Of a DNA stretch of 64,000 nucleotides, positions 1-64,000 are shown piece after piece. This stretch comes from an uncultured Phocaeicola sp. (GTDB taxonomy: Bacteria > Bacteroidota > Bacteroidia > Bacteroidales > Bacteroidaceae): assembly GCA_964469845.1 (NCBI GenBank), contig CAYXZF010000002.1, positions 1,031 through 65,030 on the forward strand. Direction: 5' to 3'. Under the pieces are notes generated by a model. The model ran no database searches. It saw only the letters and a list, made by a program, of their open reading frames with translations, and was not told the origin of the DNA. Both the position numbers and the translations under genes were made by a program. Numbering within the stretch: the stretch's first letter is position 1; each line of letters opens with the position of its first letter.

Positions 1-205
1 GGAAAGTGAGCACACGCACCGCAATGCTGCCAATCTGATAATGACCGCAAGCGATGAATTCCTTCTTCGAGGTATATACATCCACGATTTCGCCTTCTTC
101 GGGTTCGCCTTCGATGCGTGCGATGGCACCGGAAAACACCCACGGGTGGAAACGCTTCAACGAGTCTTCCTTGCCCGGTTTGAGATATACTTTTTTATAG
201 GACAT
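1..205 (-). CDS. rlmI: Class I SAM-dependent rRNA methyltransferase, RlmI-like, N-terminal (PUA) fragment; the gene runs off the window start
   Basis: Reverse-strand ATG at 203-205. Translation MSYKKVYLKPGKEDSLKRFHPWVFSGAIARIEGEPEEGEIVDVY... parallels the E. coli RlmI N-terminus (..SLLRRHPWVFSGAV..). It is absent from the ORF track because it is cut by the window edge. Confidence 0.7.
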   Translation of the reverse strand, partial: MSYKKVYLKPGKEDSLKRFHPWVFSGAIARIEGEPEEGEIVDVYTSKKEFIACGHYQIGSIAVRVLTF

Positions 206-213
206 ATCTTGAA

Positions 214-870
214 TTATAAGTTTTTTGATAATGATTGACGGAACTCGGATTCCGTCTTTTGAACAATAAGTTCATAGTCGCCGGTACGCTCCATTTCCGA
301 CAGGCATTCATAAATGCGTACACAAGCCCAAGCATCGGTTGCCGCATACATACACTGCCCCTCGGTTAGGGTTTCCGCCTCCCAGTTAGACAAGCGCTGG
401 CTCTTTGATATTTTCCGGCCGAAAAGATTAGCATAGATTTTTTGCAAACTCCGGTCCTCAATACCGAAACGAGACACATAGTCTTGAAGTTCCACCCAGT
501 TGCCGTTTTCCGTATGTACTTCTTTCCGGCGGCGTATCATCATAAAGTCATCCTTCAACGAAAGCCCTACTTTCAGCACATCGCCCGCAAGAAAATCTTC
601 CAGAGATTCGGGCATGCCGATGCGATTCAAACGAAAAAGGAAACAAGTATCTTCCGTCGAAATCTGTAGCAAGGCAACTTTGTGAGAGGTACCTCGCCGG
701 AAAGAAGGTCGGGTTTCCGTATCCACCCCCACAATGCGACAAGTATTCAGATAATCCACCGCCTTGGCTGCCTCCGCTTCTGTATAGACCACAAAGATGC
801 GTCCCGGAAAACAAGCTCTCGGCAAATCGGCTATTTCAGCCTTTGCTATGGTATTCTTGATTCGTTTCAT
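214..870 (-). CDS. 3'-5' exonuclease domain protein (RNase D / DEDD-like)
   Basis: ORF 214..882. VGVDTETRP Exo-I-like motif and YAATDAW Exo-III-like motif. Start chosen at MKRIKN (870) because it forms an ATGA overlap with the stop of the upstream gene (867-869). Confidence 0.8.
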   Translation of the reverse strand: MKRIKNTIAKAEIADLPRACFPGRIFVVYTEAEAAKAVDYLNTCRIVGVDTETRPSFRRGTSHKVALLQISTEDTCFLFRLNRIGMPESLEDFLAGDVLKVGLSLKDDFMMIRRRKEVHTENGNWVELQDYVSRFGIEDRSLQKIYANLFGRKISKSQRLSNWEAETLTEGQCMYAATDAWACVRIYECLSEMERTGDYELIVQKTESEFRQSLSKNL

Positions 871-1436
871 GACCACCCCCATTCATCATTGTTCGCATCC
901 GCCTCTTCTTCCTGAGCTTCCGCCGAATTGTACTTCACATCGTGCAACGCACGAAGAGTATTCACCAAACGTTGTCCCCAAAACTCGGCAAAGTGTTCCT
1001 TGCATACACAAAGCGAATCGTTCATGGTGACATTCAATCCTAACCGGAACACACCGATAAAATCTTTCAAATCTTGATAAATATCGGCCAAATCTTCGGA
1101 TATGCACTTCTTGATGGGCGTATCGCTGTAAGCCATGTCGGGCAAGAAAACTTCCAAATAATCATCCTGCGCCCCCATCACATCGGCTACTGCTCTACGC
1201 ACCGATTCGTAATCGTCTTCGGTTACCATCACTTCAAGATCATCCTCGCCCATCATTTCACATTCCGGAAGAAGAGACGCTTTGAGGTAAAGCAAAGGCA
1301 ATAATTTGAGTGCCGTATCAACGAAAGCCGTTCGTTGCGCACCTCTCGAACGCTCTATGAACGCACAATACTCGGCGGCTACGGTCACAAATTCTATCGA
1401 ATTTTTATCAAATATAACTTGACTTGTCTGTTCCAT
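867..1436 (-). CDS. Conserved hypothetical protein (DUF5063-like by recollection)
   Basis: ORF 867..1487. Start chosen at MEQTSQVIFDK (1436), since the upstream extension looks hydrophobic and non-native. Translationally coupled to the exonuclease gene. Confidence 0.6.
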   Translation of the reverse strand: MEQTSQVIFDKNSIEFVTVAAEYCAFIERSRGAQRTAFVDTALKLLPLLYLKASLLPECEMMGEDDLEVMVTEDDYESVRRAVADVMGAQDDYLEVFLPDMAYSDTPIKKCISEDLADIYQDLKDFIGVFRLGLNVTMNDSLCVCKEHFAEFWGQRLVNTLRALHDVKYNSAEAQEEEADANNDEWGWS

Positions 1437-1540
1437 ATCTATAAAATTGAGCCGCAAAGTTAAGAAAAAAGCAAAGAAATATCTCATTTATTGCTAATTT
1501 TCATGTACATTTGCGAAAGAATAAATTAGAATACATAAAT

Positions 1541-3997
1541 ATGGCGAAGAAAAAAACAGAAAAGGCTACAGAGCCGACAGAAATAAAGAGTAATAAAATA
1601 AAGACGTTCATCCAAAACGAAACAACCCATTTCGTCGTCGGATTGGTTTGTGTGATATTTGCCGTATATCTGCTATTGGCATTTACTTCATTCTTTTTCA
1701 CCGGAGCAGCTGACCAAAGCATATTGGACAACCAACTGCCCGGCGAACTGATGCAGACCACCAATCACGTAAAGAACTATGCCGGAGCACGCGGAGCACA
1801 GTTGGCCGAGTACCTCATCAACGGATGTTTCGGAATAGCGGCCTATTTCTTGGTACTCTGTCTGGCGGTGTCGGGCATGAGATTGATGCGTGCCTACCGC
1901 TTCCGTATTTGGAAATGGTTCATGTCTTGTACGGTAATGACTATTTGGTTCTCCATCTTTTTGGGATTTGTGTTCGAAAGTACGTTCAGCGGAACGCATG
2001 TTTATCCGGGAGGATTGCACGGCTACAATGTAAGCCGATGGTTGGCATCGCAGGTAGGCACGACTGGAGTGTGGCTTCTGTTGCTGACTACAGCCATTCT
2101 GTTTTTCGTTTACTTGAGCAGCGAAACCATGAAAGTGGTTCGTAAAGCCTTGCATCCGGAGTTCAATAAAAAACCTAAAGAACCTCAAAATCAGCCCGAA
2201 GATACAACAGCAAATCCTGACCCGGGACCGGTTGCACAGCAACCTTATACCGATCCGCAACCGATGGAAGTGATGTTTGATGTGCCAACGGAACCAAGAC
2301 AAGAGGAAAACAGTGAACCGGAAGCAGTCTTCCCCTTTGACGAACCGAAGGTGGAAGAACCCGAACCGAGTCCGACACCCGCAACGGAGAACAACGACAA
2401 AGAAGTTTCCGCCACCCCCGAACCCGACTTCATCATCACCGATGAACACACAGAAGACGATGAAGCTTACAACGGTCCGACACAGGAACCGTACAACCCC
2501 CGTCTGGATTTGGAAAACTACAAATTTCCTCCTCTCAACCTGTTGGAATCATACGATGAAAGCGACATCGCCATCGATATGGAAGAACAAAACGCCAACA
2601 AAAATCGCATCATCGAAGTGTTGCGCAACTTTGACATCGAAATCAGTTCCATCAAGGCAAGCGTAGGTCCTACCGTGACACTCTACGAAATTACTCCGGC
2701 ACCAGGTGTACGCATCGCCAAAATCCGCAACTTGGAAGATGACATCGCACTGAGCATCGCCGCCCTCGGCATCCGTATCATCGCGCCCATTCCGGGCAAA
2801 GGAACCATCGGTATCGAAGTGCCGAACGCCAAACCGCGCATTGTGCCCATGCAGTCTATCCTGAACAGCAAGAAGTTTCAAGAAACAACCATGGAGTTGC
2901 CCATCGCCTTAGGAAAGACCATTACAAACGAAGTGTATATGGTGGACTTGGCCAAGGCGCCGCACATGCTGATTGCCGGTGCTACCGGTCAAGGAAAATC
3001 CGTCGGTCTGAACGCCATCGTTACTTCCTTATTATATAAGAAGCATCCGGCGGAACTGAAATTTGTTATTGTAGACCCGAAGAAAGTGGAATTTTCGGTC
3101 TATGCACCGATAGAACGTCACTTCCTTGCCAAACTGCCCGATGGCGAAGATGCCATCATCACCGATGGTGACAAAGTGGTGCAAACACTCAACTCGCTCT
3201 GCCAAGAAATGGACACTCGATACGACTTACTGAAAAAGGCCGGATGCCGTAATATAAAGGAATATAACAGCAAGTTTATCAGCCGCAAACTGAACCCGGA
3301 AAAGGGACATCACTTCATGCCTTACATCGTGATTATCATCGATGAGTTCGGCGACCTGATTATGACCGCAGGCAAGGAAGTGGAACTGCCCATTTGCCGC
3401 ATCGCCCAGTTGGCGCGTGCCGTGGGTATCCATGCCATCATCGCCACCCAGCGACCGACGACAAACATCATCACCGGTACCATCAAGGCGAACTTCCCCG
3501 CACGTGTAGCCTTCCGGGTAGCCGCCATGATGGACTCACGCACCATTCTCGACCGTAGCGGTGCACAGCAGCTTATCGGTAAAGGAGACATGCTTTATCT
3601 GCAAGGGAATGACCCGGTGCGCGTACAATGCGCCTTTGTCGATACTCCCGAAGTAGAACGCATCGCCAACTATATCAGCAAGCAGCAAGGGTATCCGACA
3701 GCCTTTATGCTGCCCGAAGTAGAAAGCGAAGAAGGAGAAAGTTCTGTCGGCGATGTAGACATGAATCGTTTGGATCCGATGCTTCGCGAAGCCGCCGAAC
3801 TGGTTGTGGCTCACCAGCAAGGTTCCACTTCACTCATTCAGCGCAAGTTCTCCATCGGTTACAATCGGGCCGGACGCATCATGGATCAGTTGGAACGAAT
3901 CGGGGTGGTAGGTCCTTCTCAAGGAAGCAAAGCCCGCGATGTGCTTTGCATAGACTTGACTGATTTGAATATGCGTTGGAATAATATACAACAATAG
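1541..3997 (+). CDS. ftsK: DNA translocase FtsK/SpoIIIE
   Basis: N-terminal TM helices, a Pro/Glu-rich linker, Walker A GATGQGKSV, Walker B IIIDEFGDL and a C-terminal gamma wHTH (STSLIQRKFSIGYNRAGRIMDQLE). ATG at 1541 preferred over TTG at 1511. Confidence 0.93.
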   Translation: MAKKKTEKATEPTEIKSNKIKTFIQNETTHFVVGLVCVIFAVYLLLAFTSFFFTGAADQSILDNQLPGELMQTTNHVKNYAGARGAQLAEYLINGCFGIAAYFLVLCLAVSGMRLMRAYRFRIWKWFMSCTVMTIWFSIFLGFVFESTFSGTHVYPGGLHGYNVSRWLASQVGTTGVWLLLLTTAILFFVYLSSETMKVVRKALHPEFNKKPKEPQNQPEDTTANPDPGPVAQQPYTDPQPMEVMFDVPTEPRQEENSEPEAVFPFDEPKVEEPEPSPTPATENNDKEVSATPEPDFIITDEHTEDDEAYNGPTQEPYNPRLDLENYKFPPLNLLESYDESDIAIDMEEQNANKNRIIEVLRNFDIEISSIKASVGPTVTLYEITPAPGVRIAKIRNLEDDIALSIAALGIRIIAPIPGKGTIGIEVPNAKPRIVPMQSILNSKKFQETTMELPIALGKTITNEVYMVDLAKAPHMLIAGATGQGKSVGLNAIVTSLLYKKHPAELKFVIVDPKKVEFSVYAPIERHFLAKLPDGEDAIITDGDKVVQTLNSLCQEMDTRYDLLKKAGCRNIKEYNSKFISRKLNPEKGHHFMPYIVIIIDEFGDLIMTAGKEVELPICRIAQLARAVGIHAIIATQRPTTNIITGTIKANFPARVAFRVAAMMDSRTILDRSGAQQLIGKGDMLYLQGNDPVRVQCAFVDTPEVERIANYISKQQGYPTAFMLPEVESEEGESSVGDVDMNRLDPMLREAAELVVAHQQGSTSLIQRKFSIGYNRAGRIMDQLERIGVVGPSQGSKARDVLCIDLTDLNMRWNNIQQ

Positions 3998-4034
3998 ATA
4001 AAATCATTTGTTACAACAAAAACTTGAACGGATT

Positions 4035-4637
4035 ATGAAAAGACAATGGATATTATGGATAATAGCTCTCCTCCCCTACTGCCTTTATGCGCAGCAGGAT
4101 GTCAAGGCTGCCGAAATACTTGACAAAGTGATTGCGCCATTAAAGGAAGGTGGCATCCGAACCGAGTTTACAGGGACAGAAAACGGTCTCCTGCTGCTGA
4201 AAGGAAAGAAATTCTACTTGCACAGTGGCAATGTACAAAGTTGGTACGATGGAAATACACTGTGGAGCTACACGGCCGACAACGAAGAAGTAAACATCAG
4301 TTGCCCCACTTCCGAAGAGTTGCAAGCCATCAACCCTTACCTCTTGCTGACCAACTACAAGACCGACTATTACTATACTTGCAAGGAAACGGTCGGTTCA
4401 AACGGAGCGGAAAGATATGAAATTACCCTCCTCCCTCAAAAACCGGATACGCAAGACATCATTCGCCTGGTTATCAGTAAAGACTATCGCCCCCGCTCCA
4501 TCAAAGTGGAACGCAACGGACGAACAGTGAGCGACATCAACATCCGTGTTTACAAGACCCGACAAAAGCTGGAGGACAGTATGTTTCGGTTCAACAAGAC
4601 ACTCTACCCGCAAGCCGAAATCATAGACCTTCGATAA
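4035..4637 (+). CDS. LolA-like outer-membrane lipoprotein carrier family protein
   Basis: Signal peptide MKRQWILWIIALLPYCLYAQ. Size (about 200 aa) and position directly after ftsK are typical of Bacteroidales lolA-like genes. Confidence 0.65.
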   Translation: MKRQWILWIIALLPYCLYAQQDVKAAEILDKVIAPLKEGGIRTEFTGTENGLLLLKGKKFYLHSGNVQSWYDGNTLWSYTADNEEVNISCPTSEELQAINPYLLLTNYKTDYYYTCKETVGSNGAERYEITLLPQKPDTQDIIRLVISKDYRPRSIKVERNGRTVSDINIRVYKTRQKLEDSMFRFNKTLYPQAEIIDLR

Positions 4638-4681
4638 CATATAAAAATAAATATCAGAGAACAATAAAAGGAGTTAAGATT

Positions 4682-5629
4682 ATGAGTACAGAAAGAGTAA
4701 AATGCCTGATTATCGGTTCAGGCCCCGCAGGCTATACAGCCGCCATCTATACCGGTCGTGCAAACATCAACCCGGTGCTTTACGAAGGCATCCAGCCCGG
4801 TGGTCAGCTGACCATTACGACAGAAGTAGAAAACTTTCCGGGCTATCCCGACGGTATCGCCGGCACACAACTGATGGACGACCTGCGCCAACAAGCCGAA
4901 CGGTTCGGCGTGGAAATCCGAACAGGTATCGTAACCCGAGTAGACTTCAGCGAACGTCCCTATAAAATCACCATTGACGATGAAAAGGAACTGGAAGCCG
5001 AAACCGTGATTATCTCAACCGGTGCATCCGCCAAGTACCTCGGCCTGGAGGATGAAAAGAAATACGCCGGCATGGGAGTCAGTGCTTGCGCCACTTGCGA
5101 TGGTTTCTTCTATCGCAAGAAAGTGGTGGCCGTAGTAGGCGGTGGCGATACCGCTTGCGAAGAAGCCATCTATCTGGCGGGATTGGCCAATCAGGTTTAC
5201 CTGATTGTCCGCAAACCGTATCTTCGCGCTTCACAAATCATGCAGGAACGTGTGATGAATCACCCGAAGATTCAGGTGCTGTTCGAACACAACACCGTAG
5301 GTCTGTTTGGCGAAAACGGTGTGGAGGGCATCCATCTCGTCAAGCGCAAAGGCGAGCCCGATGAAGAATACTACGATTTGGCCATCGACGGCTTCTTCCT
5401 GGCCATCGGACACAACCCCAACTCGGAAGTGTTCAAACCGTGGATTGACACGGACGAAGTGGGCTACATCATTACCGAGGGAAACAGTCCGCGTACCAAG
5501 GTTCCAGGTGTATTTGCAGCCGGCGACGTAGCCGACCCGCACTATCGCCAGGCCATCACCGCCGCAGGAAGTGGCTGTAAAGCAGCCATCGAAGCCGAGC
5601 GCTTCCTTTCTGCCAACGGATTGCTTTAA
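4682..5629 (+). CDS. trxB: Thioredoxin-disulfide reductase
   Basis: GSGPAGYTAA FAD motif, CATCDG redox-active disulfide, GGGDTACEEA NADPH motif; 315 aa. Confidence 0.95.
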   Translation: MSTERVKCLIIGSGPAGYTAAIYTGRANINPVLYEGIQPGGQLTITTEVENFPGYPDGIAGTQLMDDLRQQAERFGVEIRTGIVTRVDFSERPYKITIDDEKELEAETVIISTGASAKYLGLEDEKKYAGMGVSACATCDGFFYRKKVVAVVGGGDTACEEAIYLAGLANQVYLIVRKPYLRASQIMQERVMNHPKIQVLFEHNTVGLFGENGVEGIHLVKRKGEPDEEYYDLAIDGFFLAIGHNPNSEVFKPWIDTDEVGYIITEGNSPRTKVPGVFAAGDVADPHYRQAITAAGSGCKAAIEAERFLSANGLL

Positions 5630-5661
5630 AACAAGAACACGATTCATTTAAATCTATCAAC

Positions 5662-8487
5662 ATGAAAAAGTTAGTCAAAAGAACTTTTGCTGCAATGGTA
5701 TTACTGGGCAGCTTTGCAACGGCATCGGCCCAGCAGCCTCAAATGCCTCCTATCCCGACAGACCCCAATGTCCGTATCGGTAAATTGGATAACGGATTGA
5801 CTTACTACATCCGCCACAATGAACTGCCCGAAAAACGGGCCGACTTCTACATCGCACAGAAAGTGGGTTCCATTTTGGAAGAAGATAACCAGCGAGGATT
5901 GGCTCACTTCCTGGAACACATGTGTTTCAATGGAACCACCCACTTCCCCGGCAAGGGTATCATCAACTGGCTGGAGACCATCGGAGTTCGCTTCGGCGAG
6001 AACTTGAACGCATACACCAGCATTGATGAAACCGTTTATAATATCGACAACGTGCCCGTCATCCGTGACGGCATTGTGGATTCCTGTCTGCTCATTCTGC
6101 ACGACTGGGCGAACGACCTGACCCTCGACCCGAAAGAGATTGATAACGAGCGCGGCGTTATCCACGAAGAATGGCGTACCGGTCAGGGTGCTATGATGCG
6201 CATGTACGAACAAGCACTTCCGAAAGCATTCAAAGGCAGCAAATACGGTCATCGCCTGCCCATCGGCACCATCGAAGTCATTGACAACTTCCCGTATCAG
6301 GCTCTCCGGGACTATTACGAAAAGTGGTATCGTCCCGACCAGCAAGGCATCGTGGTAGTGGGCGATATTGACGTAAATAAGGTAGAAACCAAAATCAAGG
6401 AAATGTTCTCTTCGATTGAAATGCCCGCCAATGCCGCCAAACGTGTGTATGAACAGATTCCCGACAACAAAGAACCCATCATCACCATTGCCAAAGACAA
6501 AGAACAACCTTCAACGATGATTTACGTCTGGCACAAGCATCCGGCTACCCCGAACGAAGCCAAAGGAAACATCGGTTATCTGGCACAGAACTATATGCTC
6601 TCCATGATTTCCCAAATGCTGAACGCCCGTTTGGATGAACTCCGTCAGACTGCCAACCCTCCTTATGTTATGGCTGCAACCGAAGATACCGACTTCTTGT
6701 TGGCGAAAACAACCCAAGCATTTGCCGGCATCGTTGTCAGCAAGGAAGACGGAATACCCACCGCTTTCTCGGCGTTGGTTCGCGAAATCGAGCGCGCCCG
6801 CAAATTCGGATTCACCGCCTCGGAATATGCCCGTGCCAAAGCTGATTATCTTCGCACCTTGGAATCGAGCTACAACGAACGCGAAAAAGTGAAGAACAAT
6901 CAGTATGTAGAAGAATACATCCGCCATTTCATTGACAACGAGCCGATACCGGGAATCGAAACCAAATATGCTTTGATGAACCAATTGGCTACAAATATCC
7001 CGGTGGAAGCTATCAACAGCCTCCTCCCGCAACTGATAACCGATGAAAACATCGTCATCAACATCTTCGGTCCGGACAAGGAAGGCATGGTCTATCCGAC
7101 GGAAGCCGAAATCCTTGACATCTTGAAGAACACCAAGGCAGAAAATATCACCGCATACGTAGACAAAGTATCGGATGAACCCTTAATGAAAGAAACTCCG
7201 ACCGCCGGTAAGGTTATAAAGACCGAAGAAGGTCCGTTCGGTTCCACGGTGTGGACACTGTCGAACGGTGTGCGTGTTGTATTGAAGCCGACCAATTACA
7301 AGGCTGACGAAATCCGTATGCGCGCTTTCAGTCCCGGCGGCTCCTCTGTATTCGGGACCAACGAACCGATTCAAGTCAAGACGCTGAATGCGGTAGCCGG
7401 TCTGGGCGGTCTGGGTAATTTCAGCAAGGTGGATTTGGAAAAGGTACTTGCCGGTAAGAAAGCAAATGTCAGTGCAAGCATCAACAGTTTGTCGGAAGGA
7501 CTGAACGGTAATTGCTCGCCCAAGGATTTTGAGACGTTGATGCAACTCACTTACCTGACATTCACTTCACCGCGTATGGATCAAGACGCTTTCGCTTCTT
7601 ACAAGAACCGTACAAAAGCCAATCTGGCCAACCAAGAAGCCAATCCGATGACTGCGTTGGTAGATACGTTGAACCAAGCCATGTATTCCAACCATCCGAT
7701 GGCTATCCGTTTGAAAGCTGACATGATTGACCAAATCAACTACGACCGCATCATGGAAATGTACAAGAATCGTTTCATGGATGCAGGCGACTTCACTTTC
7801 CTGTTTGTTGGAAACATCAACCCAAACGAAGTGAAGCCATTGATTGAAACCTACTTAGGCGGTCTGCCTACCGGCAAACGCGTAGAGAACTTCAAGGATA
7901 TTCAGTTGGACATCCGCAAAGGTGCCTATAAAAATGTCTTTGAAAAGCAGATGGAAACCCCGAAAGCAACCGTATTGCTCATCATCAGCGGCAAGTGCGA
8001 CTACAACTTGAAAAACAGTCTGATGATGACCATCCTGTCGCAAAGCATGGACATGGTTTACACCGAAGAAGTGCGTGAAAAGGAAGGGGGAACGTATGGA
8101 GTCGGTACGGGCGGAAGTCTGAGCCGTTATCCGAAAGACGATGAAGCCATCTTACAGATACAGTTTGATACAGACCCGAACCGTCTCGAACAGATGGTGG
8201 GAATCATCACCGGCGAACTGAAGAAAGTAGCCGAACAGGGGCCTAATCCCGAACATATTAATAAGGTAAAGGAATTCCTGTTAAAGAAACACCTCGAACT
8301 GGAAAAAGAGAACGGTTACTGGCTGGGAGCACTGAACAATTACTATTGGTATCATGCCGATATGGACACGAACTACGAAGAAGTGCTGAACAGCATCACA
8401 GCCGATGACATCAAAAACTTCACCAAGGCTTTACTCGAACAAGGTAACTGTATCGAAGTAAGCATGACTTGCAACGAAAAGAAATGA
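5662..8487 (+). CDS. Secreted M16 family zinc peptidase (insulinase/pitrilysin-like, PqqL-type)
   Basis: Signal peptide followed by the inverted zincin motif HFLEHMCF (HxxEH). 941 aa, two-lobed M16 architecture. Confidence 0.9.
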   Translation: MKKLVKRTFAAMVLLGSFATASAQQPQMPPIPTDPNVRIGKLDNGLTYYIRHNELPEKRADFYIAQKVGSILEEDNQRGLAHFLEHMCFNGTTHFPGKGIINWLETIGVRFGENLNAYTSIDETVYNIDNVPVIRDGIVDSCLLILHDWANDLTLDPKEIDNERGVIHEEWRTGQGAMMRMYEQALPKAFKGSKYGHRLPIGTIEVIDNFPYQALRDYYEKWYRPDQQGIVVVGDIDVNKVETKIKEMFSSIEMPANAAKRVYEQIPDNKEPIITIAKDKEQPSTMIYVWHKHPATPNEAKGNIGYLAQNYMLSMISQMLNARLDELRQTANPPYVMAATEDTDFLLAKTTQAFAGIVVSKEDGIPTAFSALVREIERARKFGFTASEYARAKADYLRTLESSYNEREKVKNNQYVEEYIRHFIDNEPIPGIETKYALMNQLATNIPVEAINSLLPQLITDENIVINIFGPDKEGMVYPTEAEILDILKNTKAENITAYVDKVSDEPLMKETPTAGKVIKTEEGPFGSTVWTLSNGVRVVLKPTNYKADEIRMRAFSPGGSSVFGTNEPIQVKTLNAVAGLGGLGNFSKVDLEKVLAGKKANVSASINSLSEGLNGNCSPKDFETLMQLTYLTFTSPRMDQDAFASYKNRTKANLANQEANPMTALVDTLNQAMYSNHPMAIRLKADMIDQINYDRIMEMYKNRFMDAGDFTFLFVGNINPNEVKPLIETYLGGLPTGKRVENFKDIQLDIRKGAYKNVFEKQMETPKATVLLIISGKCDYNLKNSLMMTILSQSMDMVYTEEVREKEGGTYGVGTGGSLSRYPKDDEAILQIQFDTDPNRLEQMVGIITGELKKVAEQGPNPEHINKVKEFLLKKHLELEKENGYWLGALNNYYWYHADMDTNYEEVLNSITADDIKNFTKALLEQGNCIEVSMTCNEKK

Positions 8488-9980
8488 TGTATCAACTCTA
8501 CAAAACTATCAAGAATAACCAGAAACTTGCAGCAAAGCGGAACCCGGCGTTCGACACGAACCGCTTTGCCAAGTTTTTGATGTATTTCATGATGATATAT
8601 TGGGCAACATTATTCCTGTTTTTGGGGGTAACGCTGCCCTTTATGTTTATGGAAATAGTTCCCAATATGGAACCTTATCATATCATGAATCAAGGATTTG
8701 TATATGTTCTGCTGGCCGATTTTCTGCTCCGTTTCATCGGACAACCTTCGGTTGGTCAGGAACTGAAGCCCTATCTGCTGATGCCTGTACGCAAGCACAA
8801 ACTTATCAGTTTGCTACTGTTCCGTTCGGCGTTAGACAGTTATAACTTTATCTGGTTCTTTGTTTATGTACCTTTTGCTTTCCTTACAATCATTCGCTTC
8901 TATGGATTCGGAGGTATGTTCCTCTACTTGCTGGGCGTATGGTTACTGATGGTGATGAACAACTATTGGTATCTGCTCTGCAAAATGCTGTTGGGAGAAA
9001 AGATCTTATGGATACTCCTGCCCATCGGCTTGTATCTGGGACTGGGCGTCGCTGAATTTCTTCCCGACGGTCTGCCGGTCAGCCGTTTCACCATGAATCT
9101 GGGCGAAGGCTTCATCGAAGGAAACCCACTCAGTTTTCTTACCGTTCTGGCTGCCATCGCAGTCTTGTTTCTCATCCATCTGAGACTCCAGCAGAAGCTT
9201 ATTTATGATGAAATCTCCAAGGCAAAAGACACACGAATGAAACGCATGTCGGAATATAAGTTCCTCGACCGCTATGGCGAAGTAGGCGAATATCTCCGAC
9301 TGGAGCTGAAATTGATAGCCCGCAACAAAACGGTGAGAACCCAGTTCCGCATGGGTTTCATCGTGATGATTGCTTTCTCCATGGTGGTTGCGTTCACCGA
9401 TTTGTATGACGGTACGGGTATGATAAACTTCATCTGCTTGTACAATTACGCCATTCTGCCCATCATGACTTTGGGACAAGTGATGAATTTCGAAGGCAAC
9501 TACATAGACGGACTAATCAGCCGAAAAGAATCCATCTATAATTTGCTTCGCGCCAAGTATTACCTGACCACGTGCATCATCTTCATCCCTTTCTTCTTCA
9601 TGCTGTTCCCTGTATGCAAAGAGAAGATAACGTTGTTAATGGCTGTGGCTTACTTAGTGTTCGTGACAGGATTTGTATTCTTCATGCTACTGCAACTGGC
9701 CGTGTACAATACACGTACCCTTCCACTGAATGCCAACCTGATGACAAGCAACAAAAGCAGTAATTGGATTCAAGGACTGATAACCGGTTGCGCCTTCGCC
9801 CTGCCTTTGCTCATCAACACCCTGCTTACCACCTTCTGTACGGAGGAAACATCGCAAATCATTCTGATTGTGATAGGGCTCGGATTCATCATCACGCACA
9901 ATCTCTGGATTAAAAACATTTACAAGCGTTTCATGAAACGCCGATATAAGAATATGGAAGAATTCCGTGCATCAAGATAG
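8484..9980 (+). CDS. Polytopic membrane protein (DUF5687-like), putative permease partner of the downstream ABC ATPase
   Basis: ORF 8469..9980. Many hydrophobic helices. ATG at 8484 overlaps the M16 stop (ATGA), indicating translational coupling. Confidence 0.7.
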   Translation: MMYQLYKTIKNNQKLAAKRNPAFDTNRFAKFLMYFMMIYWATLFLFLGVTLPFMFMEIVPNMEPYHIMNQGFVYVLLADFLLRFIGQPSVGQELKPYLLMPVRKHKLISLLLFRSALDSYNFIWFFVYVPFAFLTIIRFYGFGGMFLYLLGVWLLMVMNNYWYLLCKMLLGEKILWILLPIGLYLGLGVAEFLPDGLPVSRFTMNLGEGFIEGNPLSFLTVLAAIAVLFLIHLRLQQKLIYDEISKAKDTRMKRMSEYKFLDRYGEVGEYLRLELKLIARNKTVRTQFRMGFIVMIAFSMVVAFTDLYDGTGMINFICLYNYAILPIMTLGQVMNFEGNYIDGLISRKESIYNLLRAKYYLTTCIIFIPFFFMLFPVCKEKITLLMAVAYLVFVTGFVFFMLLQLAVYNTRTLPLNANLMTSNKSSNWIQGLITGCAFALPLLINTLLTTFCTEETSQIILIVIGLGFIITHNLWIKNIYKRFMKRRYKNMEEFRASR

Positions 9981-9989
9981 AACTGAATT

Positions 9990-10694
9990 ATGGAAATAAA
10001 GATAGAACAACTCAAAAAGAACTTCGGCGAAAAATCCGCCGTAGACATTGACAATTACACCATCCACAGCGGCGATATGCTGGGGTTGGTAGGCAACAAC
10101 GGAGCCGGTAAGACCACCCTTTTCCGTTTGATGCTCGATTTGCTGAAAGCAGACAACGGAACGGTACATATCGGAGCAGACAATGTAAGCGAAAACGAAG
10201 ACTGGAAAGCGCATACCGGCGCATTCATCGATGACGGTTTTCTGATTGATTACCTCACTCCGGAAGAGTACTTTCACTTTGTAGGAAAGATGTACAGCCT
10301 GAAAAAAGAAGAAGTAGACGAAAGGGTGGCATTGTTTGAACGATTCATGAATGGAGAAGTCATCGGTCACAAGAAGCTCATCCGCGACTATTCGGCAGGA
10401 AACAAGCAGAAGATTGGCATCATCTCCGCCCTCCTCCACCAACCGCAAGTGTTGATTCTCGATGAACCGTTCAACTTCCTCGACCCGAGTTCACAGTCTG
10501 TCATCAAGCATCTGCTGAAAGAATACAACCAACAGACCGGTGCCACCATCCTTGTTTCAAGCCACAACTTGAATCATACGGTGGATGTCTGCCCGCGTAT
10601 CGCCTTGATGGAACACGGACACATCATCCGTAACATCGACAATCACGATGGTTTGGCCGAAAAAGAACTGGAAGAATACTTTAATGTTGATTAA
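9990..10694 (+). CDS. ABC transporter ATP-binding protein (ABC-2/BcrA-like)
   Basis: Walker A GNNGAGKTT, signature-like YSAGNKQK, Walker B LILDEPF, H-loop SSHNL. Confidence 0.92.
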   Translation: MEIKIEQLKKNFGEKSAVDIDNYTIHSGDMLGLVGNNGAGKTTLFRLMLDLLKADNGTVHIGADNVSENEDWKAHTGAFIDDGFLIDYLTPEEYFHFVGKMYSLKKEEVDERVALFERFMNGEVIGHKKLIRDYSAGNKQKIGIISALLHQPQVLILDEPFNFLDPSSQSVIKHLLKEYNQQTGATILVSSHNLNHTVDVCPRIALMEHGHIIRNIDNHDGLAEKELEEYFNVD

Positions 10695-10710
10695 TCAGAA
10701 AACAGTCCAC

Positions 10711-11226
10711 ATGCCCCAAGCCACCCGTCTACTACTGTTCTTATGCGTCCTTCTCCCCTTCCTGTTGGAGAGTTGCAGCACCGCTGTTCCGCAATACGAC
10801 TACCGGAAACTGGCGCAGGCTTCTCTCCGCTTGGGAATGGACATCGACAAGCAGGACAACCATGTTCTGTACATGGAGTCGGCGGCATGGCTGGGAGTGC
10901 CTTACCGCAGCGGCGGTGCTACCCGACGGGGCACCGACTGTTCGGGACTGACGTTCGCCATTTATCAAAAAGTATATCGCAAGACTCTGAGCCGAAATTC
11001 TGACGAGCAACGACGCAAGGATTGCCACAAGGTAAAGAAACCGAAACTTCGCGAAGGTGATTTGGTATTCTTCCACAACGGCAGAAAGAAAAAACAAGCG
11101 TCCCATGTAGGCATTTATCTGAAGAACGACCGATTCATTCACGCAAGTACCCGCCAAGGCGTCATCATCAGTTCGCTGAACGAAGATTACTGGCAAAAAC
11201 ATTGGTTGTGCGGAGGAAGACCTTGA
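10711..11226 (+). CDS. NlpC/P60 (C40) family peptidoglycan peptidase lipoprotein
   Basis: Lipobox LLESC. GTDCSGL catalytic Cys motif and downstream SHVGIY His motif. Start chosen at MPQATRLLLF. Confidence 0.85.
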   Translation: MPQATRLLLFLCVLLPFLLESCSTAVPQYDYRKLAQASLRLGMDIDKQDNHVLYMESAAWLGVPYRSGGATRRGTDCSGLTFAIYQKVYRKTLSRNSDEQRRKDCHKVKKPKLREGDLVFFHNGRKKKQASHVGIYLKNDRFIHASTRQGVIISSLNEDYWQKHWLCGGRP

Positions 11227-11659
11227 TACACATTACGACTCTTTCGTTTAAGGTAAATTTAATGAAAGACTTGCACTTACCCGATTTGTTTAGAATCGGA
11301 TATTTATTATACATAAAGAAGTTCAAATTTTAATGCCAAGAATCAAATCACGTAATAGGTTTCAAGTACCGATGAAGCCTATTACGTTAGCCTACGAAGC
11401 CGCTTTCGATGCCCGATGAAGCCGCTTTCATTTCTCAGTCCTTTAAAAGCCCTCCACAGCCGCTTCCTTTTCTGCTTCTTATTACCGTAGCGTTTGTACA
11501 TCTCGGGAAAGACGGGATTGGCTTTCCATTCCTCATAAAGCACATGGAGACGAATAAATTACCTTATTAAGCGAGTGTAAAGGAGCTGAAAATCTCCATA
11601 AACCTTTTGCCGTTTAACGGCTTTGTCGTATCTTCGCAATACCATTCAAATAAACACCC

Positions 11660-13090
11660 ATGATAACCGAAGAATTACAAAAACTCTATCAACTCCATAC
11701 CGGCGTACCCGCCGAAACAATCACCGAAATGCCAGCTTCGGGGTCCAACCGCCGATACTTCCGTCTGACAGGTGTGCAGAGCCTCATCGGTGTGTATGGC
11801 ACCTCGAAAGAAGAAAACGAAGCGTTTCTTTACATGGCTGAACACTTCAAAAAGAAACACCTGCCCGTGCCGCAAGTGCTGGGCGTGTCCGAAGACCATG
11901 CGTGCTATCTGCAAGAGGACTTGGGCGACACCCTCCTCTTCCACGCCATCGAGAAAGGACGCGTCACCAATTCTTTCTCGGAAGAAGAAAAGGAACTGCT
12001 CCGCAAAACCATCCGATTGCTTCCCGCCATCCAATTCGGCGGAGCGGACGGATTTGACTTCAGCCGATGCTACCCGCAACCGGAGTTTAACCGGCGTTCC
12101 ATCCTTTGGGACTTGAACTACTTTAAATACTGTTTCTTAAAAGCGACAGGAATAGATTTTCAGGAAGACCGACTGGAAGACGACTTCCAGAAGATGAGTG
12201 ATGTGCTGTTGCGGAGTTCTTCCGCCACTTTCATGTATCGCGACTTCCAAAGCCGCAACGTGATGATTAAGGACGGCGAACCGTGGTTCATCGACTTTCA
12301 AGGCGGACGAAAAGGACCGTTCTACTACGATGTGGCTTCTTTTCTGTGGCAAGCCAAAGCACGCTTTCCCGAAAGTTTGCGCAACGAATTGCTGGACGAA
12401 TACCTCAAAGCCCTCAGCAAGTACAAGCCGATAGACAGAAGCTATTTCTTCGGTCAACTGCGACATTTCGTTCTGTTCCGCACGCTGCAAGTGCTGGGTG
12501 CCTACGGATTCCGGGGATACTTCGAGAAGAAGCCGCACTTCATCCAAAGCGTACCTTTCGCCATCGAAAACCTCCGACAACTGCTGCGCGAGGACTACAC
12601 CGAATACCCCTACCTCTGCTCCGTACTGCACGAACTGACGGAACTGAAACAGTTCAAAGACGACTTGGAGAAACGGCAACTCACCGTGAAAGTGATGAGT
12701 TTTGCCTATAAGAAAGGCATTCCCGACGACCCGACAGGCAACGGCGGAGGATACGTGTTCGACTGCCGAGCGGTAAACAATCCCGGCAAATACGAGCGCT
12801 ACAAACCTTTCACCGGGCTGGATGAACCGGTCATCAAGTTTCTGGAAGATGACGGCGAAATTTTGCCCTTTTTGGAACATGCTTACGCCTTGGTAGACGC
12901 CTCGGTGCAGCGATACATGGAACACGGATTCAGCAACCTGTCCGTTTGCTTCGGATGCACCGGCGGACAACACCGTTCCGTCTATTCCGCCCAACACACG
13001 GCCGAACATCTGAACAAGAAGTTTGGCGTCAAGGTGGAACTGATTCACCGCGAACAGAACATCGAACAAACCTTTGAAGCAAGCGTATGA
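11660..13090 (+). CDS. Fusion protein: APH-family (AmgK-like) anomeric sugar kinase domain plus RapZ C-terminal domain
   Basis: The N-terminal ~340 aa carry the APH catalytic motifs DFQSRNVM and FIDFQGG. The C-terminal ~130 aa (FAYKKGIPDD..YVFDCRAVNNPG..FTGLDEPV..GCTGGQHRSV) align colinearly with the E. coli RapZ C-terminal domain (FGFKHGIP..YVFDVRFLPNPHW..MTGLDKPV..GCTGGKHRSV). Confidence 0.8.
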   Translation: MITEELQKLYQLHTGVPAETITEMPASGSNRRYFRLTGVQSLIGVYGTSKEENEAFLYMAEHFKKKHLPVPQVLGVSEDHACYLQEDLGDTLLFHAIEKGRVTNSFSEEEKELLRKTIRLLPAIQFGGADGFDFSRCYPQPEFNRRSILWDLNYFKYCFLKATGIDFQEDRLEDDFQKMSDVLLRSSSATFMYRDFQSRNVMIKDGEPWFIDFQGGRKGPFYYDVASFLWQAKARFPESLRNELLDEYLKALSKYKPIDRSYFFGQLRHFVLFRTLQVLGAYGFRGYFEKKPHFIQSVPFAIENLRQLLREDYTEYPYLCSVLHELTELKQFKDDLEKRQLTVKVMSFAYKKGIPDDPTGNGGGYVFDCRAVNNPGKYERYKPFTGLDEPVIKFLEDDGEILPFLEHAYALVDASVQRYMEHGFSNLSVCFGCTGGQHRSVYSAQHTAEHLNKKFGVKVELIHREQNIEQTFEASV

Positions 13091-13824
13091 AAGCCATGAT
13101 ATTCGCGGCGGGACTGGGCACACGGCTCAAACCGCTCACCGACCATCTGCCGAAAGCTCTCGTCCCTGTTGCTGGACGACCGATGCTGGAACACGTCATC
13201 GGAAAACTGAAAGCTGCGGGATTTGACGAAATCGTCATCAACGTCCACCACTTTGCCGGACAAATCACCGACTTCCTGCGGGCGAACGACAACTTCGGTC
13301 TTACCGTCCACATCAGCGATGAAACAAACCGACTGCTCGATACGGGGGGCGGCATCAAGAAGGCGGCTCCGTTCTTCGCCGACGGCAAGCCGTTTTTGGT
13401 TCACAACGTGGACATCCTTTCGGACATCGACCTGAAAGTACTCTACGACTTCCATTGCACGAGCGGTAACGATGCCACCCTGCTGGTCAGCCCCCGAAAG
13501 ACAGCACGCTATCTGCTGTTTGACACATCCGACCGCCTGTGCGGATGGGTAAACAAAGACACGTTCCAAACCAAGCCCGATGGTTTTGTTTACCGACCGG
13601 AGGTACAGCGCGAATACGCGTTCAGCGGCATCCATGTCCTCTCTCCCACCCTGTTTCAAGCAATGGGCGATAAATGGACGGGCAAGTTTTCCATCATGGA
13701 TTTCTACTTGCAGACATGTCGCACCGCCCGTCTTGGCGGCTGCATAAAAGAAGACTTGAAACTGATTGACATCGGCAAGCCGGAAACGCTGGCGCAAGCG
13801 GAAGCGTTTGTCTGGGAAATGTAA
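13087..13824 (+). CDS. murU: Sugar-1-phosphate nucleotidyltransferase, MurU-like (MurNAc-1-P uridylyltransferase candidate)
   Basis: N-terminal AAGLGTRLKPLT nucleotidyltransferase motif; 245 aa. ATGA overlap with the kinase-fusion gene. Confidence 0.65.
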   Translation: MKAMIFAAGLGTRLKPLTDHLPKALVPVAGRPMLEHVIGKLKAAGFDEIVINVHHFAGQITDFLRANDNFGLTVHISDETNRLLDTGGGIKKAAPFFADGKPFLVHNVDILSDIDLKVLYDFHCTSGNDATLLVSPRKTARYLLFDTSDRLCGWVNKDTFQTKPDGFVYRPEVQREYAFSGIHVLSPTLFQAMGDKWTGKFSIMDFYLQTCRTARLGGCIKEDLKLIDIGKPETLAQAEAFVWEM

Positions 13825-13892
13825 GAATAAGAAAGAAGAAGCGGTGCGGACGATTTCCATCATTTGTCCGCGCCGCTTCTTCTTTCTTATTC
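13825..13892. terminator. Bidirectional intrinsic terminator (27-bp stem) between convergent murU and metH
   Basis: GAATAAGAAAGAAGAAGCGGTGCGGAC (13825-13851) pairs with GTCCGCGCCGCTTCTTCTTTCTTATTC (13866-13892) with one G-U pair and a 14-nt loop. The right arm overlaps the metH stop codon. Confidence 0.7.
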
Positions 13893-16634
13893 AAATAACT
13901 TCAGCCGCTTCTTTTGAGCCTCTTCCATCGTGACAAGTTTCACCTGCCGGTCGGCATCGCCTTGCCGCAGGCGTTCGTACTCTTCGTTCAGCGCACGACG
14001 ATAATCCTCACGCTGTTCGGGGTTGAGCAAGCGGGCGGCTACAAGCGCATTCTGCGAAGCGTCCTTCAAATGAACCACCGGACCGCCATAAACGGGGGCA
14101 ATCTTGAGGGCGGTATGAAGCGCGGAAGTGGTGGCTCCCCCAATCATGATGGGAATGTCGAGTCCCGCACGGCGCATCTCGACGGCCACGTGTACCATTT
14201 CTTCAAGCGAAGGCGTAATCAGCCCGCTCAATCCCACAATGTCGGCCTGCTCCTCGATGGCACGGCGGACAATGGTTTCGGCAGACACCATCACGCCCAA
14301 GTCGATGATGTCGTAATTGTTACAAGCCATCACCACGGACACAATGTTCTTGCCAATGTCGTGTACATCGCCTTTCACCGTGGCGAGTACCACCTTGCCC
14401 GCCTTCTTCGCTCCCGAGTCCTTGCCCGCCTCGATGAACGGGCGGAGAATGGCTACCGCTTTCTTCATGGTACGTGCGGTTTTGACCACTTGCGGCAAAA
14501 ACATCTTGCCGGATCCAAAGAGTTCGCCCACCCGGTTCATGCCGTCCATCAGGGGACCTTCGATGATGGCTACCGCCTTGGGATACTTGGACAGCGCCTC
14601 TTGAAGGTCGGCTTCCAGATAGTCGCCCAAGCCCTTCACCAACGCATGCATCAGACGTTCTTCCACCGGGGCATCGCGCCACGCCAAGTGGTGGACGGCT
14701 TGCGCAGACGAATCTTGCACGGCGGCCTTGAGTGCTTCCGCCGTTTCAATCAACCGTTCGGCCGCATCGGGACGGCGATTCAGCACCACATCCTCAATGC
14801 GTTCCAACACATCGGCAGGAATGTCGCTATAAAGCACGGAAGTGGCAGGATTGACTATCGCCATATCCATTCCCTCCCGAACGGCATGATAAAGAAAGAC
14901 TGCATGCATGGCCTCGCGAATGTAGTTATTGCCGCGGAAAGAGAAAGAGAGATTGCTCACGCCACCGCTCACATGTGCGCCGGGCAGGTTCTTCCGAATC
15001 CAGCCGGTGGCACGGATGAAATCGACGGCATAGTTGTTGTGCTCCTCGATACCCGTCGCCACGGCAAGCACATTAGGATCGAATATGATGTCGCACGGAT
15101 GGAAGCCGACCGTCTCGGTGAGGATGCGATAAGCCCGGCTGCATACTTCAATCTTCCGTTCATAGGTGTCCGCCTGTCCCTGTTCGTCGAAAGCCATCAC
15201 CACGACAGCGGCTCCCAGCCGTTTGATGAGCGAAGCCCGTTCGATGAATTTCTCCTCACCCTCCTTCAAGGAAATGGAATTGACGATGGACTTTCCCTGC
15301 AAACACTTTAACCCCGCTTCGATAACCTCCCACTTCGAAGAGTCTATCATCATCGGTACACGGGCGATTTCAGGTTCCGACATCACCAGATTGAGGAATA
15401 TCGTCATTTCCTCGCGGGCATCCAGCAGTCCGTCGTCCATATTCACGTCAATGACAAGAGCCCCGTCCTCCACCTGCTTGCGGGCAATGCCAAGTGCCTC
15501 CTCGTAATTCTTTTCGTTGATTAGCCGAAGGAACTTACGCGAACCCGCCACGTTACATCGTTCGCCTACGTTGATAAAGTTCACTTCACGACTTTGTTCC
15601 AGCAATTCCAAACCCGAAAGGCGGAAAGTACCGGAGTCGGCTACCGGCACATGCGGACTGCCGGCCTCCACCAACGGCACATATCGGGCGATGTAAGCCT
15701 CGGTCGTTCCGCAACATCCGCCGATGATGTTCACCAGTCCCTCTTCAATGTATTCCCGCACCTCCGCCGCCATATCGTCGGGAGTTTGGTCATACTCGCC
15801 CAAGCTGTTGGGAAGTCCGGCATTCGGGTAGGCGCTGATATAATAAGGCGCACGGTCGGCCAACTGCTTTAAGAACGGCTTCAGTTGCTTTGCGCCGAAC
15901 GAGCAATTCAGCCCGATAGAAAAAACGGGCGCATGCTGCACCGATGCAAGAAAAGCATCCAGTGTCTGTCCGGAAAGTGTTCGTCCGGCTGTGTCGGACA
16001 CGGTGATGGAAAGCATGAGCGGCACTTCCCTGCCGGCGGTTTTCATCGCCTCGCATGCCGCAAAGACAGCCGCCTTCGCATTCAATGAATCGAAGATGGT
16101 TTCTATCAAGAGGGCATCCACCCCTCCTTCGAGCAACGCCGACATCTGTTCCTCGTAAGCCTCCACCAACTCATCGAAAGTGATGGCACGGAAAGCCGGA
16201 TTGTTCACATCCGGACTCATGGAACAAGTCTTGTTGGTAGGTCCCACCGAACCCGCCACAAAACGAGGTTTTTCCGGATTCATGCGTGTATATTCATCGG
16301 CCAGCACTCGTGCCAGTTTCGCCGCCGCTAAATTGATTTCACGGCAGCAGTCCTGCACCTGATAGTCGGCCATCGAGATGCGCTGAGCATTGAACGTATT
16401 GGTTTCGATGATGTCCGCACCCGCCTCCAGATACTTGCGGTGAATGTCTTGGACAATGTGAGGGGCGGTAAGGCACAACAAGTCGTTGTTTCCTTTCATT
16501 TGACCGGTCTGTTGCGTGAAACGTGTCCCCCGGAAGTCTGCTTCGGACAAGTTATATTTCTGAATCATGGTGCCCATCGCCCCATCCAGAATAAGGATGC
16601 GGCGAGCCACCTGTTCCTGTATAGTCTTCATCAT
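13887..16634 (-). CDS. metH: Cobalamin-dependent methionine synthase, short form lacking the AdoMet reactivation domain
   Basis: Hcy-binding, pterin-binding and B12-cap/B12-binding modules are recognisable (DVHDIGKN = DxHxxG B12 ligand motif). It is 915 aa from MMKTIQEQ, whereas E. coli MetH has a fourth module. Confidence 0.93.
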
Positions 16635-16741
16635 TTTCTCTTTCCTTAATCTAATAATACCTGATTCGTTCCTGTTCGGAAACACGCGACATCCCCTTGA
16701 TAAAAGAGAAGGTTCGGAAACGGTCTCCGTCCGCTCTCGGA

Positions 16742-17194
16742 CTAACGTTTGAACATCCTATCCATTTCGCGACGGTCGTCCTTCTCTTTCAGCGACTGTC
16801 GTTTGTCGTACTGTTTCTTACCCTTTGCCAACGCAATGACCAACTTGGCCAATCCTTTTTCATTGATAAACAAGCGGGTCGGCACGATGGTGAAACCGGG
16901 AGTCTTCTCCGCTTCCTGCAATTTGCGCAGTTCCTTCTTGCTCAGGAGCAGCTTGCGCTCGCGTCTTGCGGCATGATTGTTGTACGAGCCATAGAAGTAT
17001 TCGGCGATATGCATGTTCTTCACCCAAAGTTCGCCGTGCACAAAGTAGCAATACGTATCCACCAGTCCGGCTTTTCCCAAGCGGATGGACTTAATTTCCG
17101 TGCCCGTAAGCACGATGCCTGCCGTATAGGTGTCGATAAACTCGTAGTCGAACGAGGCACGCTTGTTTTTTATGTTTATTGCATTTGGTTTCAT
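16742..17194 (-). CDS. smpB: SsrA-binding protein SmpB
   Basis: 150 aa; [27 protein letters not shown] and the C-terminal basic tail are typical of SmpB. Confidence 0.95.
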
Positions 17195-17764
17195 TTAGTT
17201 CAAAATTAAAGACAACTTATTAAATATGCCAGCAATCAAAGCGGGACACAGAATGATTACCACCGAAACTATCAGCGAATAGCGTGTCAGTTTCCTTTCT
17301 TCTACATCCATCAGCATGCGGGCACCTTCGTACACCACAAACACGGTATAGAACTGCAAAATCCAGTGCAGAATGGAAATGGAGAACAGCCCGCTGATAA
17401 TGTCGAGCACAAATGTCACTACCATGGCATAACCCACAAACTGCCGATTGAGTTCAAGTTCCTCGTCCATGCCCAGCATCCGCTTACCCAACAGATTGGT
17501 AACATAAGCCGCCAAAAAGAATCCTCCGAACAAGGACACGAAAGTGGCGCAGCAACGGGTCATGGCAATCTGAAACGCCGAAGCGCCCGCCGTATTTCCG
17601 ATGAGCGTACCGATAAACACCGACAGTCCGCACAAGCCTATCAGCGGATAGACAAATGCCGACAACACTTTTTTTCGATCTTCTTCACAGCAGATTTCCT
17701 CCCAGGCCTTGGCCGGCGAAGAAATCAGCAGCACAATTCTATTAAACAGTTCCTTATAGTTCAT
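17195..17764 (-). CDS. Yip1-family integral membrane protein
   Basis: ORF 17195..17929. Start chosen at MNYKELFNRI (17764). About 5 TM helices follow a short soluble N-terminus. The upstream extension is unlikely to be coding. Confidence 0.6.
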   Translation of the reverse strand: MNYKELFNRIVLLISSPAKAWEEICCEEDRKKVLSAFVYPLIGLCGLSVFIGTLIGNTAGASAFQIAMTRCCATFVSLFGGFFLAAYVTNLLGKRMLGMDEELELNRQFVGYAMVVTFVLDIISGLFSISILHWILQFYTVFVVYEGARMLMDVEERKLTRYSLIVSVVIILCPALIAGIFNKLSLILN

Positions 17765-17925
17765 AGTTCGCTTATGATTCGATATGAATTGCAAAGGTAT
17801 AAAAAGTATTTTTATATAAAGAAAGAGTAAACCGTTTTTTAACGGAAGAACGCACATAAAAAAAGGAATAAAAAAGGCCGCATCGTCACATTGGATGCAG
17901 CCTTTCACTTGGATTTTACTCAATA

Positions 17926-18672
17926 TCAATAAGCTGTGAAAAACAAATCTTTCTTAGCCATCTTGCATTCTACCTTCTGTCCTTCACCCATGGAAGACGA
18001 ACGATAGTTCAGCGCCACGGTAACGCTGTCTGCCGATACCTCTTCGTTTACGCGACGAAAAATATCGCCCGGCAATTTGAAACTAAACAACGAAGTAGAA
18101 GAATAATTTCCATAATTCGATTTGTCATCGTAATACAGTGTCAGATTCACCTTGGCATTCTGCACATCAATATCTTCCTTGCTATTGTAAGCAACATTCA
18201 TATAAGGAGTTACCCCTTGGTTGAAATTCACCGAAATGGAAGCGGTGATATAACCTTTCGCTCCATAAAAGCCGGCAATCTGATTAATCGCATCCTGTGT
18301 ATTGACCAACGAATCCACCGCAGCTTCATTTTCATAAAGGTCGATAACCGTTGAAGTGGCGATGCTGTACGAATAACAAGGGTCAATTTTCACATCATAG
18401 CTCTTTCCCGGCTCCAATTCAGAACCGTTCAAACTTTCCGATACCAAATCGAAGGCCACAACCGCTCTTTCCAACTTATCCAAACCGGTGACAGTAGTCA
18501 TAGGACGCAAAACAGAGCCATTGTCCGCATACAAAGTGAACGCACCGGGACCCACAGTCACCGCACACTGATAAGATGGATAGACACTGTCGCCATCACT
18601 ATCCAAACATGAACTAAAAGCAAAAGCTGACACCAAAGCAGCCGTCAATACAAAAAATCTAAACTTCTTCAT
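17926..18672 (-). CDS. Lipoprotein of unknown function
   Basis: Start at MKKFRFFVLTAALVSAFAFSSC (lipobox FSSC). 248 aa, beta-rich composition. The local DNA is AT-richer than the flanks. Confidence 0.65.
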   Translation of the reverse strand: MKKFRFFVLTAALVSAFAFSSCLDSDGDSVYPSYQCAVTVGPGAFTLYADNGSVLRPMTTVTGLDKLERAVVAFDLVSESLNGSELEPGKSYDVKIDPCYSYSIATSTVIDLYENEAAVDSLVNTQDAINQIAGFYGAKGYITASISVNFNQGVTPYMNVAYNSKEDIDVQNAKVNLTLYYDDKSNYGNYSSTSLFSFKLPGDIFRRVNEEVSADSVTVALNYRSSSMGEGQKVECKMAKKDLFFTAY

Positions 18673-18793
18673 CTTTTTTTCTTTATTATTTAAAATGGTG
18701 TGCAAATTTAAATAAAAGAATCGAGTAAACATCAAATGCACTCATTCTTTTTATATTTTTAGGATTATGACACCGAATCTTAAAAACGCTTCC

Positions 18794-19300
18794 TTACTTC
18801 ACCACTTCGGCAAAGTAATCAAGATGCTCGTCCACATACTCGGCGATATGAGCTGTAACCTGTTCTTCCATGTCCATAAACTCCTCCTCCAAATCGTCGA
18901 AAGCCTCGTATTGCTCATACATCGCCATAAACTCGTCATCGTCACGCTCCTTCTCCAAATCCTCACGATTTTCATCGTATATTTTCTTGGCGGTATATAT
19001 CAGCTTTGAAAAGTCCTTTACCCCGAACAGACGCATCGCCTTGGCAAAGGGGTTATCGAAGATGTAAGGACCGTATCCGTTCTGGATGAGCTGCACGAAT
19101 CCGCCTTCGTTCACCTCTTCACGAAAAATGTGATAGCCCAGCAACGAATGCTGATACCCGTTAAGCAACGGCATCGTATCGGCATCGACGACTCCACCCG
19201 TCACCTCCTGATACTTATCGATGAACACTTTCAGAAAGCCGTCCATACCTTCTTCCGCTCCCCGGCGGAGAGCCTCATCCGCAATTTTGATTGTTTCCAT
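18794..19300 (-). CDS. DUF4375 (DMP19 C-terminal-like) domain protein
   Basis: 168 aa, acidic. EVNEGGFVQLIQNGYG matches the NGGF-type core remembered for DUF4375/DMP19-like proteins. Confidence 0.6.
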   Translation of the reverse strand: METIKIADEALRRGAEEGMDGFLKVFIDKYQEVTGGVVDADTMPLLNGYQHSLLGYHIFREEVNEGGFVQLIQNGYGPYIFDNPFAKAMRLFGVKDFSKLIYTAKKIYDENREDLEKERDDDEFMAMYEQYEAFDDLEEEFMDMEEQVTAHIAEYVDEHLDYFAEVVK

Positions 19301-19334
19301 ACGCTATTCCTATTTATATATATCATTCAGGGCG

Positions 19335-19342
19335 CAAAGATA
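19335..19342 (-). promoter_or_regulatory. Bacteroidota -7 box (TATCTTTG on the minus strand) for the DUF4375 gene
   Basis: CAAAGATA on the plus strand is TAnnTTTG on the minus strand, about 35 nt upstream of the ATG at 19300. Confidence 0.45.
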
Positions 19343-19395
19343 AGCCTTTCGGCGAAAAAGAAAAAACTTTTTTAAAAAAGAAGAGGGCGTTCTTG

Positions 19396-19426
19396 TTTGG
19401 TAAAAAGAATAAAACCACTAACTTTG
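19396..19426 (+). promoter_or_regulatory. Bacteroidota sigma-A type promoter (-33 TTTG, 19-nt spacer, -7 TAACTTTG) for the NifU-like/GGGtGRT operon
   Basis: TTTG at 19396-19399 and TAACTTTG at 19419-19426, about 75 nt upstream of the ATG at 19501. Confidence 0.55.
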
Positions 19427-19500
19427 TGGCTGAATTGGGCTGATGCCCTTTTCAAACGTGGTTACGAATATATTTTTGTATTACTAAAAACGTAAAGAAT

Positions 19501-20202
19501 ATGGTTTATTCACACGAAGTTGAACACATGTGTGTTGTAAAGAAGGGTCCTAACCATGGACCGGCTCCAATTCCTGAAGAAGGTAAGTGGGTAAAATCAA
19601 AAGAAATCAAAGACATTTCCGGTTTGACACACGGTATCGGTTGGTGCGCTCCTCAGCAGGGTGCATGTAAACTGACACTGAACGTAAAAGAAGGTGTTAT
19701 TCAGGAAGCGTTGGTCGAAACAATCGGTTGCTCAGGTATGACTCACTCTGCAGCCATGGCTTCAGAAATCCTCCCGGGCAAAACTATCTTGGAAGCATTG
19801 AACACCGACTTGGTGTGCGACGCTATCAATACAGCCATGCGCGAATTGTTCCTGCAAATTGTTTACGGTCGTACTCAGTCTGCTTTCTCAGAAGGCGGCT
19901 TGGTTATCGGTGCCGGTTTGGAAGACTTGGGTAAGGGTCTTCGCAGTCAGGTAGGTACTCTGTATGGCACATTGGCCAAGGGTCCCCGTTACTTGGAAAT
20001 GGCCGAAGGCTACATCAAGCGAGTGGCTCTTGACAAGGATGACCAGATTTGCGGTTATGAGTTCGTTCACCTGGGTAAATTCATGGACGAAATCAAGAAG
20101 GGTACAGACGCTAACGAAGCTTTGAAGAAAGTAACAGGTACTTACGGACGCTTCACAGCCGAACAGGGTGCAGTTAAACATATTGATCCACGTCACGAAT
20201 AA
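19501..20202 (+). CDS. NifU/IscU-like domain protein of unknown function (partner of the GGGtGRT protein)
   Basis: 233 aa. GACKLTLNVKEGVIQEA and ETIGCSGMTHSAAMASE resemble the first two Cys-containing segments of the IscU/NifU N-terminal scaffold. Confidence 0.7.
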   Translation: MVYSHEVEHMCVVKKGPNHGPAPIPEEGKWVKSKEIKDISGLTHGIGWCAPQQGACKLTLNVKEGVIQEALVETIGCSGMTHSAAMASEILPGKTILEALNTDLVCDAINTAMRELFLQIVYGRTQSAFSEGGLVIGAGLEDLGKGLRSQVGTLYGTLAKGPRYLEMAEGYIKRVALDKDDQICGYEFVHLGKFMDEIKKGTDANEALKKVTGTYGRFTAEQGAVKHIDPRHE

Positions 20203-20220
20203 TATAAGGAGGAAAAAACT

Positions 20221-21231
20221 ATGATTAGAGAAGTAAAATTCGAAAGCCAAGACCGTCGTATCAAGCAGATTCTCGCTGCATTGAACGAAAACGGTATTAA
20301 AGACATCGAAGAAGCTAACGCTATCTGCGACCAATATGGTTTGGATCCTTATTTGGCATGTGAAGAAACTCAGCCTATTTGCTTTGAAAACGCCAAATGG
20401 GCTTACGTGGTAGGTTGCGCCATCGCTATCAAGAAGGGCGTGAAGACAGCTGCCGAAGCTGCCGAAGCCATCGGTATCGGCTTGCAGGCATTCTGCATCC
20501 CGGGTTCTGTAGCCGATGACCGTAAAGTAGGTCTCGGACACGGTAACCTCGCAGCAATGTTGCTCCGCGAAGAAACAAAGTGTTTCGCATTCTTGGCAGG
20601 TCACGAATCATTCGCAGCAGCCGAAGGTGCCATCAAGATTGCCGCTAAGGCCGACAAGGTGCGCAAGGAACCGCTTCGCGTTATCTTGAACGGTTTGGGC
20701 AAGGACGCCGCTCAGATTATTTCACGTATCAACGGCTTTACTTACGTACAGACTCAGTTCGACTATTATACAGGCGAATTGAAAGAAGTACAACGCATCG
20801 CTTACTCTGACGGTCCCCGTGCAAAGGTAAACTGCTATGGTGCAGACGATGTTCGCGAAGGTGTAGCCATCATGTGGAAAGAAGGCGTAGACGTATCCAT
20901 CACAGGTAACTCTACCAACCCTACTCGCTTCCAACACCCGGTTGCCGGTACTTACAAGAAGGAACGCGTATTGGCTGGTAAGCCATACTTCTCAGTAGCT
21001 TCAGGTGGCGGTACAGGTCGTACTCTTCACCCGGACAACATGGCTGCCGGTCCTGCTTCTTACGGTATGACAGACACTATGGGCCGTATGCACTCAGATG
21101 CTCAGTTCGCTGGTTCTTCATCAGTTCCTGCTCACGTAGAAATGATGGGCTTCCTCGGTATCGGTAACAACCCGATGGTAGGATGTACAGTTGCTTGCGC
21201 CGTAGACGTTGCTACAGCTTTGAATAAGTAA
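20221..21231 (+). CDS. GGGtGRT family protein (function unknown)
   Basis: 336 aa containing the literal family signature SGGGTGRTLHPDN. It starts 18 nt after the NifU-like gene and is followed by a strong terminator. Confidence 0.8.
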   Translation: MIREVKFESQDRRIKQILAALNENGIKDIEEANAICDQYGLDPYLACEETQPICFENAKWAYVVGCAIAIKKGVKTAAEAAEAIGIGLQAFCIPGSVADDRKVGLGHGNLAAMLLREETKCFAFLAGHESFAAAEGAIKIAAKADKVRKEPLRVILNGLGKDAAQIISRINGFTYVQTQFDYYTGELKEVQRIAYSDGPRAKVNCYGADDVREGVAIMWKEGVDVSITGNSTNPTRFQHPVAGTYKKERVLAGKPYFSVASGGGTGRTLHPDNMAAGPASYGMTDTMGRMHSDAQFAGSSSVPAHVEMMGFLGIGNNPMVGCTVACAVDVATALNK

Positions 21232-21308
21232 TCAATACTTAACCGCAATAAAAAATCCCTGTAGCTCGATGAGTTACGGGGATTTTCTTTTTTCATTTTT
21301 GTATTAAA
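21076..21308 (+). repeat. Direct repeat copy 1: last ~155 nt of the GGGtGRT gene plus its terminator
   Basis: Aligns by eye at roughly 90 percent identity with 22469-22705 (about 20 substitutions and a 1-nt indel). Confidence 0.9.
21254..21293 (+). terminator. Intrinsic terminator of the NifU-like/GGGtGRT operon
   Basis: AATCCCTGTAGCTC / GAGTTACGGGGATT stem (with G-U pairs) followed by TTCTTTTTT. Confidence 0.75.
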
Positions 21309-21410
21309 CCGTCATCTAAAATACTTCAGTACATAGAACGACTGTTTAACAACAACCTAAACACTTACCTGTTTTTTCTTGTTATGGTTGTATTTTATAC
21401 AAGAAATCAC

Positions 21411-21418
21411 TAATTTTG
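21411..21418 (+). promoter_or_regulatory. -7 box TAATTTTG for the inserted three-gene cassette
   Basis: Exact TAnnTTTG match about 60 nt upstream of the ATG at 21479. Confidence 0.5.
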
Positions 21419-21478
21419 CATAGAATAAAAATTCAATCATGAAGTGCGAAATCGCTGTTTAATTGGAAATACCCATTT

Positions 21479-21718
21479 ATGGAAGAAATCAGAAAAATAT
21501 CGAAAGAGCAAATTGTAATGTCGTTTGTAGCCACTTGCATTGAAACAACTGCAAGACAACTGAACACAACTTACAATGAGATATTCCAACGAATGGAACG
21601 TGTTGGTTTGATTGAAAATTATATCATACCTAATTACGAACCTCTCCATAGCGAAAGCCGTGAAGTTCTGGCAGAACGTATCATTGAATGTTTAAACAAC
21701 TGGGAAAATAGATTATGA
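21479..21718 (+). CDS. Small helical protein, DUF3791-like (copy A)
   Basis: 79 aa. Its stop overlaps the next start (ATGA at 21715-21718). Family name is by recollection of Bacteroides/Clostridia annotations, where it pairs with DUF3990. Confidence 0.65.
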   Translation: MEEIRKISKEQIVMSFVATCIETTARQLNTTYNEIFQRMERVGLIENYIIPNYEPLHSESREVLAERIIECLNNWENRL

Positions 21719-22206
21719 ATACAATTGTAGTATATCACGGAGGTACAGAAAAAATAGAAAGCCCTATTTGCAAACTTGGACGAAAGAATCTGGATTTCGG
21801 CCAAGGTTTCTACATTACCAGTTTACGTAAACAAGCAATCACATGGGCAAACAGCATGGCTGGAAACAGAAATATGCCTGCCGTGCTAAACCGATATAAA
21901 CTGGATAGAGATAGCATTTTGAGAGAAGCCAAATGTAAAATTTTTAAGGCATACGATAAAGAATGGCTTGAATTTATCGTTGGCAATCGTACAGGACAAA
22001 ACTTAGCAAAGGATTATGATTATGTAGAAGGCGGTGTAGCAAATGACCGTGTTATTGATACAATCAATTTATATATTGCCGGATTGATAGATTTCGGTTC
22101 TGCATTGAGAGAACTGGCGAAACACCAACCCAACAATCAAATATGTATGCTCAACCAAGAACTCGTAAACAAGTATCTCACTTATGATGGAACAGAAGAA
22201 TTATAA
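21715..22206 (+). CDS. DUF3990-like protein with a PARP/ART-like H-Y-E motif pattern
   Basis: 163 aa. VVYHGG (H8), DFGQGFYITS (Y33) and DYVEGG (E105) occur in the order expected for an H-Y-E ADP-ribosyltransferase fold. Confidence 0.7.
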   Translation: MNTIVVYHGGTEKIESPICKLGRKNLDFGQGFYITSLRKQAITWANSMAGNRNMPAVLNRYKLDRDSILREAKCKIFKAYDKEWLEFIVGNRTGQNLAKDYDYVEGGVANDRVIDTINLYIAGLIDFGSALRELAKHQPNNQICMLNQELVNKYLTYDGTEEL

Positions 22207-22435
22207 TAATCCTACCAAGTCACCGGTCATTCAGGAAATCATAATGAGCAATAGAATTGGTGCCATCAGTATTCTCTTGGCAGAACAGCTTAATATCAAT
22301 AGTGTTAAAGCACTAAAACTGTTCTATATGAGCCAAACATGTGCCAACTTACATGATAAATCAACCGGACTCTATCTGTATGGTGATTTATATGTTGTTG
22401 ATGAGTTTATAAGAGAAATGGAGAATAGGCAATAA
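22184..22435 (+). CDS. Small helical protein, DUF3791-like (copy B)
   Basis: 83-aa ORF overlapping the previous gene by 23 nt; an alternative start is MSNRIGAIS at 22244. Weak similarity to copy A (I[IV]MS..A.QLN..E.I.E). Confidence 0.6.
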   Translation: MMEQKNYNNPTKSPVIQEIIMSNRIGAISILLAEQLNINSVKALKLFYMSQTCANLHDKSTGLYLYGDLYVVDEFIREMENRQ

Positions 22436-22468
22436 TCATGCGACTTATTCCGAACACATCAAATAAAA

Positions 22469-22625
22469 ACTATGGGTCGTATGCACTCCGACGATCAGTT
22501 TGCCGGTTGTTCATCAAGTACCTGTTCACGTAGAAATGATGAGCTTCTTGGGCATCGGCAACAACCCGATGGTAGGTTGTACAGTAGCTTGCGCCGTAGA
22601 CGTTGCTACTGCTTTGAATAAGTAA
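22469..22625 (+). pseudogene. Degraded duplicate of the 3' end of the GGGtGRT gene
   Basis: Homologous to 21076-21231. It has no upstream coding sequence and carries a 1-nt insertion (TCATCAAGTACC versus TCATCAGTTCC) that breaks the frame after ..FAG.SS. Confidence 0.85.
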
Positions 22626-22647
22626 TCAATACTTAATCGCAATAAAA

Positions 22648-22686
22648 AATCCCTGTAGCTCGATGAGTTATAGGGATTTTCTTTTT
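22648..22686 (+). terminator. Duplicated intrinsic terminator, now closing the inserted cassette
   Basis: AATCCCTGTAGCTC / GAGTTATAGGGATT stem followed by TTCTTTTT. Confidence 0.65.
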
Positions 22687-22749
22687 ATATTTTGTCGCAT
22701 TAAAAATAGGCTTTGTACCCTTTTGTCTTTTGAATGAACACTTCACCGA

Positions 22750-23553
22750 TTACTCCTTGACCACCAAGATGGACATTTCATACAGCAAATAGAGCGGAAT
22801 AGCTACCAACAGCATGGTGAACGGGTCGCCGGAAGGGGTGATGACCGCCGAAAGCACCATGAGACCGACCACCGCATAAGACTTGTACTGACGAAGGAAA
22901 GACTTATTAATCAACCCTAAGATAGAGAGAATCCATGCCAACAAAGGCATTTCGAAAACAATTCCCATCACCATAATCATCATGATGAAATTGCCGATGT
23001 AAGACGAAAGGTCAATCTGATTAAGGATGGAGGCACTCAGTTCATACTCGGTCAAGAAACGGAAGCAAAAAGGAAAGACCAAAAGATAAGCCACCATACA
23101 CCCCAAATAAAACATCAACGTGCCACCGACGAAAGCAAATCGCACATGCTTCACTTCGTGATCGAACAAAGCGGGACGAATGAATTTCCATATTTCATAG
23201 ATAACATAAGGAAAGGCTACGACCAACGCCAAGGATATGGAAGTGCTGATGTGTGTAAAGAACTGGGACGCCACATTGATGTTGATTATCTGGATGGCGA
23301 AATCATCGGAGAAGTTGAACAAGCCTCCACTGACTGCCTCCAACCAACGGTAAACAAAGAAGTCGCCCGTGGTAGGGGCAAGAATGTATCGGTCAAAGAT
23401 GTAAGGCATCGCCATAAAGGTAAACACCGTTGCCACCGCCAACACGCCAGCAATACGCACCAATGCCCATCGCAAAACTTCCAAATGATCCCAAAAAGTC
23501 AATTCTTCCTCACTATGCAGCACTTCGGGCTGCGCTTTCGTTTCCTTTTCCAT
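22750..23553 (-). CDS. tatC: Twin-arginine translocase subunit TatC
   Basis: 267 aa, 6 TM helices. Colinear with E. coli TatC (LEVLRWAL.., EIWKFIRPALF.., FEMPLLAWIL.., TPSGDPFTMLLVAIPLYLLYE). Confidence 0.93.
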   Translation of the reverse strand: MEKETKAQPEVLHSEEELTFWDHLEVLRWALVRIAGVLAVATVFTFMAMPYIFDRYILAPTTGDFFVYRWLEAVSGGLFNFSDDFAIQIININVASQFFTHISTSISLALVVAFPYVIYEIWKFIRPALFDHEVKHVRFAFVGGTLMFYLGCMVAYLLVFPFCFRFLTEYELSASILNQIDLSSYIGNFIMMIMVMGIVFEMPLLAWILSILGLINKSFLRQYKSYAVVGLMVLSAVITPSGDPFTMLLVAIPLYLLYEMSILVVKE

Positions 23554-23624
23554 TTCTTTTATTTATACACAAGAGATGTCCCCACCCATTCCTTGTGCAG
23601 GGACATCTCCTATTTACTTAATAC

Positions 23625-24536
23625 TTATTTACTATAACCGGTTTTTACGAAGTCGGCCTTCAACAGATAGTCCGCACAGGCACGCACTCCTTCCATCATG
23701 TCTTCATGTTCATAGGCTTCAGCCTCTACCACGATGTGTTCCACACCGGCGATTTCAGCATGGTTGAAGATGGCATCGAAACCCACCATACCGCTTTGGC
23801 CTATCTCCTTCTGATCCTTGATGTGCAACAGCTTGAAGCGACCCGGATACTTTTTGAAATAGGCAACGGGGCTGGCTTTTCCCATCACTGTCCAGTAAAC
23901 GTCCATCTCGAAGAATACATGTTGCGGATTGGTATGCGCAAGCATATAGTCAAGCATCACTTCCCGTTCTTCCACCTTACGGAACTCGTGCGAATGATTG
24001 TGATAACCATACTTCAAGCCCGCTTCGGCACATTTCCGTCCGATAGCGTTGTGATAATCGCACCAAGTCTGCAAATCCTTCACCGTTTCGGGGACGGACT
24101 GCGATGGAGTGACAATATACTCCATACCCGCAGCCTTATGAGCCGCGATACATTCGTCCCACCACTTCATGGTTTCTTCCGAAGGCTGTCCGGCTTTCAA
24201 CTCTTCCTCCGACAAACCGCGAGTGGTGTGTGTAGAGAGAGCTTTCAGTCCGGCCTTTTCCACACATGCCTTGAAGTCTTCGGGAGCCATACCGTAAATC
24301 TTTCCGTCCGCATAACTGGCCGTCTCAACGGTGGTATATCCCATCCGAGCCAATCCGGAAAGAATCTGTTCCTGATTGGAGGCAAACTTTTCCGGGCTGC
24401 CAATCAACTGACGGATGGAATACAACTGAAGCCCGATGTCCTTCTTCGGTGAAGTCATTTCTTTGGTTTGAGAGGGAGTACAAGCAGCCAATGCCAATGC
24501 GGCACCGGCTACCATTGTATAAACAATTTTTTTCAT
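23625..24536 (-). CDS. Xylose isomerase-like TIM-barrel protein (sugar phosphate isomerase/epimerase family), lipoprotein
   Basis: Lipobox LALAAC. GLQLYSIR.. start, HNHSHEF and HIKD motifs typical of the AP-endonuclease-2/xylose-isomerase-like barrel. Confidence 0.8.
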   Translation of the reverse strand: MKKIVYTMVAGAALALAACTPSQTKEMTSPKKDIGLQLYSIRQLIGSPEKFASNQEQILSGLARMGYTTVETASYADGKIYGMAPEDFKACVEKAGLKALSTHTTRGLSEEELKAGQPSEETMKWWDECIAAHKAAGMEYIVTPSQSVPETVKDLQTWCDYHNAIGRKCAEAGLKYGYHNHSHEFRKVEEREVMLDYMLAHTNPQHVFFEMDVYWTVMGKASPVAYFKKYPGRFKLLHIKDQKEIGQSGMVGFDAIFNHAEIAGVEHIVVEAEAYEHEDMMEGVRACADYLLKADFVKTGYSK

Positions 24537-24540
24537 CGGC

Positions 24541-25392
24541 TTAATCCATCACCTTGATACGGACATTGCGAATCCAAACATCGTCACCATGATCTTGGAA
24601 ACCGATGTAACCTTCGTGGTTTTCACCGCCGCAGTTATTCAAAAGTTCGAATGCCAACGGCCACTTGGCCTGACTGAACTTGCTGGCTTGAAGCATATCC
24701 GTCCATTGCGGTGTCCACAAGTGATATTCCAACACGTTTTCACCGTTCTGACCATGAACCACAGTGCCTTTGTAAACCATTATCTTACCTTCGTTCCATT
24801 CACCGTAAGGCTTCTGGTTCTGGGGCACGGCGGGAATCATATCGTACAAAGAAGCCGACTGACGATTATTGTCCTTACCCAACTTCGCATCGGGATGGTT
24901 GGCATTGTCGAGCAACTGATATTCCGGTGAAGAGATGTAAATGGGTTCGTAGTTGGTTTTACCATCCTTTTCGGTAGTCACTTCTTGAGCCAAGTAGAAA
25001 CAACCGGAGTTACCACCCTTAGAAACCTTCCAGTCGAACAAGAGTTCAAAATTCTTGAACTTGTGAGCGAAGATGATGTCGCCGCCATCGTTGCGCTGGC
25101 CTTCACCGTCACCGGTGCCGCAGAACTTCAAACAACCGTCTTCCAACACCCAACGACCGGGTAATTTATCCTTGCCGTATCCTCTCCATCCATCGAGTGA
25201 AGTTCCATCGAACAGCACGATGTAACCATCCTTGTCCACTTTATATTGACTGAGATCCACCTGTGGGTTTTCCACCACGGTATAAGCCGGAGTTTCTTCC
25301 ACTGCTTCTGCATTCTGCTTTTTCTGGCTTCCGCCACATGCCGCCAAGCCCAAAGCCAAAACCACGGCAGCTACGTATGTTTTCTTTTTCAT
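24541..25392 (-). CDS. DUF1080 (3-keto-disaccharide hydrolase family) lipoprotein
   Basis: Lipobox GLAAC. LFDGTSLDGWRGYG and the C-terminal GYIGFQDHGDDVWIRNVRIK are hallmark DUF1080 segments. Confidence 0.8.
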   Translation of the reverse strand: MKKKTYVAAVVLALGLAACGGSQKKQNAEAVEETPAYTVVENPQVDLSQYKVDKDGYIVLFDGTSLDGWRGYGKDKLPGRWVLEDGCLKFCGTGDGEGQRNDGGDIIFAHKFKNFELLFDWKVSKGGNSGCFYLAQEVTTEKDGKTNYEPIYISSPEYQLLDNANHPDAKLGKDNNRQSASLYDMIPAVPQNQKPYGEWNEGKIMVYKGTVVHGQNGENVLEYHLWTPQWTDMLQASKFSQAKWPLAFELLNNCGGENHEGYIGFQDHGDDVWIRNVRIKVMD

Positions 25393-25429
25393 TGTTTTAT
25401 TATTACATAAAAAGTTTTTATTTCTTTTA

Positions 25430-26908
25430 TCATTCCGGCATGGCGGGGAGTTCCCAACCGGTGCGGTATTTGTGCTTAATCAAATCGGCGGCAAACTCGC
25501 GCGCATTGACGGGTTCTGTCCAAGTCTTGTTGAAAGTGGGATGACCGTCCTTGATACTGAAGCCGTCCTTGATAACGGTGCGAATGGTCGCATCGGCCGG
25601 AATGTTGGTGAATTCCATTTTTTCGCCGTCCCAATGCAGTTCCTGATTCAAGCCTTGCAGACGAACAGCCACGACACCCATTACCACCATTTCATTGAAC
25701 GGACCGGCTTCTGAAAAGTCGGATGCACTCGGCACACGGACTTCGGGCGCTTCCTTACAGGCACGTACCCAGTCTTGCTGGTGCGACAAAGTCACCTCGC
25801 GACACAAGTTGGGAACTTCGGGCTTACGACCGGAGAGCAAATACGGTTCCGCACCGTAGCAACCGCAAATCAGTGTATCCTTGGTTCCGTGGAAAATCAC
25901 GGCACCCCCCTGTACATTCAAGTCTACACCGGCAGGCAAACCGGCAGGACGTTCGGGCTTCAAGCCGCCGTCGTACCAATAAACTTCCACTTCGGGCATC
26001 GCAACCTTCGGCATATTGTCGCGTGCCGGGAAGGTAAACTTCACCACCTGTGCGTTCGGACAAGACTCAGTCAGCAGCAAAGTGGAAGAACCTTGAATCT
26101 TGGTGGGGTAGCCCAACTTCAACGCCTTAAAGACCGGATGCAAAATATGGCAAGCCATATCCCCCAACGCACCTGTACCGAAATCCCACCAGCCACGGAA
26201 GTTCCACGGAGTATAAATAGGATTGTAAGGACGCATCGGAGCCGGACCGATAAATGCGTCCCAATTTAAAGTGGACGGCACAGCCGGCGTTTCGGCAGGT
26301 CGCTCCAAACCTTGCGGCCAAATAGGTCGGTCGGTGAAAGCCTCCACCTTGGTGATTTCGCCGATTTCGCCGTTCCAAATCCAATTACAAGCCCGACGTA
26401 CGCCTTCACCGGAAGCACCCTGATTACCCATTTGAGTAGCCACCTTGTGCTTGGCGGCCAATTTGGTAAGCAAGCGTGACTCGTAAACGGTATGCGTCAG
26501 AGGTTTTTCGCAATAGACATGCTTTCCGGCAGCGATAGCTTCGGCACAAATGATGGCATGTGTATGGTCGGCCGTGGCACAAACCACCGCGTCACACTGA
26601 TCTAACAATTCGGCGAACATCACCTTATAGTCATTGTATTTCTTTGCATTCGGATAGCGTTTGAAAACAGGGTCGGCATACTTCCAATCGACATCGCACA
26701 AACCGATAATTTCTTCTGTTTCCAAGCCGCGGAGCACAGCGGCACCACGTCCGCCGATACCTACACCTAAAATTTTCAATTTACCTTCTTTTACCTTTTT
26801 CTTCTTCGCATCTACGCCTGCGAATACACTGCCCGGAGTCATGGATAAACCGATGGCAGCCGCCGTTCCGGCTTTAAGGAACGATCTTCTAGACATTTCT
26901 TTTCCCAT
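25430..26908 (-). CDS. Tat-exported Gfo/Idh/MocA family oxidoreductase (candidate glycoside 3-dehydrogenase)
   Basis: Twin-arginine signal MSRRSFLKAGTAAAIGLS..FAG followed by a Rossmann motif ILGVGIGGRG. 492 aa; the alternative start is at 26896. Confidence 0.85.
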   Translation of the reverse strand: MGKEMSRRSFLKAGTAAAIGLSMTPGSVFAGVDAKKKKVKEGKLKILGVGIGGRGAAVLRGLETEEIIGLCDVDWKYADPVFKRYPNAKKYNDYKVMFAELLDQCDAVVCATADHTHAIICAEAIAAGKHVYCEKPLTHTVYESRLLTKLAAKHKVATQMGNQGASGEGVRRACNWIWNGEIGEITKVEAFTDRPIWPQGLERPAETPAVPSTLNWDAFIGPAPMRPYNPIYTPWNFRGWWDFGTGALGDMACHILHPVFKALKLGYPTKIQGSSTLLLTESCPNAQVVKFTFPARDNMPKVAMPEVEVYWYDGGLKPERPAGLPAGVDLNVQGGAVIFHGTKDTLICGCYGAEPYLLSGRKPEVPNLCREVTLSHQQDWVRACKEAPEVRVPSASDFSEAGPFNEMVVMGVVAVRLQGLNQELHWDGEKMEFTNIPADATIRTVIKDGFSIKDGHPTFNKTWTEPVNAREFAADLIKHKYRTGWELPAMPE

Positions 26909-26940
26909 TTTGTATTATTTAAGGGTTAATGATTGTTCGG

Positions 26941-27141
26941 TTATTTATCGGATTTGGATGTTTCGTCGTCTTCAATATCCTTTTCGATTTCACGCATACC
27001 ATCCTTGAAACTTTTCACGCCTTTGCCCAATCCCTTCATCAGTTCGGGAATCTTCTTGCCTCCCCACAACAATAAAACGACCAGCGCAATGAGTACAATT
27101 TCTCCGGTTCCGATATTTCCTAAGAACAATAAGTGTTTCAT
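26941..27141 (-). CDS. tatA: Twin-arginine translocase subunit TatA/E
   Basis: 66 aa. A single TM helix followed by an amphipathic helix ([23 protein letters not shown]) and an acidic tail. Confidence 0.9.
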
Positions 27142-27199
27142 GTATTTATCTTTTTATTCGTTTATGACTATTATTTTTTGTCTTATTTACAAATCATCA

Positions 27200-27233
27200 C
27201 AAAAGTAGTGCTTTTTTAATAGAATAAAGCAAA
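27200..27233 (-). promoter_or_regulatory. Promoter of the tatA operon (-7 TACTTTTG, -33 TTTG on the minus strand)
   Basis: CAAAAGTA at 27200-27207 and CAAA at 27230-27233 on the plus strand, about 60 nt upstream of the tatA ATG. Confidence 0.45.
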
Positions 27234-27279
27234 AAAGAATATGTTTTCCAACATAAAACCGATAAATATTCTCAATCAT

Positions 27280-29724
27280 TTACAAAGAAGTTATAAAGAG
27301 CGTAGCCGTATGCCCGTCCGCATCCTCAACGGTCAAAGTAGCTTTGCCCGACTCACGGGTGCTTTGAAGTAACACCTGCGCCAAGCCATTGAACGACTTA
27401 ACCTGATAAACGCGGCTCTCGCTATCCGATGGTCGTTCACTTGCCTGATAGGACGGGGCTCCATTGCCTACTCCCAAGATACGGACAGGACCATCCACCT
27501 TCAACATCAAATTCCGACAAGCTGTAGGGACGAACCGTCCTTTCTTATCCCGCAATTCAACACGAACAACCGCCACATCCTGATTGTCGGCACGAAGTTC
27601 GGAACGGTCGGCCGTCAGTCGGATGGCGACAGGCTCACCCGTCGTCTCCACCGTTCGGCTCAACACTTTCTTACCGTCCTTGTAGCCAATCGCCTTTACT
27701 TTGCCCGGCCGGTAGACCGCTTTCCATTCCAAATGTCCGTTCTTCGGCATGACTTTCCGTCCCATGTTCCGCCCGTTTACTATCAGTTCCACTTCCTCGC
27801 AATTGCTGTATGCCCATACATTCACCGTATCACCCTCGTGTCCTTGAAGATTCCAGTGAGGGAGCAGGTGAAGCACCGGTTCGTCCGTCCACCAAGCCTT
27901 GAGATAATAAGCCTCATCCTTGGGAAATCCACAATAGTCGAGAATGCCGAATTGAGAGCCGGTCGCAGGATATTTCATGGGGTTCGGCTCGCCTCGATAG
28001 TCAAAACCGGCCCAATAGAACAAGCCACCCAACCACGGACGTTCATCGTAAAACTTCCAACCTCTTTCGATGCAATTATAAAGGCTGTCCGGGCCATGCA
28101 CTTTCCGATTGTGCGCAACCATCAGCCCCTTTTCAGGATCATCAAAGTAAATGCCTCGTGTGCCGCATCCGCTGGTTTCCTCCGAACCGATGGCCTTGCG
28201 CCGCGGATAATCCGCCCGATGCTTCTCTACCGGATGTTGCAAAATATAATTATATCCTGCAACATCGGCGGGAATCAGTATGTGAGGACCACCACTGCTT
28301 GCCACACACATTTCGCGAGTAGGATCAAAACGATGACAATACTCACGCATGGAGGCGGCTATCCATGTTCCGTTATCCTTCCATTCTATTCCCCATTCTT
28401 CGTTCCCCACACTCCAAAGAATCACACTCGGGTGATTACGGTCGCGCTCTATCATGCGCCGCAAAAGGCGAATATGCTCTTCGTTCACTCCGGTCAGGCG
28501 GTTTTCTTCCACCACAAGGATGCCTAAACTATCGCAAGCGTCAAGCATTTCGGGAGTCATGGGGTTGTGACTGGAACGATAAGCGTTGCAGCCCATTTTC
28601 TTAAGTTCTTTCAGCCGATAGACTTGCAACGCATCGGGAATGCCCGTCCCTACCCCGGCATGATCTTGGTGCATGTTCACTCCTTTCAGTTTCACTTGCC
28701 GTCCGTTCAGCAGAAAGCCGCGATCGGCATCGAACCCGATGTGGCGGATACCTACCGGAGTCTCATATACATCCACCGTTTTTCCATCCTGTCGCAGTTC
28801 GGTTCTTACCTTATATATATAAGGATGTTCCGTGTCCCATAAACGAGGATTCTTCACCGTCATCTGCGCATGCGTGCACAGGTTGGACTTGGGACGGATT
28901 TCTTGTCCTTGCGCCTCGCATCGGGTTACTTCCCGACCTTCCGCATCCAACAAGACATGACAGAGCGTGACACCCGAAGTCGTCAATCCTTGATTCCGTA
29001 CCGTAGCTTCGACATGCAACTCGGCCTGTGTAAAAGGGACCGAAAGGTCTGCATACACAAACGTTCCGAAAGGTGCCACATGAACGGGAGCCACCTTGTT
29101 AAGCCACACGTGACGATAAATGCCTGCACCTTCGTAAAACCAACCCTCTTCCAAGGTCGCGTCGGCCCGGACAGTCACCACATTTTCGGCATCATAATTC
29201 AGATATTCGGACAGGTCGTAGATTTGCGCCGCATAGCCGCTGGGTTCATGTCCCAAATAGAATCCATTCACCCATACGCGAGCATCGCGGAAGATGCCGT
29301 CAAACTGTAAATAAATGTGCTTTCCGAAGTCTTCGGCAGGAATCGTAAAAGTCTTGCGATACCAGCCTACACTGGTTTCGGGATATTTAGACCCCACCGT
29401 CTTGTACCCGTGACTATGGCTGGCTGCTTCGGCATAAGGCAAATCCACCACCCAGTCGTGAGGCAACTTCACCGCTTTCCATTCGACACCCCATTTAACG
29501 GCGTCAAATTTAGGAGAATACGGACCTTCATTGTGAATGGAAGCCGCCTTGGTCAGGTAATTGAAATACTCGGTACCGCAACCAAAATCCTTGGCCGGAT
29601 TGGAGGCATCGCCGAAAGCGAACCACCACCCTTCGTCAAACAATATGCGTTCGCGCAGAGATTGTGCATCCACTGCAGGCATCCATGCCCACAAGCAGAA
29701 AAGAAAAGATAAAATGTGTTTCAT
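27280..29724 (-). CDS. Glycoside hydrolase family 2 (beta-galactosidase/glucuronidase-like), secreted
   Basis: Start chosen at MKHILSFLFCLWAWMPAVDAQ (signal peptide). NAYRSSHNP and WSVGNEEW (acid/base NE) motifs. About 814 aa. Confidence 0.9.
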   Translation of the reverse strand: MKHILSFLFCLWAWMPAVDAQSLRERILFDEGWWFAFGDASNPAKDFGCGTEYFNYLTKAASIHNEGPYSPKFDAVKWGVEWKAVKLPHDWVVDLPYAEAASHSHGYKTVGSKYPETSVGWYRKTFTIPAEDFGKHIYLQFDGIFRDARVWVNGFYLGHEPSGYAAQIYDLSEYLNYDAENVVTVRADATLEEGWFYEGAGIYRHVWLNKVAPVHVAPFGTFVYADLSVPFTQAELHVEATVRNQGLTTSGVTLCHVLLDAEGREVTRCEAQGQEIRPKSNLCTHAQMTVKNPRLWDTEHPYIYKVRTELRQDGKTVDVYETPVGIRHIGFDADRGFLLNGRQVKLKGVNMHQDHAGVGTGIPDALQVYRLKELKKMGCNAYRSSHNPMTPEMLDACDSLGILVVEENRLTGVNEEHIRLLRRMIERDRNHPSVILWSVGNEEWGIEWKDNGTWIAASMREYCHRFDPTREMCVASSGGPHILIPADVAGYNYILQHPVEKHRADYPRRKAIGSEETSGCGTRGIYFDDPEKGLMVAHNRKVHGPDSLYNCIERGWKFYDERPWLGGLFYWAGFDYRGEPNPMKYPATGSQFGILDYCGFPKDEAYYLKAWWTDEPVLHLLPHWNLQGHEGDTVNVWAYSNCEEVELIVNGRNMGRKVMPKNGHLEWKAVYRPGKVKAIGYKDGKKVLSRTVETTGEPVAIRLTADRSELRADNQDVAVVRVELRDKKGRFVPTACRNLMLKVDGPVRILGVGNGAPSYQASERPSDSESRVYQVKSFNGLAQVLLQSTRESGKATLTVEDADGHTATLFITSL

Positions 29725-29867
29725 AGCTATTCTATTTATGCCTGCAAAGGTAGCATTTAGCCGGAGAAGGAATGACACTATTTTAGCAAATTCAAATACT
29801 ATTCGGATAAACAAACCTTTTCACACCGGAATTGTTATCTCTCTAACCATAAACAAAAGACTGAAGT

Positions 29868-30302
29868 ATGAAAAATTTCCTGTTTCCCAGACCTATTGAA
29901 TCAAGAGGATATTCCCTCTTTCTGCTGGCGCTCCGCATCTTCTTCGGCGTGCTGATGATGAGCCACGGCATCGCCAAACTCGTCAATTACACCTCGCTGT
30001 CTTTCTCCTTCCCCGACCCGCTGGGAGTGGGACACGGAATGTCGCTGCTCTTGGCCATTTTCGGTGAGTTGGTATGTTCCATCGGCTTCATTGCGGGACT
30101 GCTCTACCGCCTTGTCATGCTCCCCATGTTGGCGGTGATGACCGTCGCCTTCTTCTGCATTCACAACGGGAACTTAGCCGAAGGCGAACTGGCGTTCATC
30201 TATTTTTACCTGTTCCTGATGATGTACATCACCGGTCCGGGCCGTTACTCGGTGGATGCCTGGATATGGCGAAGCATCCACAAGGATAAATCGGAAGAGT
30301 AA
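29868..30302 (+). CDS. DoxX family membrane protein
   Basis: 144 aa with 4 TM helices; LRIFFGVLMMSHGIAKL is typical of DoxX. Confidence 0.75.
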   Translation: MKNFLFPRPIESRGYSLFLLALRIFFGVLMMSHGIAKLVNYTSLSFSFPDPLGVGHGMSLLLAIFGELVCSIGFIAGLLYRLVMLPMLAVMTVAFFCIHNGNLAEGELAFIYFYLFLMMYITGPGRYSVDAWIWRSIHKDKSEE

Positions 30303-30304
30303 AG

Positions 30305-30886
30305 CTACAGCTTTTTCAATTCCGTGTAAAGCCGCTGAATGGGAAGCCCCATAACATTGAAGTAACTGCCGGCAATGCTCTCCACTCCCACAAAGCCAAT
30401 CCACTCTTGGATGCCATACGAGCCCGCCTTGTCCATCGGACGATAGCGTTCCACATAGTACGCGATTTCTTCCTCGGACAAGGCCGCAAAAGTAACATCC
30501 GTCACGGTGGAGAAGGCTTTTTGGCTGTAAGAGGTCGTCAGGCATACACCGGTAATGACCTGATGCGTCTGTCCGGACAACGCACGCAACATACGCCGCG
30601 CATCAGCTTCGTCCTTAGGTTTGCCCATCACCTCGCCACCCAGCCAAACAATGGTGTCGGCAGTGATAATCAGTTCATCTTCCTGCATCAACGCTTGATA
30701 GGCGGCCGCCTTTTCGCGGGCTATGTAGACCGGGATGTCGGCTCCTGCCAATCCATCGGGATAAGACTCGTCGATACCGGGCAGAGTTTTTACTTCGTAA
30801 CGGATGCCAAGTCCCGAAAGCAATTCTTTGCGGCGCGGCGAATTGGAAGCCAGCACCACTTTGTATTTGTTTAAATTTTTCAACAT
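30305..30886 (-). CDS. maf: Maf-like nucleoside triphosphate pyrophosphatase
   Basis: Start chosen at MLKNLNKYKVVLASNSPRRKELL (canonical Maf N-terminus). 193 aa. Confidence 0.9.
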   Translation of the reverse strand: MLKNLNKYKVVLASNSPRRKELLSGLGIRYEVKTLPGIDESYPDGLAGADIPVYIAREKAAAYQALMQEDELIITADTIVWLGGEVMGKPKDEADARRMLRALSGQTHQVITGVCLTTSYSQKAFSTVTDVTFAALSEEEIAYYVERYRPMDKAGSYGIQEWIGFVGVESIAGSYFNVMGLPIQRLYTELKKL

Positions 30887-30887
30887 A

Positions 30888-31406
30888 TCACCAACCGAAA
30901 GCTTTTGAGTCCGACATCCATTTACCTTGCGCACGAAGCACTTGTTCCACCACATCTCGACCGCAACCGTAACCGCCGTCGCGATGCGAAATGTAAAGAG
31001 ATATTTCCTTAATTTCGGGAGCGGCATCGGCCGGACAACAAGGACATCCACACTTCCGCATCACCTCATAGTCGGGAATATCATCTCCCATATAAAGGAT
31101 TTCCTCGTCTTTCAAGCCATAGACCTCTTTCAGACGTTCGTACTCCTTGATTTTAACCGAAGCGCCGAGGCACACTTCGCGAATACCCAATCCTTCGTAA
31201 CGCTTGCGAACGGCTTCAGTCTTCCCGCCGGTAATGATGGCCACCAACAGACCGCACTTCACGGCAAACTGAAGCGCATAGCCGTCCTTGATGTTGACGG
31301 AACGCATCGGCTCGCCTCCGGGATAAAGCGAAATGGTTTCGCTACTCAATACGCCGTCCACATCGAACATGACGGCCTTTACCTTTTTTAAATCGTAGTT
31401 TATCAT
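30888..31406 (-). CDS. kdsC: KDO 8-phosphate phosphatase (HAD-IIIA)
   Basis: 172 aa; FDVDGVLS (DxDG) motif and GDDIPD motif. Confidence 0.85.
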
Positions 31407-31421
31407 CGATATATAAAATAA

Positions 31422-32183
31422 TCAACCATAAATGCTTTTACTTATCTTTTCATAGAGTTCCCGCAGTTGCGGATCGTCTGCCAGCATGTCCGAATGCTTG
31501 CACATGACATTGGTGTCGCGACGAACGGCAGGACCCGTCTGCGCCTGAGCAGGAGAAAGTTCGTGTACCTTGCGAGCCGTTTCGTCTATCAGCGGAAGCA
31601 TCGCCTCGAAAGGCAAGCCCTTCGACTCCAGCAGACGGGCACTCAAGGCATACATGTGGTTCGTGAAATTGCAGGCAAAGACAGCAGCCACATGCAGATA
31701 CATCCGCTGTTCGGAAGTGGCTTCGTACACCTTCGGACTCAGAGATCGCGCCAAAGCCTTCAACACCTCCAAATCCCCGCCATCGAGAGCTTCAACGAAA
31801 AACGACACGGTGGAAAAATCGACGGCACGGGCTTTACTGAAAGTCTGCATGGGGTAAAGCACCCCGTAACGGCGGGCATACCCCTTCCAAAGACTCATCG
31901 GCAGGCTACCAGCCGTGTGGACAAAAAGAGCGTCCTCTCTCCCCTTCACTATCGCGGGAATCAATTCGGGAAGCGCGACATCCTTAACAGCCGCCACATA
32001 GAGGTCGGCATCGGTACAGAGCGCATCGACCGAAGTCGTAAACGACGCCCCCAACCTGCCCGCCAACCGCAAAGCCGACTCTTCCGTCCGGCTAAAGACC
32101 TGCACCACTTCGTTTCCCGCTTTCTGTAAAGCGAGTGCCAAGTGTGTTGCGACATTACCGGCTCCAATCAATACGATCCTCAT
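31422..32183 (-). CDS. Rossmann-fold NADP oxidoreductase-like / DUF2520 protein
   Basis: MRIVLIGAGNVATHLA dinucleotide-binding motif. 253 aa. Overlaps the upstream nitroreductase gene by 4 nt. Confidence 0.7.
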   Translation of the reverse strand: MRIVLIGAGNVATHLALALQKAGNEVVQVFSRTEESALRLAGRLGASFTTSVDALCTDADLYVAAVKDVALPELIPAIVKGREDALFVHTAGSLPMSLWKGYARRYGVLYPMQTFSKARAVDFSTVSFFVEALDGGDLEVLKALARSLSPKVYEATSEQRMYLHVAAVFACNFTNHMYALSARLLESKGLPFEAMLPLIDETARKVHELSPAQAQTGPAVRRDTNVMCKHSDMLADDPQLRELYEKISKSIYG

Positions 32184-32719
32184 TCTTGCGTTCCGTATTT
32201 ATTAAGGTGTACCTTTTCCCACTGCAGATGCTCCTCGTCAAACGGTTTTCGTTCCATCCCCTTATGACCGACAGCCACGATGCTCAACACCTGAAGCTGA
32301 AAAGGGATATCGAGTACCTCGCGCACATATTCATCGGACGGGACGCCATCGGCGGTTTGCCGTTCGCGAATCTGAATCCAGCAACTGCCCAAGCCTAAAT
32401 CTTCGGCCTGAAACTGAATCATGAGCGTAGCAATCGCCGCATCCTCTATCCATACGTCACTCTCCAACGGATCGGCCAGCACCACGATGCCCAAGGCGGC
32501 CTCCGCCAGAAAAGACGAAGCCATCGCCTTGCTTCGCGAGAGCCTGCACAAGGTTTCTTTATCATCCACCACCACAAACTGCCAAGGGTTTTTCCGTTTG
32601 GACGAAGGCGACATCAAAGCAGCCTTCATCAAGCCCACCACTTCGTCCTGAGTCAATTCCTGCGAAGTGAACTTACGCATACTCCGCCGGTTCTTTATCA
32701 AATCACTGAAATGTTTCAT
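32180..32719 (-). CDS. Nitroreductase family protein
   Basis: 179 aa; NRRSMRKF N-terminal FMN-binding motif. Confidence 0.85.
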   Translation of the reverse strand: MKHFSDLIKNRRSMRKFTSQELTQDEVVGLMKAALMSPSSKRKNPWQFVVVDDKETLCRLSRSKAMASSFLAEAALGIVVLADPLESDVWIEDAAIATLMIQFQAEDLGLGSCWIQIRERQTADGVPSDEYVREVLDIPFQLQVLSIVAVGHKGMERKPFDEEHLQWEKVHLNKYGTQE

Positions 32720-33114
32720 TGTTCTATTCCTGTTTTTGGGATTTCCCTACAAATATACGATTAGTCTATGAAACGCTCAACAAAAAAGTTTATTTTTATA
32801 TCATGGCTACGGCTTCTAGGCTTCGAAAGCAGTCTCATTTCCCTCCCTGACTACTTTAATCGCTTGTTCTGACTACTCTTACAAAGTTCTGAAAGCAGTC
32901 TGACCGTAACCGACAAGACGAGGGAAAAGCGGTGACAGACCAAAGAAGGGTGACGGGGATGCGCTTCTCGATTTTGTCGCCAACAATGCAAAAATGAAAA
33001 ATAAAATAAAAGATAATGGAAGAAATATTTCTTTATTTTAATGGAATTTGCTTACTTTGTACCACTCAATAAAGTTGAGTGACAACATGTAGAACTCATC
33101 AAAATTATACAATT

Positions 33115-33534
33115 ATGAAAATTTCGCACATCGAACATTTAGGTATCGCTGTGAAGAGCATCGAAGAAGCTCTCCCCTATTACGAAAACGTGTTGGGCTT
33201 GAAGTGCTACAACATTGAAACAGTAGAAGACCAGAAAGTGAGAACCGCTTTCCTGAAAGTGGGCGACGTAAAGATTGAGCTCCTCGAACCGACCTGTCCC
33301 GAAAGCACCATCGCCAAGTTTATCGAAAAGAACAACGGCAACGGCGGCATGCACCATTTGGCTTTCGCGGTAGAAGACGGAGTGGCCAACGCATTGACCG
33401 AGGCCGAAGGAACAGGCATCCGGCTCATCGACAAAGCGCTGCGCAAGGGTGCCGAAGGATTAAGCATCGCTTTCCTTCATCCGAAATCAACCCTCGGTGT
33501 ACTGACCGAACTTTGCGAAAATCCGAATAAATAA
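33115..33534 (+). CDS. mce: Methylmalonyl-CoA epimerase (VOC family)
   Basis: Start chosen at MKISHIEHLGIAVKSIEEALPYYENVLG. About 139 aa. First gene of the methylmalonyl-CoA decarboxylase operon. Confidence 0.9.
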   Translation: MKISHIEHLGIAVKSIEEALPYYENVLGLKCYNIETVEDQKVRTAFLKVGDVKIELLEPTCPESTIAKFIEKNNGNGGMHHLAFAVEDGVANALTEAEGTGIRLIDKALRKGAEGLSIAFLHPKSTLGVLTELCENPNK

Positions 33535-33626
33535 GAACAAGCCTCCGCCTTCGGACACCTCTTCCCGGCGGGTTGTCCGAATGACGGGAAAAGCAAAAAA
33601 TCAACCATCATAAACCAGTAATCAAA

Positions 33627-35180
33627 ATGAGCAATCAACTTGAAAAAATAAAAGAACTCATCGACCGCAGAGCAGCAGCACGTTTGGGCGGTGGTGAAAA
33701 GGCTATCGCCAAGCAACACGATAAGGGTAAATACACAGCCCGCGAACGCATCGCCATGCTGTTGGACGAAGGCAGCTTTGAAGAAATGGACATGTTTGTA
33801 GAACACAGATGTACCAACTTCGGCATGGAGAAAAAGCATTATCCGGGTGACGGCGTAGTGACCGGTTGCGGTACTATCGACGGCCGTTTGGTTTACATCT
33901 TCGCCCAAGACTTCACCGTTTCCGCCGGCTCGCTGTCGGAAACCATGTCGCAAAAAATTTGCAAGGTCATGGATCAGGCCATGAAGATGGGTGCTCCCTG
34001 CATCGGCATCAACGACTCGGGCGGCGCACGTATTCAGGAAGGCATCAACGCCCTTGCCGGCTATGCGGAAATCTTCCAGCGCAACATTCTCGCGTCGGGT
34101 GTGATTCCGCAGATTTCGGGAATTTTCGGTCCCTGTGCGGGCGGTGCCGTGTATTCTCCGGCTCTGACCGACTTCACCCTCATGATGGAAGGCACCTCAT
34201 ACATGTTCCTCACCGGTCCGAAGGTGGTAAAGACCGTAACCGGCGAAGATGTATCGCAAGAAAACCTTGGCGGCGCCAGCGTTCACTCGACCAAGAGCGG
34301 TGTAACCCACTTCACGGCGCAGACCGAAGAAGAAGCCCTCGCCCTCATCCGCAAGCTCCTCAGCTATATTCCGCAGAACAACCTCGAAGAAGCTCCATAC
34401 CTGGACTGCACCGACCCGATTGACCGACTGGAAGATTCGCTCAACGAAATCATCCCCGACAGCCCCAACAAGCCTTACGACATGTACGAAGTGATTGGTG
34501 CCATCGTGGACAACGGCGAGTTCCTCGAAGTACAGAAAGACTATGCCAAGAATATCATCATCGGCTTCGCACGCTTCAACGGCCAGTCTGTAGGTATCGT
34601 CGCCAACCAGCCGAAGTTTCTGGCAGGTGTATTGGACAGCAACGCTTCCCGGAAAGGTGCCCGTTTCGTACGTTTCTGCGACGCGTTCAATATCCCCATT
34701 GTTTCATTGGTAGACGTACCGGGATTCCTTCCGGGTACGGGACAGGAATACAACGGCGTCATCCTCCACGGTGCCAAGTTGCTCTACGCTTACGGCGAAG
34801 CTACCGTGCCCAAAGTAACCGTTACACTCCGCAAGTCATACGGCGGTTCACACATCGTGATGAGCTGTAAGCAGCTCCGCGGCGACATGAACTACGCATG
34901 GCCGACAGCCGAAATCGCCGTGATGGGCGGTGCCGGTGCCGTAGAAGTATTGTACGCACGCGAAGCCAAGGAACAAGCCGATCCGGCCGCATTCCTCGCC
35001 GAAAAGGAAGCCGAATACACCAAGTTGTTCGCCAACCCGTACAATGCCGCCAAGTATGGCTACATTGACGATGTCATCGAACCTCGCAACACCCGCTTCC
35101 GCATCATCCGCGCCTTGCAGCAGTTGCAGACCAAGAAACTGACCAACCCTGCCAAGAAGCATGGTAACATTCCTTTGTAA
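33627..35180 (+). CDS. mmdA: Methylmalonyl-CoA decarboxylase alpha subunit (carboxyltransferase)
   Basis: 517 aa; strong colinearity with the propionyl-CoA carboxylase beta / MmdA family ([20 protein letters not shown]). Confidence 0.93.
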
Positions 35181-35206
35181 TCATCCCCCTAAAAACAAGA
35201 ACGATT

Positions 35207-36133
35207 ATGAATAAGAAAAAAACCGGATGGCTTCTGTCTATGGCGATGATGCTGGGGTTGGCTTCTTGCGGAGAAAAAGAAGTGAACACCAAGCTGATTC
35301 TGAACGAAGTGCTGATTGAAAACCAAACGAATTTTCAAGACGACTACGGCGTTCAAAGTGCCTGGATTGAAGTGTTCAACAAATCGTATAGCAGTGCCAA
35401 TCTGGCGGGTTACTACCTCAAGGTGAGCAACCACCCCGGCGATACGGCCTCTTATTTTATTCCGAAAGGCGACGTGCTGACCATCGTGAAGCCTCGCCAA
35501 CACGCCCTCTTCTGGGCCGACGGACAACCCAACCGCGGAACATTCCACACCAACTTCGTACTGGAAGGAGGCACCGACACGTGGGTAGGCTTGTATGATT
35601 CCGGCAAGAAGCTGGTAGACCAAGTGGTTGTTCCGGCCAACACCTTGCAGGCCGATCAGTCGTATGCCCGCGTAAACGACGCGTCCGCCGAATGGGAAGT
35701 GAAAGGCGGCAGCGAAAACAAGTATGTAACTCCGAGTACCAACAACCAGACGCAGAACGGTAATCCCAAGATGGAAAAGTTCCAGCTGCACGACGGCGTA
35801 GGCATCGGCATGGCCATCACCGCCATGGGAGTGGTATTCTTCGGCTTGCTGCTGCTCTACATCTGCTTCCGTTTCATCGGCAAGGCCGCCGTGAGCGTAT
35901 TCCGCAAGAACGCCATGAAGAGCAAGGACATCACTTGCAAGGAAGAAGCCAAGGAAAAGAAACTGGGCGAAGCTCCGGGCGAAGTCTTTGCGGCCATCGC
36001 GTTGGCTATGCACGAAATGCAGAGCGATGTACACGATGTGGAAGACACCGTGCTTACCATCACCCGCGTAAAGCGCAGCTACTCACCGTGGAGTTCGAAG
36101 ATTTACACCCTGCGCGAAACTCCCAAGAAATAA
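35207..36133 (+). CDS. Lamin-tail-domain / OadG-like membrane subunit of the decarboxylase (fusion)
   Basis: Lipobox GLASC. LTD-like LILNEVL..WIEVFN..YYL segment, one TM helix (MGVVFFGLLLLYICFRFIG), then an OadG-like C-terminal region. Confidence 0.7.
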   Translation: MNKKKTGWLLSMAMMLGLASCGEKEVNTKLILNEVLIENQTNFQDDYGVQSAWIEVFNKSYSSANLAGYYLKVSNHPGDTASYFIPKGDVLTIVKPRQHALFWADGQPNRGTFHTNFVLEGGTDTWVGLYDSGKKLVDQVVVPANTLQADQSYARVNDASAEWEVKGGSENKYVTPSTNNQTQNGNPKMEKFQLHDGVGIGMAITAMGVVFFGLLLLYICFRFIGKAAVSVFRKNAMKSKDITCKEEAKEKKLGEAPGEVFAAIALAMHEMQSDVHDVEDTVLTITRVKRSYSPWSSKIYTLRETPKK

Positions 36134-36163
36134 AGTCTATCACCCTATTTAAAAGATAAAAGA

Positions 36164-36589
36164 ATGAAAGAATATAAATATAAAATCAATGGCAACCTTT
36201 ATAACGTAGTCATTGGCGACATTGAAGACAACATTGCCCACGTAGAGGTAAATGGCACTCACTACAACGTAGAAATGGAAAAGAAGCCGAAAGCCGCTCC
36301 CGTAGCGGTGAAGCCCGTAGCCCGTCCGGCCGTCAAGCCGGCTGCCGCTGCTCCCGCCAAGCCTGCCGCCGCGGCCAAGAGCGGCGTGAAGTCACCGTTG
36401 CCGGGTGTTATCCTCGACATCAAGGTGAAAGAAGGCGACACCGTGAAGAAGGGCCAGACGGTCATCATCCTCGAAGCCATGAAGATGGAAAACAGCATCA
36501 ACGCCGACAAAGACGGAAAGATAACCTCCATCCTTGTCAGCAAGGGAGAATCCGTTTTGGAAGGTACTGACCTCGTAATCATTGAATAG
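36164..36589 (+). CDS. Biotin carboxyl carrier subunit of the decarboxylase
   Basis: 141 aa; Ala/Pro-rich linker and the biotinylation motif EAMKMEN. Confidence 0.92.
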   Translation: MKEYKYKINGNLYNVVIGDIEDNIAHVEVNGTHYNVEMEKKPKAAPVAVKPVARPAVKPAAAAPAKPAAAAKSGVKSPLPGVILDIKVKEGDTVKKGQTVIILEAMKMENSINADKDGKITSILVSKGESVLEGTDLVIIE

Positions 36590-36590
36590 T

Positions 36591-37751
36591 ATGGGCGAAT
36601 TTATTAATTTTATCGGGAATAACCTGGCCGACTTCTGGACATATACGGGTTTTGCCAATGCAACGACAGGACACCTTATCATGATTCTGGTAGGTTTATT
36701 CTTCATCTATCTGGCTGTAGCCAAAGAGTTTGAACCGATGCTGCTGATTCCTATCGGCTTCGGTATGCTGATTGGCAACATTCCTTTCAACATGGAAGCC
36801 GGACTTCAAGTCGGCATCTATGAAGAAGGATCTGTATTGAACATTCTCTATCAAGGGGTGACTTCGGGCTGGTATCCGCCGCTCATCTTCTTGGGCATCG
36901 GTGCCATGACCGACTTCTCGGCGTTGATATCCAATCCGAAACTGATGCTGATCGGTGCTGCTGCCCAGTTCGGTATCTTCGGTGCTTATATGATTGCCTT
37001 GGCACTGGGCTTCGACCCGATGCAGGCAGGTGCTATCGGCATCATCGGTGGTGCCGATGGTCCTACCGCCATCTTCCTTTCTTCCAAGTTGGCTCCGAAC
37101 CTCATGGGTGCCATCGCCGTATCGGCCTACTCTTACATGGCCTTGGTTCCGGTCATCCAGCCGCCTATCATGCGTTTGCTCACAACGAAGAAAGAACGTG
37201 TGATGCGTATGCCGGCTCCTCGCGTGGTATCGCACACCGAAAAGGTCATGTTCCCCATCATCGGTCTGTTGCTCACCTGCTTCTTGGTTCCCTCCGGCCT
37301 GCCTTTGTTGGGCATGTTGTTCTTCGGCAACCTGTTGAAGGAAAGCGGTGTAACCCGCCGTTTGGCCGAGACCGCCCGCGGTCCGCTGATTGACACCATC
37401 ACGATGCTTTTGGGTTTGACCGTAGGTGCCTCTACACAGGCTTCCGAGTTCTTGACATTCGATTCGATACTCATCTTCGGTCTGGGTGCCTTGTCATTCA
37501 CCATCGCCACCGCTTCGGGCGTACTCTTCGTGAAGATATTCAACCTCGTGTTGCCGAAAGCCAAGCGCATCAATCCGCTTATCGGTAATGCCGGTGTATC
37601 GGCCGTCCCCGACTCGGCCCGTATCTCTCAGATTATCGGTTTGGAATACGACCCGACCAACTATCTGTTGATGCACGCCATGGGTCCGAATGTGGCAGGT
37701 GTCATCGGTTCGGCTGTAGCCGCCGGTATCCTCCTCGGATTCTTGATGTAA
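36591..37751 (+). CDS. Na+-translocating decarboxylase beta subunit (OadB/MmdB family)
   Basis: About 386 aa polytopic membrane protein with the conserved GAADGPT-like segment (GGADGPTAIF). An alternative TTG start lies at 36582. Confidence 0.92.
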   Translation: MGEFINFIGNNLADFWTYTGFANATTGHLIMILVGLFFIYLAVAKEFEPMLLIPIGFGMLIGNIPFNMEAGLQVGIYEEGSVLNILYQGVTSGWYPPLIFLGIGAMTDFSALISNPKLMLIGAAAQFGIFGAYMIALALGFDPMQAGAIGIIGGADGPTAIFLSSKLAPNLMGAIAVSAYSYMALVPVIQPPIMRLLTTKKERVMRMPAPRVVSHTEKVMFPIIGLLLTCFLVPSGLPLLGMLFFGNLLKESGVTRRLAETARGPLIDTITMLLGLTVGASTQASEFLTFDSILIFGLGALSFTIATASGVLFVKIFNLVLPKAKRINPLIGNAGVSAVPDSARISQIIGLEYDPTNYLLMHAMGPNVAGVIGSAVAAGILLGFLM

Positions 37752-37775
37752 TATCCGGATTTTTCAAATATGAGC

Positions 37776-37811
37776 AGAGCGGCTTTCCTTCGGGAGAGCC
37801 GCTCTCTTGTT
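37776..37811 (+). terminator. Intrinsic terminator after the decarboxylase operon
   Basis: AGAGCGGCTTTCC TTCG GGAGAGCCGCTCT hairpin followed by a weak T tract. Confidence 0.55.
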
Positions 37812-37894
37812 AAACAGGGGTAGTAAAGAAAATCCTTCAGATGCTTCAGCATCAGCCAATGCAACGTCATTTATCTCATGATTCGATGCAACTT

Positions 37895-38656
37895 CTACTT
37901 AGTTTCCAATGCAAATAATTCAAAAGTCATAAAATCTTCAGACTGGTCATAGTTCATTTGGTAGTCGCGACTGATATACAAACCATCTTTGTGGATAAAG
38001 AATACATACGAATTATAGATGCTTTCCGGGAATAGCGTTTCGCCTATCACCTCGAAATCTTTGTTCAATATAAGAACAGAAAACTTTTTTCTGCCATATA
38101 CAGACTTTCCCCACCAATTGACGTGCGTATCCAGTTCCACGCGAGGATAGGCGAAACGATAATAGACGTCTCTGTAAGGGTCATAAACAACATCGCCATA
38201 ACGAGCTACTTCCAAATTGGAACGAGGACCGTTTTCATCCATTTTCTGCGGTTGGGTAGCGTCCTGAATGTATTGGCTTTTCGCTTTGACCATCTTTACG
38301 TCCGAATGGTTTACAGAAGCGACCACCAAATCTTCGTCCACATAAAAAGAGTAAATAAACCGCCGGCCGTCATAAATACGTCCAAAGCGCAAATCGCCGG
38401 AATCTTTCTCTTTGTCTGTCAATACGCTGTAAGTAATCGGAAAATCTTCATAAGTCTGCTTTACCGTATCCAAAGCGACAGAAAGCGGGGTTTCATCCAA
38501 CGGATGGTATTGTTCTACTCCGGGTTGGGTGATAAACATCTTTCCGTCAAGGAAGACCGGGGCGGTATAAGGATGCGAAGAGGGGGTGTACGAAGACAAG
38601 ATTTTATATGGACGATCAGTCGTTCCATAAGGTATTTTTTGGACTGCATCACCCAT
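37895..38656 (-). CDS. Hypothetical protein. It resembles the C-terminal part of Bacteroidales beta-propeller lipoprotein families (DUF4221/TolB-like) but lacks a signal peptide.
   Basis: 253-aa ORF rich in aromatic and beta-strand residues, with its own -7 box just upstream. The family assignment is recollection only. Confidence 0.5.
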   Translation of the reverse strand: MGDAVQKIPYGTTDRPYKILSSYTPSSHPYTAPVFLDGKMFITQPGVEQYHPLDETPLSVALDTVKQTYEDFPITYSVLTDKEKDSGDLRFGRIYDGRRFIYSFYVDEDLVVASVNHSDVKMVKAKSQYIQDATQPQKMDENGPRSNLEVARYGDVVYDPYRDVYYRFAYPRVELDTHVNWWGKSVYGRKKFSVLILNKDFEVIGETLFPESIYNSYVFFIHKDGLYISRDYQMNYDQSEDFMTFELFALETK

Positions 38657-38678
38657 GTCGTTTCAGCTATTAAAATCG

Positions 38679-38686
38679 CAAAGATA
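38679..38686 (-). promoter_or_regulatory. -7 box TATCTTTG (minus strand) for the 37895-38656 gene
   Basis: CAAAGATA on the plus strand, about 25 nt upstream of the ATG at 38656. Confidence 0.45.
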
Positions 38687-38828
38687 TAAACTCAAACCAA
38701 TAAAATTGCTATTTTGAAGAGATATTTTCCAACAAAAAGTTATTTGTGTAAACAATCAAGCGTCTAAAACATGGTATACCCATCCGGAAGGCTGTCTAAA
38801 CAGGCTCAGTATTTTAGAATGACAGATT

Positions 38829-39112
38829 AAGGCTTCACTCCTGCCACCTGTCTTTAACTCGTTGATAACCAATATCTCAGTGTGAAAGGAGAGTGAATAA
38901 TCTCCTTTCACCCCTTCACACCCACCCGGTGGGGCACTGCCGAAAGTCACCCATCGCGGCATTTTACGACGAAACCCGGCACCGGATGAAGCAGTCGCAA
39001 GTAAAACGCCTTGGTGAATGGAGTGAAAGGGTGAAAGGAGATTATTCACTCTCCCTTCACACTGAAAAACTGGTTATCAACAAGTTAAAGACAGGTGACG
39101 GGAGTGAAGCCT
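38829..39112. repeat. 284-bp nested inverted-repeat element (MITE/PATE-like or structured RNA locus)
   Basis: The arms at 38829-38919 and 39023-39112 are reverse complements (about 90 percent identical by eye) around a 103-bp spacer. Each arm holds its own 11-bp hairpin (GTGAAAGGAGA N8 TCTCCTTTCAC at 38882-38911, mirrored at 39031-39060). Confidence 0.85.
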
Positions 39113-39200
39113 TTTTAAAGATACTATGATGTGTAGATAATTTTAAGGCACTCCGCACATCTAATTTGATTGCCGGCATGGGTGCCATATGTTTCCTATT

Positions 39201-39245
39201 AAAAAACGCCGCCGCAAAAATAAAAAAATGCGGCGGCGTTTTTTA
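39201..39245. terminator. Bidirectional intrinsic terminator
   Basis: AAAAAA CGCCGCCGCA N12 TGCGGCGGCG TTTTTT. GC-rich 10-bp stem with A and T runs on either side. Confidence 0.85.
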
Positions 39246-39260
39246 AATTCTCCTAAGAGT

Positions 39261-39383
39261 TTACGATTCTACAAACACAGCCGTACCACCGGCTGTAACC
39301 ATCAGCATACTTCCGTTTCCGCCCACGGTTTCAAAATCCAAATCCACGCCCAAATCGACAATAACCAACCTCAAAAACGACAT
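39261..39383 (-). CDS. Micro-ORF encoding a 40-aa acidic peptide (MSFLRLVIVDLGVDLDFETVGGNGSMLMVTAGGTAVFVES)
   Basis: ATG at 39381-39383 and TAA at 39261-39263. A consensus promoter lies 24 nt upstream and the strong terminator lies 15 nt downstream. Below the ORF-track size cut-off. Confidence 0.45.
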   Translation of the reverse strand: MSFLRLVIVDLGVDLDFETVGGNGSMLMVTAGGTAVFVES

Positions 39384-39406
39384 ACATTTTTTCCCCATAA
39401 CGAATA

Positions 39407-39437
39407 CAAAAATATCCCCGCCGTTTTGCCGTTCAAA
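39407..39437 (-). promoter_or_regulatory. Promoter for the micro-ORF (-7 TATTTTTG, 19-nt spacer, -33 TTTG on the minus strand)
   Basis: CAAAAATA at 39407-39414 and CAAA at 39434-39437 on the plus strand. Confidence 0.5.
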
Positions 39438-39455
39438 AAAACTACGTTATATTTG
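39425..39455 (+). promoter_or_regulatory. Promoter for tex (-33 TTTG, 19-nt spacer, -7 TATATTTG)
   Basis: TTTG at 39425-39428 and TATATTTG at 39448-39455, about 55 nt upstream of the ATG at 39511. It overlaps the divergent micro-ORF promoter. Confidence 0.55.
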
Positions 39456-39510
39456 TGTAACGAAACCAAAATCCGAAGATGATAGCGGTTCACAACCAAC
39501 CGATAAAAAT

Positions 39511-41634
39511 ATGAAACAATTTCCACCCATGATTGCAACGGCACTGAACATCGCCGTGCGTCAAGTTGAAAATACACTGGCGCTCCTCGAAGAGGGAGCG
39601 ACCGTTCCTTTCATCAGCCGTTACCGCAAGGAAGCGACAGGCGGACTGGATGAAGTGCAAATCGGAAATATCAAAGAGCGACATGACAAGCTCACCGACA
39701 CAGCCAAACGAAAGGAAACAATCCTCAAAACCATAGAAGAACAAAACAAGCTGACCGCCGAACTGAAGAAACGCATCGACGCTTGTTGGGATGCCACCGA
39801 ACTGGAGGACATCTACCTGCCCTATAAACCTAAGCGGAAGACCCGCGCCGAGACTGCCCGACAGAAAGGTTTGGAGCCGTTGGCTGCCATCTTGATGATG
39901 CAACGGGAGAAGAATCTGTCTGTTCGCGTGCGTACCTTTATAAAAGGTGAAGTCAAGGACGAGGAGGATGCGCTGAAAGGTGCCCGCGACATCATCGCCG
40001 AACAGGTGAGCGAGGACGAACGCTCGCGCAACCGACTCCGCAACCAATTCCGACATCAGGCCGTCATCACCTCGAAGGTGGTGAAAGGAAAAGAGGAAGA
40101 AGCCGCCAAGTTCAAGGATTACTTTGACTTCAGCGAACCGCTGAAACGATGCACCTCGCACCGACTGCTGGCCATGCGCCGGGGAGAAGCCGAAGGTTGG
40201 CTGAAAGTGAACATCACGCCGGATGACGACACCGCCACCGAATGGCTGGAACGGATGTATGTGCGAGGCACAGGCGAATGCAGCCGACATGTCGGGGAAG
40301 CCGTCCGCGACGCTTACAAGCGACTGCTGAAACCTTCGATAGAAACCGAGTTCGCCACCCTCAGCAAGGAGAAAGCCGATGAAGAAGCGATTCGTGTGTT
40401 TGCCGGCAATCTGCGACAGTTGCTGCTGGCACCGTCCCTCGGACAGAAAAGGGTGATGGGCATAGACCCGGGGTATCGCACGGGCTGCAAGGTGGTGTGC
40501 CTCGATGCGCAAGGCAACTTGCTGCACAACGAAACCATCTATCCGCATCCGCCCAAAAACGAATACGGCATCGCCGCCCGCAAACTGACCCAACTGGTGG
40601 AACAATACCAAATAGAAGCGATTTCCATCGGCAATGGCACCGCCGGCCGCGAAACGGAAACCTTCGTCACCGACCTGCAATACGACCGCAAAGTGCAAGT
40701 GTTTGCAGTGAGCGAGGACGGCGCTTCCATCTACTCCGCTTCCAAAACGGCGCGCGAGGAATTTCCCGACTACGATGTCACCGTCCGCGGTGCCGTGTCC
40801 ATCGGTCGCCGCCTGATGGACCCGCTGGCAGAGTTGGTAAAGATTGACGCCAAATCAATCGGTGTAGGTCAATATCAGCACGACGTGGATCAGACAGCCT
40901 TGAAGAAGTCGCTGGATCAGACGGTGGAAAGCTGCGTCAACTTGGTCGGCGTGAACGTGAATACCGCCAGCCGGCATCTGCTCACTTATGTGTCGGGACT
41001 CGGCCCTACCCTCGCCCAAAACATCGTGGACTATCGCGCCGAGCACGGACCTTTCAACTCGCGCAAGGAACTGATGAAAGTTCCTCGCATGGGAGCCAAA
41101 GCATTTGAGCAATGCGCCGGTTTCCTCCGCATTCCCGGCGTCAAGAATCCGCTGGACAACTCCGCCGTACACCCCGAAAGTTATGCGGTGGTGGAACATA
41201 TCGCCAAGGACATGAAGTGCTCGGTGGAAGACTTGATGAAAGACAAGACCCTACGAAGCAAAATAGACATTACAAAGTATGTGAATGACAAGGTAGGTCT
41301 CCCCACCCTGACCGACATCCTGACCGAGCTGGAAAAGCCGGGGCGCGACCCCCGCCAACAAATCCGGATGTTTGAGTTTGACCGCAGCGTAAAGACCATC
41401 GACGACCTGAAACCCGGCATGACACTGCCCGGCATCGTGACCAACATCACCAACTTCGGCTGCTTTGTGGATGTAGGCATCAAGGAAAACGGGTTGGTAC
41501 ACGTGTCGCAACTCGCCCGCAAATATGTGAGCGACCCCACTACGGTGGTAAGCATCCACCAGCACGTACAGGTAAAGGTTATCGGCATCGACCGCGAACG
41601 AAAACGCATTCAGTTGAGCATGATATCGGACTAA
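39511..41634 (+). CDS. tex: Tex-like transcription accessory protein (YqgF/HhH/S1 domains)
   Basis: 707 aa. N-terminal VPFISRYRKE motif, central RuvC/YqgF-like GIDPGYRTGCK, and a C-terminal S1 domain GIVTNITNFGCFVDVG. Confidence 0.93.
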   Translation: MKQFPPMIATALNIAVRQVENTLALLEEGATVPFISRYRKEATGGLDEVQIGNIKERHDKLTDTAKRKETILKTIEEQNKLTAELKKRIDACWDATELEDIYLPYKPKRKTRAETARQKGLEPLAAILMMQREKNLSVRVRTFIKGEVKDEEDALKGARDIIAEQVSEDERSRNRLRNQFRHQAVITSKVVKGKEEEAAKFKDYFDFSEPLKRCTSHRLLAMRRGEAEGWLKVNITPDDDTATEWLERMYVRGTGECSRHVGEAVRDAYKRLLKPSIETEFATLSKEKADEEAIRVFAGNLRQLLLAPSLGQKRVMGIDPGYRTGCKVVCLDAQGNLLHNETIYPHPPKNEYGIAARKLTQLVEQYQIEAISIGNGTAGRETETFVTDLQYDRKVQVFAVSEDGASIYSASKTAREEFPDYDVTVRGAVSIGRRLMDPLAELVKIDAKSIGVGQYQHDVDQTALKKSLDQTVESCVNLVGVNVNTASRHLLTYVSGLGPTLAQNIVDYRAEHGPFNSRKELMKVPRMGAKAFEQCAGFLRIPGVKNPLDNSAVHPESYAVVEHIAKDMKCSVEDLMKDKTLRSKIDITKYVNDKVGLPTLTDILTELEKPGRDPRQQIRMFEFDRSVKTIDDLKPGMTLPGIVTNITNFGCFVDVGIKENGLVHVSQLARKYVSDPTTVVSIHQHVQVKVIGIDRERKRIQLSMISD

Positions 41635-41668
41635 CCGGCTATTTTGAATAACAAACATTTCAAGAATC

Positions 41669-42451
41669 ATGGAAAAAGAACAATACAAATGGTTCGTCTT
41701 TTACAAAGACCAACTTTTGATGGAACAGCAACCCGATGGCTATCACATCCCCACCGCCGCAAAACCACCCGTGAAAATTCCCGTAGGAAGCACCGTTCAC
41801 ACCATCGGCGAAATGGAGGGAACGCCCTGCAAGACTTACGCCCTGCACACCCCAGTATCGGGCGAAGAGGCTCCGGCGAGAATCATGATAGGACTGCGCG
41901 CCTCGTACGACAGCCTGCCGTTTGACGAATACTACAAAGCGGGCAAGGCATTCCAGATATTGAACTGGGACCGGAACACCCGCTTCTGTCCGGCGTGCGG
42001 CGTACCGACCGCGCCCATTTCCGCCATCGGGAAAAAGTGTCCGGAGTGCCGACAGGAGTTTTATCCGCATATCTCGCCGGCCATCATCGTGCGCATCACG
42101 AAAGGCGACAGCATCCTGCTGGTTCATGCCCGCAATTTCCGAGGCACGTTCTACGGACTGGTAGCCGGCTTTCTGGAAGCCGGCGAAACCCTGGAAGAGT
42201 GTGTGCACCGCGAAGTGATGGAGGAAACGGGGCTGCGCATCAAGAATCTGAAGTACTTTGCCAGTCAGCCGTGGCCCTACCCCAGCGGCATCATGATAGG
42301 CTTCACCGCCGACTATGAAAGCGGCGTCATCAAACTGCAAGACGAAGAACTGAGTGCCGGAGCATTCTACACCAAAGACAACCTCCCCGAAATTCCGAAG
42401 AAGCTGAGTCTGGCAAGAAAGCTCATCGATGACTGGTTAGAAAAAAGATAA
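41669..42451 (+). CDS. nudC: NADH pyrophosphatase (Nudix, zinc ribbon)
   Basis: CPACG..CPEC zinc ribbon and Nudix box GFLEAGETLEECVHREVMEETG. 260 aa. Confidence 0.88.
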   Translation: MEKEQYKWFVFYKDQLLMEQQPDGYHIPTAAKPPVKIPVGSTVHTIGEMEGTPCKTYALHTPVSGEEAPARIMIGLRASYDSLPFDEYYKAGKAFQILNWDRNTRFCPACGVPTAPISAIGKKCPECRQEFYPHISPAIIVRITKGDSILLVHARNFRGTFYGLVAGFLEAGETLEECVHREVMEETGLRIKNLKYFASQPWPYPSGIMIGFTADYESGVIKLQDEELSAGAFYTKDNLPEIPKKLSLARKLIDDWLEKR

Positions 42452-42498
42452 AGCGATGATTATTTCTTCATTCCATATTTTCTTCCTACTTTTGTGGT

Positions 42499-44160
42499 AT
42501 GGAATGGTTGAATAATCTATTTTATGAGCATAGCGCCCTGCAAGCGGTCGTCATATTGTCCGCCATCATCGCCGCGGGGCTGGGACTTGGCAAAATCAAG
42601 CTGTTCGGTGTTTCCCTTGGAGTGACTTGCGTATTCTTCGCGGGGATTCTTGCCGGGCATTTGGGTTTCTCCATCGACCCCGACATGCTGAATTATGCCG
42701 AAAGTTTCGGCTTGGTACTTTTTGTTTATGAACTGGGGCTGCAGGTAGGTCCCGGCTTTTTCAGTTCGTTCCGCCGAGGAGGCGTACAACTCAACATGTT
42801 AGGCATGGGCGTTATTCTGTTGGGCACACTGATGGCCGTCTTCATCAGCAAGACCGGAGGCATACCGATGAACGACATGGTAGGCATCCTTTGCGGAGCC
42901 ACGACCAACACCCCGGCACTGGGTGCCGCCCAACAGACACTGAAACAGATGGGCGAACCCACCAGCGGAGCCGCGTTGAGTTGCGCCGTGACTTATCCGC
43001 TGGGAGTGGTCGGCGTCATCATCGCCATGCTGACCGTGCGAAAGCTGTTCGTCCGCAAGGAGGACATCGACGTGAGCGAGAGCGAAGGAACGGATCAGAC
43101 TTACATCGCCACCTTCAAGGTGCAGAATCCCGCCATCTTCGGTAAGAACATCAAGGAAGTGGCGGAATGGGCGGGCCAAAAGTTTGTCATCTCCCGCCTG
43201 TGGAGAGAGGACAAGGTGAGCACACCGAACTCCGAGACCCAACTGCAAGAAAACGACCGGCTACTCATCATCACCACAGACAAGGATGCCTCCCGACTCA
43301 CCATCCTCTTCGGCAAACAGGAACCGGAGGACTGGAACAAGCAGGGCATTGACTGGAACAGCATCGACAAGCAGCTGGAGTCAAGAGACATCTTCATTAC
43401 CCGACCGGGCATCAACGGCAAACGGTTAGGTTCACTCCGACTGCGAAACACCTACGGCATCAATATCAGCCGCGTAACCCGTAACGGCATTCGTCTGCTG
43501 GCCACTCCGGGACTGGTTCTCCAACTGGGCGACCGACTAACCGTGGTAGGCGAAACCGCCGCCGTACAAAAGGTGGAAAACGTATTGGGCAATGCCAACA
43601 AGAGTCTGAAAGACCCGAACCTTGCCGCCATCTTCATCGGCATTGTATTGGGATTGATACTGGGTTCCATCCCTATCGCCATACCGGGTGTAAGCACCCC
43701 CGTCAAACTGGGATTGGCCGGAGGTCCCATCATCGTCGGTATCCTTATCGGCAGCTTCGGCTCGCGTTTCCGGTTGGTGACCTACACCACCCGAAGCGCC
43801 AACCTAATGCTCCGAGGCATCGGTCTTTCGCTTTACTTGGCCTGTCTGGGACTGGATGCGGGCGAACACTTCTTCGCCACCGTCATGCGCCCCGAAGGAG
43901 CCGCTTGGATAGGCATCGGCTTTGTCATCACCTTCCTCCCCGTGGTACTGATGGCTCTGTTCGCCCTGCGCGTCTGCCGGCTGGACTTCGGAAGCACCTG
44001 CGGCATGTTGTGCGGAAGCATGGCCAACCCGATGGCGCTGAACTACGCCAACGACACCCTGCCCGGCGACCATCCGGCAGTAAGTTACGCCACGGTTTAT
44101 CCGCTCGCCATGTTCAGCCGGGTCATCATCGCCCAAATCATTTTAATGTTCTTTATTTAA
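42499..44160 (+). CDS. YidE/YbjL-family (AAE) transporter with two TrkA-C domains
   Basis: 553 aa. Duplicated membrane halves separated by a soluble region containing two RCK_C-like repeats. Confidence 0.85.
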   Translation: MEWLNNLFYEHSALQAVVILSAIIAAGLGLGKIKLFGVSLGVTCVFFAGILAGHLGFSIDPDMLNYAESFGLVLFVYELGLQVGPGFFSSFRRGGVQLNMLGMGVILLGTLMAVFISKTGGIPMNDMVGILCGATTNTPALGAAQQTLKQMGEPTSGAALSCAVTYPLGVVGVIIAMLTVRKLFVRKEDIDVSESEGTDQTYIATFKVQNPAIFGKNIKEVAEWAGQKFVISRLWREDKVSTPNSETQLQENDRLLIITTDKDASRLTILFGKQEPEDWNKQGIDWNSIDKQLESRDIFITRPGINGKRLGSLRLRNTYGINISRVTRNGIRLLATPGLVLQLGDRLTVVGETAAVQKVENVLGNANKSLKDPNLAAIFIGIVLGLILGSIPIAIPGVSTPVKLGLAGGPIIVGILIGSFGSRFRLVTYTTRSANLMLRGIGLSLYLACLGLDAGEHFFATVMRPEGAAWIGIGFVITFLPVVLMALFALRVCRLDFGSTCGMLCGSMANPMALNYANDTLPGDHPAVSYATVYPLAMFSRVIIAQIILMFFI

Positions 44161-44173
44161 ACACATAGCAAAC

Positions 44174-46171
44174 ATGAATGCATACAGCCAAATCACCCCT
44201 GAAATGATACAGGAAGACCTGCGCTACCTGCAATTGCTTTCGCGCAGCTTCCCGACCATAGCCGACGCAAGTACGGAAATCATCAACTTGGAAGCCATCA
44301 TCAACCTGCCCAAAGGTACCGAGCACTTCCTGGCCGACCTGCACGGCGAATACGAAGCTTTCCAACACGTACTGCGTAACGCATCGGGAGCCATCAAACG
44401 GAAAGTGAACGAAATTTTCGGGAACACTCTCCGCGAGAACGAAAAGAAAGAACTTTGTACCTTAATCTATTATCCCGAACAGAAACTGAACTTAATCAAA
44501 TCGGTAGAAAAGGATTTGGACGACTGGTATCAGACAACCTTGTATCAGCTGGTGGCGGTATGCCAAAACGTATCCTCGAAGTACACCCGTTCCAAGGTTC
44601 GCAAGTCGCTCCCTACCGAGTTCGCATACATCATCGAAGAATTGCTTCACGACAATTCGATGCTGCCCAACAAGCAGGCTTACATCGGAGTCATCATCAG
44701 CAGTATCATCAGCACCCGCCGGGCCGATGATTTCATCACCGCCCTGTGTAACCTGATTCAAAGGCTGACCATCGACACCCTCCACATTTTGGGCGACATC
44801 TTCGACCGAGGTCCCGGTCCGCATCACATCATGGACATTCTGTGCAACTATCACAACTGGGACATTCAATGGGGAAACCACGACATCTTATGGATGGGAG
44901 CCGCCGCCGGCAATGACATCTGCATGGCCAATGTGGTGCGCTTCGCCACCCGCTTCGGCAACGTAAACGTACTGGAAGACGGTTACGGCATCAGCCTGCT
45001 CCCGCTCGCCACCTTCGCCATGGAGACGTATGCCGATGACCCATGCGCCTTGTTCGGCCTGCGTCCGGTGCCCGGCGAAACCATCAGCAATCCCAAGACG
45101 CTCCGCATGTTGGCACAGATGCACAAGGCCATCAGCATCATCCAGTTCAAACTGGAAGCCGAAACCATCCGCCACCGTCCGGAATTTGGAATGGACGACC
45201 GCATGCTGCTCCACCGCATCGACTTCCAACGGGGCATCATCACCATCGAGGGAAAAGAATACCCCATGAAGGACTGCAACTTCCCGACCATCTCACCCGA
45301 CGACCCGTACCGACTGACGGAAGAAGAAAAGGAAGTGGTGGCCAAGCTGCATCGCTCGTTCATCGGAAGCGAAAAATTACAGAAACACATCCGCCATATT
45401 TTCCGTTACGGATGCATGTACACCGTGGCTAACTCCAACCTGCTGTTCCACGCCTCCATTCCACTGAATGCCGATGGTTCGCTCCGCGAAATCGACATCC
45501 AAGGCAAAAAATACAAAGGAAAGGCACTGCTGGAAAAAGTGGGACACTTGATTCGAACCGCCTACTTCGTGGAAGAAGATACCGAAGACAAGCGTTTCGC
45601 CAAAGACTATGTGTGGTATCTGTGGTGCGGCAAAGATTCTCCGGCTTTTGACAAAACGAAAATGGCGACCTTCGAACGATACTTCCTCGACGACAAGGAA
45701 CAGCACAAGGAAGAAAAAGGTTATTACTACACCCTGCGCAACGATGAAAAAGTATGCGACATGATATTGGATGAGTTTGGCGTAGTGGGCAAGCACCGCC
45801 ACATCATCAACGGTCATGTGCCCGTCAAGACCCTGAAGGGCGAAAACCCCATCAAAGCCAACGGCAAGCTGATGGTAATAGACGGCGGGTTCTCCAAAGC
45901 CTACCACATGGAAACCGGCATTGCAGGATATACGTTGGTGTATCACTCGCGCGGCTTCCAGTTGGTACAGCACGAACCGTTCACTTCCATGCAGAAAGCC
46001 ATTGAGGAGGGACAGGACATCAAGTCTACGACACAGATTGTGGAACTAAGTTCGCAACGGGTTATGGTGAGGGACACCGACAAGGGACGGGAACTGATAA
46101 CGCAAATCGATGATTTGAAGAAATTATTGGTGGCTTACCGCATCGGCCTCATCAAGGAAAGAGCGTATTGA
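44174..46171 (+). CDS. fbp: Fructose-1,6-bisphosphatase class 3
   Basis: 665 aa. Metallophosphoesterase motifs LGDIFDRGP and WGNHD. Length and colinearity are typical of class III FBPase. Confidence 0.92.
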   Translation: MNAYSQITPEMIQEDLRYLQLLSRSFPTIADASTEIINLEAIINLPKGTEHFLADLHGEYEAFQHVLRNASGAIKRKVNEIFGNTLRENEKKELCTLIYYPEQKLNLIKSVEKDLDDWYQTTLYQLVAVCQNVSSKYTRSKVRKSLPTEFAYIIEELLHDNSMLPNKQAYIGVIISSIISTRRADDFITALCNLIQRLTIDTLHILGDIFDRGPGPHHIMDILCNYHNWDIQWGNHDILWMGAAAGNDICMANVVRFATRFGNVNVLEDGYGISLLPLATFAMETYADDPCALFGLRPVPGETISNPKTLRMLAQMHKAISIIQFKLEAETIRHRPEFGMDDRMLLHRIDFQRGIITIEGKEYPMKDCNFPTISPDDPYRLTEEEKEVVAKLHRSFIGSEKLQKHIRHIFRYGCMYTVANSNLLFHASIPLNADGSLREIDIQGKKYKGKALLEKVGHLIRTAYFVEEDTEDKRFAKDYVWYLWCGKDSPAFDKTKMATFERYFLDDKEQHKEEKGYYYTLRNDEKVCDMILDEFGVVGKHRHIINGHVPVKTLKGENPIKANGKLMVIDGGFSKAYHMETGIAGYTLVYHSRGFQLVQHEPFTSMQKAIEEGQDIKSTTQIVELSSQRVMVRDTDKGRELITQIDDLKKLLVAYRIGLIKERAY

Positions 46172-46185
46172 CTGTAAAAGCATCC

Positions 46186-46253
46186 AAACACAGAAACGCG
46201 GAGATTCAGAGTTTCTACATTTTGACTCTGCAATCTCCGCATTTCTGTGTTTG
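46186..46253. terminator. Bidirectional terminator (about 25-bp stem) between convergent fbp and panD
   Basis: AAACACAGAAACGCGGAGATTCAGAG pairs with CTCTGCAATCTCCGCATTTCTGTGTTT (one mismatch, one bulge). Confidence 0.7.
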
Positions 46254-46270
46254 AAATCAATCCGTAAGGA

Positions 46271-46621
46271 TTAAACCAATTTATTCGTCAAAGAATCGGG
46301 AAAGATGACCGAAGGCTTAAACGACTTCGCTTCTTCAAAATCCATTAAAGCATACGACATGATAATCACAATGTCATTCACCTGCACCTTGCGGGCGGCA
46401 GCACCATTCAGACAGATACAGCCCGACCCCCTTTCACCTTTTATTATATAGGTTTCAAAACGTTCTCCATTGTTATTGTCCACGATGGCCACCTTTTCGC
46501 CGACAATCAGATTGGCGGCATCCATCAAATCTTCGTCGATAGTGATGCTCCCCATGTAATTAAGATTGGCTTCGGTCACACGGGCGCAATGGATTTTGGA
46601 CTTCATCACTTCTATCAGCAT
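46271..46621 (-). CDS. panD: Aspartate 1-decarboxylase
   Basis: 116 aa. [26 protein letters not shown] includes the self-processing G-S site. Confidence 0.95.
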
Positions 46622-47475
46622 GACTCCTTGTATTTAATGTTATCAATCAAACGGACATCGCCACAGAACACGGTGATGCACCCCACGGCATAATCCGTAT
46701 CTTCCCAACGGGCAATCTTTTGCAACGTCGTGCCGTCCACGATTTCAAAATACTCCAATCGGAGTCCTTTCGAAGCGGCAATGGCGTCCTCCACATACTT
46801 CTGCGTTTCGGCCACGGTGTGTGTTTCGGCAAAGGTCTTGCTACGGAACAATGTCAGCGAAATGTTCAAAGCAAACTCGCGCTCGGTAGTCGAAAGACGG
46901 GCATTGCGACTGCTCAGAGCCAAACCATCCTCTTCGCGCACAATGGGGCAACCTACAATCTGAAGCGGGAACTGCATCTGCTTCACCATCTCACGGATAA
47001 TGGCCAACTGCTGAAAATCTTTTTCGCCGAAATAAGCACGGGTAGGCTCTACAATCATGAACAGTTTACTTACTATCTGACAGACGCCGTTGAAATGACC
47101 GGGACGGAACTTGCCTTCCATCACCGTGTCCAGCGGCGCATAGCTGAACTGACGTGTATCCGGTTCGGGATAGATTTCTTCCACCGAGGGAGCGAACACG
47201 TATGCCGCACCTTCCTTTTCAAGCAACTGACAATCCGCTTCGAGAGTGCGCGGATACTTCAGCAAGTCATTCTTATCATTGAATTGGGTAGGATTGACAA
47301 AGTCACTCACCACCACTACATCGTTCTCCGCTACGGCACGCTTAACGAGCGAAGCATGTCCGGCATGCAAAGCTCCCATTGTAGGAACCAAACCGATGGA
47401 TTTGCCTTGCTGACGCAACGCATCCAGTTCCGCACGGAGCTCTTGAATTGTATAAATCAACTTCATTTTCATCAT
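46615..47475 (-). CDS. panC: Pantoate--beta-alanine ligase
   Basis: [13 protein letters not shown] (HxGH) motif. About 284 aa. Overlaps panD by 7 nt. Confidence 0.95.
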
Positions 47476-47592
47476 TCTTTTTAAAGCTGCAAACTATAAA
47501 ACGGCTGCAAAGTTAGGCATACTTTGGGAGATAACGAAGGATTTTTTCAATTAATTAAGTTACATTTTTTCCTCTCGCATCCTTTTTTTTAC

Positions 47593-47600
47593 TACCTTTG
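47593..47600 (+). promoter_or_regulatory. -7 box TACCTTTG for the glycogen-synthase-like gene
   Basis: Exact TAnnTTTG about 35 nt upstream of the ATG at 47636. Confidence 0.5.
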
Positions 47601-47635
47601 CAAAATAATTATAAGCAAGAAGTTTTTATAATATA

Positions 47636-48457
47636 ATGATGGCAAATAAAGTATTATTTATTACACAAGAGATTTTACCGTACGTATCAGAATCAGAAAT
47701 GGCCAATATGGGCAGATACCTTCCGCAGGCTATACAAGAAAAAGGTAGAGAAATCAGAACCTTCATGCCGAAATGGGGTAATGTGAACGAACGTAGAAAC
47801 CAACTGCATGAAGTGATCCGTCTGTCGGGGATGAACTTGATTATAGATGATACCGATCACCCGCTGATTATCAAGGTAGCTTCCATTCAAGCCGCACGTA
47901 TGCAGGTGTACTTCATAGACAACGATGACTACTTCCAGAACCGCCAGATGGCAACCGATGAAAACGGTACGGAATACGTAGACAACGATGAACGCGCCAT
48001 TTTCTATGCGCGCGGTGTATTGGAAACCGTCAAGAAACTCCGTTGGTGTCCGGACATCGTACACTGTCAGGGATGGATGAGCGCTTTCGTTCCTCTCTAT
48101 ATCAAGAAAGCCTATCAAGACGAACCTTCGTTCAGAGATTCCAAAGTGGTGTTCTCGCTTTTTGGTGACGACTTGAAAAACAACATGCAGGAAGGACTGG
48201 CCGAGAAACTGCTGCTGAAAGGTATCAAAAAGAGCGACATCGAAGACATCGTAGGCAGCCCGTTCAACTACAAGGAATTATGCAAGCTGGCTATCGCTTA
48301 TTCGGACGGTGTTATCCAGAGCAGCGAAAACGTAGACGAAGAACTTCTTGACTATGCACGCCAAAAGGGTATCCCCGTGCTCGAATATCAGACACCGGAA
48401 ACCTATGCGGATGCATGCAACAGTTTTTATGATGAAATTTGGTCTCAAGGTAAATAA
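47636..48457 (+). CDS. Glycogen/starch synthase-like protein, N-terminal (GT5 catalytic) domain only
   Basis: 273 aa. N-terminus VLFITQEILPY.. and HCQGWMSAFVPLYIK are typical of the starch-synthase catalytic domain. No second Rossmann half is present. Confidence 0.75.
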   Translation: MMANKVLFITQEILPYVSESEMANMGRYLPQAIQEKGREIRTFMPKWGNVNERRNQLHEVIRLSGMNLIIDDTDHPLIIKVASIQAARMQVYFIDNDDYFQNRQMATDENGTEYVDNDERAIFYARGVLETVKKLRWCPDIVHCQGWMSAFVPLYIKKAYQDEPSFRDSKVVFSLFGDDLKNNMQEGLAEKLLLKGIKKSDIEDIVGSPFNYKELCKLAIAYSDGVIQSSENVDEELLDYARQKGIPVLEYQTPETYADACNSFYDEIWSQGK

Positions 48458-48471
48458 ATTTAAAAGAAAAT

Positions 48472-49863
48472 ATGAAACTGAAATACCTTTATGCACTGTT
48501 GGCATCGGCACTCATCTGCAGTTGCGACGATACCACAAGCGGCATTGGAGACAGCACCATCGCGGCAGGAGACTCCATCCCCGCCGGAGTAGCGACCTAC
48601 AATGTCCATACCCGCTCCATTCTGGCGGACTCCGTATATGCCCGAACCAGTACGGCTTATTTGGGAAAATATACCGACCCGCAGTTCGGGGAATTTACAG
48701 CGGACTTCATCGCGCAGTTCAACTGTACGGACAACTTTGAGTTTCCGGAACATGTACAAAAAGTTACCGGCTTGCAGTTACGCATGTATTACACCACTTA
48801 CTTCGGCGATTCACTGAACGCCATGCGCTTGCAGGTCGATACACTGAGTCGCATCATCCCGGAGAAAGAATTGAGCACGTTCTACACCAGCGTAGACCCC
48901 GCACAGTATTACAATCCGAACGCCAAGCCTTTGGCACACAAAGCATTCGCCGCCAAAGGTGCCTCCGCAAAAGACACAACCGTCATCAGCAACAGTAGCA
49001 GCGGCTTGTCAACCAGCATTTCATACAACTGGCAGAACGTGATACTCCCCACCTCCTTGGGACAATTCATGTATAATAAATATGTAGAAGACAAAAACAA
49101 CTACAAAGATGCTGATAAGTTCATCCGAAATGTCTTGAAAGGATTTTACGTACACTGCACACACGGCGACGGAACCATCCTCTACATTGACGACATCCAA
49201 CTTCGTCTGACTTTCGACTATTTGATTGAAAGTTCATCGGGAGCCGTAGACTCACTGATAAACGGAGCAACCGTATTCGCCGCTTCCAAAGAAGTCATTC
49301 AGGCCAACCACTTCAAAAACTCCGAGCGATTGAAGAAACTGGCGGAAGAGACGGAACACACCTATCTGAAGACCCCGGCAGGCATTTTCACCGAAGTGAC
49401 CTTGCCCATCGAAGAAATAGCCGAAGTACACCAACGCGACACTCTGAATGCGGCGGCCATCACTTTTACCCGCTACAACGACAAGGCGGCCAACAACTAT
49501 GCGATGGGTGTCCCCGACTATCTGCTGATGGTACGCAAGAAAGATATGTACAATTTCTTCGAGAAAAACAAGACATACGACGGAAAGACCTCTTTCCTTG
49601 CGCAGATTGTAAGTTCAGGCGAGTCGGCCAACACTTACTCTTTCACCAACATAGCTCCGCTCATTTCCTACTGCATGACCGAAAAGGCCAACGGCAAGCA
49701 GGATGAAGACTGGAACAAGGTGGTGCTCATTCCGGTCAAGACCGAAACCGATGCCAACGGAAGCATCATCGGCATCAAGAGCAACTTAGACATGGAAAGC
49801 GCACGCTTGTTTGGCGGTGAGAAGACGCAATTGAAGATGCAAGTGTTCTACACAACATTCTAA
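48472..49863 (+). CDS. DUF4270-like lipoprotein
   Basis: Lipobox LICSC. 463 aa. The family name is from remembered synteny with the short glycogen-synthase gene in Bacteroides. Confidence 0.6.
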   Translation: MKLKYLYALLASALICSCDDTTSGIGDSTIAAGDSIPAGVATYNVHTRSILADSVYARTSTAYLGKYTDPQFGEFTADFIAQFNCTDNFEFPEHVQKVTGLQLRMYYTTYFGDSLNAMRLQVDTLSRIIPEKELSTFYTSVDPAQYYNPNAKPLAHKAFAAKGASAKDTTVISNSSSGLSTSISYNWQNVILPTSLGQFMYNKYVEDKNNYKDADKFIRNVLKGFYVHCTHGDGTILYIDDIQLRLTFDYLIESSSGAVDSLINGATVFAASKEVIQANHFKNSERLKKLAEETEHTYLKTPAGIFTEVTLPIEEIAEVHQRDTLNAAAITFTRYNDKAANNYAMGVPDYLLMVRKKDMYNFFEKNKTYDGKTSFLAQIVSSGESANTYSFTNIAPLISYCMTEKANGKQDEDWNKVVLIPVKTETDANGSIIGIKSNLDMESARLFGGEKTQLKMQVFYTTF

Positions 49864-49884
49864 AGAAAACCTACGTTTTTCAAT

Positions 49885-49931
49885 AAAAAAGAAAGGTGGA
49901 TGCCGAGTATGTATCCGCCTTTCTTTTTTTT
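49885..49931. terminator. Bidirectional intrinsic terminator
   Basis: AAAAAA GAAAGGTGGAT N11 ATCCGCCTTTC TTTTTTTT. Confidence 0.75.
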
Positions 49932-49942
49932 AATAAACACAA

Positions 49943-49973
49943 ATAGGGCGACCCCGATAAAGAGTCGCCCTAT
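49943..49973 (-). terminator. Hairpin downstream of the phosphoglucomutase gene
   Basis: ATAGGGCGAC N11 GTCGCCCTAT, 23 nt beyond the stop codon at 49996-49998. Confidence 0.5.
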
Positions 49974-49995
49974 TATGTTTATAGAATCTTCCTTC

Positions 49996-51741
49996 TTACA
50001 AGCCCAACGACTTCTTTACCGCTTCAATCTTTTCGAGAGCGGCAGCGTTCGCAGAAGCGAAACACTTCGGGCAACCCATTTCGCCTTTCACTTCCATGTA
50101 GAACTTGATTTTGGGTTCCGTGCCCGACGGACGGACAGAAATCTTTGTACCGTCTTCGGTGAAGAACTGGAGGGCATTGCTCGTTTCGGGCATGTCAAGG
50201 TCTATCACCTTGCCTTCACCATCAGTAGCCTTCAAACAAGTGTAGTCTTTTACGAGCACCACCTTGGAGCCGCCGATTTCCTTCGGAGGATTAGCTTGGA
50301 AGTTCTTCATCATGGCCTTGATTTCATCGGCACCGCTCTTGCCCGGCTTCACGACATTGACTGTCACTTCTTTAGAGAAACCGTATTCCACGTAGATTTC
50401 CATCAACACATCATAAAGAGTCTTGCCCTGATCCTTGGCCCAAGCACAGATTTCGGCAAGCAATGTACAGGCAGAAACGGCATCTTTGTCGCGAACAAAG
50501 TCTTCGGCCAAGAAACCGTAGCTTTCCTCACCGCCACCGATGTACTGCTGCTTACCTTCACTCAGACGGATTTCGCGGGCAATCCACTTGAAGCCGGTGT
50601 AGCAATCGCGCATTTCAATGTGATTCTTATCGGCCACAGCCTTAATCAGTTCGGTAGTCACGATGGTCTTCACGCAGAAGTCCGTATCCTTCATCTTACC
50701 CATCGCCTTGCGGTTCTTGATGATGTAGTACAAGAAAATCAAAGCAGTCTGATTACCGTTCACCAATACCCATTCGCCCTTGTCGTTCTTGCAGGCCATG
50801 CCCACACGGTCGGCATCCGGGTCGGTAGCCATCACAATGTCGGCATTGATTTTCTTTGCCAATTCGATGGCCATAGAAAGAGCCTCGGCGTTTTCAGGGT
50901 TCGGAGAGATGACGGTGGGGAAGTCGCCGCTCTTCACCATCTGCTCTTCCACACAATGTACGTTTTCAAAGCCCCACTGCTTCAAGGCACGCGGCACGAG
51001 CATCATACCTGTACCGTGAATCGGAGTGTACACAATGCTTAAATCCTTCTGACGCTTGATAACATCCGGGTCGATGGAGATGCCGTGAACCTTGTCCAAG
51101 TAAACGCTGTCGATGTCTTCACCGATAATCTGAATCAAGTCTTTGTTACCTTGAAACTTGATGTCGGCAGCCGAAGCTATTTTATTTACTTCTTCGATGA
51201 TGCCCTTATCGTGCGGAGCCAACACTTGCGCACCATCGTCCCAATAAGCCTTGTAACCGTTGTATTCCTTGGGGTTGTGCGAAGCGGTCAGGATGATACC
51301 GCTTTGGCAACCGAGGTGACGGATAGCGAAAGACATTTCGGGAGTCGGACGCATGTCGTCAAAGAGATAAACCTTGATACCGTTGGCGGAGAAGATGTCG
51401 GCAGAAATTTCGGCAAACAGACGGCTGTTGTTACGACAGTCGTGACCGATACATACGGAAATCTGTTCCAGATTTTTAAAGTTTTTGTTAAGGTAGTTGG
51501 ACAATCCCTGAGTGGCGGCACCCACCGTGTAGATATTCATTCGGTTGCTACCTACGCCCATGATACCTCTCAAGCCACCTGTACCGAATTCAAGGTCTTT
51601 ATAGAAAGCTTCAATCAAGTCCGTCTTGTCAGGGTTTTCCAACATTTTCTTGATTTCGGCCTGTGTTTCTGCATCGTAAGCCGGAGTCAGCCACTTGTGA
51701 GCCTTCTCTGTCACTAATTTAATCAATTCTTCGTTTTCCAT
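49996..51741 (-). CDS. Phospho-sugar mutase (phosphoglucomutase/phosphomannomutase family)
   Basis: 581 aa. Active-site loop TASHNPKEYNGYK and Mg-binding DPDADR. Confidence 0.92.
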   Translation of the reverse strand: MENEELIKLVTEKAHKWLTPAYDAETQAEIKKMLENPDKTDLIEAFYKDLEFGTGGLRGIMGVGSNRMNIYTVGAATQGLSNYLNKNFKNLEQISVCIGHDCRNNSRLFAEISADIFSANGIKVYLFDDMRPTPEMSFAIRHLGCQSGIILTASHNPKEYNGYKAYWDDGAQVLAPHDKGIIEEVNKIASAADIKFQGNKDLIQIIGEDIDSVYLDKVHGISIDPDVIKRQKDLSIVYTPIHGTGMMLVPRALKQWGFENVHCVEEQMVKSGDFPTVISPNPENAEALSMAIELAKKINADIVMATDPDADRVGMACKNDKGEWVLVNGNQTALIFLYYIIKNRKAMGKMKDTDFCVKTIVTTELIKAVADKNHIEMRDCYTGFKWIAREIRLSEGKQQYIGGGEESYGFLAEDFVRDKDAVSACTLLAEICAWAKDQGKTLYDVLMEIYVEYGFSKEVTVNVVKPGKSGADEIKAMMKNFQANPPKEIGGSKVVLVKDYTCLKATDGEGKVIDLDMPETSNALQFFTEDGTKISVRPSGTEPKIKFYMEVKGEMGCPKCFASANAAALEKIEAVKKSLGL

Positions 51742-51775
51742 AAGTCGATAATTTAAATGTTAAATCAATAATATG

Positions 51776-51783
51776 CAAATTTA
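51776..51783 (-). promoter_or_regulatory. -7 box TAAATTTG (minus strand) for the phospho-sugar mutase gene
   Basis: CAAATTTA on the plus strand, about 35 nt upstream of the ATG at 51741. Confidence 0.45.
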
Positions 51784-51937
51784 GCGGATAAACTTCATAT
51801 TTCCTACTTTTAAAGAAATAATTTGCGCATCTTACGCTGGAAAACCAACGGAAACAATACAAAGCAAAATACCAATGTATAATAAATTAAACGACCTTTC
51901 CACTCAATCATTCAAAATAGCGACATGGTTGCATATC

Positions 51938-52876
51938 TTAGAATTGGTTGTTGGATTGTTTGATGTCCATCAACGAAACATGTTCGTTACGGTAGCGGGC
52001 ATTGGGGTTTTTCTCTATACCGTTCGGGAATGAACCGTCTGCCGATTTGATGAACCGGATTGCCTTCTGCGGGCAGTTCTGGATACAGGCGAAGCAATAT
52101 TCACAATCGCCGGACATCCTAACCCCTGACGATGTCAGTTCATAATTGCCGCACGGACAGACCGAAACGCAGACTCCGCAACCGATACAGGCATCGGTTA
52201 CGGCAAAACAGTTCTCGCTCTTCAGGACAAAACCCGTCGCGGGGTCTATGCCGGTTCGTGCCAAAAATCCCTGATGTTGTTCTCTTTCTTCCTCCGTTAC
52301 AGGTTCGTGCCACCGTTTACGTTCGGAAAGGTCGGCTGCGATTTTTTGCAGATTTTCCGGGATATGCTTGTCGATTAATATCTGCTCGTTCATATCGAAA
52401 TTCGGCAGCCAGTTGTCCACCATAATGATAGTCCCTATATAGTCGAACCGCTTTCCTGCCTGCCGCGATATTTCATCCCATATTTCCACCGCATTGCACT
52501 TTCTGTTGCCATATGTCAGGACAGCAAACAGGTAATCGGCTTTCAAGTTCGCTTTTTGGATGAATCGGCGAACCATGTTGGGCGGCATGTGCCCGTATAT
52601 AGGATACACTATGCCGATTTCATCCGCCTCAATCTCAAACTTCTTTCGTTTCATCAGTTGCGGAATGCTTAACAACTCCGCATCCTTGCTACCAAGCTGC
52701 CGTGCCACATAGAGGCAGTTGCCCGTTCCTGTAAAATAAAGTATAGTACGCTTCTTTTTCTTCCCCTCGCAGGATGTCAGCGAAAGCAGACCGGACGATA
52801 CGGAAACTGTGCTTGCTACAGCCATCCCCATCCGTTTCAACGCACTCCGGCGTGTCATTTTATCATCGGTATCCAT
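51938..52876 (-). CDS. Flavodoxin-like plus 2x[4Fe-4S] ferredoxin protein (EFR1-like) with a Tat/lipoprotein-type signal
   Basis: N-terminus MTRRSALKRMGMAVAS..LLSLTSC, a flavodoxin-like ILYFTGTGNC segment, and two CxxCxxCxxxCP motifs (CIGCGVCVSVCP, CEYCFACIQNCP). Confidence 0.8.
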   Translation of the reverse strand: MDTDDKMTRRSALKRMGMAVASTVSVSSGLLSLTSCEGKKKKRTILYFTGTGNCLYVARQLGSKDAELLSIPQLMKRKKFEIEADEIGIVYPIYGHMPPNMVRRFIQKANLKADYLFAVLTYGNRKCNAVEIWDEISRQAGKRFDYIGTIIMVDNWLPNFDMNEQILIDKHIPENLQKIAADLSERKRWHEPVTEEEREQHQGFLARTGIDPATGFVLKSENCFAVTDACIGCGVCVSVCPCGNYELTSSGVRMSGDCEYCFACIQNCPQKAIRFIKSADGSFPNGIEKNPNARYRNEHVSLMDIKQSNNQF

Positions 52877-52928
52877 ATCTTATCTTTCTAAATAATTAAA
52901 TATCTTTTTATCTGTCATTTTACTGATG

Positions 52929-52936
52929 CAAAATTA
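52929..52936 (-). promoter_or_regulatory. -7 box TAATTTTG (minus strand) for the ferredoxin-like gene
   Basis: CAAAATTA on the plus strand, about 55 nt upstream of the ATG at 52876. Confidence 0.45.
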
Positions 52937-53075
52937 CGAAAAGAGAATAGCACTCCCGCTACCCAAATTACAGATAAAAGTATAAATTTTACTGATTGCA
53001 TAAAATTGTGGAAAAATGTGCTAATTTGACACCGGAATAATATAAAAACACATTACAAGTTTTATCGGACATCAA

Positions 53076-53125
53076 TAAAAAAAATCTCGAACACACACGT
53101 TTACGTGTATTCGAGATTTTTTCTT
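53076..53125 (-). terminator. Intrinsic terminator of the pot operon
   Basis: AAATCTCGAACACAC / GTGTATTCGAGATTT stem with an A run on the plus strand (a T run on the minus strand) after the hairpin. Confidence 0.7.
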
Positions 53126-53171
53126 TTCGCGCCTGACCGGATGAACCGGCCGATTCGGTTTTTACTTTCCC

Positions 53172-54503
53172 TTATCTCTTTTTGCGACGGCGTCTGCGCT
53201 TCATCTTGTTACGGAACTTGCGCACCTTGCTGACCACCATCCAGATGAACAAGACACCGAACACGGCAAAGATGACAAACACTATCCAAGCATTCAGATT
53301 ATCGCCCTTCACACGACTCCACATTTCAAGCACTTTTTCCAAGTCTTCCTTGTTGCTGAAATCGCGAATAACGGCACAACGCTCTATCACCTTGCGGTCG
53401 GGGTATTGCACGGGGTCCAGCCGCACACTGTCGGCCTCGGGTCCGAAGAAATAACTGAGGTCGGAATAGTTTTCGAGCGTGGTATCTATTTTCGCTTCAA
53501 GCACTTCGGGGGTGGCAAGGGCACTCACATAGCCGATGGCTTCCATGTTTCGCAAAGCGATGTCGGGACGACAGAGGTAATTGATGAAGTAACTTGCCGC
53601 CTTCACGTTGCGGGCGTACTTCGGAATGACCCAACCATCAAACCATACGTTACTTCCTTCTATCGGCACCACATAGTCCAACTCCACTCCTACCGCATCG
53701 GCCTCTTCTATCGCCCAAACGGCATCCCCGCTCCACGTGAAGTTAAGGCAGGCCTTGCCCTTGGTCATCATCTCCTTGCCAAAGTCGGCTTCCCAACCGG
53801 CTATGTTGGGCTTCATGGCTTTCAGATACTCTTCCGCGGTAGCGATGGCTTCGCGGGAATTATCGTTCATCAGTTGTTCCACGGTCACTTCACCGCTCTT
53901 CAAGCGGTCGGAGTTGGCATAAATGATGGCTGTTCCATAACAGTCGCGGTAACTGTCCTTCATCAGTATTTTGTTGCGGAACTTCGAATCCCAAAGGCTC
54001 TTCCATGTCATGGCCTCCTCTTCGGTAGCCAGCGCCTTATTATACAACATACCGGCCGTGCCCCACATGTAGGCGGCGGCATAGTCCGTCACTTTCTTTT
54101 CGCCGTGACTCATTTTGTTCAGTTCGTCCTGAATGTAAGGGGCAAGATTGGGAAGATAATCGGGTGTGTCGCCAAAGTTGCGGTTGATGGGAAGCAGCAT
54201 GTCCTTGCGCATCATGCGTTCGATGATGTACTCCGAAGGACACACCACATCAAAGTCCTCGTGTCCCCGTTCAATTTTAGTAAGCATCACCTCGTTGATG
54301 TCGAACACTTGGTAGATGATTTCTATGTCCTCGCCCGTTTGTTCCTTGTACCATGCAGGAAACTCGGCCAGCACATCTTCGTCAATGTAGTCGGCCCAAT
54401 TATAAATCTTCAGGATGCGACTGCGTTCTTCCTGCGAACGCCCGCAGGCTCCCAATCCGAGGATCACCGCCAACACAAGTATGTATTTCAGTCCTTTCTT
54501 CAT
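53172..54503 (-). CDS. potD: Spermidine/putrescine ABC transporter substrate-binding lipoprotein with a C-terminal TM anchor
   Basis: Lipobox LGLGAC and a PotD-like body. It ends with a TM helix AWIVFVIFAVFGVLFIWMVV and a polybasic tail KMKRRRRRKKR. Confidence 0.85.
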   Translation of the reverse strand: MKKGLKYILVLAVILGLGACGRSQEERSRILKIYNWADYIDEDVLAEFPAWYKEQTGEDIEIIYQVFDINEVMLTKIERGHEDFDVVCPSEYIIERMMRKDMLLPINRNFGDTPDYLPNLAPYIQDELNKMSHGEKKVTDYAAAYMWGTAGMLYNKALATEEEAMTWKSLWDSKFRNKILMKDSYRDCYGTAIIYANSDRLKSGEVTVEQLMNDNSREAIATAEEYLKAMKPNIAGWEADFGKEMMTKGKACLNFTWSGDAVWAIEEADAVGVELDYVVPIEGSNVWFDGWVIPKYARNVKAASYFINYLCRPDIALRNMEAIGYVSALATPEVLEAKIDTTLENYSDLSYFFGPEADSVRLDPVQYPDRKVIERCAVIRDFSNKEDLEKVLEMWSRVKGDNLNAWIVFVIFAVFGVLFIWMVVSKVRKFRNKMKRRRRRKKR

Positions 54504-54507
54504 GTCG

Positions 54508-55299
54508 TTATTCCTTTTTCTGTTTTTCGGTACGTTTGTTAATCACTATCAGCAATACCAACACCGTAATGAAGATAATGGTTGAAAGCGGACGGAGTTC
54601 CGGAGTCAGACCACCCTTGCGCGCATCGGCATAGATGTAAGTGGAGAGAGTTTCCAGCCCCTCGTTGCCAATGGTGAAGATGGTTACGGCAAAGTCATCG
54701 ATAGACAGCGTGAAGGCCAGGATGAAACCACTAATCATGCCCGGAAGAATCTCCGGCAGGATGACCTTGCGAAGTGCCTGAAAGGGAGTGGCTCCCAAAT
54801 CGAGGGCGGCCTCGTAGATATTGGGGTTCATCTTCTTCAGACGAGGCATGACACTCAGCACCACATAGGGCGCACAAAAAGCGATATGTGCCAACACCAC
54901 AGTGGTAAAGCCTTGCGAAATGCCGAAACTGACAAACAGCAAAAACAATGAAACACCGGTGATGATATCGGGGTTCATAATGGGAATGCTGTTGGTGAAG
55001 TTCATGATGCCGCGGGCACGGCTTTTCAAGTTGAAGATGCCGATGGCGGCGATACTGCCCAACAGCGTAGACACCGAAGCGGCTATCAGCGCAATGATGA
55101 ACGTATTGGCTATGGCACCGGTCAGCGAGTGGTGCATCCCGCCCGAAAACAGCGAACTGTACAATTTAGTGGAAAATCCCGTCCAGTTGCCCAGCACTTT
55201 CGCTTCGGTGAACGAGAATATCATAATAATAAGAATAGGCGAATAGAGCAACGCCAACAGCAGCCACAAATAGCCTTGAGCCAAAATTTTCTTCATCAT
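54508..55299 (-). CDS. potC: Spermidine/putrescine ABC transporter permease
   Basis: 263 aa, 6 TM helices. EAA-type loop EAALDLGATPFQALRKVILP. Confidence 0.88.
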   Translation of the reverse strand: MMKKILAQGYLWLLLALLYSPILIIMIFSFTEAKVLGNWTGFSTKLYSSLFSGGMHHSLTGAIANTFIIALIAASVSTLLGSIAAIGIFNLKSRARGIMNFTNSIPIMNPDIITGVSLFLLFVSFGISQGFTTVVLAHIAFCAPYVVLSVMPRLKKMNPNIYEAALDLGATPFQALRKVILPEILPGMISGFILAFTLSIDDFAVTIFTIGNEGLETLSTYIYADARKGGLTPELRPLSTIIFITVLVLLIVINKRTEKQKKE

Positions 55300-56105
55300 A
55301 TCACACCTCCTCCTTCGTTTTGGGCATTGTCCTCCTCATTGGTGAAGAGCGACATTACGCCTATGAGCAACAACATGATAAGCGACAAGGCAGCCCCATA
55401 GTTCCACATCCCGTTATAAATGTTTTCTTGCACGGTGGTACCGAACAGCTTGATGTTGTTCATGGTCAGCAATTCGGCTATGGCGAACGTCGAAACCGTC
55501 GGCATGAAGACCATCACGATACCGCTGATGATACCCGGCATGGAAAGCGGAAGAATCACCTTGCGAAAGACCTTTACCGGATTGGCTCCCAAGTCTTGAG
55601 CGGCCTCAATCAGACTGTGGTCCATCTTCTGAAGAGTATTGTAGATGGGATAAATCATGAACGGAAGGAAATTGTACACCATGCCGAACACCAACGCCCC
55701 TTCGCCTAACGGCAACTTGAGGAAATCGAACAGTGCCACAGTGGCAAGCGTACGGATAAGGATATTCACCCACATGGGAAGAATGAACAGTACCACCATC
55801 GTATTGGAATTATTAAACTGCTTCTGGCTGAGGATATAAGCCGCGGGATAACCCAACACCAGACAGAATATGGTCGTAATGATGGCGATACCGATGGAAT
55901 AAATAAAGGTATTCACGGCTTCGGGATGCATCATGAACTTGCGGAAGTTAAGCAAGGTGAAAGCACCCTCTTCGTCGGTAAACGCATAAAGAACAATAAG
56001 CAGCAACGGTATCACTACAAACACCAGCAGGAACAACGCATAAGGCAACGACCAATTCCTGCGCCGCATAAAGAAACGGGAAAATATATTCACCATCTTT
56101 CTCAC
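55296..56105 (-). CDS. potB: Spermidine/putrescine ABC transporter permease
   Basis: 269 aa. EAA loop [20 protein letters not shown]. 4-nt overlaps with both neighbouring genes. Confidence 0.88.
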
Positions 56106-57484
56106 AACTTATTTAAACGGATGTGTTGGGGTGCAATGGTGATGCCCACACGGTCGCCATCGTCCCATACATCATTGGTATCTACATAAATGTTTTCGTC
56201 CCAGTCGGTCAGCACCGTCAGGTGATAGTGATTACCTTTATATAATATGAATTTCACTTCACCGGTCAGGCGACCGTCTTCTTCGTTGTCCTCCAAAATG
56301 ACATGACGGAAGTCTATCTGCACTTCCACCTTGTCGCCGGACGACAACCCGCTCTGAGGCAGACATTCGAACGTACTGCCCAGAAATTCCACATGCGATT
56401 CGTCCGTCATCTTACCCTCGAAAGTATTGCAAGTGCGTTCTTTCTTCATCACGTGAATATCGAAAGGCTTCACCAACAGACCGACTTCACGTCCCACCTC
56501 AAAACTGTGATAATCCTGTACCATCAGTTCGTAACCTTCTTTGGTTTGGACAAGCATTTCAAAATGAACCCCCTTGAAGATGCAACTCGTTACCGTGCCC
56601 GTCAGTTGGGCGGCATCGGAGGGGTCGAAAATATAAATATCTTCCGGACGAATCACCACATCCACGGGTACATTATCGCCGAATCCCTTGTCCACACACT
56701 CGAACTCGTGTCCGGCAAAACTGACCACTTCGTCCTTTATCATCGTGCCGTTCAAGATGTTGCTTTCGCCAATAAAGTCCGCCACGAAAGAATTGATAGG
56801 CTCGTTGTAAATGTCCATCGGCGTGCCGATTTGCTGGATTTTCCCTTCACTCATCACCACGATGGTGTCACTCAACGTCAAGGCCTCTTCTTGGTCATGC
56901 GTCACATAAACAAAAGTGATGCCCAACTTTTGGTGCATTTCCTTCAGTTCCATCTGCATGTCCTTACGCATCTTCAGGTCGAGGGCAGCCAACGGCTCAT
57001 CGAGCAACAGCACCTCCGGCTCGTTTACAATGGCACGGGCGATGGCCACACGCTGTTGCTGACCGCCCGACAAGGAATCCACATCACGGTCTTCATAATC
57101 CGTCATACCCACCATCTTCAAGGCAGACTTCACCTTCTTGGCGATAAGCTGCTTCGGTGTCTTCTTCAACTTCAATCCGAACGCGATGTTGTCAAACACA
57201 TTCAGATGAGGAAACAGCGCATACTTCTGGAATACGGTATTCACAGGACGCAAGTGAGGAGGAGTCTGCGTGATGGCCTTTCCCGAAATGCGGATTTCGC
57301 CTTCCGATGCCGTCTGAAAGCCGGCTATCAAACGCAGAAGCGTTGTTTTACCACAGCCCGAAGGGCCCAAAATGGTAACAAACTCCCCTTTTTTCACATT
57401 CAAATGGATGTTATCTAAGGCTACTTTTTCACCAAAGAATTTTGAAACACCCTGAACTTCAATGATATAACTAGATTTATTCAT
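56102..57484 (-). CDS. potA: Spermidine/putrescine ABC transporter ATPase with an extended C-terminal (TOBE-like) region
   Basis: Walker [10 protein letters not shown], signature LSGGQQQR, Walker B LLLDEP. 460 aa. Confidence 0.9.
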
Positions 57485-57556
57485 ATTCCTTTCGTTATGA
57501 GCCGCAAAGATAAAAAAATTATCATTATCTTTGCAAAAACATTATAAACATTTTAT

Positions 57557-58651
57557 ATGAAAAAATTAGTTTATTTTTTGGCAGCCGGAAGCATGGCGTT
57601 TGCGGCTTGCACCAACGAACCCGCCTACAAGATTTCGGGTATCGTAGAGAATGCGACCGATGGCGAATGGGTTTATTTGCAGGAAGTCAAGGGTAGAGAA
57701 TTGGTTAAATTGGACTCTGCCGCAGTGACCAACGGAGCGTTCACTTTCAGCGGACGACAGGATACGGCCGTAAGCCGCTACCTTACTTATACTCCGGCAG
57801 AAGCCAAGCGCATCATGACCGACTTCTTCTTGGAAAACGGAAACATCACCGTAACATTGGGCGAAGAAAGTACCGTTGGCGGCACGACCAACAACGACAT
57901 CTATCAGGCTTACAAGAACGAAAGCCTTCCGATAAATAAAGAAATCGGCGAAATTTACAAGAAGAGCAGAGAAGAAGGTTTGTCTGCCGAACAAGAGGCC
58001 GAATTGGAAAAACAATACGACGAATGGGCCGCCAAGTTGTCCGAACTGACTTACAAGACCATTGAAACCAACATCGCCAATCCGGTAGGCATCTACCTCT
58101 GGCCAAACAATTCTTATAGCATGGAATTGTCGCAACTCCAGGCTTTGGCAGCCAAAGTTCCCGCCGAATACCGAAACAACGAACGCATCGCCAAGTTGCT
58201 GAAACACATCGAAGTTCTCGGCAAAACAGCCGTAGGTCAAAAGTTCACCGACTTCGCCATGACGGATACGGAAGGAAACACCGTGAAACTCTCAGACCTC
58301 ATCAGCAAGAACAAATATACACTGATTGACTTTTGGGCAAGCTGGTGCGGTCCTTGCCGCCGCGAAATGCCGAACGTGGTTGCCGCTTACAAGGAATTTA
58401 ACAAGAAAGGCTTCGGCATTGTAGGCGTATCGCTCGACAACGATGCCGACAAGTGGAAAGCAGCCATCAAAGAACTGGGCATGACTTGGAATCACCTGTC
58501 CGACCTGAAAGGCTGGCAATGTGAAGGAGCCGCTCTCTATGGCGTGAACTCCATCCCCGCCACGGTATTGGTAGACCAAGAAGGTACCATCATCGAACGT
58601 AACCTCCGAGGCGAAGCCATCAAGGAAAAGCTCAGCGAACTGCTGAAGTAA
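57557..58651 (+). CDS. TlpA-family thiol-disulfide oxidoreductase lipoprotein (DUF4369 N-terminal domain plus redoxin)
   Basis: Lipobox AFAAC and WASWCGPC active site. 364 aa. Confidence 0.88.
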   Translation: MKKLVYFLAAGSMAFAACTNEPAYKISGIVENATDGEWVYLQEVKGRELVKLDSAAVTNGAFTFSGRQDTAVSRYLTYTPAEAKRIMTDFFLENGNITVTLGEESTVGGTTNNDIYQAYKNESLPINKEIGEIYKKSREEGLSAEQEAELEKQYDEWAAKLSELTYKTIETNIANPVGIYLWPNNSYSMELSQLQALAAKVPAEYRNNERIAKLLKHIEVLGKTAVGQKFTDFAMTDTEGNTVKLSDLISKNKYTLIDFWASWCGPCRREMPNVVAAYKEFNKKGFGIVGVSLDNDADKWKAAIKELGMTWNHLSDLKGWQCEGAALYGVNSIPATVLVDQEGTIIERNLRGEAIKEKLSELLK

Positions 58652-58693
58652 CGCTCGGTACGGAATCTTTTTACAATAACCGTTTTCACTTAC

Positions 58694-58738
58694 ACTCCTT
58701 CCACCGCCGTAATAACAACGGGATGGAAGGAGTTTTTC
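58694..58738 (+). terminator. Intrinsic terminator after the TlpA-like gene
   Basis: ACTCCTTCCA N20 TGGAAGGAGT TTTT. Confidence 0.65.
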
Positions 58739-58822
58739 TATCCGTCCTTTCCCTCCACTGAAAAGATACGTTTCCTGCCTCGACAAGAAGACAAACTTAT
58801 CGCGACAAGATAAGGAGGTTAT

Positions 58823-60028
58823 TTATAAGTCATCGGCAATCAGTTCGTTGGCTCTGTCAATCGTTGTCGAATCGATGGACGCAAGATAGATTTGCGTGGT
58901 CGAAACGGAATCATGTCCAAGTGCATCGGAAATGACATGAACCGGAACATTCTTCACCTTGGCTATGGTCGCCCAAGTATGGCGGGTGACGTAAGTGGTA
59001 AGAACGGCCGGCAAACAAAGCATCTTCGCAATGACTTTGAGGGATTTATTGACGCGCCGCAAGGCAGACGCATACTGCATACGCTCATTCTTTCCGGGAG
59101 CCGTGATAATGGGGAGCAAATACGGTGTCCTTCCGGTCGAATAACGGCCGATAAGTTCGTCAATCTGCTTGATGATTTTGACGTGAAGCAACTGCCCCGT
59201 CTTGTGCCGCCGATAGCTCAGCATCCCGTTCTGAACATCCGATTTTCGCAAGAAAGCGGCATCGATAAACGACATCCCCCTGCACAGAAAAAGGAAAAGA
59301 AACATATCCCGCGCAAATCGCAAACCGGGTCTGCGCGAGAGGTCCAGTTCCTTTATCCGCTTGAGGTCATCAATGGATATGGCTCGTTTCTGTGTTTTTT
59401 CGATGCCGGTAAATACGTTTCGGAAAGGCTTGCTATCAGCCACCAGTTCCTGTTCGACCGCACGATTGTAAACCGCCCGAAGAATGCGCAAATAAAAAGA
59501 TGTGGAATTGGGGGAAAGCCCGGCCGAATAAAGATAGGCTTGATAATCCTCAATGACCACCGTGTCGATGGCCTCGAACGAAATATCCTCGTCCGCACGG
59601 AAACGCTTGAAACGCCCCAAAGCGGCACGATAATTATCGGCTGTCCCCATGCGTCCCAATTGTTCCTGCCTGCTTATGAGGTTCTCCATGAAAAAGAAAA
59701 ACGTACCCTCCCGGCAAACACGCTTGAACTCCCGAATCACGTCATCGGGCGAAGAGATGCCTTGCCGATTGTCAAAACCCACAATGATTCTGCGCAACCT
59801 CTCCACATCCCAATACAACCTCCGCTCCATCGTTTGGACAACCATCGCCCGTTCATATCCAAGATCGTCAGAAACAAACCGAGCGTGTTTTATATCCCAT
59901 TCGGCGGGAAAGACTTTGTAATCGGTCGTAATCTGACGGACCATGTTATCCCCGATTACCCGAAGAACGATACTGCCCGGACGACCAGCAATCGACGACG
60001 GGCGAAATTTTACTCTAACTGTAGTCAT
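58823..60028 (-). CDS. Tyrosine site-specific recombinase/integrase (Bacteroides-type, N-terminal arm-binding domain)
   Basis: 401 aa. Catalytic region TRHTWAT and LGHDSVSTTQIYL (R..HxxR..H..Y). The N-terminus MTTVRVKFRPSS is typical of Bacteroidales integrases. Confidence 0.9.
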   Translation of the reverse strand: MTTVRVKFRPSSIAGRPGSIVLRVIGDNMVRQITTDYKVFPAEWDIKHARFVSDDLGYERAMVVQTMERRLYWDVERLRRIIVGFDNRQGISSPDDVIREFKRVCREGTFFFFMENLISRQEQLGRMGTADNYRAALGRFKRFRADEDISFEAIDTVVIEDYQAYLYSAGLSPNSTSFYLRILRAVYNRAVEQELVADSKPFRNVFTGIEKTQKRAISIDDLKRIKELDLSRRPGLRFARDMFLFLFLCRGMSFIDAAFLRKSDVQNGMLSYRRHKTGQLLHVKIIKQIDELIGRYSTGRTPYLLPIITAPGKNERMQYASALRRVNKSLKVIAKMLCLPAVLTTYVTRHTWATIAKVKNVPVHVISDALGHDSVSTTQIYLASIDSTTIDRANELIADDL

Positions 60029-60071
60029 ACTTACATTGCTTTTAAATGATAATTCAGCATGAAGAAAAGTA

Positions 60072-60079
60072 CAAACTTA
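60072..60079 (-). promoter_or_regulatory. -7 box TAAGTTTG (minus strand) for the integrase
   Basis: CAAACTTA on the plus strand, about 45 nt upstream of the ATG at 60028. Confidence 0.45.
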
Positions 60080-60130
60080 CAGTCAAAATACAACCATTCG
60101 TCCGGAATCATTTTAGGGATTCTGACACAC

Positions 60131-60171
60131 AAAAACAGAAAGGGCCGTGTCGTAAAGAACAGACACAACCC
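60131..60171 (-). terminator. Intrinsic terminator of the GH3 gene
   Basis: On the minus strand: GGGTTGTGTC N10 GACACGGCCC (two G-U pairs) followed by TTTCTGTTTTT. Confidence 0.6.
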
Positions 60172-60205
60172 CTTCGTTTTTTTGTCATGAAGACAACAAA
60201 TCGTG

Positions 60206-62461
60206 TCACCTTATCACATTCAGTTCCCGACGGAGTTTCAACACATCATTCACCGGCTTGACAAAAGCCTTCTTTTGAGTGTAGGAAGCGCGGGCACGGA
60301 TGTCCTCGGACGAAGCGCCGAACTGTACTTCGTACAAGCCGGTTTCCGTCTGCCATTGCGAGGCATTTTGATTGAATGAAGCCAAATCAAAAGCGCTGAC
60401 TTTGAACGTCAGTGTCTCACTCTCGCCCGGACGGAGAAGACGGGTCTTTCCGAACGATTTCAATTCACGGACGGGTTTCTTCATGTCCTTACCGGGAGCA
60501 GACACATAGAGCTGTACCGCTTCCTTACCGGCAACATTACCCGTATTTTTCACGACAATACTTGCCGTAAAGCCATCGGAAGTAGCTTTTACCACCGGCT
60601 TGCTATAAGTGAAATCCGTGTAACTCAAGCCATATCCGAAAGGATAAGAAACTGCCTTATCGAAAGTCGTGAAGTATCTGTAACCCACATAAATATCCTC
60701 TTCATGCAGGGTGTAGTCGATGTTACGGCGATTGTCTCCGTGCTTGGAACCGGTTCCTGTGGGGAAGTTGTTCACGGCCGGAATATCCGAAGCCATAACC
60801 GGGAAGGTCATAGTCAGTTTACCCGACGGAGTTTCCTTACCCGTCAAGACATCGGCCACGGAGTTACCACCTTCCTGTCCCGGCTGCCAAGCCATGAGGA
60901 TGGCATCCGGCATACCTTTCCAAGAAGCGGTTTCCATCACGTTACCCATGTTCATGATAACCACCACCTTTTTGTTCAACGCATGAAAAGCGTTGCAGAT
61001 ATTCTCCAGCATGACACGTTCCACCGCAGTCATGTTGAAGTCATTGTCTATTTGGCGGTCGCTGGCTTCACCCGCCTGACGTCCAATGGTTACAATGGCG
61101 ATGTCATTGTCCGCAGCCAAACTTTCGATGGCACGACGCGAAAGGCTCATTTCTTCCAACTTTCGGTTGTCGCCCAAACGGTTCACCTTATTGCGATGTT
61201 CCTTGTAACTTTCATAAGCTTCCTGCAATTTCTTGTCGATTATAAATCCGGCATTTGTCAATCCGGTCTTCAAGTCGATGACGTAAGGTTTGTTCACGTT
61301 TCCGGAACCGGTACCTCCTGCGATGAAATCGTAAGAAGTATTACCGAACAAAGCCACTTTCTTCACATCTTTCAACGGCAATGTCTGATTCTTGTTTTCA
61401 AGCAAGACCATCCCTTCGGTCGAAGTCTGACGCGTCAGTTCGGCATGTGCTTTAAGGTCGGGCTTGTTGCTGAACTTATATCCGCAGAAACGAGGAGTCT
61501 TTACGATAAGTTCAAGAAGTTTCGTTACACGGTCATCCACTATTTTCATGGACAGTTGGCCACTCTTCACATGATTGATAATGTCCTCCTCCTGCCAGTC
61601 ATGTCCCGGAGTAAGCAGTTCGTTACCGGCAGCCACACGGTCAAAAGAAGTACGACGTTCATTCGTCCAGTCGGTCATCACCAATCCGTCATAACCCCAC
61701 TCGTTGCGCAGGACGGTCAATAACAATTCAGGACTCGACTGCGTCCAAGTACCGTTCAAGCGGTTGTACGAAGACATCACTGTCCACGGAGTAGAATTGG
61801 CCACCGTATATTCAAATCCTTTCAGATAAATCTCGCGCAAAGCACGTGGAGATACAATTTCGTCCACCTCGATACGGTTGGTTTCCTGACTGTTCACCGC
61901 AAAGTGTTTGATGCTCGTACCTACACCGTTACTCTGTACACCGTTTACATACGAAGTCGCAATGACACCCGTCACCACCGGGTCTTCCGAATAATACTCG
62001 AAGTTACGTCCGCAAAGCGGAGTACGATGAATGTTCATACCCGGTGCCAGCAACACATCGCAACCATATTCCAAAGTCTCGTTACCGATGGCCTTGCCTA
62101 CATTTTCCACCAACTGCGGATTCCAAGTACAAGCCAAAGCCGTTCCTACCGGAAAACCGGTCGCATAATATGTCTGCGAATCACCCTCACGAGTAGGACT
62201 GATACGTACTCCGGCAGGACCGTCGGTCAATACGATGGTAGGAATACCCAAACGAGGAACATTCTGTGTGGTACCTGCCGCCCCCGGCACACCATTTTTA
62301 CTTTTACTGTTTTCGCGACCCACCAACAGGCGCGCCTTTTCTTCCAGAGTCAGCGCCTTAACCACCTCATCGATGTTGTCCGCTCTCAATTTCAAATTCT
62401 GTGCTGAAAGGCTTCCAACGCCCATCAGCAACAATCCCATTGTAAAAAACTTGATATTCAT
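60206..62461 (-). CDS. Glycoside hydrolase family 3 (beta-glucosidase/xylosidase-like), secreted
   Basis: 751 aa with a signal peptide. KHFAVNSQE and nucleophile region GLVMTDW. C-terminal FnIII-like domain. Confidence 0.92.
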   Translation of the reverse strand: MNIKFFTMGLLLMGVGSLSAQNLKLRADNIDEVVKALTLEEKARLLVGRENSKSKNGVPGAAGTTQNVPRLGIPTIVLTDGPAGVRISPTREGDSQTYYATGFPVGTALACTWNPQLVENVGKAIGNETLEYGCDVLLAPGMNIHRTPLCGRNFEYYSEDPVVTGVIATSYVNGVQSNGVGTSIKHFAVNSQETNRIEVDEIVSPRALREIYLKGFEYTVANSTPWTVMSSYNRLNGTWTQSSPELLLTVLRNEWGYDGLVMTDWTNERRTSFDRVAAGNELLTPGHDWQEEDIINHVKSGQLSMKIVDDRVTKLLELIVKTPRFCGYKFSNKPDLKAHAELTRQTSTEGMVLLENKNQTLPLKDVKKVALFGNTSYDFIAGGTGSGNVNKPYVIDLKTGLTNAGFIIDKKLQEAYESYKEHRNKVNRLGDNRKLEEMSLSRRAIESLAADNDIAIVTIGRQAGEASDRQIDNDFNMTAVERVMLENICNAFHALNKKVVVIMNMGNVMETASWKGMPDAILMAWQPGQEGGNSVADVLTGKETPSGKLTMTFPVMASDIPAVNNFPTGTGSKHGDNRRNIDYTLHEEDIYVGYRYFTTFDKAVSYPFGYGLSYTDFTYSKPVVKATSDGFTASIVVKNTGNVAGKEAVQLYVSAPGKDMKKPVRELKSFGKTRLLRPGESETLTFKVSAFDLASFNQNASQWQTETGLYEVQFGASSEDIRARASYTQKKAFVKPVNDVLKLRRELNVIR

Positions 62462-62509
62462 TTCTTTTTTTATTGATAAATTTATTATTTCAACTACTTG
62501 TCGGCAAAC

Positions 62510-64000
62510 TTAAATTACTTTCACGACCAAGCCCGGAGCAGACAAATCTCCCTCCGTGGCATTCATCAGGCCGATTTTATTGATGACTTTACCCGATATG
62601 ATTAAACGGTTGCCCTCTACTTTCACTTCACGGGTCACATCTACGGGAGTATCCCCCGCCAAGTCTTGTGCAAACACCCGTACCTCACTATTGGGAGCAG
62701 ACGGATAAACAATGGTTACTTCTTGAAAATATCCGAACAACCCCAACGGAGCCGACCAATCTTTCCCTTCAATCGTTACCGGCACTTCCTTAGCTACGTA
62801 CTCACGACCAATGGCACGACCGATAGCCGCCAAAGCTACGGCTCCATTCGGATAAGCGGAGGACAAAACGAACGGGCGCAAAGAAGTGGTATCAGCCACT
62901 TCGGGCAGCGACATGCCGCGACTCACTCTGGCCGGAGCGCTTTCGCGTAATACTGAACCGATTCGGCGTCCCTTATTCCATGTCTCGTTTTCACGGAGTT
63001 CCCATGAATCGGTCAATTTCACCGTATCTATCACACAATTACCATCCACGGCAAACGGTTCGGCTATGCGATGCCAACGGACGGCACGCACTATTTCATC
63101 CAAACATTTCTTGTAATTATGTCCTACCGGCGGAAAGGCTTCATCCTGACGTCCGTTTGGCAGATTGCCGGAAAACGGATGACGCATAATGCCGATAGCG
63201 CATCCCATCCCCACGGCGATATAGGGTTCATCTTCACAATTGACAATTCCCTTCGCACCCTCTTGCGCTTTGAAAGAAAGCAAATTGCTCACCCGTTGAA
63301 TAGTGACCGGTTGGGCGATGATATTTTCCACATCGTATGTACGGAAAACATCGCTAAATTCGATATACTCATTCTTCATGGCGTGTTCTATCCACAAGTG
63401 AGGCGCATATTCTTTTCCCAAACGGGTCAGCATCTTCCGCCATTCATCATCGCGCGAACGATGCCCCCAATCCACTTTCCAATATGAGAACCCGGCTTCG
63501 TGAGCTGTTTTCAGTCTTTCTGTCCAATAAGTTTCTTCGTCCGTTTCAGAGAAGTTGTCCGATTTTTGAGCGCAAATCCATCCGCCGGCTCCTTTCCAAC
63601 CCATGTCCTTGAACCTTTGAGTCAGTTTTTTCAAACGCTCGGTCGGTGTACCGGTGAACGACGGAAAACGTTCTTCGTTCAGTTCGGTTGTACCTAAATA
63701 AGGATTCTCCCGCTTGGTATTCACATTCGCGGGAATGTCCCACGAATCGTCCATGACAAAGTACAAGTCTTGACGGATGGCAGGAAAGAAACTTGCCCAA
63801 TTTTGATATTTACCTTTCCCGAAAATGTTCGCTTCTGTCATCGCTTCCCTCATCTTATCCGAGTTTTCATAATCCACAACGTATGCTTGCAGATTCCAAG
63901 TACACAAACAATCGGGTGCAGCGGAGGGAGTGTCTGGAACCAGACTTTTCATAGGTTGCCCGGAAGAGCAACCCGCCAAGGCCAAAACGCCAAGGCATAA
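62510..64000 (-). CDS. Lipoprotein with an alpha-galactosidase-like (clan GH-D, GH27/36-like) TIM-barrel signature; the N-terminus lies just beyond the window
   Basis: The reading frame continues to the window end (..LCLGVLALAGCSSG lipobox). FVMDDSW, ERFPSF and GFSYWKVDWG parallel the GH27 motifs DDCW, RFP and VDYLKYDNC. Confidence 0.55.
   Translation of the reverse strand, partial: LCLGVLALAGCSSGQPMKSLVPDTPSAAPDCLCTWNLQAYVVDYENSDKMREAMTEANIFGKGKYQNWASFFPAIRQDLYFVMDDSWDIPANVNTKRENPYLGTTELNEERFPSFTGTPTERLKKLTQRFKDMGWKGAGGWICAQKSDNFSETDEETYWTERLKTAHEAGFSYWKVDWGHRSRDDEWRKMLTRLGKEYAPHLWIEHAMKNEYIEFSDVFRTYDVENIIAQPVTIQRVSNLLSFKAQEGAKGIVNCEDEPYIAVGMGCAIGIMRHPFSGNLPNGRQDEAFPPVGHNYKKCLDEIVRAVRWHRIAEPFAVDGNCVIDTVKLTDSWELRENETWNKGRRIGSVLRESAPARVSRGMSLPEVADTTSLRPFVLSSAYPNGAVALAAIGRAIGREYVAKEVPVTIEGKDWSAPLGLFGYFQEVTIVYPSAPNSEVRVFAQDLAGDTPVDVTREVKVEGNRLIISGKVINKIGLMNATEGDLSAPGLVVKVI

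Follow-up and report, generated by a model that had tools for sequence, protein, structure and literature searches.

The ICESt1/ICESt3 family reportedly inserts into the 3′ end of fda in Streptococcus thermophilus, and NBU1 is said to insert into the 3′ end of a tRNA-Leu gene in Bacteroides. The att repeats of integrative elements are usually short and identical, and CIMEs have been defined in Firmicutes. Islands, IMEs and ICEs that insert at gene 3′ ends and supply a replacement end have been reviewed (PMC5704250). The locus described here lies in the window, i.e., the whole 64-kb stretch of DNA that was analysed. It resembles these elements in that the target, a GGGtGRT gene, appears to retain its integrity through a 3′ end borne by the element, in that the native end is displaced as a direct repeat, in the occurrence of empty sites in conspecific strains, and in a junction that falls at the boundary of a tyrosine integrase family. 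It differs from them in having neither an integrase nor arm-type sites, and in a repeat that is unusually long (233 nt) and diverged. In the literature searched, GGGtGRT is mentioned in 13 papers, and none of their titles and opening abstract lines concerns mobile elements. The unit at 21076-22468 most probably represents what is left, without an integrase, of an island that integrated site-specifically at the 3′ end of GGGtGRT, and can be called a CIME-like mini-island (Table 1). As the cassette sits at the exact insertion spot of integrase-carrying islands, it can be regarded as an ordinary integrase-less remnant and not as a new kind of mobile element, and no new mechanism is revealed.

Table 1. 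Features of the GGGtGRT locus and of the inserted unit (window coordinates)
Feature	Position	Strand	Basis
NifU-like gene, conserved upstream partner of GGGtGRT	19501-20202	+	weak PF01592 match
GGGtGRT gene, 336 aa, integration target	20221-21231	+	PF14057, E 1e-190
Inferred crossover (core) ACTATGGGC, attL	21076-21084	+	switch points in integrase-bearing islands; L135 comparison
Copy 1: putative replacement GGGtGRT 3′ end + terminator, attL	21076-21308	+	repeat and allele comparison
GGGtGRT intrinsic terminator, copy 1	21252-21286	+	16-bp stem then T-run; -22.2 kcal/mol, z -5.1
Cassette leader	21309-21478	+	21396 onward homologous to L144, L129-L131
DUF3791 protein, 79 aa, PDC-M13A-like	21479-21718	+	PF12668, E 1.6e-15; PADLOC PDC-M13A, E 6.6e-15
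DUF3990 protein, 163 aa, PDC-M13B-like	21715-22206	+	PF13151, E 1e-41; PADLOC PDC-M13B, E 1.2e-48
83-aa ORF, PDC-M13C-like	22184-22435	+	PADLOC PDC-M13C, E 9.5e-10
Cassette tail, right end of inserted unit	22436-22468	+	by-eye homology to L144
Copy 2: displaced native GGGtGRT 3′ end, pseudogene fragment + terminator, attR	22469-22705	+	native alleles 11/11
Copy 2 terminator, intact	22646-22680	+	-21.0 kcal/mol, z -6.0
tatC, convergent downstream neighbour	22750-23553	-	PF00902, E 9e-58

Regarding the architecture of the insert, a sequence-only reading had described direct repeats of about 90% identity bracketing a three-gene AT-rich cassette, and a repeat finder and MAFFT both recovered this arrangement. 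The repeat finder reports two blocks, 21123-21299 against 22517-22693 (177 nt, 92%) and 21076-21123 against 22469-22516 (48 nt, 85%), whose spacings of 1394 and 1393 nt indicate one additional base in copy 2. In the MAFFT alignment, homology begins exactly at ACTATGGG (21076/22469), the core found at both ends of the unit, and fades at about 21308/22705; the coding part contains 17 differences between the copies, 12 of which fall in third codon positions. The GC profile suggested earlier agrees with an AT-rich cassette, giving 0.32-0.39 between the copies and 0.45-0.55 in the flanks. The three ORFs of the insert are co-oriented and overlap by 4 nt and 23 nt. As the same reading had stated, none of these small ORFs encodes a recombinase; ORF and Pfam annotation of 21076-22705 revealed no integrase, relaxase or transfer genes, and a tblastn search with the 405-aa integrase described below gave no match in the unit. 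Each junction is reproduced at 99.9-100% identity by independent Logan contigs from at least 10 runs (L006, L007, L009, L119-L128); therefore, the arrangement is not an assembly artefact. The identical unit was encountered in a single strain lineage and thus gives no sign of recent movement.

The pair of NifU-like and GGGtGRT genes is kept in nearly all of 80 related loci, and the downstream side is variable. Empty sites, which had been proposed as a check, were found in the conspecific contigs L001-L005, where GGGtGRT is directly followed by tatC; these contigs are 97-98% identical at the nucleotide level and encode an identical 336-aa GGGtGRT protein. Comparison of the window with L001 revealed 0 differences in 20923-21083, followed by 11 in 21084-21216, and at least 11 differences in 141 nt have a Poisson P of 3e-5 at the background rate of the gene. 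All 11 sites that distinguish copy 1, which comprises the last 156 nt of the ORF (51 codons and the stop) plus the terminator, from the native allele are synonymous third positions, and copy 2 carries the native, empty-site allele at 11/11 of them. On the basis of these alleles, the GGGtGRT gene appears to be chimeric, native as far as 21075-21083 and element-borne in the 3′ end beyond, with an unchanged protein. The private changes of copy 2 are four missense substitutions, a Leu CTC>TTG swap and a 1-nt insertion near 22516 causing a +1 frameshift, and there is no GGGtGRT sequence upstream of it. As these changes are mostly missense, they point to pseudogene decay, and copy 2 is the displaced original 3′ end of GGGtGRT that has since decayed. 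The allele comparison is thus in accord with the earlier description of copy 1 as the functional gene end with its terminator and of copy 2 as a frameshifted, displaced remnant. The third-position bias noticed at the same time applies to copy 1 against the native allele, but not to the changes of copy 2 itself.

Contigs of another species, the L135 type, contain a GGGtGRT gene that is 13% diverged upstream, yet 100% identical to copy 1 over 21076-21153 (78 identical nt, P ~1e-5); L135 differs from the window at 21075. In these contigs, a related cassette follows straight after the replacement 3′ end of the gene, with no integrase between. Downstream of the stretch matching the L135 type, copy 1 is L089-like at 21183 and 21192 and native-like from 21195 onward; it is a mosaic, of foreign type only within about 21084-21192. 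As its terminator half is native-like and not island-like, the designation “element-borne” is clean for no more than about 110 nt. The two copies hardly differ between 21195 and about 21290, and a derived A in AATAAAAAATCC that other lineages lack is present in the right halves of both; the terminator-proximal halves have probably been homogenised by gene conversion. The earlier interpretation needs correction in this respect, since copy 1 is not foreign throughout. The 80 related loci contain no exact donor of copy 1, and a scan of 3 kb downstream of GGGtGRT in these loci found no second GGGtGRT 3′ fragment.

Integrase-bearing islands occupy the same site in other genomes. A 405-aa tyrosine integrase, which is 97-99% identical across Bacteroides species, is located 345 nt downstream of the GGGtGRT stop codon in 8/8 sampled places that span several host backgrounds with different upstream neighbours. 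The integrase is also present in L047, L096, L050 and L107, is truncated in L089, and is of the heterobivalent type, with Arm-DNA-bind_5, SAM_5 and catalytic domains. With window position 21076 set as 0, L147 and L148 are 88.5% identical upstream and 99.8% identical from +3, and L151 and L152 are 90.6% identical upstream and 99.8% identical from +9, placing the switch from species-specific to element-borne sequence between +2/+3 and +8/+9, respectively. We infer that the crossover of the island family occurs inside AC-N-ATGGG-Y (window 21076-21084), 153-156 nt before the GGGtGRT stop codon. Both junctions of the window unit fall at this boundary. The earlier proposal of an incoming element with a replacement 3′ end is therefore supported by the junctions at a known crossover, by the empty sites and by the native alleles at 11/11 sites of copy 2.

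Intact islands contain 11-bp tandem and inverted repeats upstream of the integrase gene (seen in L145, L096 and L144), which are likely to be arm-type binding sites of the integrase. These repeats are absent from window positions 21225-21485, and no integrase of this family is encoded within the window, in which the sole tyrosine recombinase (58823-60028) is 25.6% identical to it. The attR sequence to the left of the core, CAAATAAAA, is unlike the TATGACAGAY of attB and of the junctions in L144 and L138. L144 contains an integrase pseudogene, GmrSD, HEPN and HicB-like genes and a related cassette (88.7% nucleotide identity); next come a GGGtGRT 3′ fragment and, after it, arm-type-like repeats. 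Judging from this gene order, the island of L144 carries the related cassette as cargo, and tandem accretion at the GGGtGRT site can be seen in L144 and L138. A displaced GGGtGRT fragment was found nowhere within 10 kb of the integrase in L145-L152, and no full two-ended island was captured. The window unit shares with CIMEs the lack of an integrase, the att-derived repeats on either side and the use of a site that intact relatives also occupy; tandem accretion at this site is a further point in common. It differs from a CIME in that the left arm of attR is not conserved and arm-type repeats are missing, making functional att sites doubtful, and in that its family belongs to Bacteroidota.

Under the preferred reading of a decayed mini-island, islands of this family would bring along a terminator and a version of the last ~51 codons of the gene. 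Because the gene end is element-borne, GGGtGRT would stay intact upon integration and the native 3′ end would be pushed to the far side of the island. Copy 1 would then represent the element-borne end on the attL side and copy 2 the displaced native end on the attR side, with the three-gene module as the only surviving cargo. An integrase of the family would have made this particular insertion. The integrase and the arm sites may have been lost afterwards or may never have been present; no intermediate of decay was found in the window's own lineage. In the sequence of events that seems most plausible, the terminator-proximal halves were later homogenised by gene conversion and copy 2 decayed. 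As copy 2 is frameshifted, precise excision would leave a frameshifted GGGtGRT gene, and the insert would effectively be locked in.

As an alternative, the unit could be an active, non-autonomous mini-element, in which 1394 bp of copy 1 plus cassette excise as a circle and integrate through an integrase that a full-size island of the GGGtGRT site provides in trans. We consider this unlikely. The circle would have an attP junction reading CATCAAATAAAA joined to ACTATGGGCCGTATGCACTCAGAT, and the element, small as it is, would shuttle a defence cassette complete with its own gene-end replacement. Both junctions lie exactly at the family crossover region, the second species represented by the L135 type also has a related cassette directly after the replacement 3′ end without an integrase, and many metagenome contigs with this cassette family are only 1.3-1.5 kb long, although such short contigs are equally explained by assembly breaks at repeats or at cassettes that occur in multiple contexts. 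The search for excised circles that had been recommended yielded one Logan contig, L008, exactly 1394 nt long and circularly permuted. However, its repeat changes from copy 2-type to copy 1-type within a 33-mer, the one stretch of 31 nt or more that the copies have in common, a pattern corresponding to a cycle in a k=31 de Bruijn graph, whereas a circle made by an integrase would hold pure copy 1. The absence of arm-type repeats from the unit, the poorly conserved left core arm at attR, the restriction of the identical unit to one strain lineage and the frameshift of copy 2, by which precise excision breaks GGGtGRT, also stand against current activity. Regarding the suggestion that a recombinase acts in trans, a family can now be named, but the unit itself lacks both an integrase and arm-type repeats and gives the impression of a decayed remnant, not of an active hitch-hiker.

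In the improbable event that the 1.39-kb unit is a still-mobile, integrase-less “gene-end cassette”, a minimal attP consisting of the replacement GGGtGRT 3′ end would be fused to a defence or toxin module, and integrases of full-size islands would move the whole in trans; Bacteroidaceae would then exchange defence genes as cassettes at an att site within a protein-coding gene, with integron-like logic and a different build. The unit resembles integron cassettes as a promoter-proximal cargo of about 1 kb without its own recombinase. It differs in lacking an attC-type site and an IntI/attI platform, in carrying a copy of the end of its target gene, and in the recombinase family involved, that of a heterobivalent island integrase. 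IntI-like genes are absent, and scanning 19000-25000 for repeats revealed, apart from the two terminators, no long inverted repeat where the cassette begins or ends.

Even less probable is a RecA-dependent origin, in which a small circle integrated Campbell-style via the 233-nt homology or the whole locus, from copy 1 through the cassette to copy 2, was imported from a donor strain. Homologous exchange does act here, as indicated by the nearly identical right halves with their derived A; copy 1 combines sequence of several lineages, and L008 has the structure expected for a circle recombined within the 33-mer. A single homologous crossover, however, predicts hybrids, with copy 1 native on the left and foreign on the right and copy 2 the reverse, whereas copy 1 turns foreign-type within 8 nt of its left edge and copy 2 is native throughout. 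Whole-locus import predicts a donor-type copy 2, and either version leaves the match of the junctions to the integrase-island boundary in other species unexplained. Homologous import is not needed for the junctions, and it may be how the locus reached this strain lineage. Local tandem duplication of the gene end, followed by an independent insertion of the cassette and mutational divergence, would account for direct repeats around an insert and for almost identical terminator halves, but it is very improbable, since the copy 1-specific differences are synonymous at 11/11 sites, no duplication without an insert occurs among the 80 related loci (3 kb downstream), and six differences in the first 78 nt recreate exactly the allele of L135-type and of island-borne 3′ ends while copy 2 keeps the empty-site allele, which makes independent mutation implausible.

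The comparison identifies the 3′ end of the conserved GGGtGRT gene as a recurrent attachment site for a very widespread, nearly identical tyrosine integrase of gut Bacteroides, with the crossover placed within 9 bp. This attachment site helps to delimit genomic islands and their defence cargo in Bacteroidaceae genomes and MAGs, and mosaics derived from elements, not vertical inheritance, may account for many GGGtGRT 3′ ends. The locus also provides a worked example of probable island decay, in which the insert would have shrunk to a single toxin-antitoxin-like module and the decay of the displaced gene end makes precise excision costly. Short shared k-mers make such loci fragment or look circular in metagenome assemblies.

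The cargo genes match the PDC-M13A, B and C profiles of PADLOC in the same order. They are syntenic in 19 Bacteroidales species, with the 83-aa ORF, which has no Pfam match, at the same position. PDC-M13 is itself a candidate system defined by association with defence islands, and a literature search found no experimental evidence for it. DUF3990 has been placed in the ART clan by Pfam (PMC7955679), and it occurs as a C-terminal toxin domain of Rhs proteins in Serratia (PMC4524185). The AF2 model of the DUF3990 protein (pLDDT 90.6) superposes best, among PDB folds searched with Foldseek, on ParT and RES (probability 0.92-0.99) and MbcT (0.72), with TM scores of about 0.5, sequence identities of 8-10% and E-values of only 1e-3. 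Based on this model, the protein has an ART-like fold and is a predicted toxin, and the DUF3791 protein is presumably its antitoxin or partner. As in the ART-fold toxin-antitoxin systems ParST, Xre-RES and MbcTA, a small toxin-like gene is translationally coupled to small partners; unlike in these systems, the partners are a DUF3791 protein and an 83-aa protein instead of Xre or ParS, and three genes are involved instead of two. The cargo is probably a defence module of the toxin-antitoxin or abortive-infection type with an ADP-ribosyltransferase-like toxin fold and a predicted activity of that kind. No relatives of leader positions 21309-21395 were found anywhere in the fetched loci; positions 21396-21478 are conserved with the related cassettes of L144 and L129-L131 and include a candidate promoter, TAATTTTG (21411-21418), which fits the Bacteroides -7 motif TAnnTTTG. 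In the tail, the sequence TCATGCGACTTATTCC...AAATAAAA appears by eye to be homologous to approximately 6560-6595 of L144, a match that the automatic aligner did not recover, and L144 extends about 110 nt past this homology before its GGGtGRT fragment. The motif CATGCGxCTTATTC recurs after related cassettes, and the copy 2 terminator is now positioned where it is predicted to end the cassette transcript.

The direct repeats bracketing the three-gene cassette were recovered by a repeat finder as two adjoining blocks, whose spacings of 1394 and 1393 nt indicate one extra base in copy 2. In pairwise alignment, the homology between the copies starts abruptly at ACTATGGG and fades ~75 nt beyond the stop codon. 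A 336-aa ORF with a full-length Pfam GGGtGRT match (E 1e-190) ends in copy 1, and each copy retains an intrinsic terminator hairpin (-22.2 kcal/mol for copy 1 and -21.0 kcal/mol for copy 2; z -5 to -6). The three ORFs between the copies, encoding DUF3791, DUF3990 and an 83-aa product, are overlapping and co-oriented, and a GC profile gave ~0.32-0.39 there versus 0.45-0.55 in the surroundings. The joins between gene and copy 1, copy 1 and cassette, and cassette and copy 2 are reproduced at 99.9-100% identity by independent short contigs from at least 10 public sequencing runs; the arrangement is therefore no mis-assembly of the CAYXZF010000002.1 record. Thus, the ~90%-identical repeats around an AT-rich three-gene cassette, as described in the sequence-only reading, are real. 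Viral contigs yielded zero junction matches and only one distant cassette relative. Placement of the host in the Bacteroidaceae is based on protein clusters, as that of GGGtGRT includes a B. uniformis member and that of a neighbouring gene bears the name Bacteroidaceae.

Empty sites, which that reading had proposed to seek, are present in relatives. Five conspecific contigs (L001-L005; DNA 97-98% identical to the window) encode a GGGtGRT protein identical to that of the window, and in them tatC directly follows GGGtGRT with no insert. Copy 1 differs from this empty-site (native) allele at 11 positions, all third-codon and all synonymous, and copy 2 carries the empty-site base at 11 of the 11; copy 2 has in addition private changes, namely four missense substitutions, a swapped leucine codon (CTC>TTG) and one inserted nucleotide. 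Therefore, copy 1 is the replacement and copy 2 the native end, displaced and in decay, which confirms the earlier view of copy 2 as a frameshifted remnant. The third-position bias claimed for the substitutions holds for copy 1 against the native allele and fails for the private changes of copy 2, given the four missense ones. Over the 855 GGGtGRT positions upstream of 21076, 14 differ between the window and L001. Differences are absent from 20923-21083, and 11 then fall in 21084-21216, an excess with a chance of ~3e-5 at the background rate. Contigs with the window's own tatC allele all end at a 33-nt stretch common to both terminators, the pattern expected if every strain of the lineage is occupied.

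Coordinates of the features at the window locus and in related contigs (positions of the contig named; switch points relative to window 21076 = 0)
Feature	Contig	Coordinates	Description
Copy 1	window	21076-21308	GGGtGRT 3' end and terminator
Copy 2	window	22469-22705	GGGtGRT 3' end and terminator
First repeat block	window	21076-21123; 22469-22516	48 nt, 85% identity
Second repeat block	window	21123-21299; 22517-22693	177 nt, 92% identity
Native-type terminators	window	21247-21291; 22641-22685	also at empty site
Terminator of island replacement end	L096	4034-4067	L096/L050/L089-type islands
DUF3791 gene	window	21479-21718	cassette
DUF3990 gene	window	21715-22206	cassette
83-aa ORF	window	22184-22435	cassette
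Tyrosine recombinase gene	window	58823-60028 (-)	401 aa; Phage_int_SAM_5 + Phage_integrase
Island pair	L147, L148	switch from +3	88.5% identity in upstream 855 nt of GGGtGRT, 99.8% downstream
Island pair	L151, L152	switch from +9	90.6% identity in upstream 855 nt of GGGtGRT, 99.8% downstream
Cargo module	L153	2800-4500	DUF3871, RadC, serine resolvase
Module downstream of GGGtGRT	L068	4216-4807
Module downstream of GGGtGRT	L072	2464-3540
vsr-flanked block	L022	4620-7800	Segatella copri NZ_JAPEIV010000001.1
Inverted cassette copies	L031	142-830; 3804-4721

Set against 80 related metagenome loci of GGGtGRT, copy 1 proved to be a mosaic. Its first 78 nt (21076-21153) are identical to the allele type of L135, a contig of another species, and stand 1-3 changes from many other lineages but 6 from the native allele. 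L089-like alleles are matched at positions 21183 and 21192, and from 21195 through the terminator the copy is native-like. At least one derived variant, the A in AATAAAAAATCC, is common to both copies and absent from the empty-site strain and from other lineages, and the tract from 21195 onward probably arose by gene conversion between the copies after insertion. None of the 80 loci matches copy 1 exactly as its donor, the best non-self matches being 90-92% identical (L051, L089, L039 and L045). The terminators that appear native are homologous to that of the island replacement ends, so even the 3' end at empty sites may trace back to an earlier island, or the descent may run the other way. 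As tatC lies downstream in 0 of the 80 loci, synteny is generally broken on the far side of GGGtGRT.

Once relatives are compared, the insert in the window is a familiar kind of object. Contigs with close cassette relatives (~89% nucleotide identity) provided the lead. In four of them (L135, L140, L141 and L142) the cassette lies behind an intact GGGtGRT gene of another species, which is 13% diverged from that of the window upstream of 21076 and identical over the next 78 nt, a run with a chance of ~1e-5 at such divergence. A further contig, L144, has a 6.6-kb island with the cassette as its final cargo; in order, the island comprises an integrase pseudogene, HEPN_RiboL-PSP, GmrSD_N and HicB-like genes, two unknown ORFs, the cassette and a GGGtGRT 3' fragment. 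The L144 integrase fragment, used as a probe, led to a complete tyrosine integrase of 405 aa in contig L047, 345 nt after the GGGtGRT stop, and to its relatives in L096, L050, L107 and L089; the domains of the integrase are Arm-DNA-bind_5, SAM_5 and a catalytic one. This integrase is 97-99% identical across records named B. thetaiotaomicron, B. uniformis, B. xylanisolvens and B. stercoris, and in 8 of 8 sampled places it stands at equal distance behind GGGtGRT, in several host backgrounds with differing upstream neighbours. The element boundary was located by comparing islands from different host backgrounds, and the switch points in the two island pairs indicate that the islands bring their own last ~51 codons of GGGtGRT together with the terminator. 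Judging from these sequence boundaries, the crossover would fall inside AC-N-ATGGG-Y. The foreign-type tract of copy 1 begins between 21075 and 21084, that is, at the island boundary, as does copy 2 (22469). This coincidence of junctions is the main evidence for site-specific recombination by the 405-aa integrase family as the source of the window arrangement. As a useful by-product, the GGGtGRT 3' end is defined as a site at which integration is common in Bacteroides, and the crossover is narrowed to 9 bp; no title or abstract opening in the literature searched ties GGGtGRT to integration. In L145-L152, neither a second GGGtGRT fragment nor a second core was found in the 10 kb next to the integrase, and no intact island was recovered with both ends. 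A walk via the island's resolvase reached a different site, in contig L153, where a related cargo module ends beside a tRNA-like 3' fragment instead of GGGtGRT; cargo modules are thus apparently common to islands of different att specificities.

In intact islands, an 11-bp tandem repeat with an inverted copy lies upstream of int, at ~240-290 nt from the stop codon of GGGtGRT. Its form is TTTGCAGCCGA in L145 and TGTGTGCAATT in L096, and TTTGTGACGGT follows the L144 fragment; these repeats are plausible arm-type sites for the arm-binding domain of the integrase. As arm-type-like repeats lie behind the GGGtGRT fragment of L144, this fragment is probably the replacement end of a second, tandem island accreted at the same site, and a similar junction precedes the cassette in contig L138. 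No such repeats occur in window 21225-21485, and no homologues of window 21309-21395 were found. To the left of the core, the window attR reads CAAATAAAA, which is unlike the TATGACAGAY of attB and of the L144 and L138 junctions. No integrase of the GGGtGRT-site family is encoded in the 64-kb window and only three small ORFs lie between the copies, in agreement with the claim that the unit holds no recombinase. The sole tyrosine recombinase of the window, between thioredoxin-family lipoprotein and GH3 glycosidase genes, is 25.6% identical to the GGGtGRT-site integrase. Taken together, the window unit is likely a small island in decay that lacks an integrase, occupies an att site in a protein-coding gene and carries a candidate defence or toxin-antitoxin module. 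The main proposal of the sequence-only reading, an integrative element with a replacement 3' end, was right, as seen from the empty sites, the copy polarity and the junctions at the integrase-family boundary.

That the unit is an active mini-element with integrase supplied in trans is unlikely: arm sites are missing, the identical unit was found in one strain lineage only, and copy 2 is broken, such that precise excision would now truncate GGGtGRT. It is doubtful that the window att sites still work. If excised, the unit would give an attP junction reading ...CATCAAATAAAA|ACTATGGGCCGTATGCACTCAGAT... and a re-formed attB reading ...ATGACAGAC|ACTATGGGTCGTATGCACTCCGACGAT.... The search for excised circles suggested earlier returned one circularly permuted contig and no evidence for a circle. 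This Logan contig (L008; SRR19576311) has 1423 nt, equal to a unit of exactly 1394 nt with a 29-nt terminal overlap. Its one repeat follows copy 2 in the left part and copy 1 beyond the shared 33-mer, the only common stretch of at least 31 nt. A switch within this sole shared 33-mer is what a k=31 assembly graph cycle gives, so L008 is uninformative and probably such a cycle; on its sequence, it could conceivably also derive from a circle formed by homologous recombination. Even less probable than an active mini-element is RecA-type recombination, either as Campbell integration, which predicts reciprocal hybrid repeats that were not observed, or as import of the whole locus from a donor strain, which predicts a donor-type copy 2, but copy 2 is native-type. 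Homology-facilitated illegitimate recombination was rejected, as a single homologous position marks both the donor/recipient switch and the left edge of copy 2. Tandem duplication of the gene end followed by divergence is highly improbable, because it could not restore, in just one of the copies, the allele of another lineage at six synonymous sites.

The cassette genes match, in order, the A, B and C components of the PADLOC candidate defence system PDC-M13 (E 7e-15, 1e-48 and 1e-9), and the same three-gene order occurs, in unrelated contexts, in 19 Bacteroidales species. DUF3990 is a member of the Pfam ADP-ribosyltransferase (ART) clan (PMC7955679), and a Serratia Rhs protein has it as its C-terminal toxin domain (PMC4524185). 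Its AlphaFold model (pLDDT 90.6) finds ParT, RES and MbcT, which are ART-fold type II toxin-antitoxin toxins, as best Foldseek matches (probability 0.92-0.99 for ParT and RES and 0.72 for MbcT; TM ~0.5, E ~1e-3), a predicted likeness at the fold level only; a PDB sequence search gave chance-level matches. The 83-aa ORF has no Pfam match, and its candidacy as a second DUF3791 was rejected (hhalign probability 1%, no detectable relation). The cassette thus probably encodes a toxin together with one or two small proteins that would neutralise it, and would act as an addiction or abortive-infection module. Other small modules lie directly downstream of GGGtGRT in other species (L068 and L072); read from sequence, one appears to be a Phd/RelE-type antitoxin-toxin pair and one a DUF3791-like pair with a RhuM-like ORF behind it.

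Repeats of neighbouring gene ends are not a hallmark of the cassette, since in 19 GTDB species it lies in other contexts, mostly without flanking repeats; those of L014 are REP-like, and short ones occur only in L012, L021 and L022. In the Segatella copri contig L022, the cassette adjoins two vsr endonuclease gene copies (494 nt, 93% identical) that enclose XRE-like and membrane-protein genes, the whole 3-kb block lying within 94-nt direct repeats; this block is another small insert between diverged copies of a neighbouring gene. In L031, two inverted cassette copies surround a HU-HIG gene and an AAA-ATPase/PDDEXK_9 gene, and cassette relatives at 80% identity usually lie between HU-HIG and a DUF4932 gene. 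In the metagenome match table, a large share of the contigs with close DUF3990 relatives are only 1.3-1.5 kb long, and the cassette is apparently a frequent assembly breakpoint, via flanking repeats or several contexts per sample.

Follow-up and report, generated by a model that had tools for sequence, protein, structure and literature searches.

The three small genes at positions 21479-22435 of the window (by which we mean the whole 64,000-nucleotide stretch of DNA that was analysed) make up, with a probability that we put at about 0.6, a self-contained mobile operon of the toxin-antitoxin type, in which a toxin of the ADP-ribosyltransferase (ART) fold, protein B, is held by two small partners, proteins A and C. 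The genes and the elements that surround them are as follows:

21076-21299 (+): repeat copy 1, comprising the functional 3′ terminus of the GGGtGRT gene (stop codon at 21231) and its terminator; attL-like
21252-21286 (+): terminator-like hairpin of the GGGtGRT gene, within repeat copy 1, with a 16-bp stem, a 3-nt loop and a T-run
21411-21418 (+): -7 promoter box TAATTTTG of the Bacteroidetes type (TAnnTTTG), read from the sequence, upstream of the A-B-C operon
21479-21718 (+): gene A, 79 aa, DUF3791; proposed antitoxin or immunity partner
21715-22206 (+): gene B, 163 aa, DUF3990, ART fold; proposed toxin
22184-22435 (+): gene C, 83 aa, probable divergent DUF3791 paralogue; proposed second partner of B
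22469-22693 (+): repeat copy 2, a frameshifted remnant of the native GGGtGRT 3′ end, now displaced, with its terminator; attR-like
22646-22680 (+): terminator-like hairpin within repeat copy 2, the first terminator 3′ of gene C

The first-pass annotation of this DNA had described three tightly packed, overlapping genes, and all the coordinates that it gave for them are correct. Read directly from the sequence, the A/B junction is an ATGA overlap at 21715-21718, which may couple the translation of A to that of B, and the reading frames of B and C share 23 nt. For gene C a restart at 22244 had been offered as an alternative to this overlap; the overlap stood, but a start at 22244 is unlikely, since the Met at this position is poorly kept (M in 19 of 41 homologues, L in 12 and R in 10) and residues 16-20 of C, which lie upstream of it, show amino-acid conservation among the homologues. 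TAnnTTTG is the -7 consensus of Bacteroides, and the exact box that had been assigned to the module is present at 21411-21418. Of 88 distinct modules, 68 have the same motif no more than 150 nt ahead of A, compared with 7.5% of random 150-nt windows, so the claim that the module has its own promoter holds generally. The module was also thought to have a terminator of its own, but the hairpin at 22646-22680 turned out to be part of the duplicated 3′ end of the upstream gene. As had been noticed from the letters alone, the DNA is AT-richer than its flanks, with a GC content of 0.33-0.38 over 21200-22400 as against 0.47-0.52 in the left adjacent gene and 0.45-0.52 farther to the right.

Protein B matches the Pfam DUF3990 profile (PF13151) with 142.6 bits (E=9.8e-42), above the gathering score of 32.2 bits, and its residues 5-153 align to positions 2-148 of the 152 positions of the profile. 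The ART-type fold that had been proposed for it on the basis of the motifs VVYHGG, DFGQGFYITS and DYVEGG, all of which are found in B, is borne out by structure prediction and by Pfam, where DUF3990 is already a member of the ART clan (PMC7955679). An AlphaFold2 model computed with 53 diverse homologues reached a pLDDT of 96.4 and a pTM of 0.89, and the top 20 Foldseek matches of this model in the PDB were all ART-fold proteins, including ParT, MbcT, PltA, PARP3, Arr and tankyrase-2; BC2332 followed at ranks 22-23. These structural matches are moderate, with TM values of about 0.5 and E<1e-3 for one PDB match only, which is the best one, ParT (6d0i_C; E=7.3e-4, probability 1.00, TM 0.52). A first model, computed with 24 close relatives (73-88% identity), had a pLDDT of 72.6 and no meaningful Foldseek matches, and was superseded. 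Judging by the later model, B is an ART-fold protein, probably of the H-Y-[E/D/Q] class.

Among the viral models searched with Foldseek, the named entries in the top four were phage ART-PolyVal or large-polyvalent proteins (E=3e-5 to 4e-4). The Pfam ART-PolyVal family (PF18760) was matched by 21 of the 53 homologues of B (best E=2.9e-4), all of these matches being below the gathering score (best score 24.8 bits, gathering score 31.2 bits), and B itself did not match it at E<=0.1. Two of the 53 homologues matched Pfam PARP, and none matched Pfam RES, Pfam Arr-ms or DarT. When the PDB was searched by sequence, neither B nor the profiles of A, B and C picked up a true relative. None of the three proteins has an NCBIfam model, and in PHROGs there was a single weak match, with a 1,664-aa family whose function is unknown.

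The catalytic residues of B can be predicted from their conservation among the 53 homologues, which share 30-47% identity. H8, at the C-terminal end of strand 3-10 of the AlphaFold2 model, is invariant (53/53) and belongs to a YHGS motif whose G and S are each kept in 45/53; Y33, within GFYxT on strand 32-35, is also invariant (53/53). Of the H-Y-E triad suggested previously, H8/Y33/E105, the first two residues are thus retained and the third is not: at the position of E105 an I stands in 25 homologues and an E in just 13, the remainder having neither, while D102, placed directly before strand 103-106 in the motif YD[IV][IV], is D in 52/53 and fits the ART geometry, so that an H-Y-D triad is preferred over H-Y-E. 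By motif and strand position the catalytic acid is probably D102, with the conserved acids D111 (52/53) and D27 (53/53) as alternatives, and the triad is probably H8-Y33-D102, of the same H-Y-D type as in Arr (PMC8120803). The PARP motifs HGS, YFA and YNE are matched in B by their order (PMC7955679).

In order and spacing the motifs of B are those of the Arr, PARP and diphtheria-toxin class: an HG[ST] that closes β1, an aromatic Tyr strand and, as predicted, an acid where a strand starts. B has no sequence-level membership in these families and no PARP regulatory or helical domains, and its gene context is toxin-antitoxin-like. ART-PolyVal is the nearest named family of B both by sequence and by viral-model structure, but it occurs within very large multidomain proteins of phages and conjugative elements, whereas B stands alone and is accompanied by two small partners. 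ParT, a small ART toxin of about 160 aa, is neutralised by a small partner that binds it directly (PMC8120803). It has a RES domain with an R-Y-N-type site, while B has a probable H-Y-D site with the invariant His at β1 and no RES match, and its antitoxin ParS is a single Xre-like protein, where the window has the DUF3791 protein A and its probable paralogue C; the resemblance of B to ParT and the RES toxins is one of fold only. DarT-DarG is another case of an ART toxin inside a toxin-antitoxin or phage-defence module, but its antitoxin DarG, a macrodomain hydrolase, takes the modification off again; the 53 homologues of B gave no DarT match, and A and the C family gave no macrodomain match. 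DUF3990 is also annotated as the C-terminal domain of T6SS Rhs effectors (PMC4524185, PMC10763514), which is a toxin-like use. The enzyme domain family is common to both settings, but the Rhs domain is delivered to other cells and has a downstream immunity gene, whereas B is intracellular and stands alone.

Protein A matches the Pfam DUF3791 family (PF12668) with 57.3 bits (E=1.6e-15), above the gathering score of 25 bits. Protein C itself has no match in Pfam, DUF3791 included, at E<=0.1. The two flanking proteins had been described as weakly similar to each other; their common assignment to DUF3791 can be kept, for C only by way of bridging members, but a direct similarity cannot, as BLAST of A against C found none. 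Comparison of the two by hhalign was unstable, giving 52% in one run and 5% in another, and we therefore argue their kinship from bridging members and from fusions. One bridging member of the C family, L114 (68 aa), matches the C profile with 1.5e-26 and DUF3791 with 35.7 bits, above the cutoff, and 5 of 41 C-family members match DUF3791 weakly. From these sequence matches A and C are likely homologous, by transitivity. Neither A nor C has a recognisable DNA-binding domain of the kind that many type II antitoxins possess.

The three genes stay together well beyond the window. The A-B-C order with overlapping reading frames was found for 89 of 100 DUF3990 genes surveyed, and A lies upstream of B in 95 of the 100. 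Six representatives carry a B~C fusion, and on plasmid pBF9343 a C-like domain is fused to an A-like domain upstream of DUF3990. These B~C and C~A fusions suggest that A, B and C form one complex. A permanent B~C fusion would be odd for a labile antitoxin, and a regulatory or sensor domain fits better. DUF3990 was found on 88 plasmid records, 28 of them conjugative and 10 mobilizable, and the module on pBF9343 adjoins a zeta-toxin gene. At loci L004-L007 the module adjoins variable defence islands and has DndB/helicase and BREX-type genes nearby. Compact coupled genes, a shared promoter box and mobile DNA give the module an organisation like that of type II toxin-antitoxin systems, and the toxin-antitoxin or defence-like context that the first-pass annotation had perceived is supported by the plasmids, the defence-island neighbours and the listing of the module as a PADLOC candidate.

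This listing and other entries precede the present work. The PADLOC models of all three components of PDC-M13 are matched by adjacent same-strand genes of the window, PDC-M13A by A (E=6.6e-15), PDC-M13B by B (E=1.2e-48) and PDC-M13C by C (E=9.5e-10). The gene order and the protein sizes of PDC-M13 are the same as those of the window locus, which is an instance of it; PDC-M13 is a candidate without an assigned mechanism, and PDC-M10 is its two-gene relative. The PDC systems, PDC-M13 included, were introduced as '145 untested phage defence candidates', derived by 'guilt-by-embedding' from genes that lie inside BREX, DISARM and type I RM systems (bioRxiv 10.1101/2024.01.29.577857). The module had been presented as uncharacterised. 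In the literature searched we indeed found no experimental function for DUF3990 or for DUF3791, yet its novelty was overstated, as the Pfam ART clan, the Rhs C-terminal domain and PADLOC PDC-M13 all came before. With both the fold and the candidate system flagged in databases, the finding holds no conceptual surprise.

Horizontal acquisition, which the first-pass annotation had proposed, could be followed at the insertion site itself. The cassette makes up an insert of 1.39 kb in the 3′ end of GGGtGRT, flanked by direct repeats that are 85-92% identical (copies 1 and 2), and an allele without the module was found. In copy 1, 11 of 156 coding sites differ from the module-free allele, all of them silently, compared with 14 of the 855 sites elsewhere in the gene (Fisher p=5e-4), and the silent sites of copy 1 follow a pattern that GGGtGRT genes from other Bacteroides lineages have natively. 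Because of this excess of silent changes over the rest of the gene, and because of the metagenome alleles, we consider that copy 1 was probably brought in with the element. Its donor lineage was not found; the best full-length matches are 91-92% identical. Copy 2 agrees with the module-free allele at 12 of the 12 sites that are unique to copy 1, and has nine private changes, among them non-silent substitutions and a +1 A frameshift. We did not read copy 2 as simply 'native' from the three-way alignment, where the counts of 12/9/4 are more star-like than that.

On other contigs the same gene end is occupied by an integrase-bearing element of 11 kb and by a remnant of 2.1 kb in which an MNT/HepT toxin-antitoxin pair is all that is left. 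Since the GGGtGRT gene end hosts integrase-bearing elements elsewhere, the cassette is probably toxin-antitoxin-like cargo that outlasted the decay of such an element. No sequence is shared between the inner ends of the window element and those of the L117 and L122 elements, and a common element family is not supported. The sequence TATGACAGACACTATGGG may be a candidate recombination sequence for the L122-type integrase. Contig L002 could be taken for a circular form or a tandem junction, but its switch falls within a shared stretch of ~33 nt, which a mis-join in a k=31 assembly graph explains equally well, and for this reason it is not counted as evidence.

We propose the following mechanism. 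B would be a compact ART enzyme of the diphtheria-toxin/PARP/Arr class, with H8, Y33 and D102 as the predicted residues of its NAD+ site, and free B would be toxic, through ADP-ribosylation of an essential target or through consumption of NAD+. A and C, made from the same transcript and coupled to B, would bind B jointly and keep it inactive, either as an antitoxin or immunity pair in two parts or with an antitoxin and a sensor as separate roles. The cassette has its own Bacteroidetes-type promoter and, in this genome, lies at the GGGtGRT 3′ end, where integrative elements attach. The pay-off might be addiction, which stabilises the carrier DNA, abortive-infection defence against phages, or both. 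A more specific version, which we hold to be possible though rather doubtful, is abortive infection of a new design: a DUF3791 heterodimer would clamp and sense a minimal H-Y-D ART, and a phage cue would free the enzyme to ADP-ribosylate a target new to ART toxins, such as a nucleic acid or a translation factor.

Two other readings keep some standing, and both are unlikely. The division of labour between the small proteins could be unequal, with one of them the antitoxin and the other an adaptor, a chaperone or a phage sensor, and the whole a tripartite phage defence rather than an addiction module. The stable fusion of B to C in some lineages, with A separate and upstream, in the usual position of an antitoxin, would suit this, and fused toxin-antitoxin sensors are known, CapRel being the precedent; so would the derivation of the PDC candidates from BREX, DISARM and type I RM embedding and the neighbours of loci L004-L007. 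The C-like~A-like fusion of pBF9343, however, suggests that the two partners act jointly on B, the frequent occurrence on plasmids and in attachment-site remnants fits addiction, and the window module lies outside any defence island. B could instead degrade NAD+, as a glycohydrolase or as a phosphorylase like the RES toxin MbcT, so that depletion of NAD+ arrests the cells, a mode of action seen in several abortive-infection systems, with A and C as inhibitors. MbcT is an NAD+ phosphorylase and is among the best structural matches of B (6fkg, E=0.058), B is very small (163 aa) with no obvious target-recognition domain, and the module is listed as a PADLOC defence candidate. We consider this improbable, as the conserved residues of B follow the H-Y-acid set of transferases (PARP, Arr) and not the Arg-centred R-E-S or R-Y-N set of RES, a Pfam family with no match among the 53 homologues, and as the family nearest to B by sequence is ART-PolyVal.

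Far weaker is the possibility that B is a non-toxic, small-molecule ART like Arr, which would serve resistance or detoxification under the regulation of A and C: the predicted H-Y-D triad, the similar size (Arr is about 140 aa) and the presence of Arr among the Foldseek matches (2hw2; E=0.32, 20% identity across 66 columns) would allow it, but Arr is a single-gene trait while B comes with two partners that are coupled to it, obligatory and in places fused, DUF3990 is annotated as the C-terminal domain of Rhs effectors, and Pfam Arr-ms finds nothing among the homologues. A PARP-type H-Y-E enzyme with E105 as its catalytic glutamate, the version given in the first-pass annotation, is just as improbable, for E105, although invariant in relatives of 73-100% identity, gives way across the 53 homologues to the far better kept D102.

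Pairs of ART toxins and antitoxins (DarTG, ParST, MbcTA) are an established theme. If the toxin-antitoxin reading is true, the module would add a further family of ART toxins, of a different enzyme lineage (DUF3990, H-Y-D) and with unusual paired DUF3791 partners. It offers several handles: the residues H8, Y33 and D102 (not E105), the natural fusions, and the pair of alleles with and without the insertion. PDC-M13 is very abundant in gut and rumen Bacteroidales, with 3,324 calls in a single survey that covered genomes and MAGs from the rumen (PMC13356809), and is also carried by widespread conjugative plasmids of the pBF9343 type, so that learning what it targets and what triggers it would be informative on how plasmids are maintained and phages resisted in a dominant group of the human microbiota. 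As it is among the commonest candidate systems in these bacteria and rides on such plasmids, abortive infection of the new design, if true, would make it a major immunity or addiction mechanism of the gut microbiota.

The cassette consists of three open reading frames on the same strand, A, B and C, which were confirmed where the first-pass annotation had placed them, and it lies between two direct repeats of the 3′ end of a GGGtGRT gene.

Cassette features and flanking repeats in the window
21076-21299: copy 1, left direct repeat, 85-92% identical to copy 2
21411-21418: promoter box TAATTTTG, read from the sequence
21479-21718, + strand: gene A, 79 aa, Pfam DUF3791 (E=1.6e-15)
21715-22206, + strand: gene B, 163 aa, Pfam DUF3990 over its full length (E=9.8e-42)
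22184-22435, + strand: gene C, 83 aa, no family matched in the Pfam search
22469-22693: copy 2, right direct repeat, 85-92% identical to copy 1
22646-22680: terminator, part of copy 2 of the GGGtGRT gene end

The sequence shows an ATGA overlap of A and B (21715-21718), as described earlier, and a 23-nt overlap of B and C; the restart of C at 22244, offered as an alternative to the latter, is unlikely, because this internal Met is kept in only 19 of 41 C homologues and residues 16-20, N-terminal to it, are conserved at the amino-acid level. The promoter box proposed at 21411 is present, and 68 of 88 distinct modules have a TAnnTTTG box in the 150 nt preceding A, compared with 7.5% of random windows; its usual distance from the A start codon is 20-50 nt. 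A-B-C modules therefore generally have their own Bacteroidetes-type promoter. The terminator exists but is not the module's own. The block is indeed AT-richer than its surroundings, with a GC content of 0.33-0.38 versus 0.45-0.52 for adjacent genes.

We surveyed the neighbourhoods of 100 DUF3990 genes at 97 loci (44-100% identity to B); 89 of these genes have the A-B-C arrangement, and about half of the exceptions are located at contig ends. BLAST detected no similarity between A and C, their profiles never matched the same ORF in the surveyed loci, and hhalign comparison of the two was unstable (52% in one run, 5% in another). The C-position protein of a Parabacteroides distasonis plasmid module matches both the C profile (1.5e-26) and Pfam DUF3791 (35.7 bits, cutoff 25), and weak DUF3791 matches were found in five of the 41 C members and in the tail of P0128, a B~C fusion protein. 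These bridging members indicate that C is a divergent paralogue of the DUF3791 family, and through them the DUF3791/DUF3990/DUF3791 label holds. Six of the representative proteins are B~C fusions, and in the Bacteroides fragilis plasmid pBF9343 the 149-aa protein upstream of DUF3990 joins a C-like part (residues 4-81) to an A-like part (78-148); fusions in both directions suggest that A, B and C form a single physical complex. Three proteins of 130-141 aa (P0126, P0174 and P0154) combine an N-terminal A-family part with a C-terminal portion of B that begins at about residue 24-74, and P0126 and P0174 have neither the His nor the Tyr motif of B. They may be natural toxin-inactivating deletions, or may stem from errors of gene calling or assembly.

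More than 2,000 homologues of B were found, the nearest of them from Bacteroidales. With a shallow alignment, AlphaFold2 gave a poor model (pLDDT 72.6), for which Foldseek returned no meaningful structural matches, while an alignment of 53 full-length representatives (30-47% identity) gave pLDDT 96.4 and pTM 0.89. With the latter model, the first 20 PDB matches were all ADP-ribosyltransferase (ART) fold proteins, among them the ParT toxin (E=7.3e-4, probability 1.00, TM 0.52), MbcT, typhoid/pertussis-like toxin A subunits, PARP3, Arr and tankyrase-2; BC2332 followed at ranks 22-23. Against viral models, Foldseek found one unnamed close relative (E=8e-13), and the named matches among the best were mostly ART-PolyVal domains of phage polyvalent proteins. 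Pfam ART-PolyVal was matched below threshold by 21 of the 53 homologues, and PARP by two. The model thus bears out the ART-like fold predicted for B. H8, D27, F32, Y33, W84 and G106 are invariant in the alignment, and D102, D111, R92 and Q142 are present in 52 of 53 sequences. In the model, the YHGS motif places H8 at the end of strand 3-10, Y33 is within strand 32-35 in GFYxT, and D102 immediately precedes strand 103-106 in YD[IV][IV], paralleling the PARP motifs HGS, YFA and YNE (PMC7955679). The active site is therefore predicted as a probable H-Y-D, with D102, rather than D111 or D27, as the putative third catalytic residue.

The reading we favour, with a probability of about 60%, is that B would be a toxic ART with this H-Y-D site, that the DUF3791 paralogues A and C, made from B's own transcript, would hold it inactive, and that the cassette would be maintained on mobile DNA by addiction, by abortive-infection defence or by both. 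B might instead deplete NAD+ rather than transfer ADP-ribose, which we think improbable. All three window proteins match the PADLOC phage defence candidate PDC-M13 (A 6.6e-15, B 1.2e-48, C 9.5e-10), one of 145 untested PDC candidates identified through genes that lie inside BREX, DISARM and type I RM loci (bioRxiv 10.1101/2024.01.29.577857); a dedicated defence system in which one partner acts as a sensor, adaptor or chaperone is a similarly doubtful alternative. Arr is among the structural matches and has an established H-Y-D triad (PMC8120803), and still an Arr-like modifier of small molecules seems very improbable. Hardly any credence is left for the H-Y-E triad first proposed: its H8 and Y33 are invariant, but position 105 is E in only 13 of 53 homologues and I in 25, and E105 was mis-assigned.

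The repeat of about 225 nt flanking the module comprises 156 nt from the end of the GGGtGRT gene and the gene's terminator. Related contigs L098-L102, about 98% identical to the window and encoding an identical GGGtGRT protein, have tatC 127 nt after this gene and no module (L098:5830-6145), which makes the extra 1,394 nt of the window an insertion. Across the columns shared by the three sequences, 12 differences are unique to copy 1 (all silent in its coding part), four to the module-free allele and nine to copy 2; these nine include a +1 frameshift and changes that are not silent. The window gene differs from L098 at 14 of 855 nt upstream of the repeat versus 11 of 156 nt within copy 1 (Fisher p=5e-4). 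The silent sites of copy 1 show a pattern that more distant Bacteroides lineages have natively in their GGGtGRT genes; these genes always resemble copy 1 (83-98%) more than copy 2 (77-87%). On the simplest reading, copy 1 was probably imported with the element and gave the gene a new end in place of its own, and copy 2 would be the displaced native end, now a decaying frameshifted remnant. In contig L002 (Logan SRR19576311, 780-1100), B and C are followed by a hybrid repeat that switches from copy 2 (left) to copy 1 (right) within a shared stretch of about 33 nt, and then by the module's upstream region and A; an excised-circle or tandem-array junction and an assembly mis-join are equally possible. 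Upstream of the module are genes for a DMP19-like protein (PF14300; 18794-19300, - strand), a protein with a weak NifU-N-like match (19501-20202, +) and the GGGtGRT protein (PF14057; 20221-21231, +); the last two, adjacent on the same strand, may be a conserved pair.

In three metagenome contigs, the GGGtGRT gene end is duplicated around other inserts. In L121 and L122 the insert is an 11-kb element that begins with a complete tyrosine integrase. In L117 it is a 2.1-kb remnant, in which just an MNT/HepT toxin-antitoxin pair and an Arm-domain fragment of an integrase are left.

Duplicated GGGtGRT gene ends around other inserts
L122: 359-576 and 11593-11700
L117: 1-163 and 2235-2452

The right-hand junctions of all three are at most about 25 nt apart in the gene. 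The GGGtGRT 3′ end thus acts as an attachment site of integrative elements. No trace of an integrase is present in the window element, which has no sequence in common with the ends of the other elements. The cassette appears to be the only cargo left from an integrative element, which would be the outcome expected of an addictive module of toxin-antitoxin type. Twelve of 89 other modules also lie between direct repeats of local sequence, 19-215 nt long (contigs including L021, L024, L025, L029, L034, L041, L047, L068, L079 and L085). Several of these repeats include the TAnnTTTG box, which gives the module a copy of the promoter on either side.

The module was found at several unrelated chromosomal sites, between which DNA homology is confined to the coding block (21477-22436). 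In loci L004-L007 it adjoins a variable island with DndB/helicase/methylase or BREX-type genes, and one genome (L014) has two modules about 4 kb apart (2849-3752, - strand, and 7766-8721), the second divergent (74, 157 and 70 aa) and next to an IS1595-family transposase. DUF3990 was detected by tblastn in 88 plasmid records (conjugative, 28; mobilizable, 10), among them the pBF9343 family, where the module neighbours a zeta-toxin gene. In the conjugative pBF9343 itself (L112, NC_006873.1, 22340-24400), the module with its C~A fusion is directly followed by an 86-aa hypothetical gene overlapping the zeta-toxin family gene, and two toxin-type modules are side by side. An 86-aa gene also follows DUF3990 in the 7.7-kb Phocaeicola vulgatus plasmid pMG01-10_1, where the next gene is an unnamed hypothetical. 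Only seven phage records match DUF3990; DUF3990-like proteins with 29-44% identity to B are encoded in the records of Geobacillus virus E3 (25691-26119) and of a few fragments of uncultured gut 'Bacteriophage sp.' (MT837818.1, MT835728.1, MT838387.1 and MT836695.1).

Overall, what the first-pass annotation observed is confirmed and its interpretation is partly supported. The ART idea for B is right, yet it was already in databases: the Pfam ART clan includes DUF3990 (PMC7955679), which is also, by annotation, a recognisable C-terminal domain of T6SS Rhs effectors of Serratia and Enterobacter (PMC4524185, PMC10763514). Our literature search found no experimental studies of DUF3791 or DUF3990, in line with the earlier statement that neither family has an experimentally defined function. 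In rumen genomes and MAGs, PADLOC calls PDC-M13 3,324 times, which places it among the most frequent systems there (PMC13356809). The cassette represents a three-component variant, as yet uncharacterised, of the ART toxin-antitoxin theme, and the system is both abundant and experimentally tractable.
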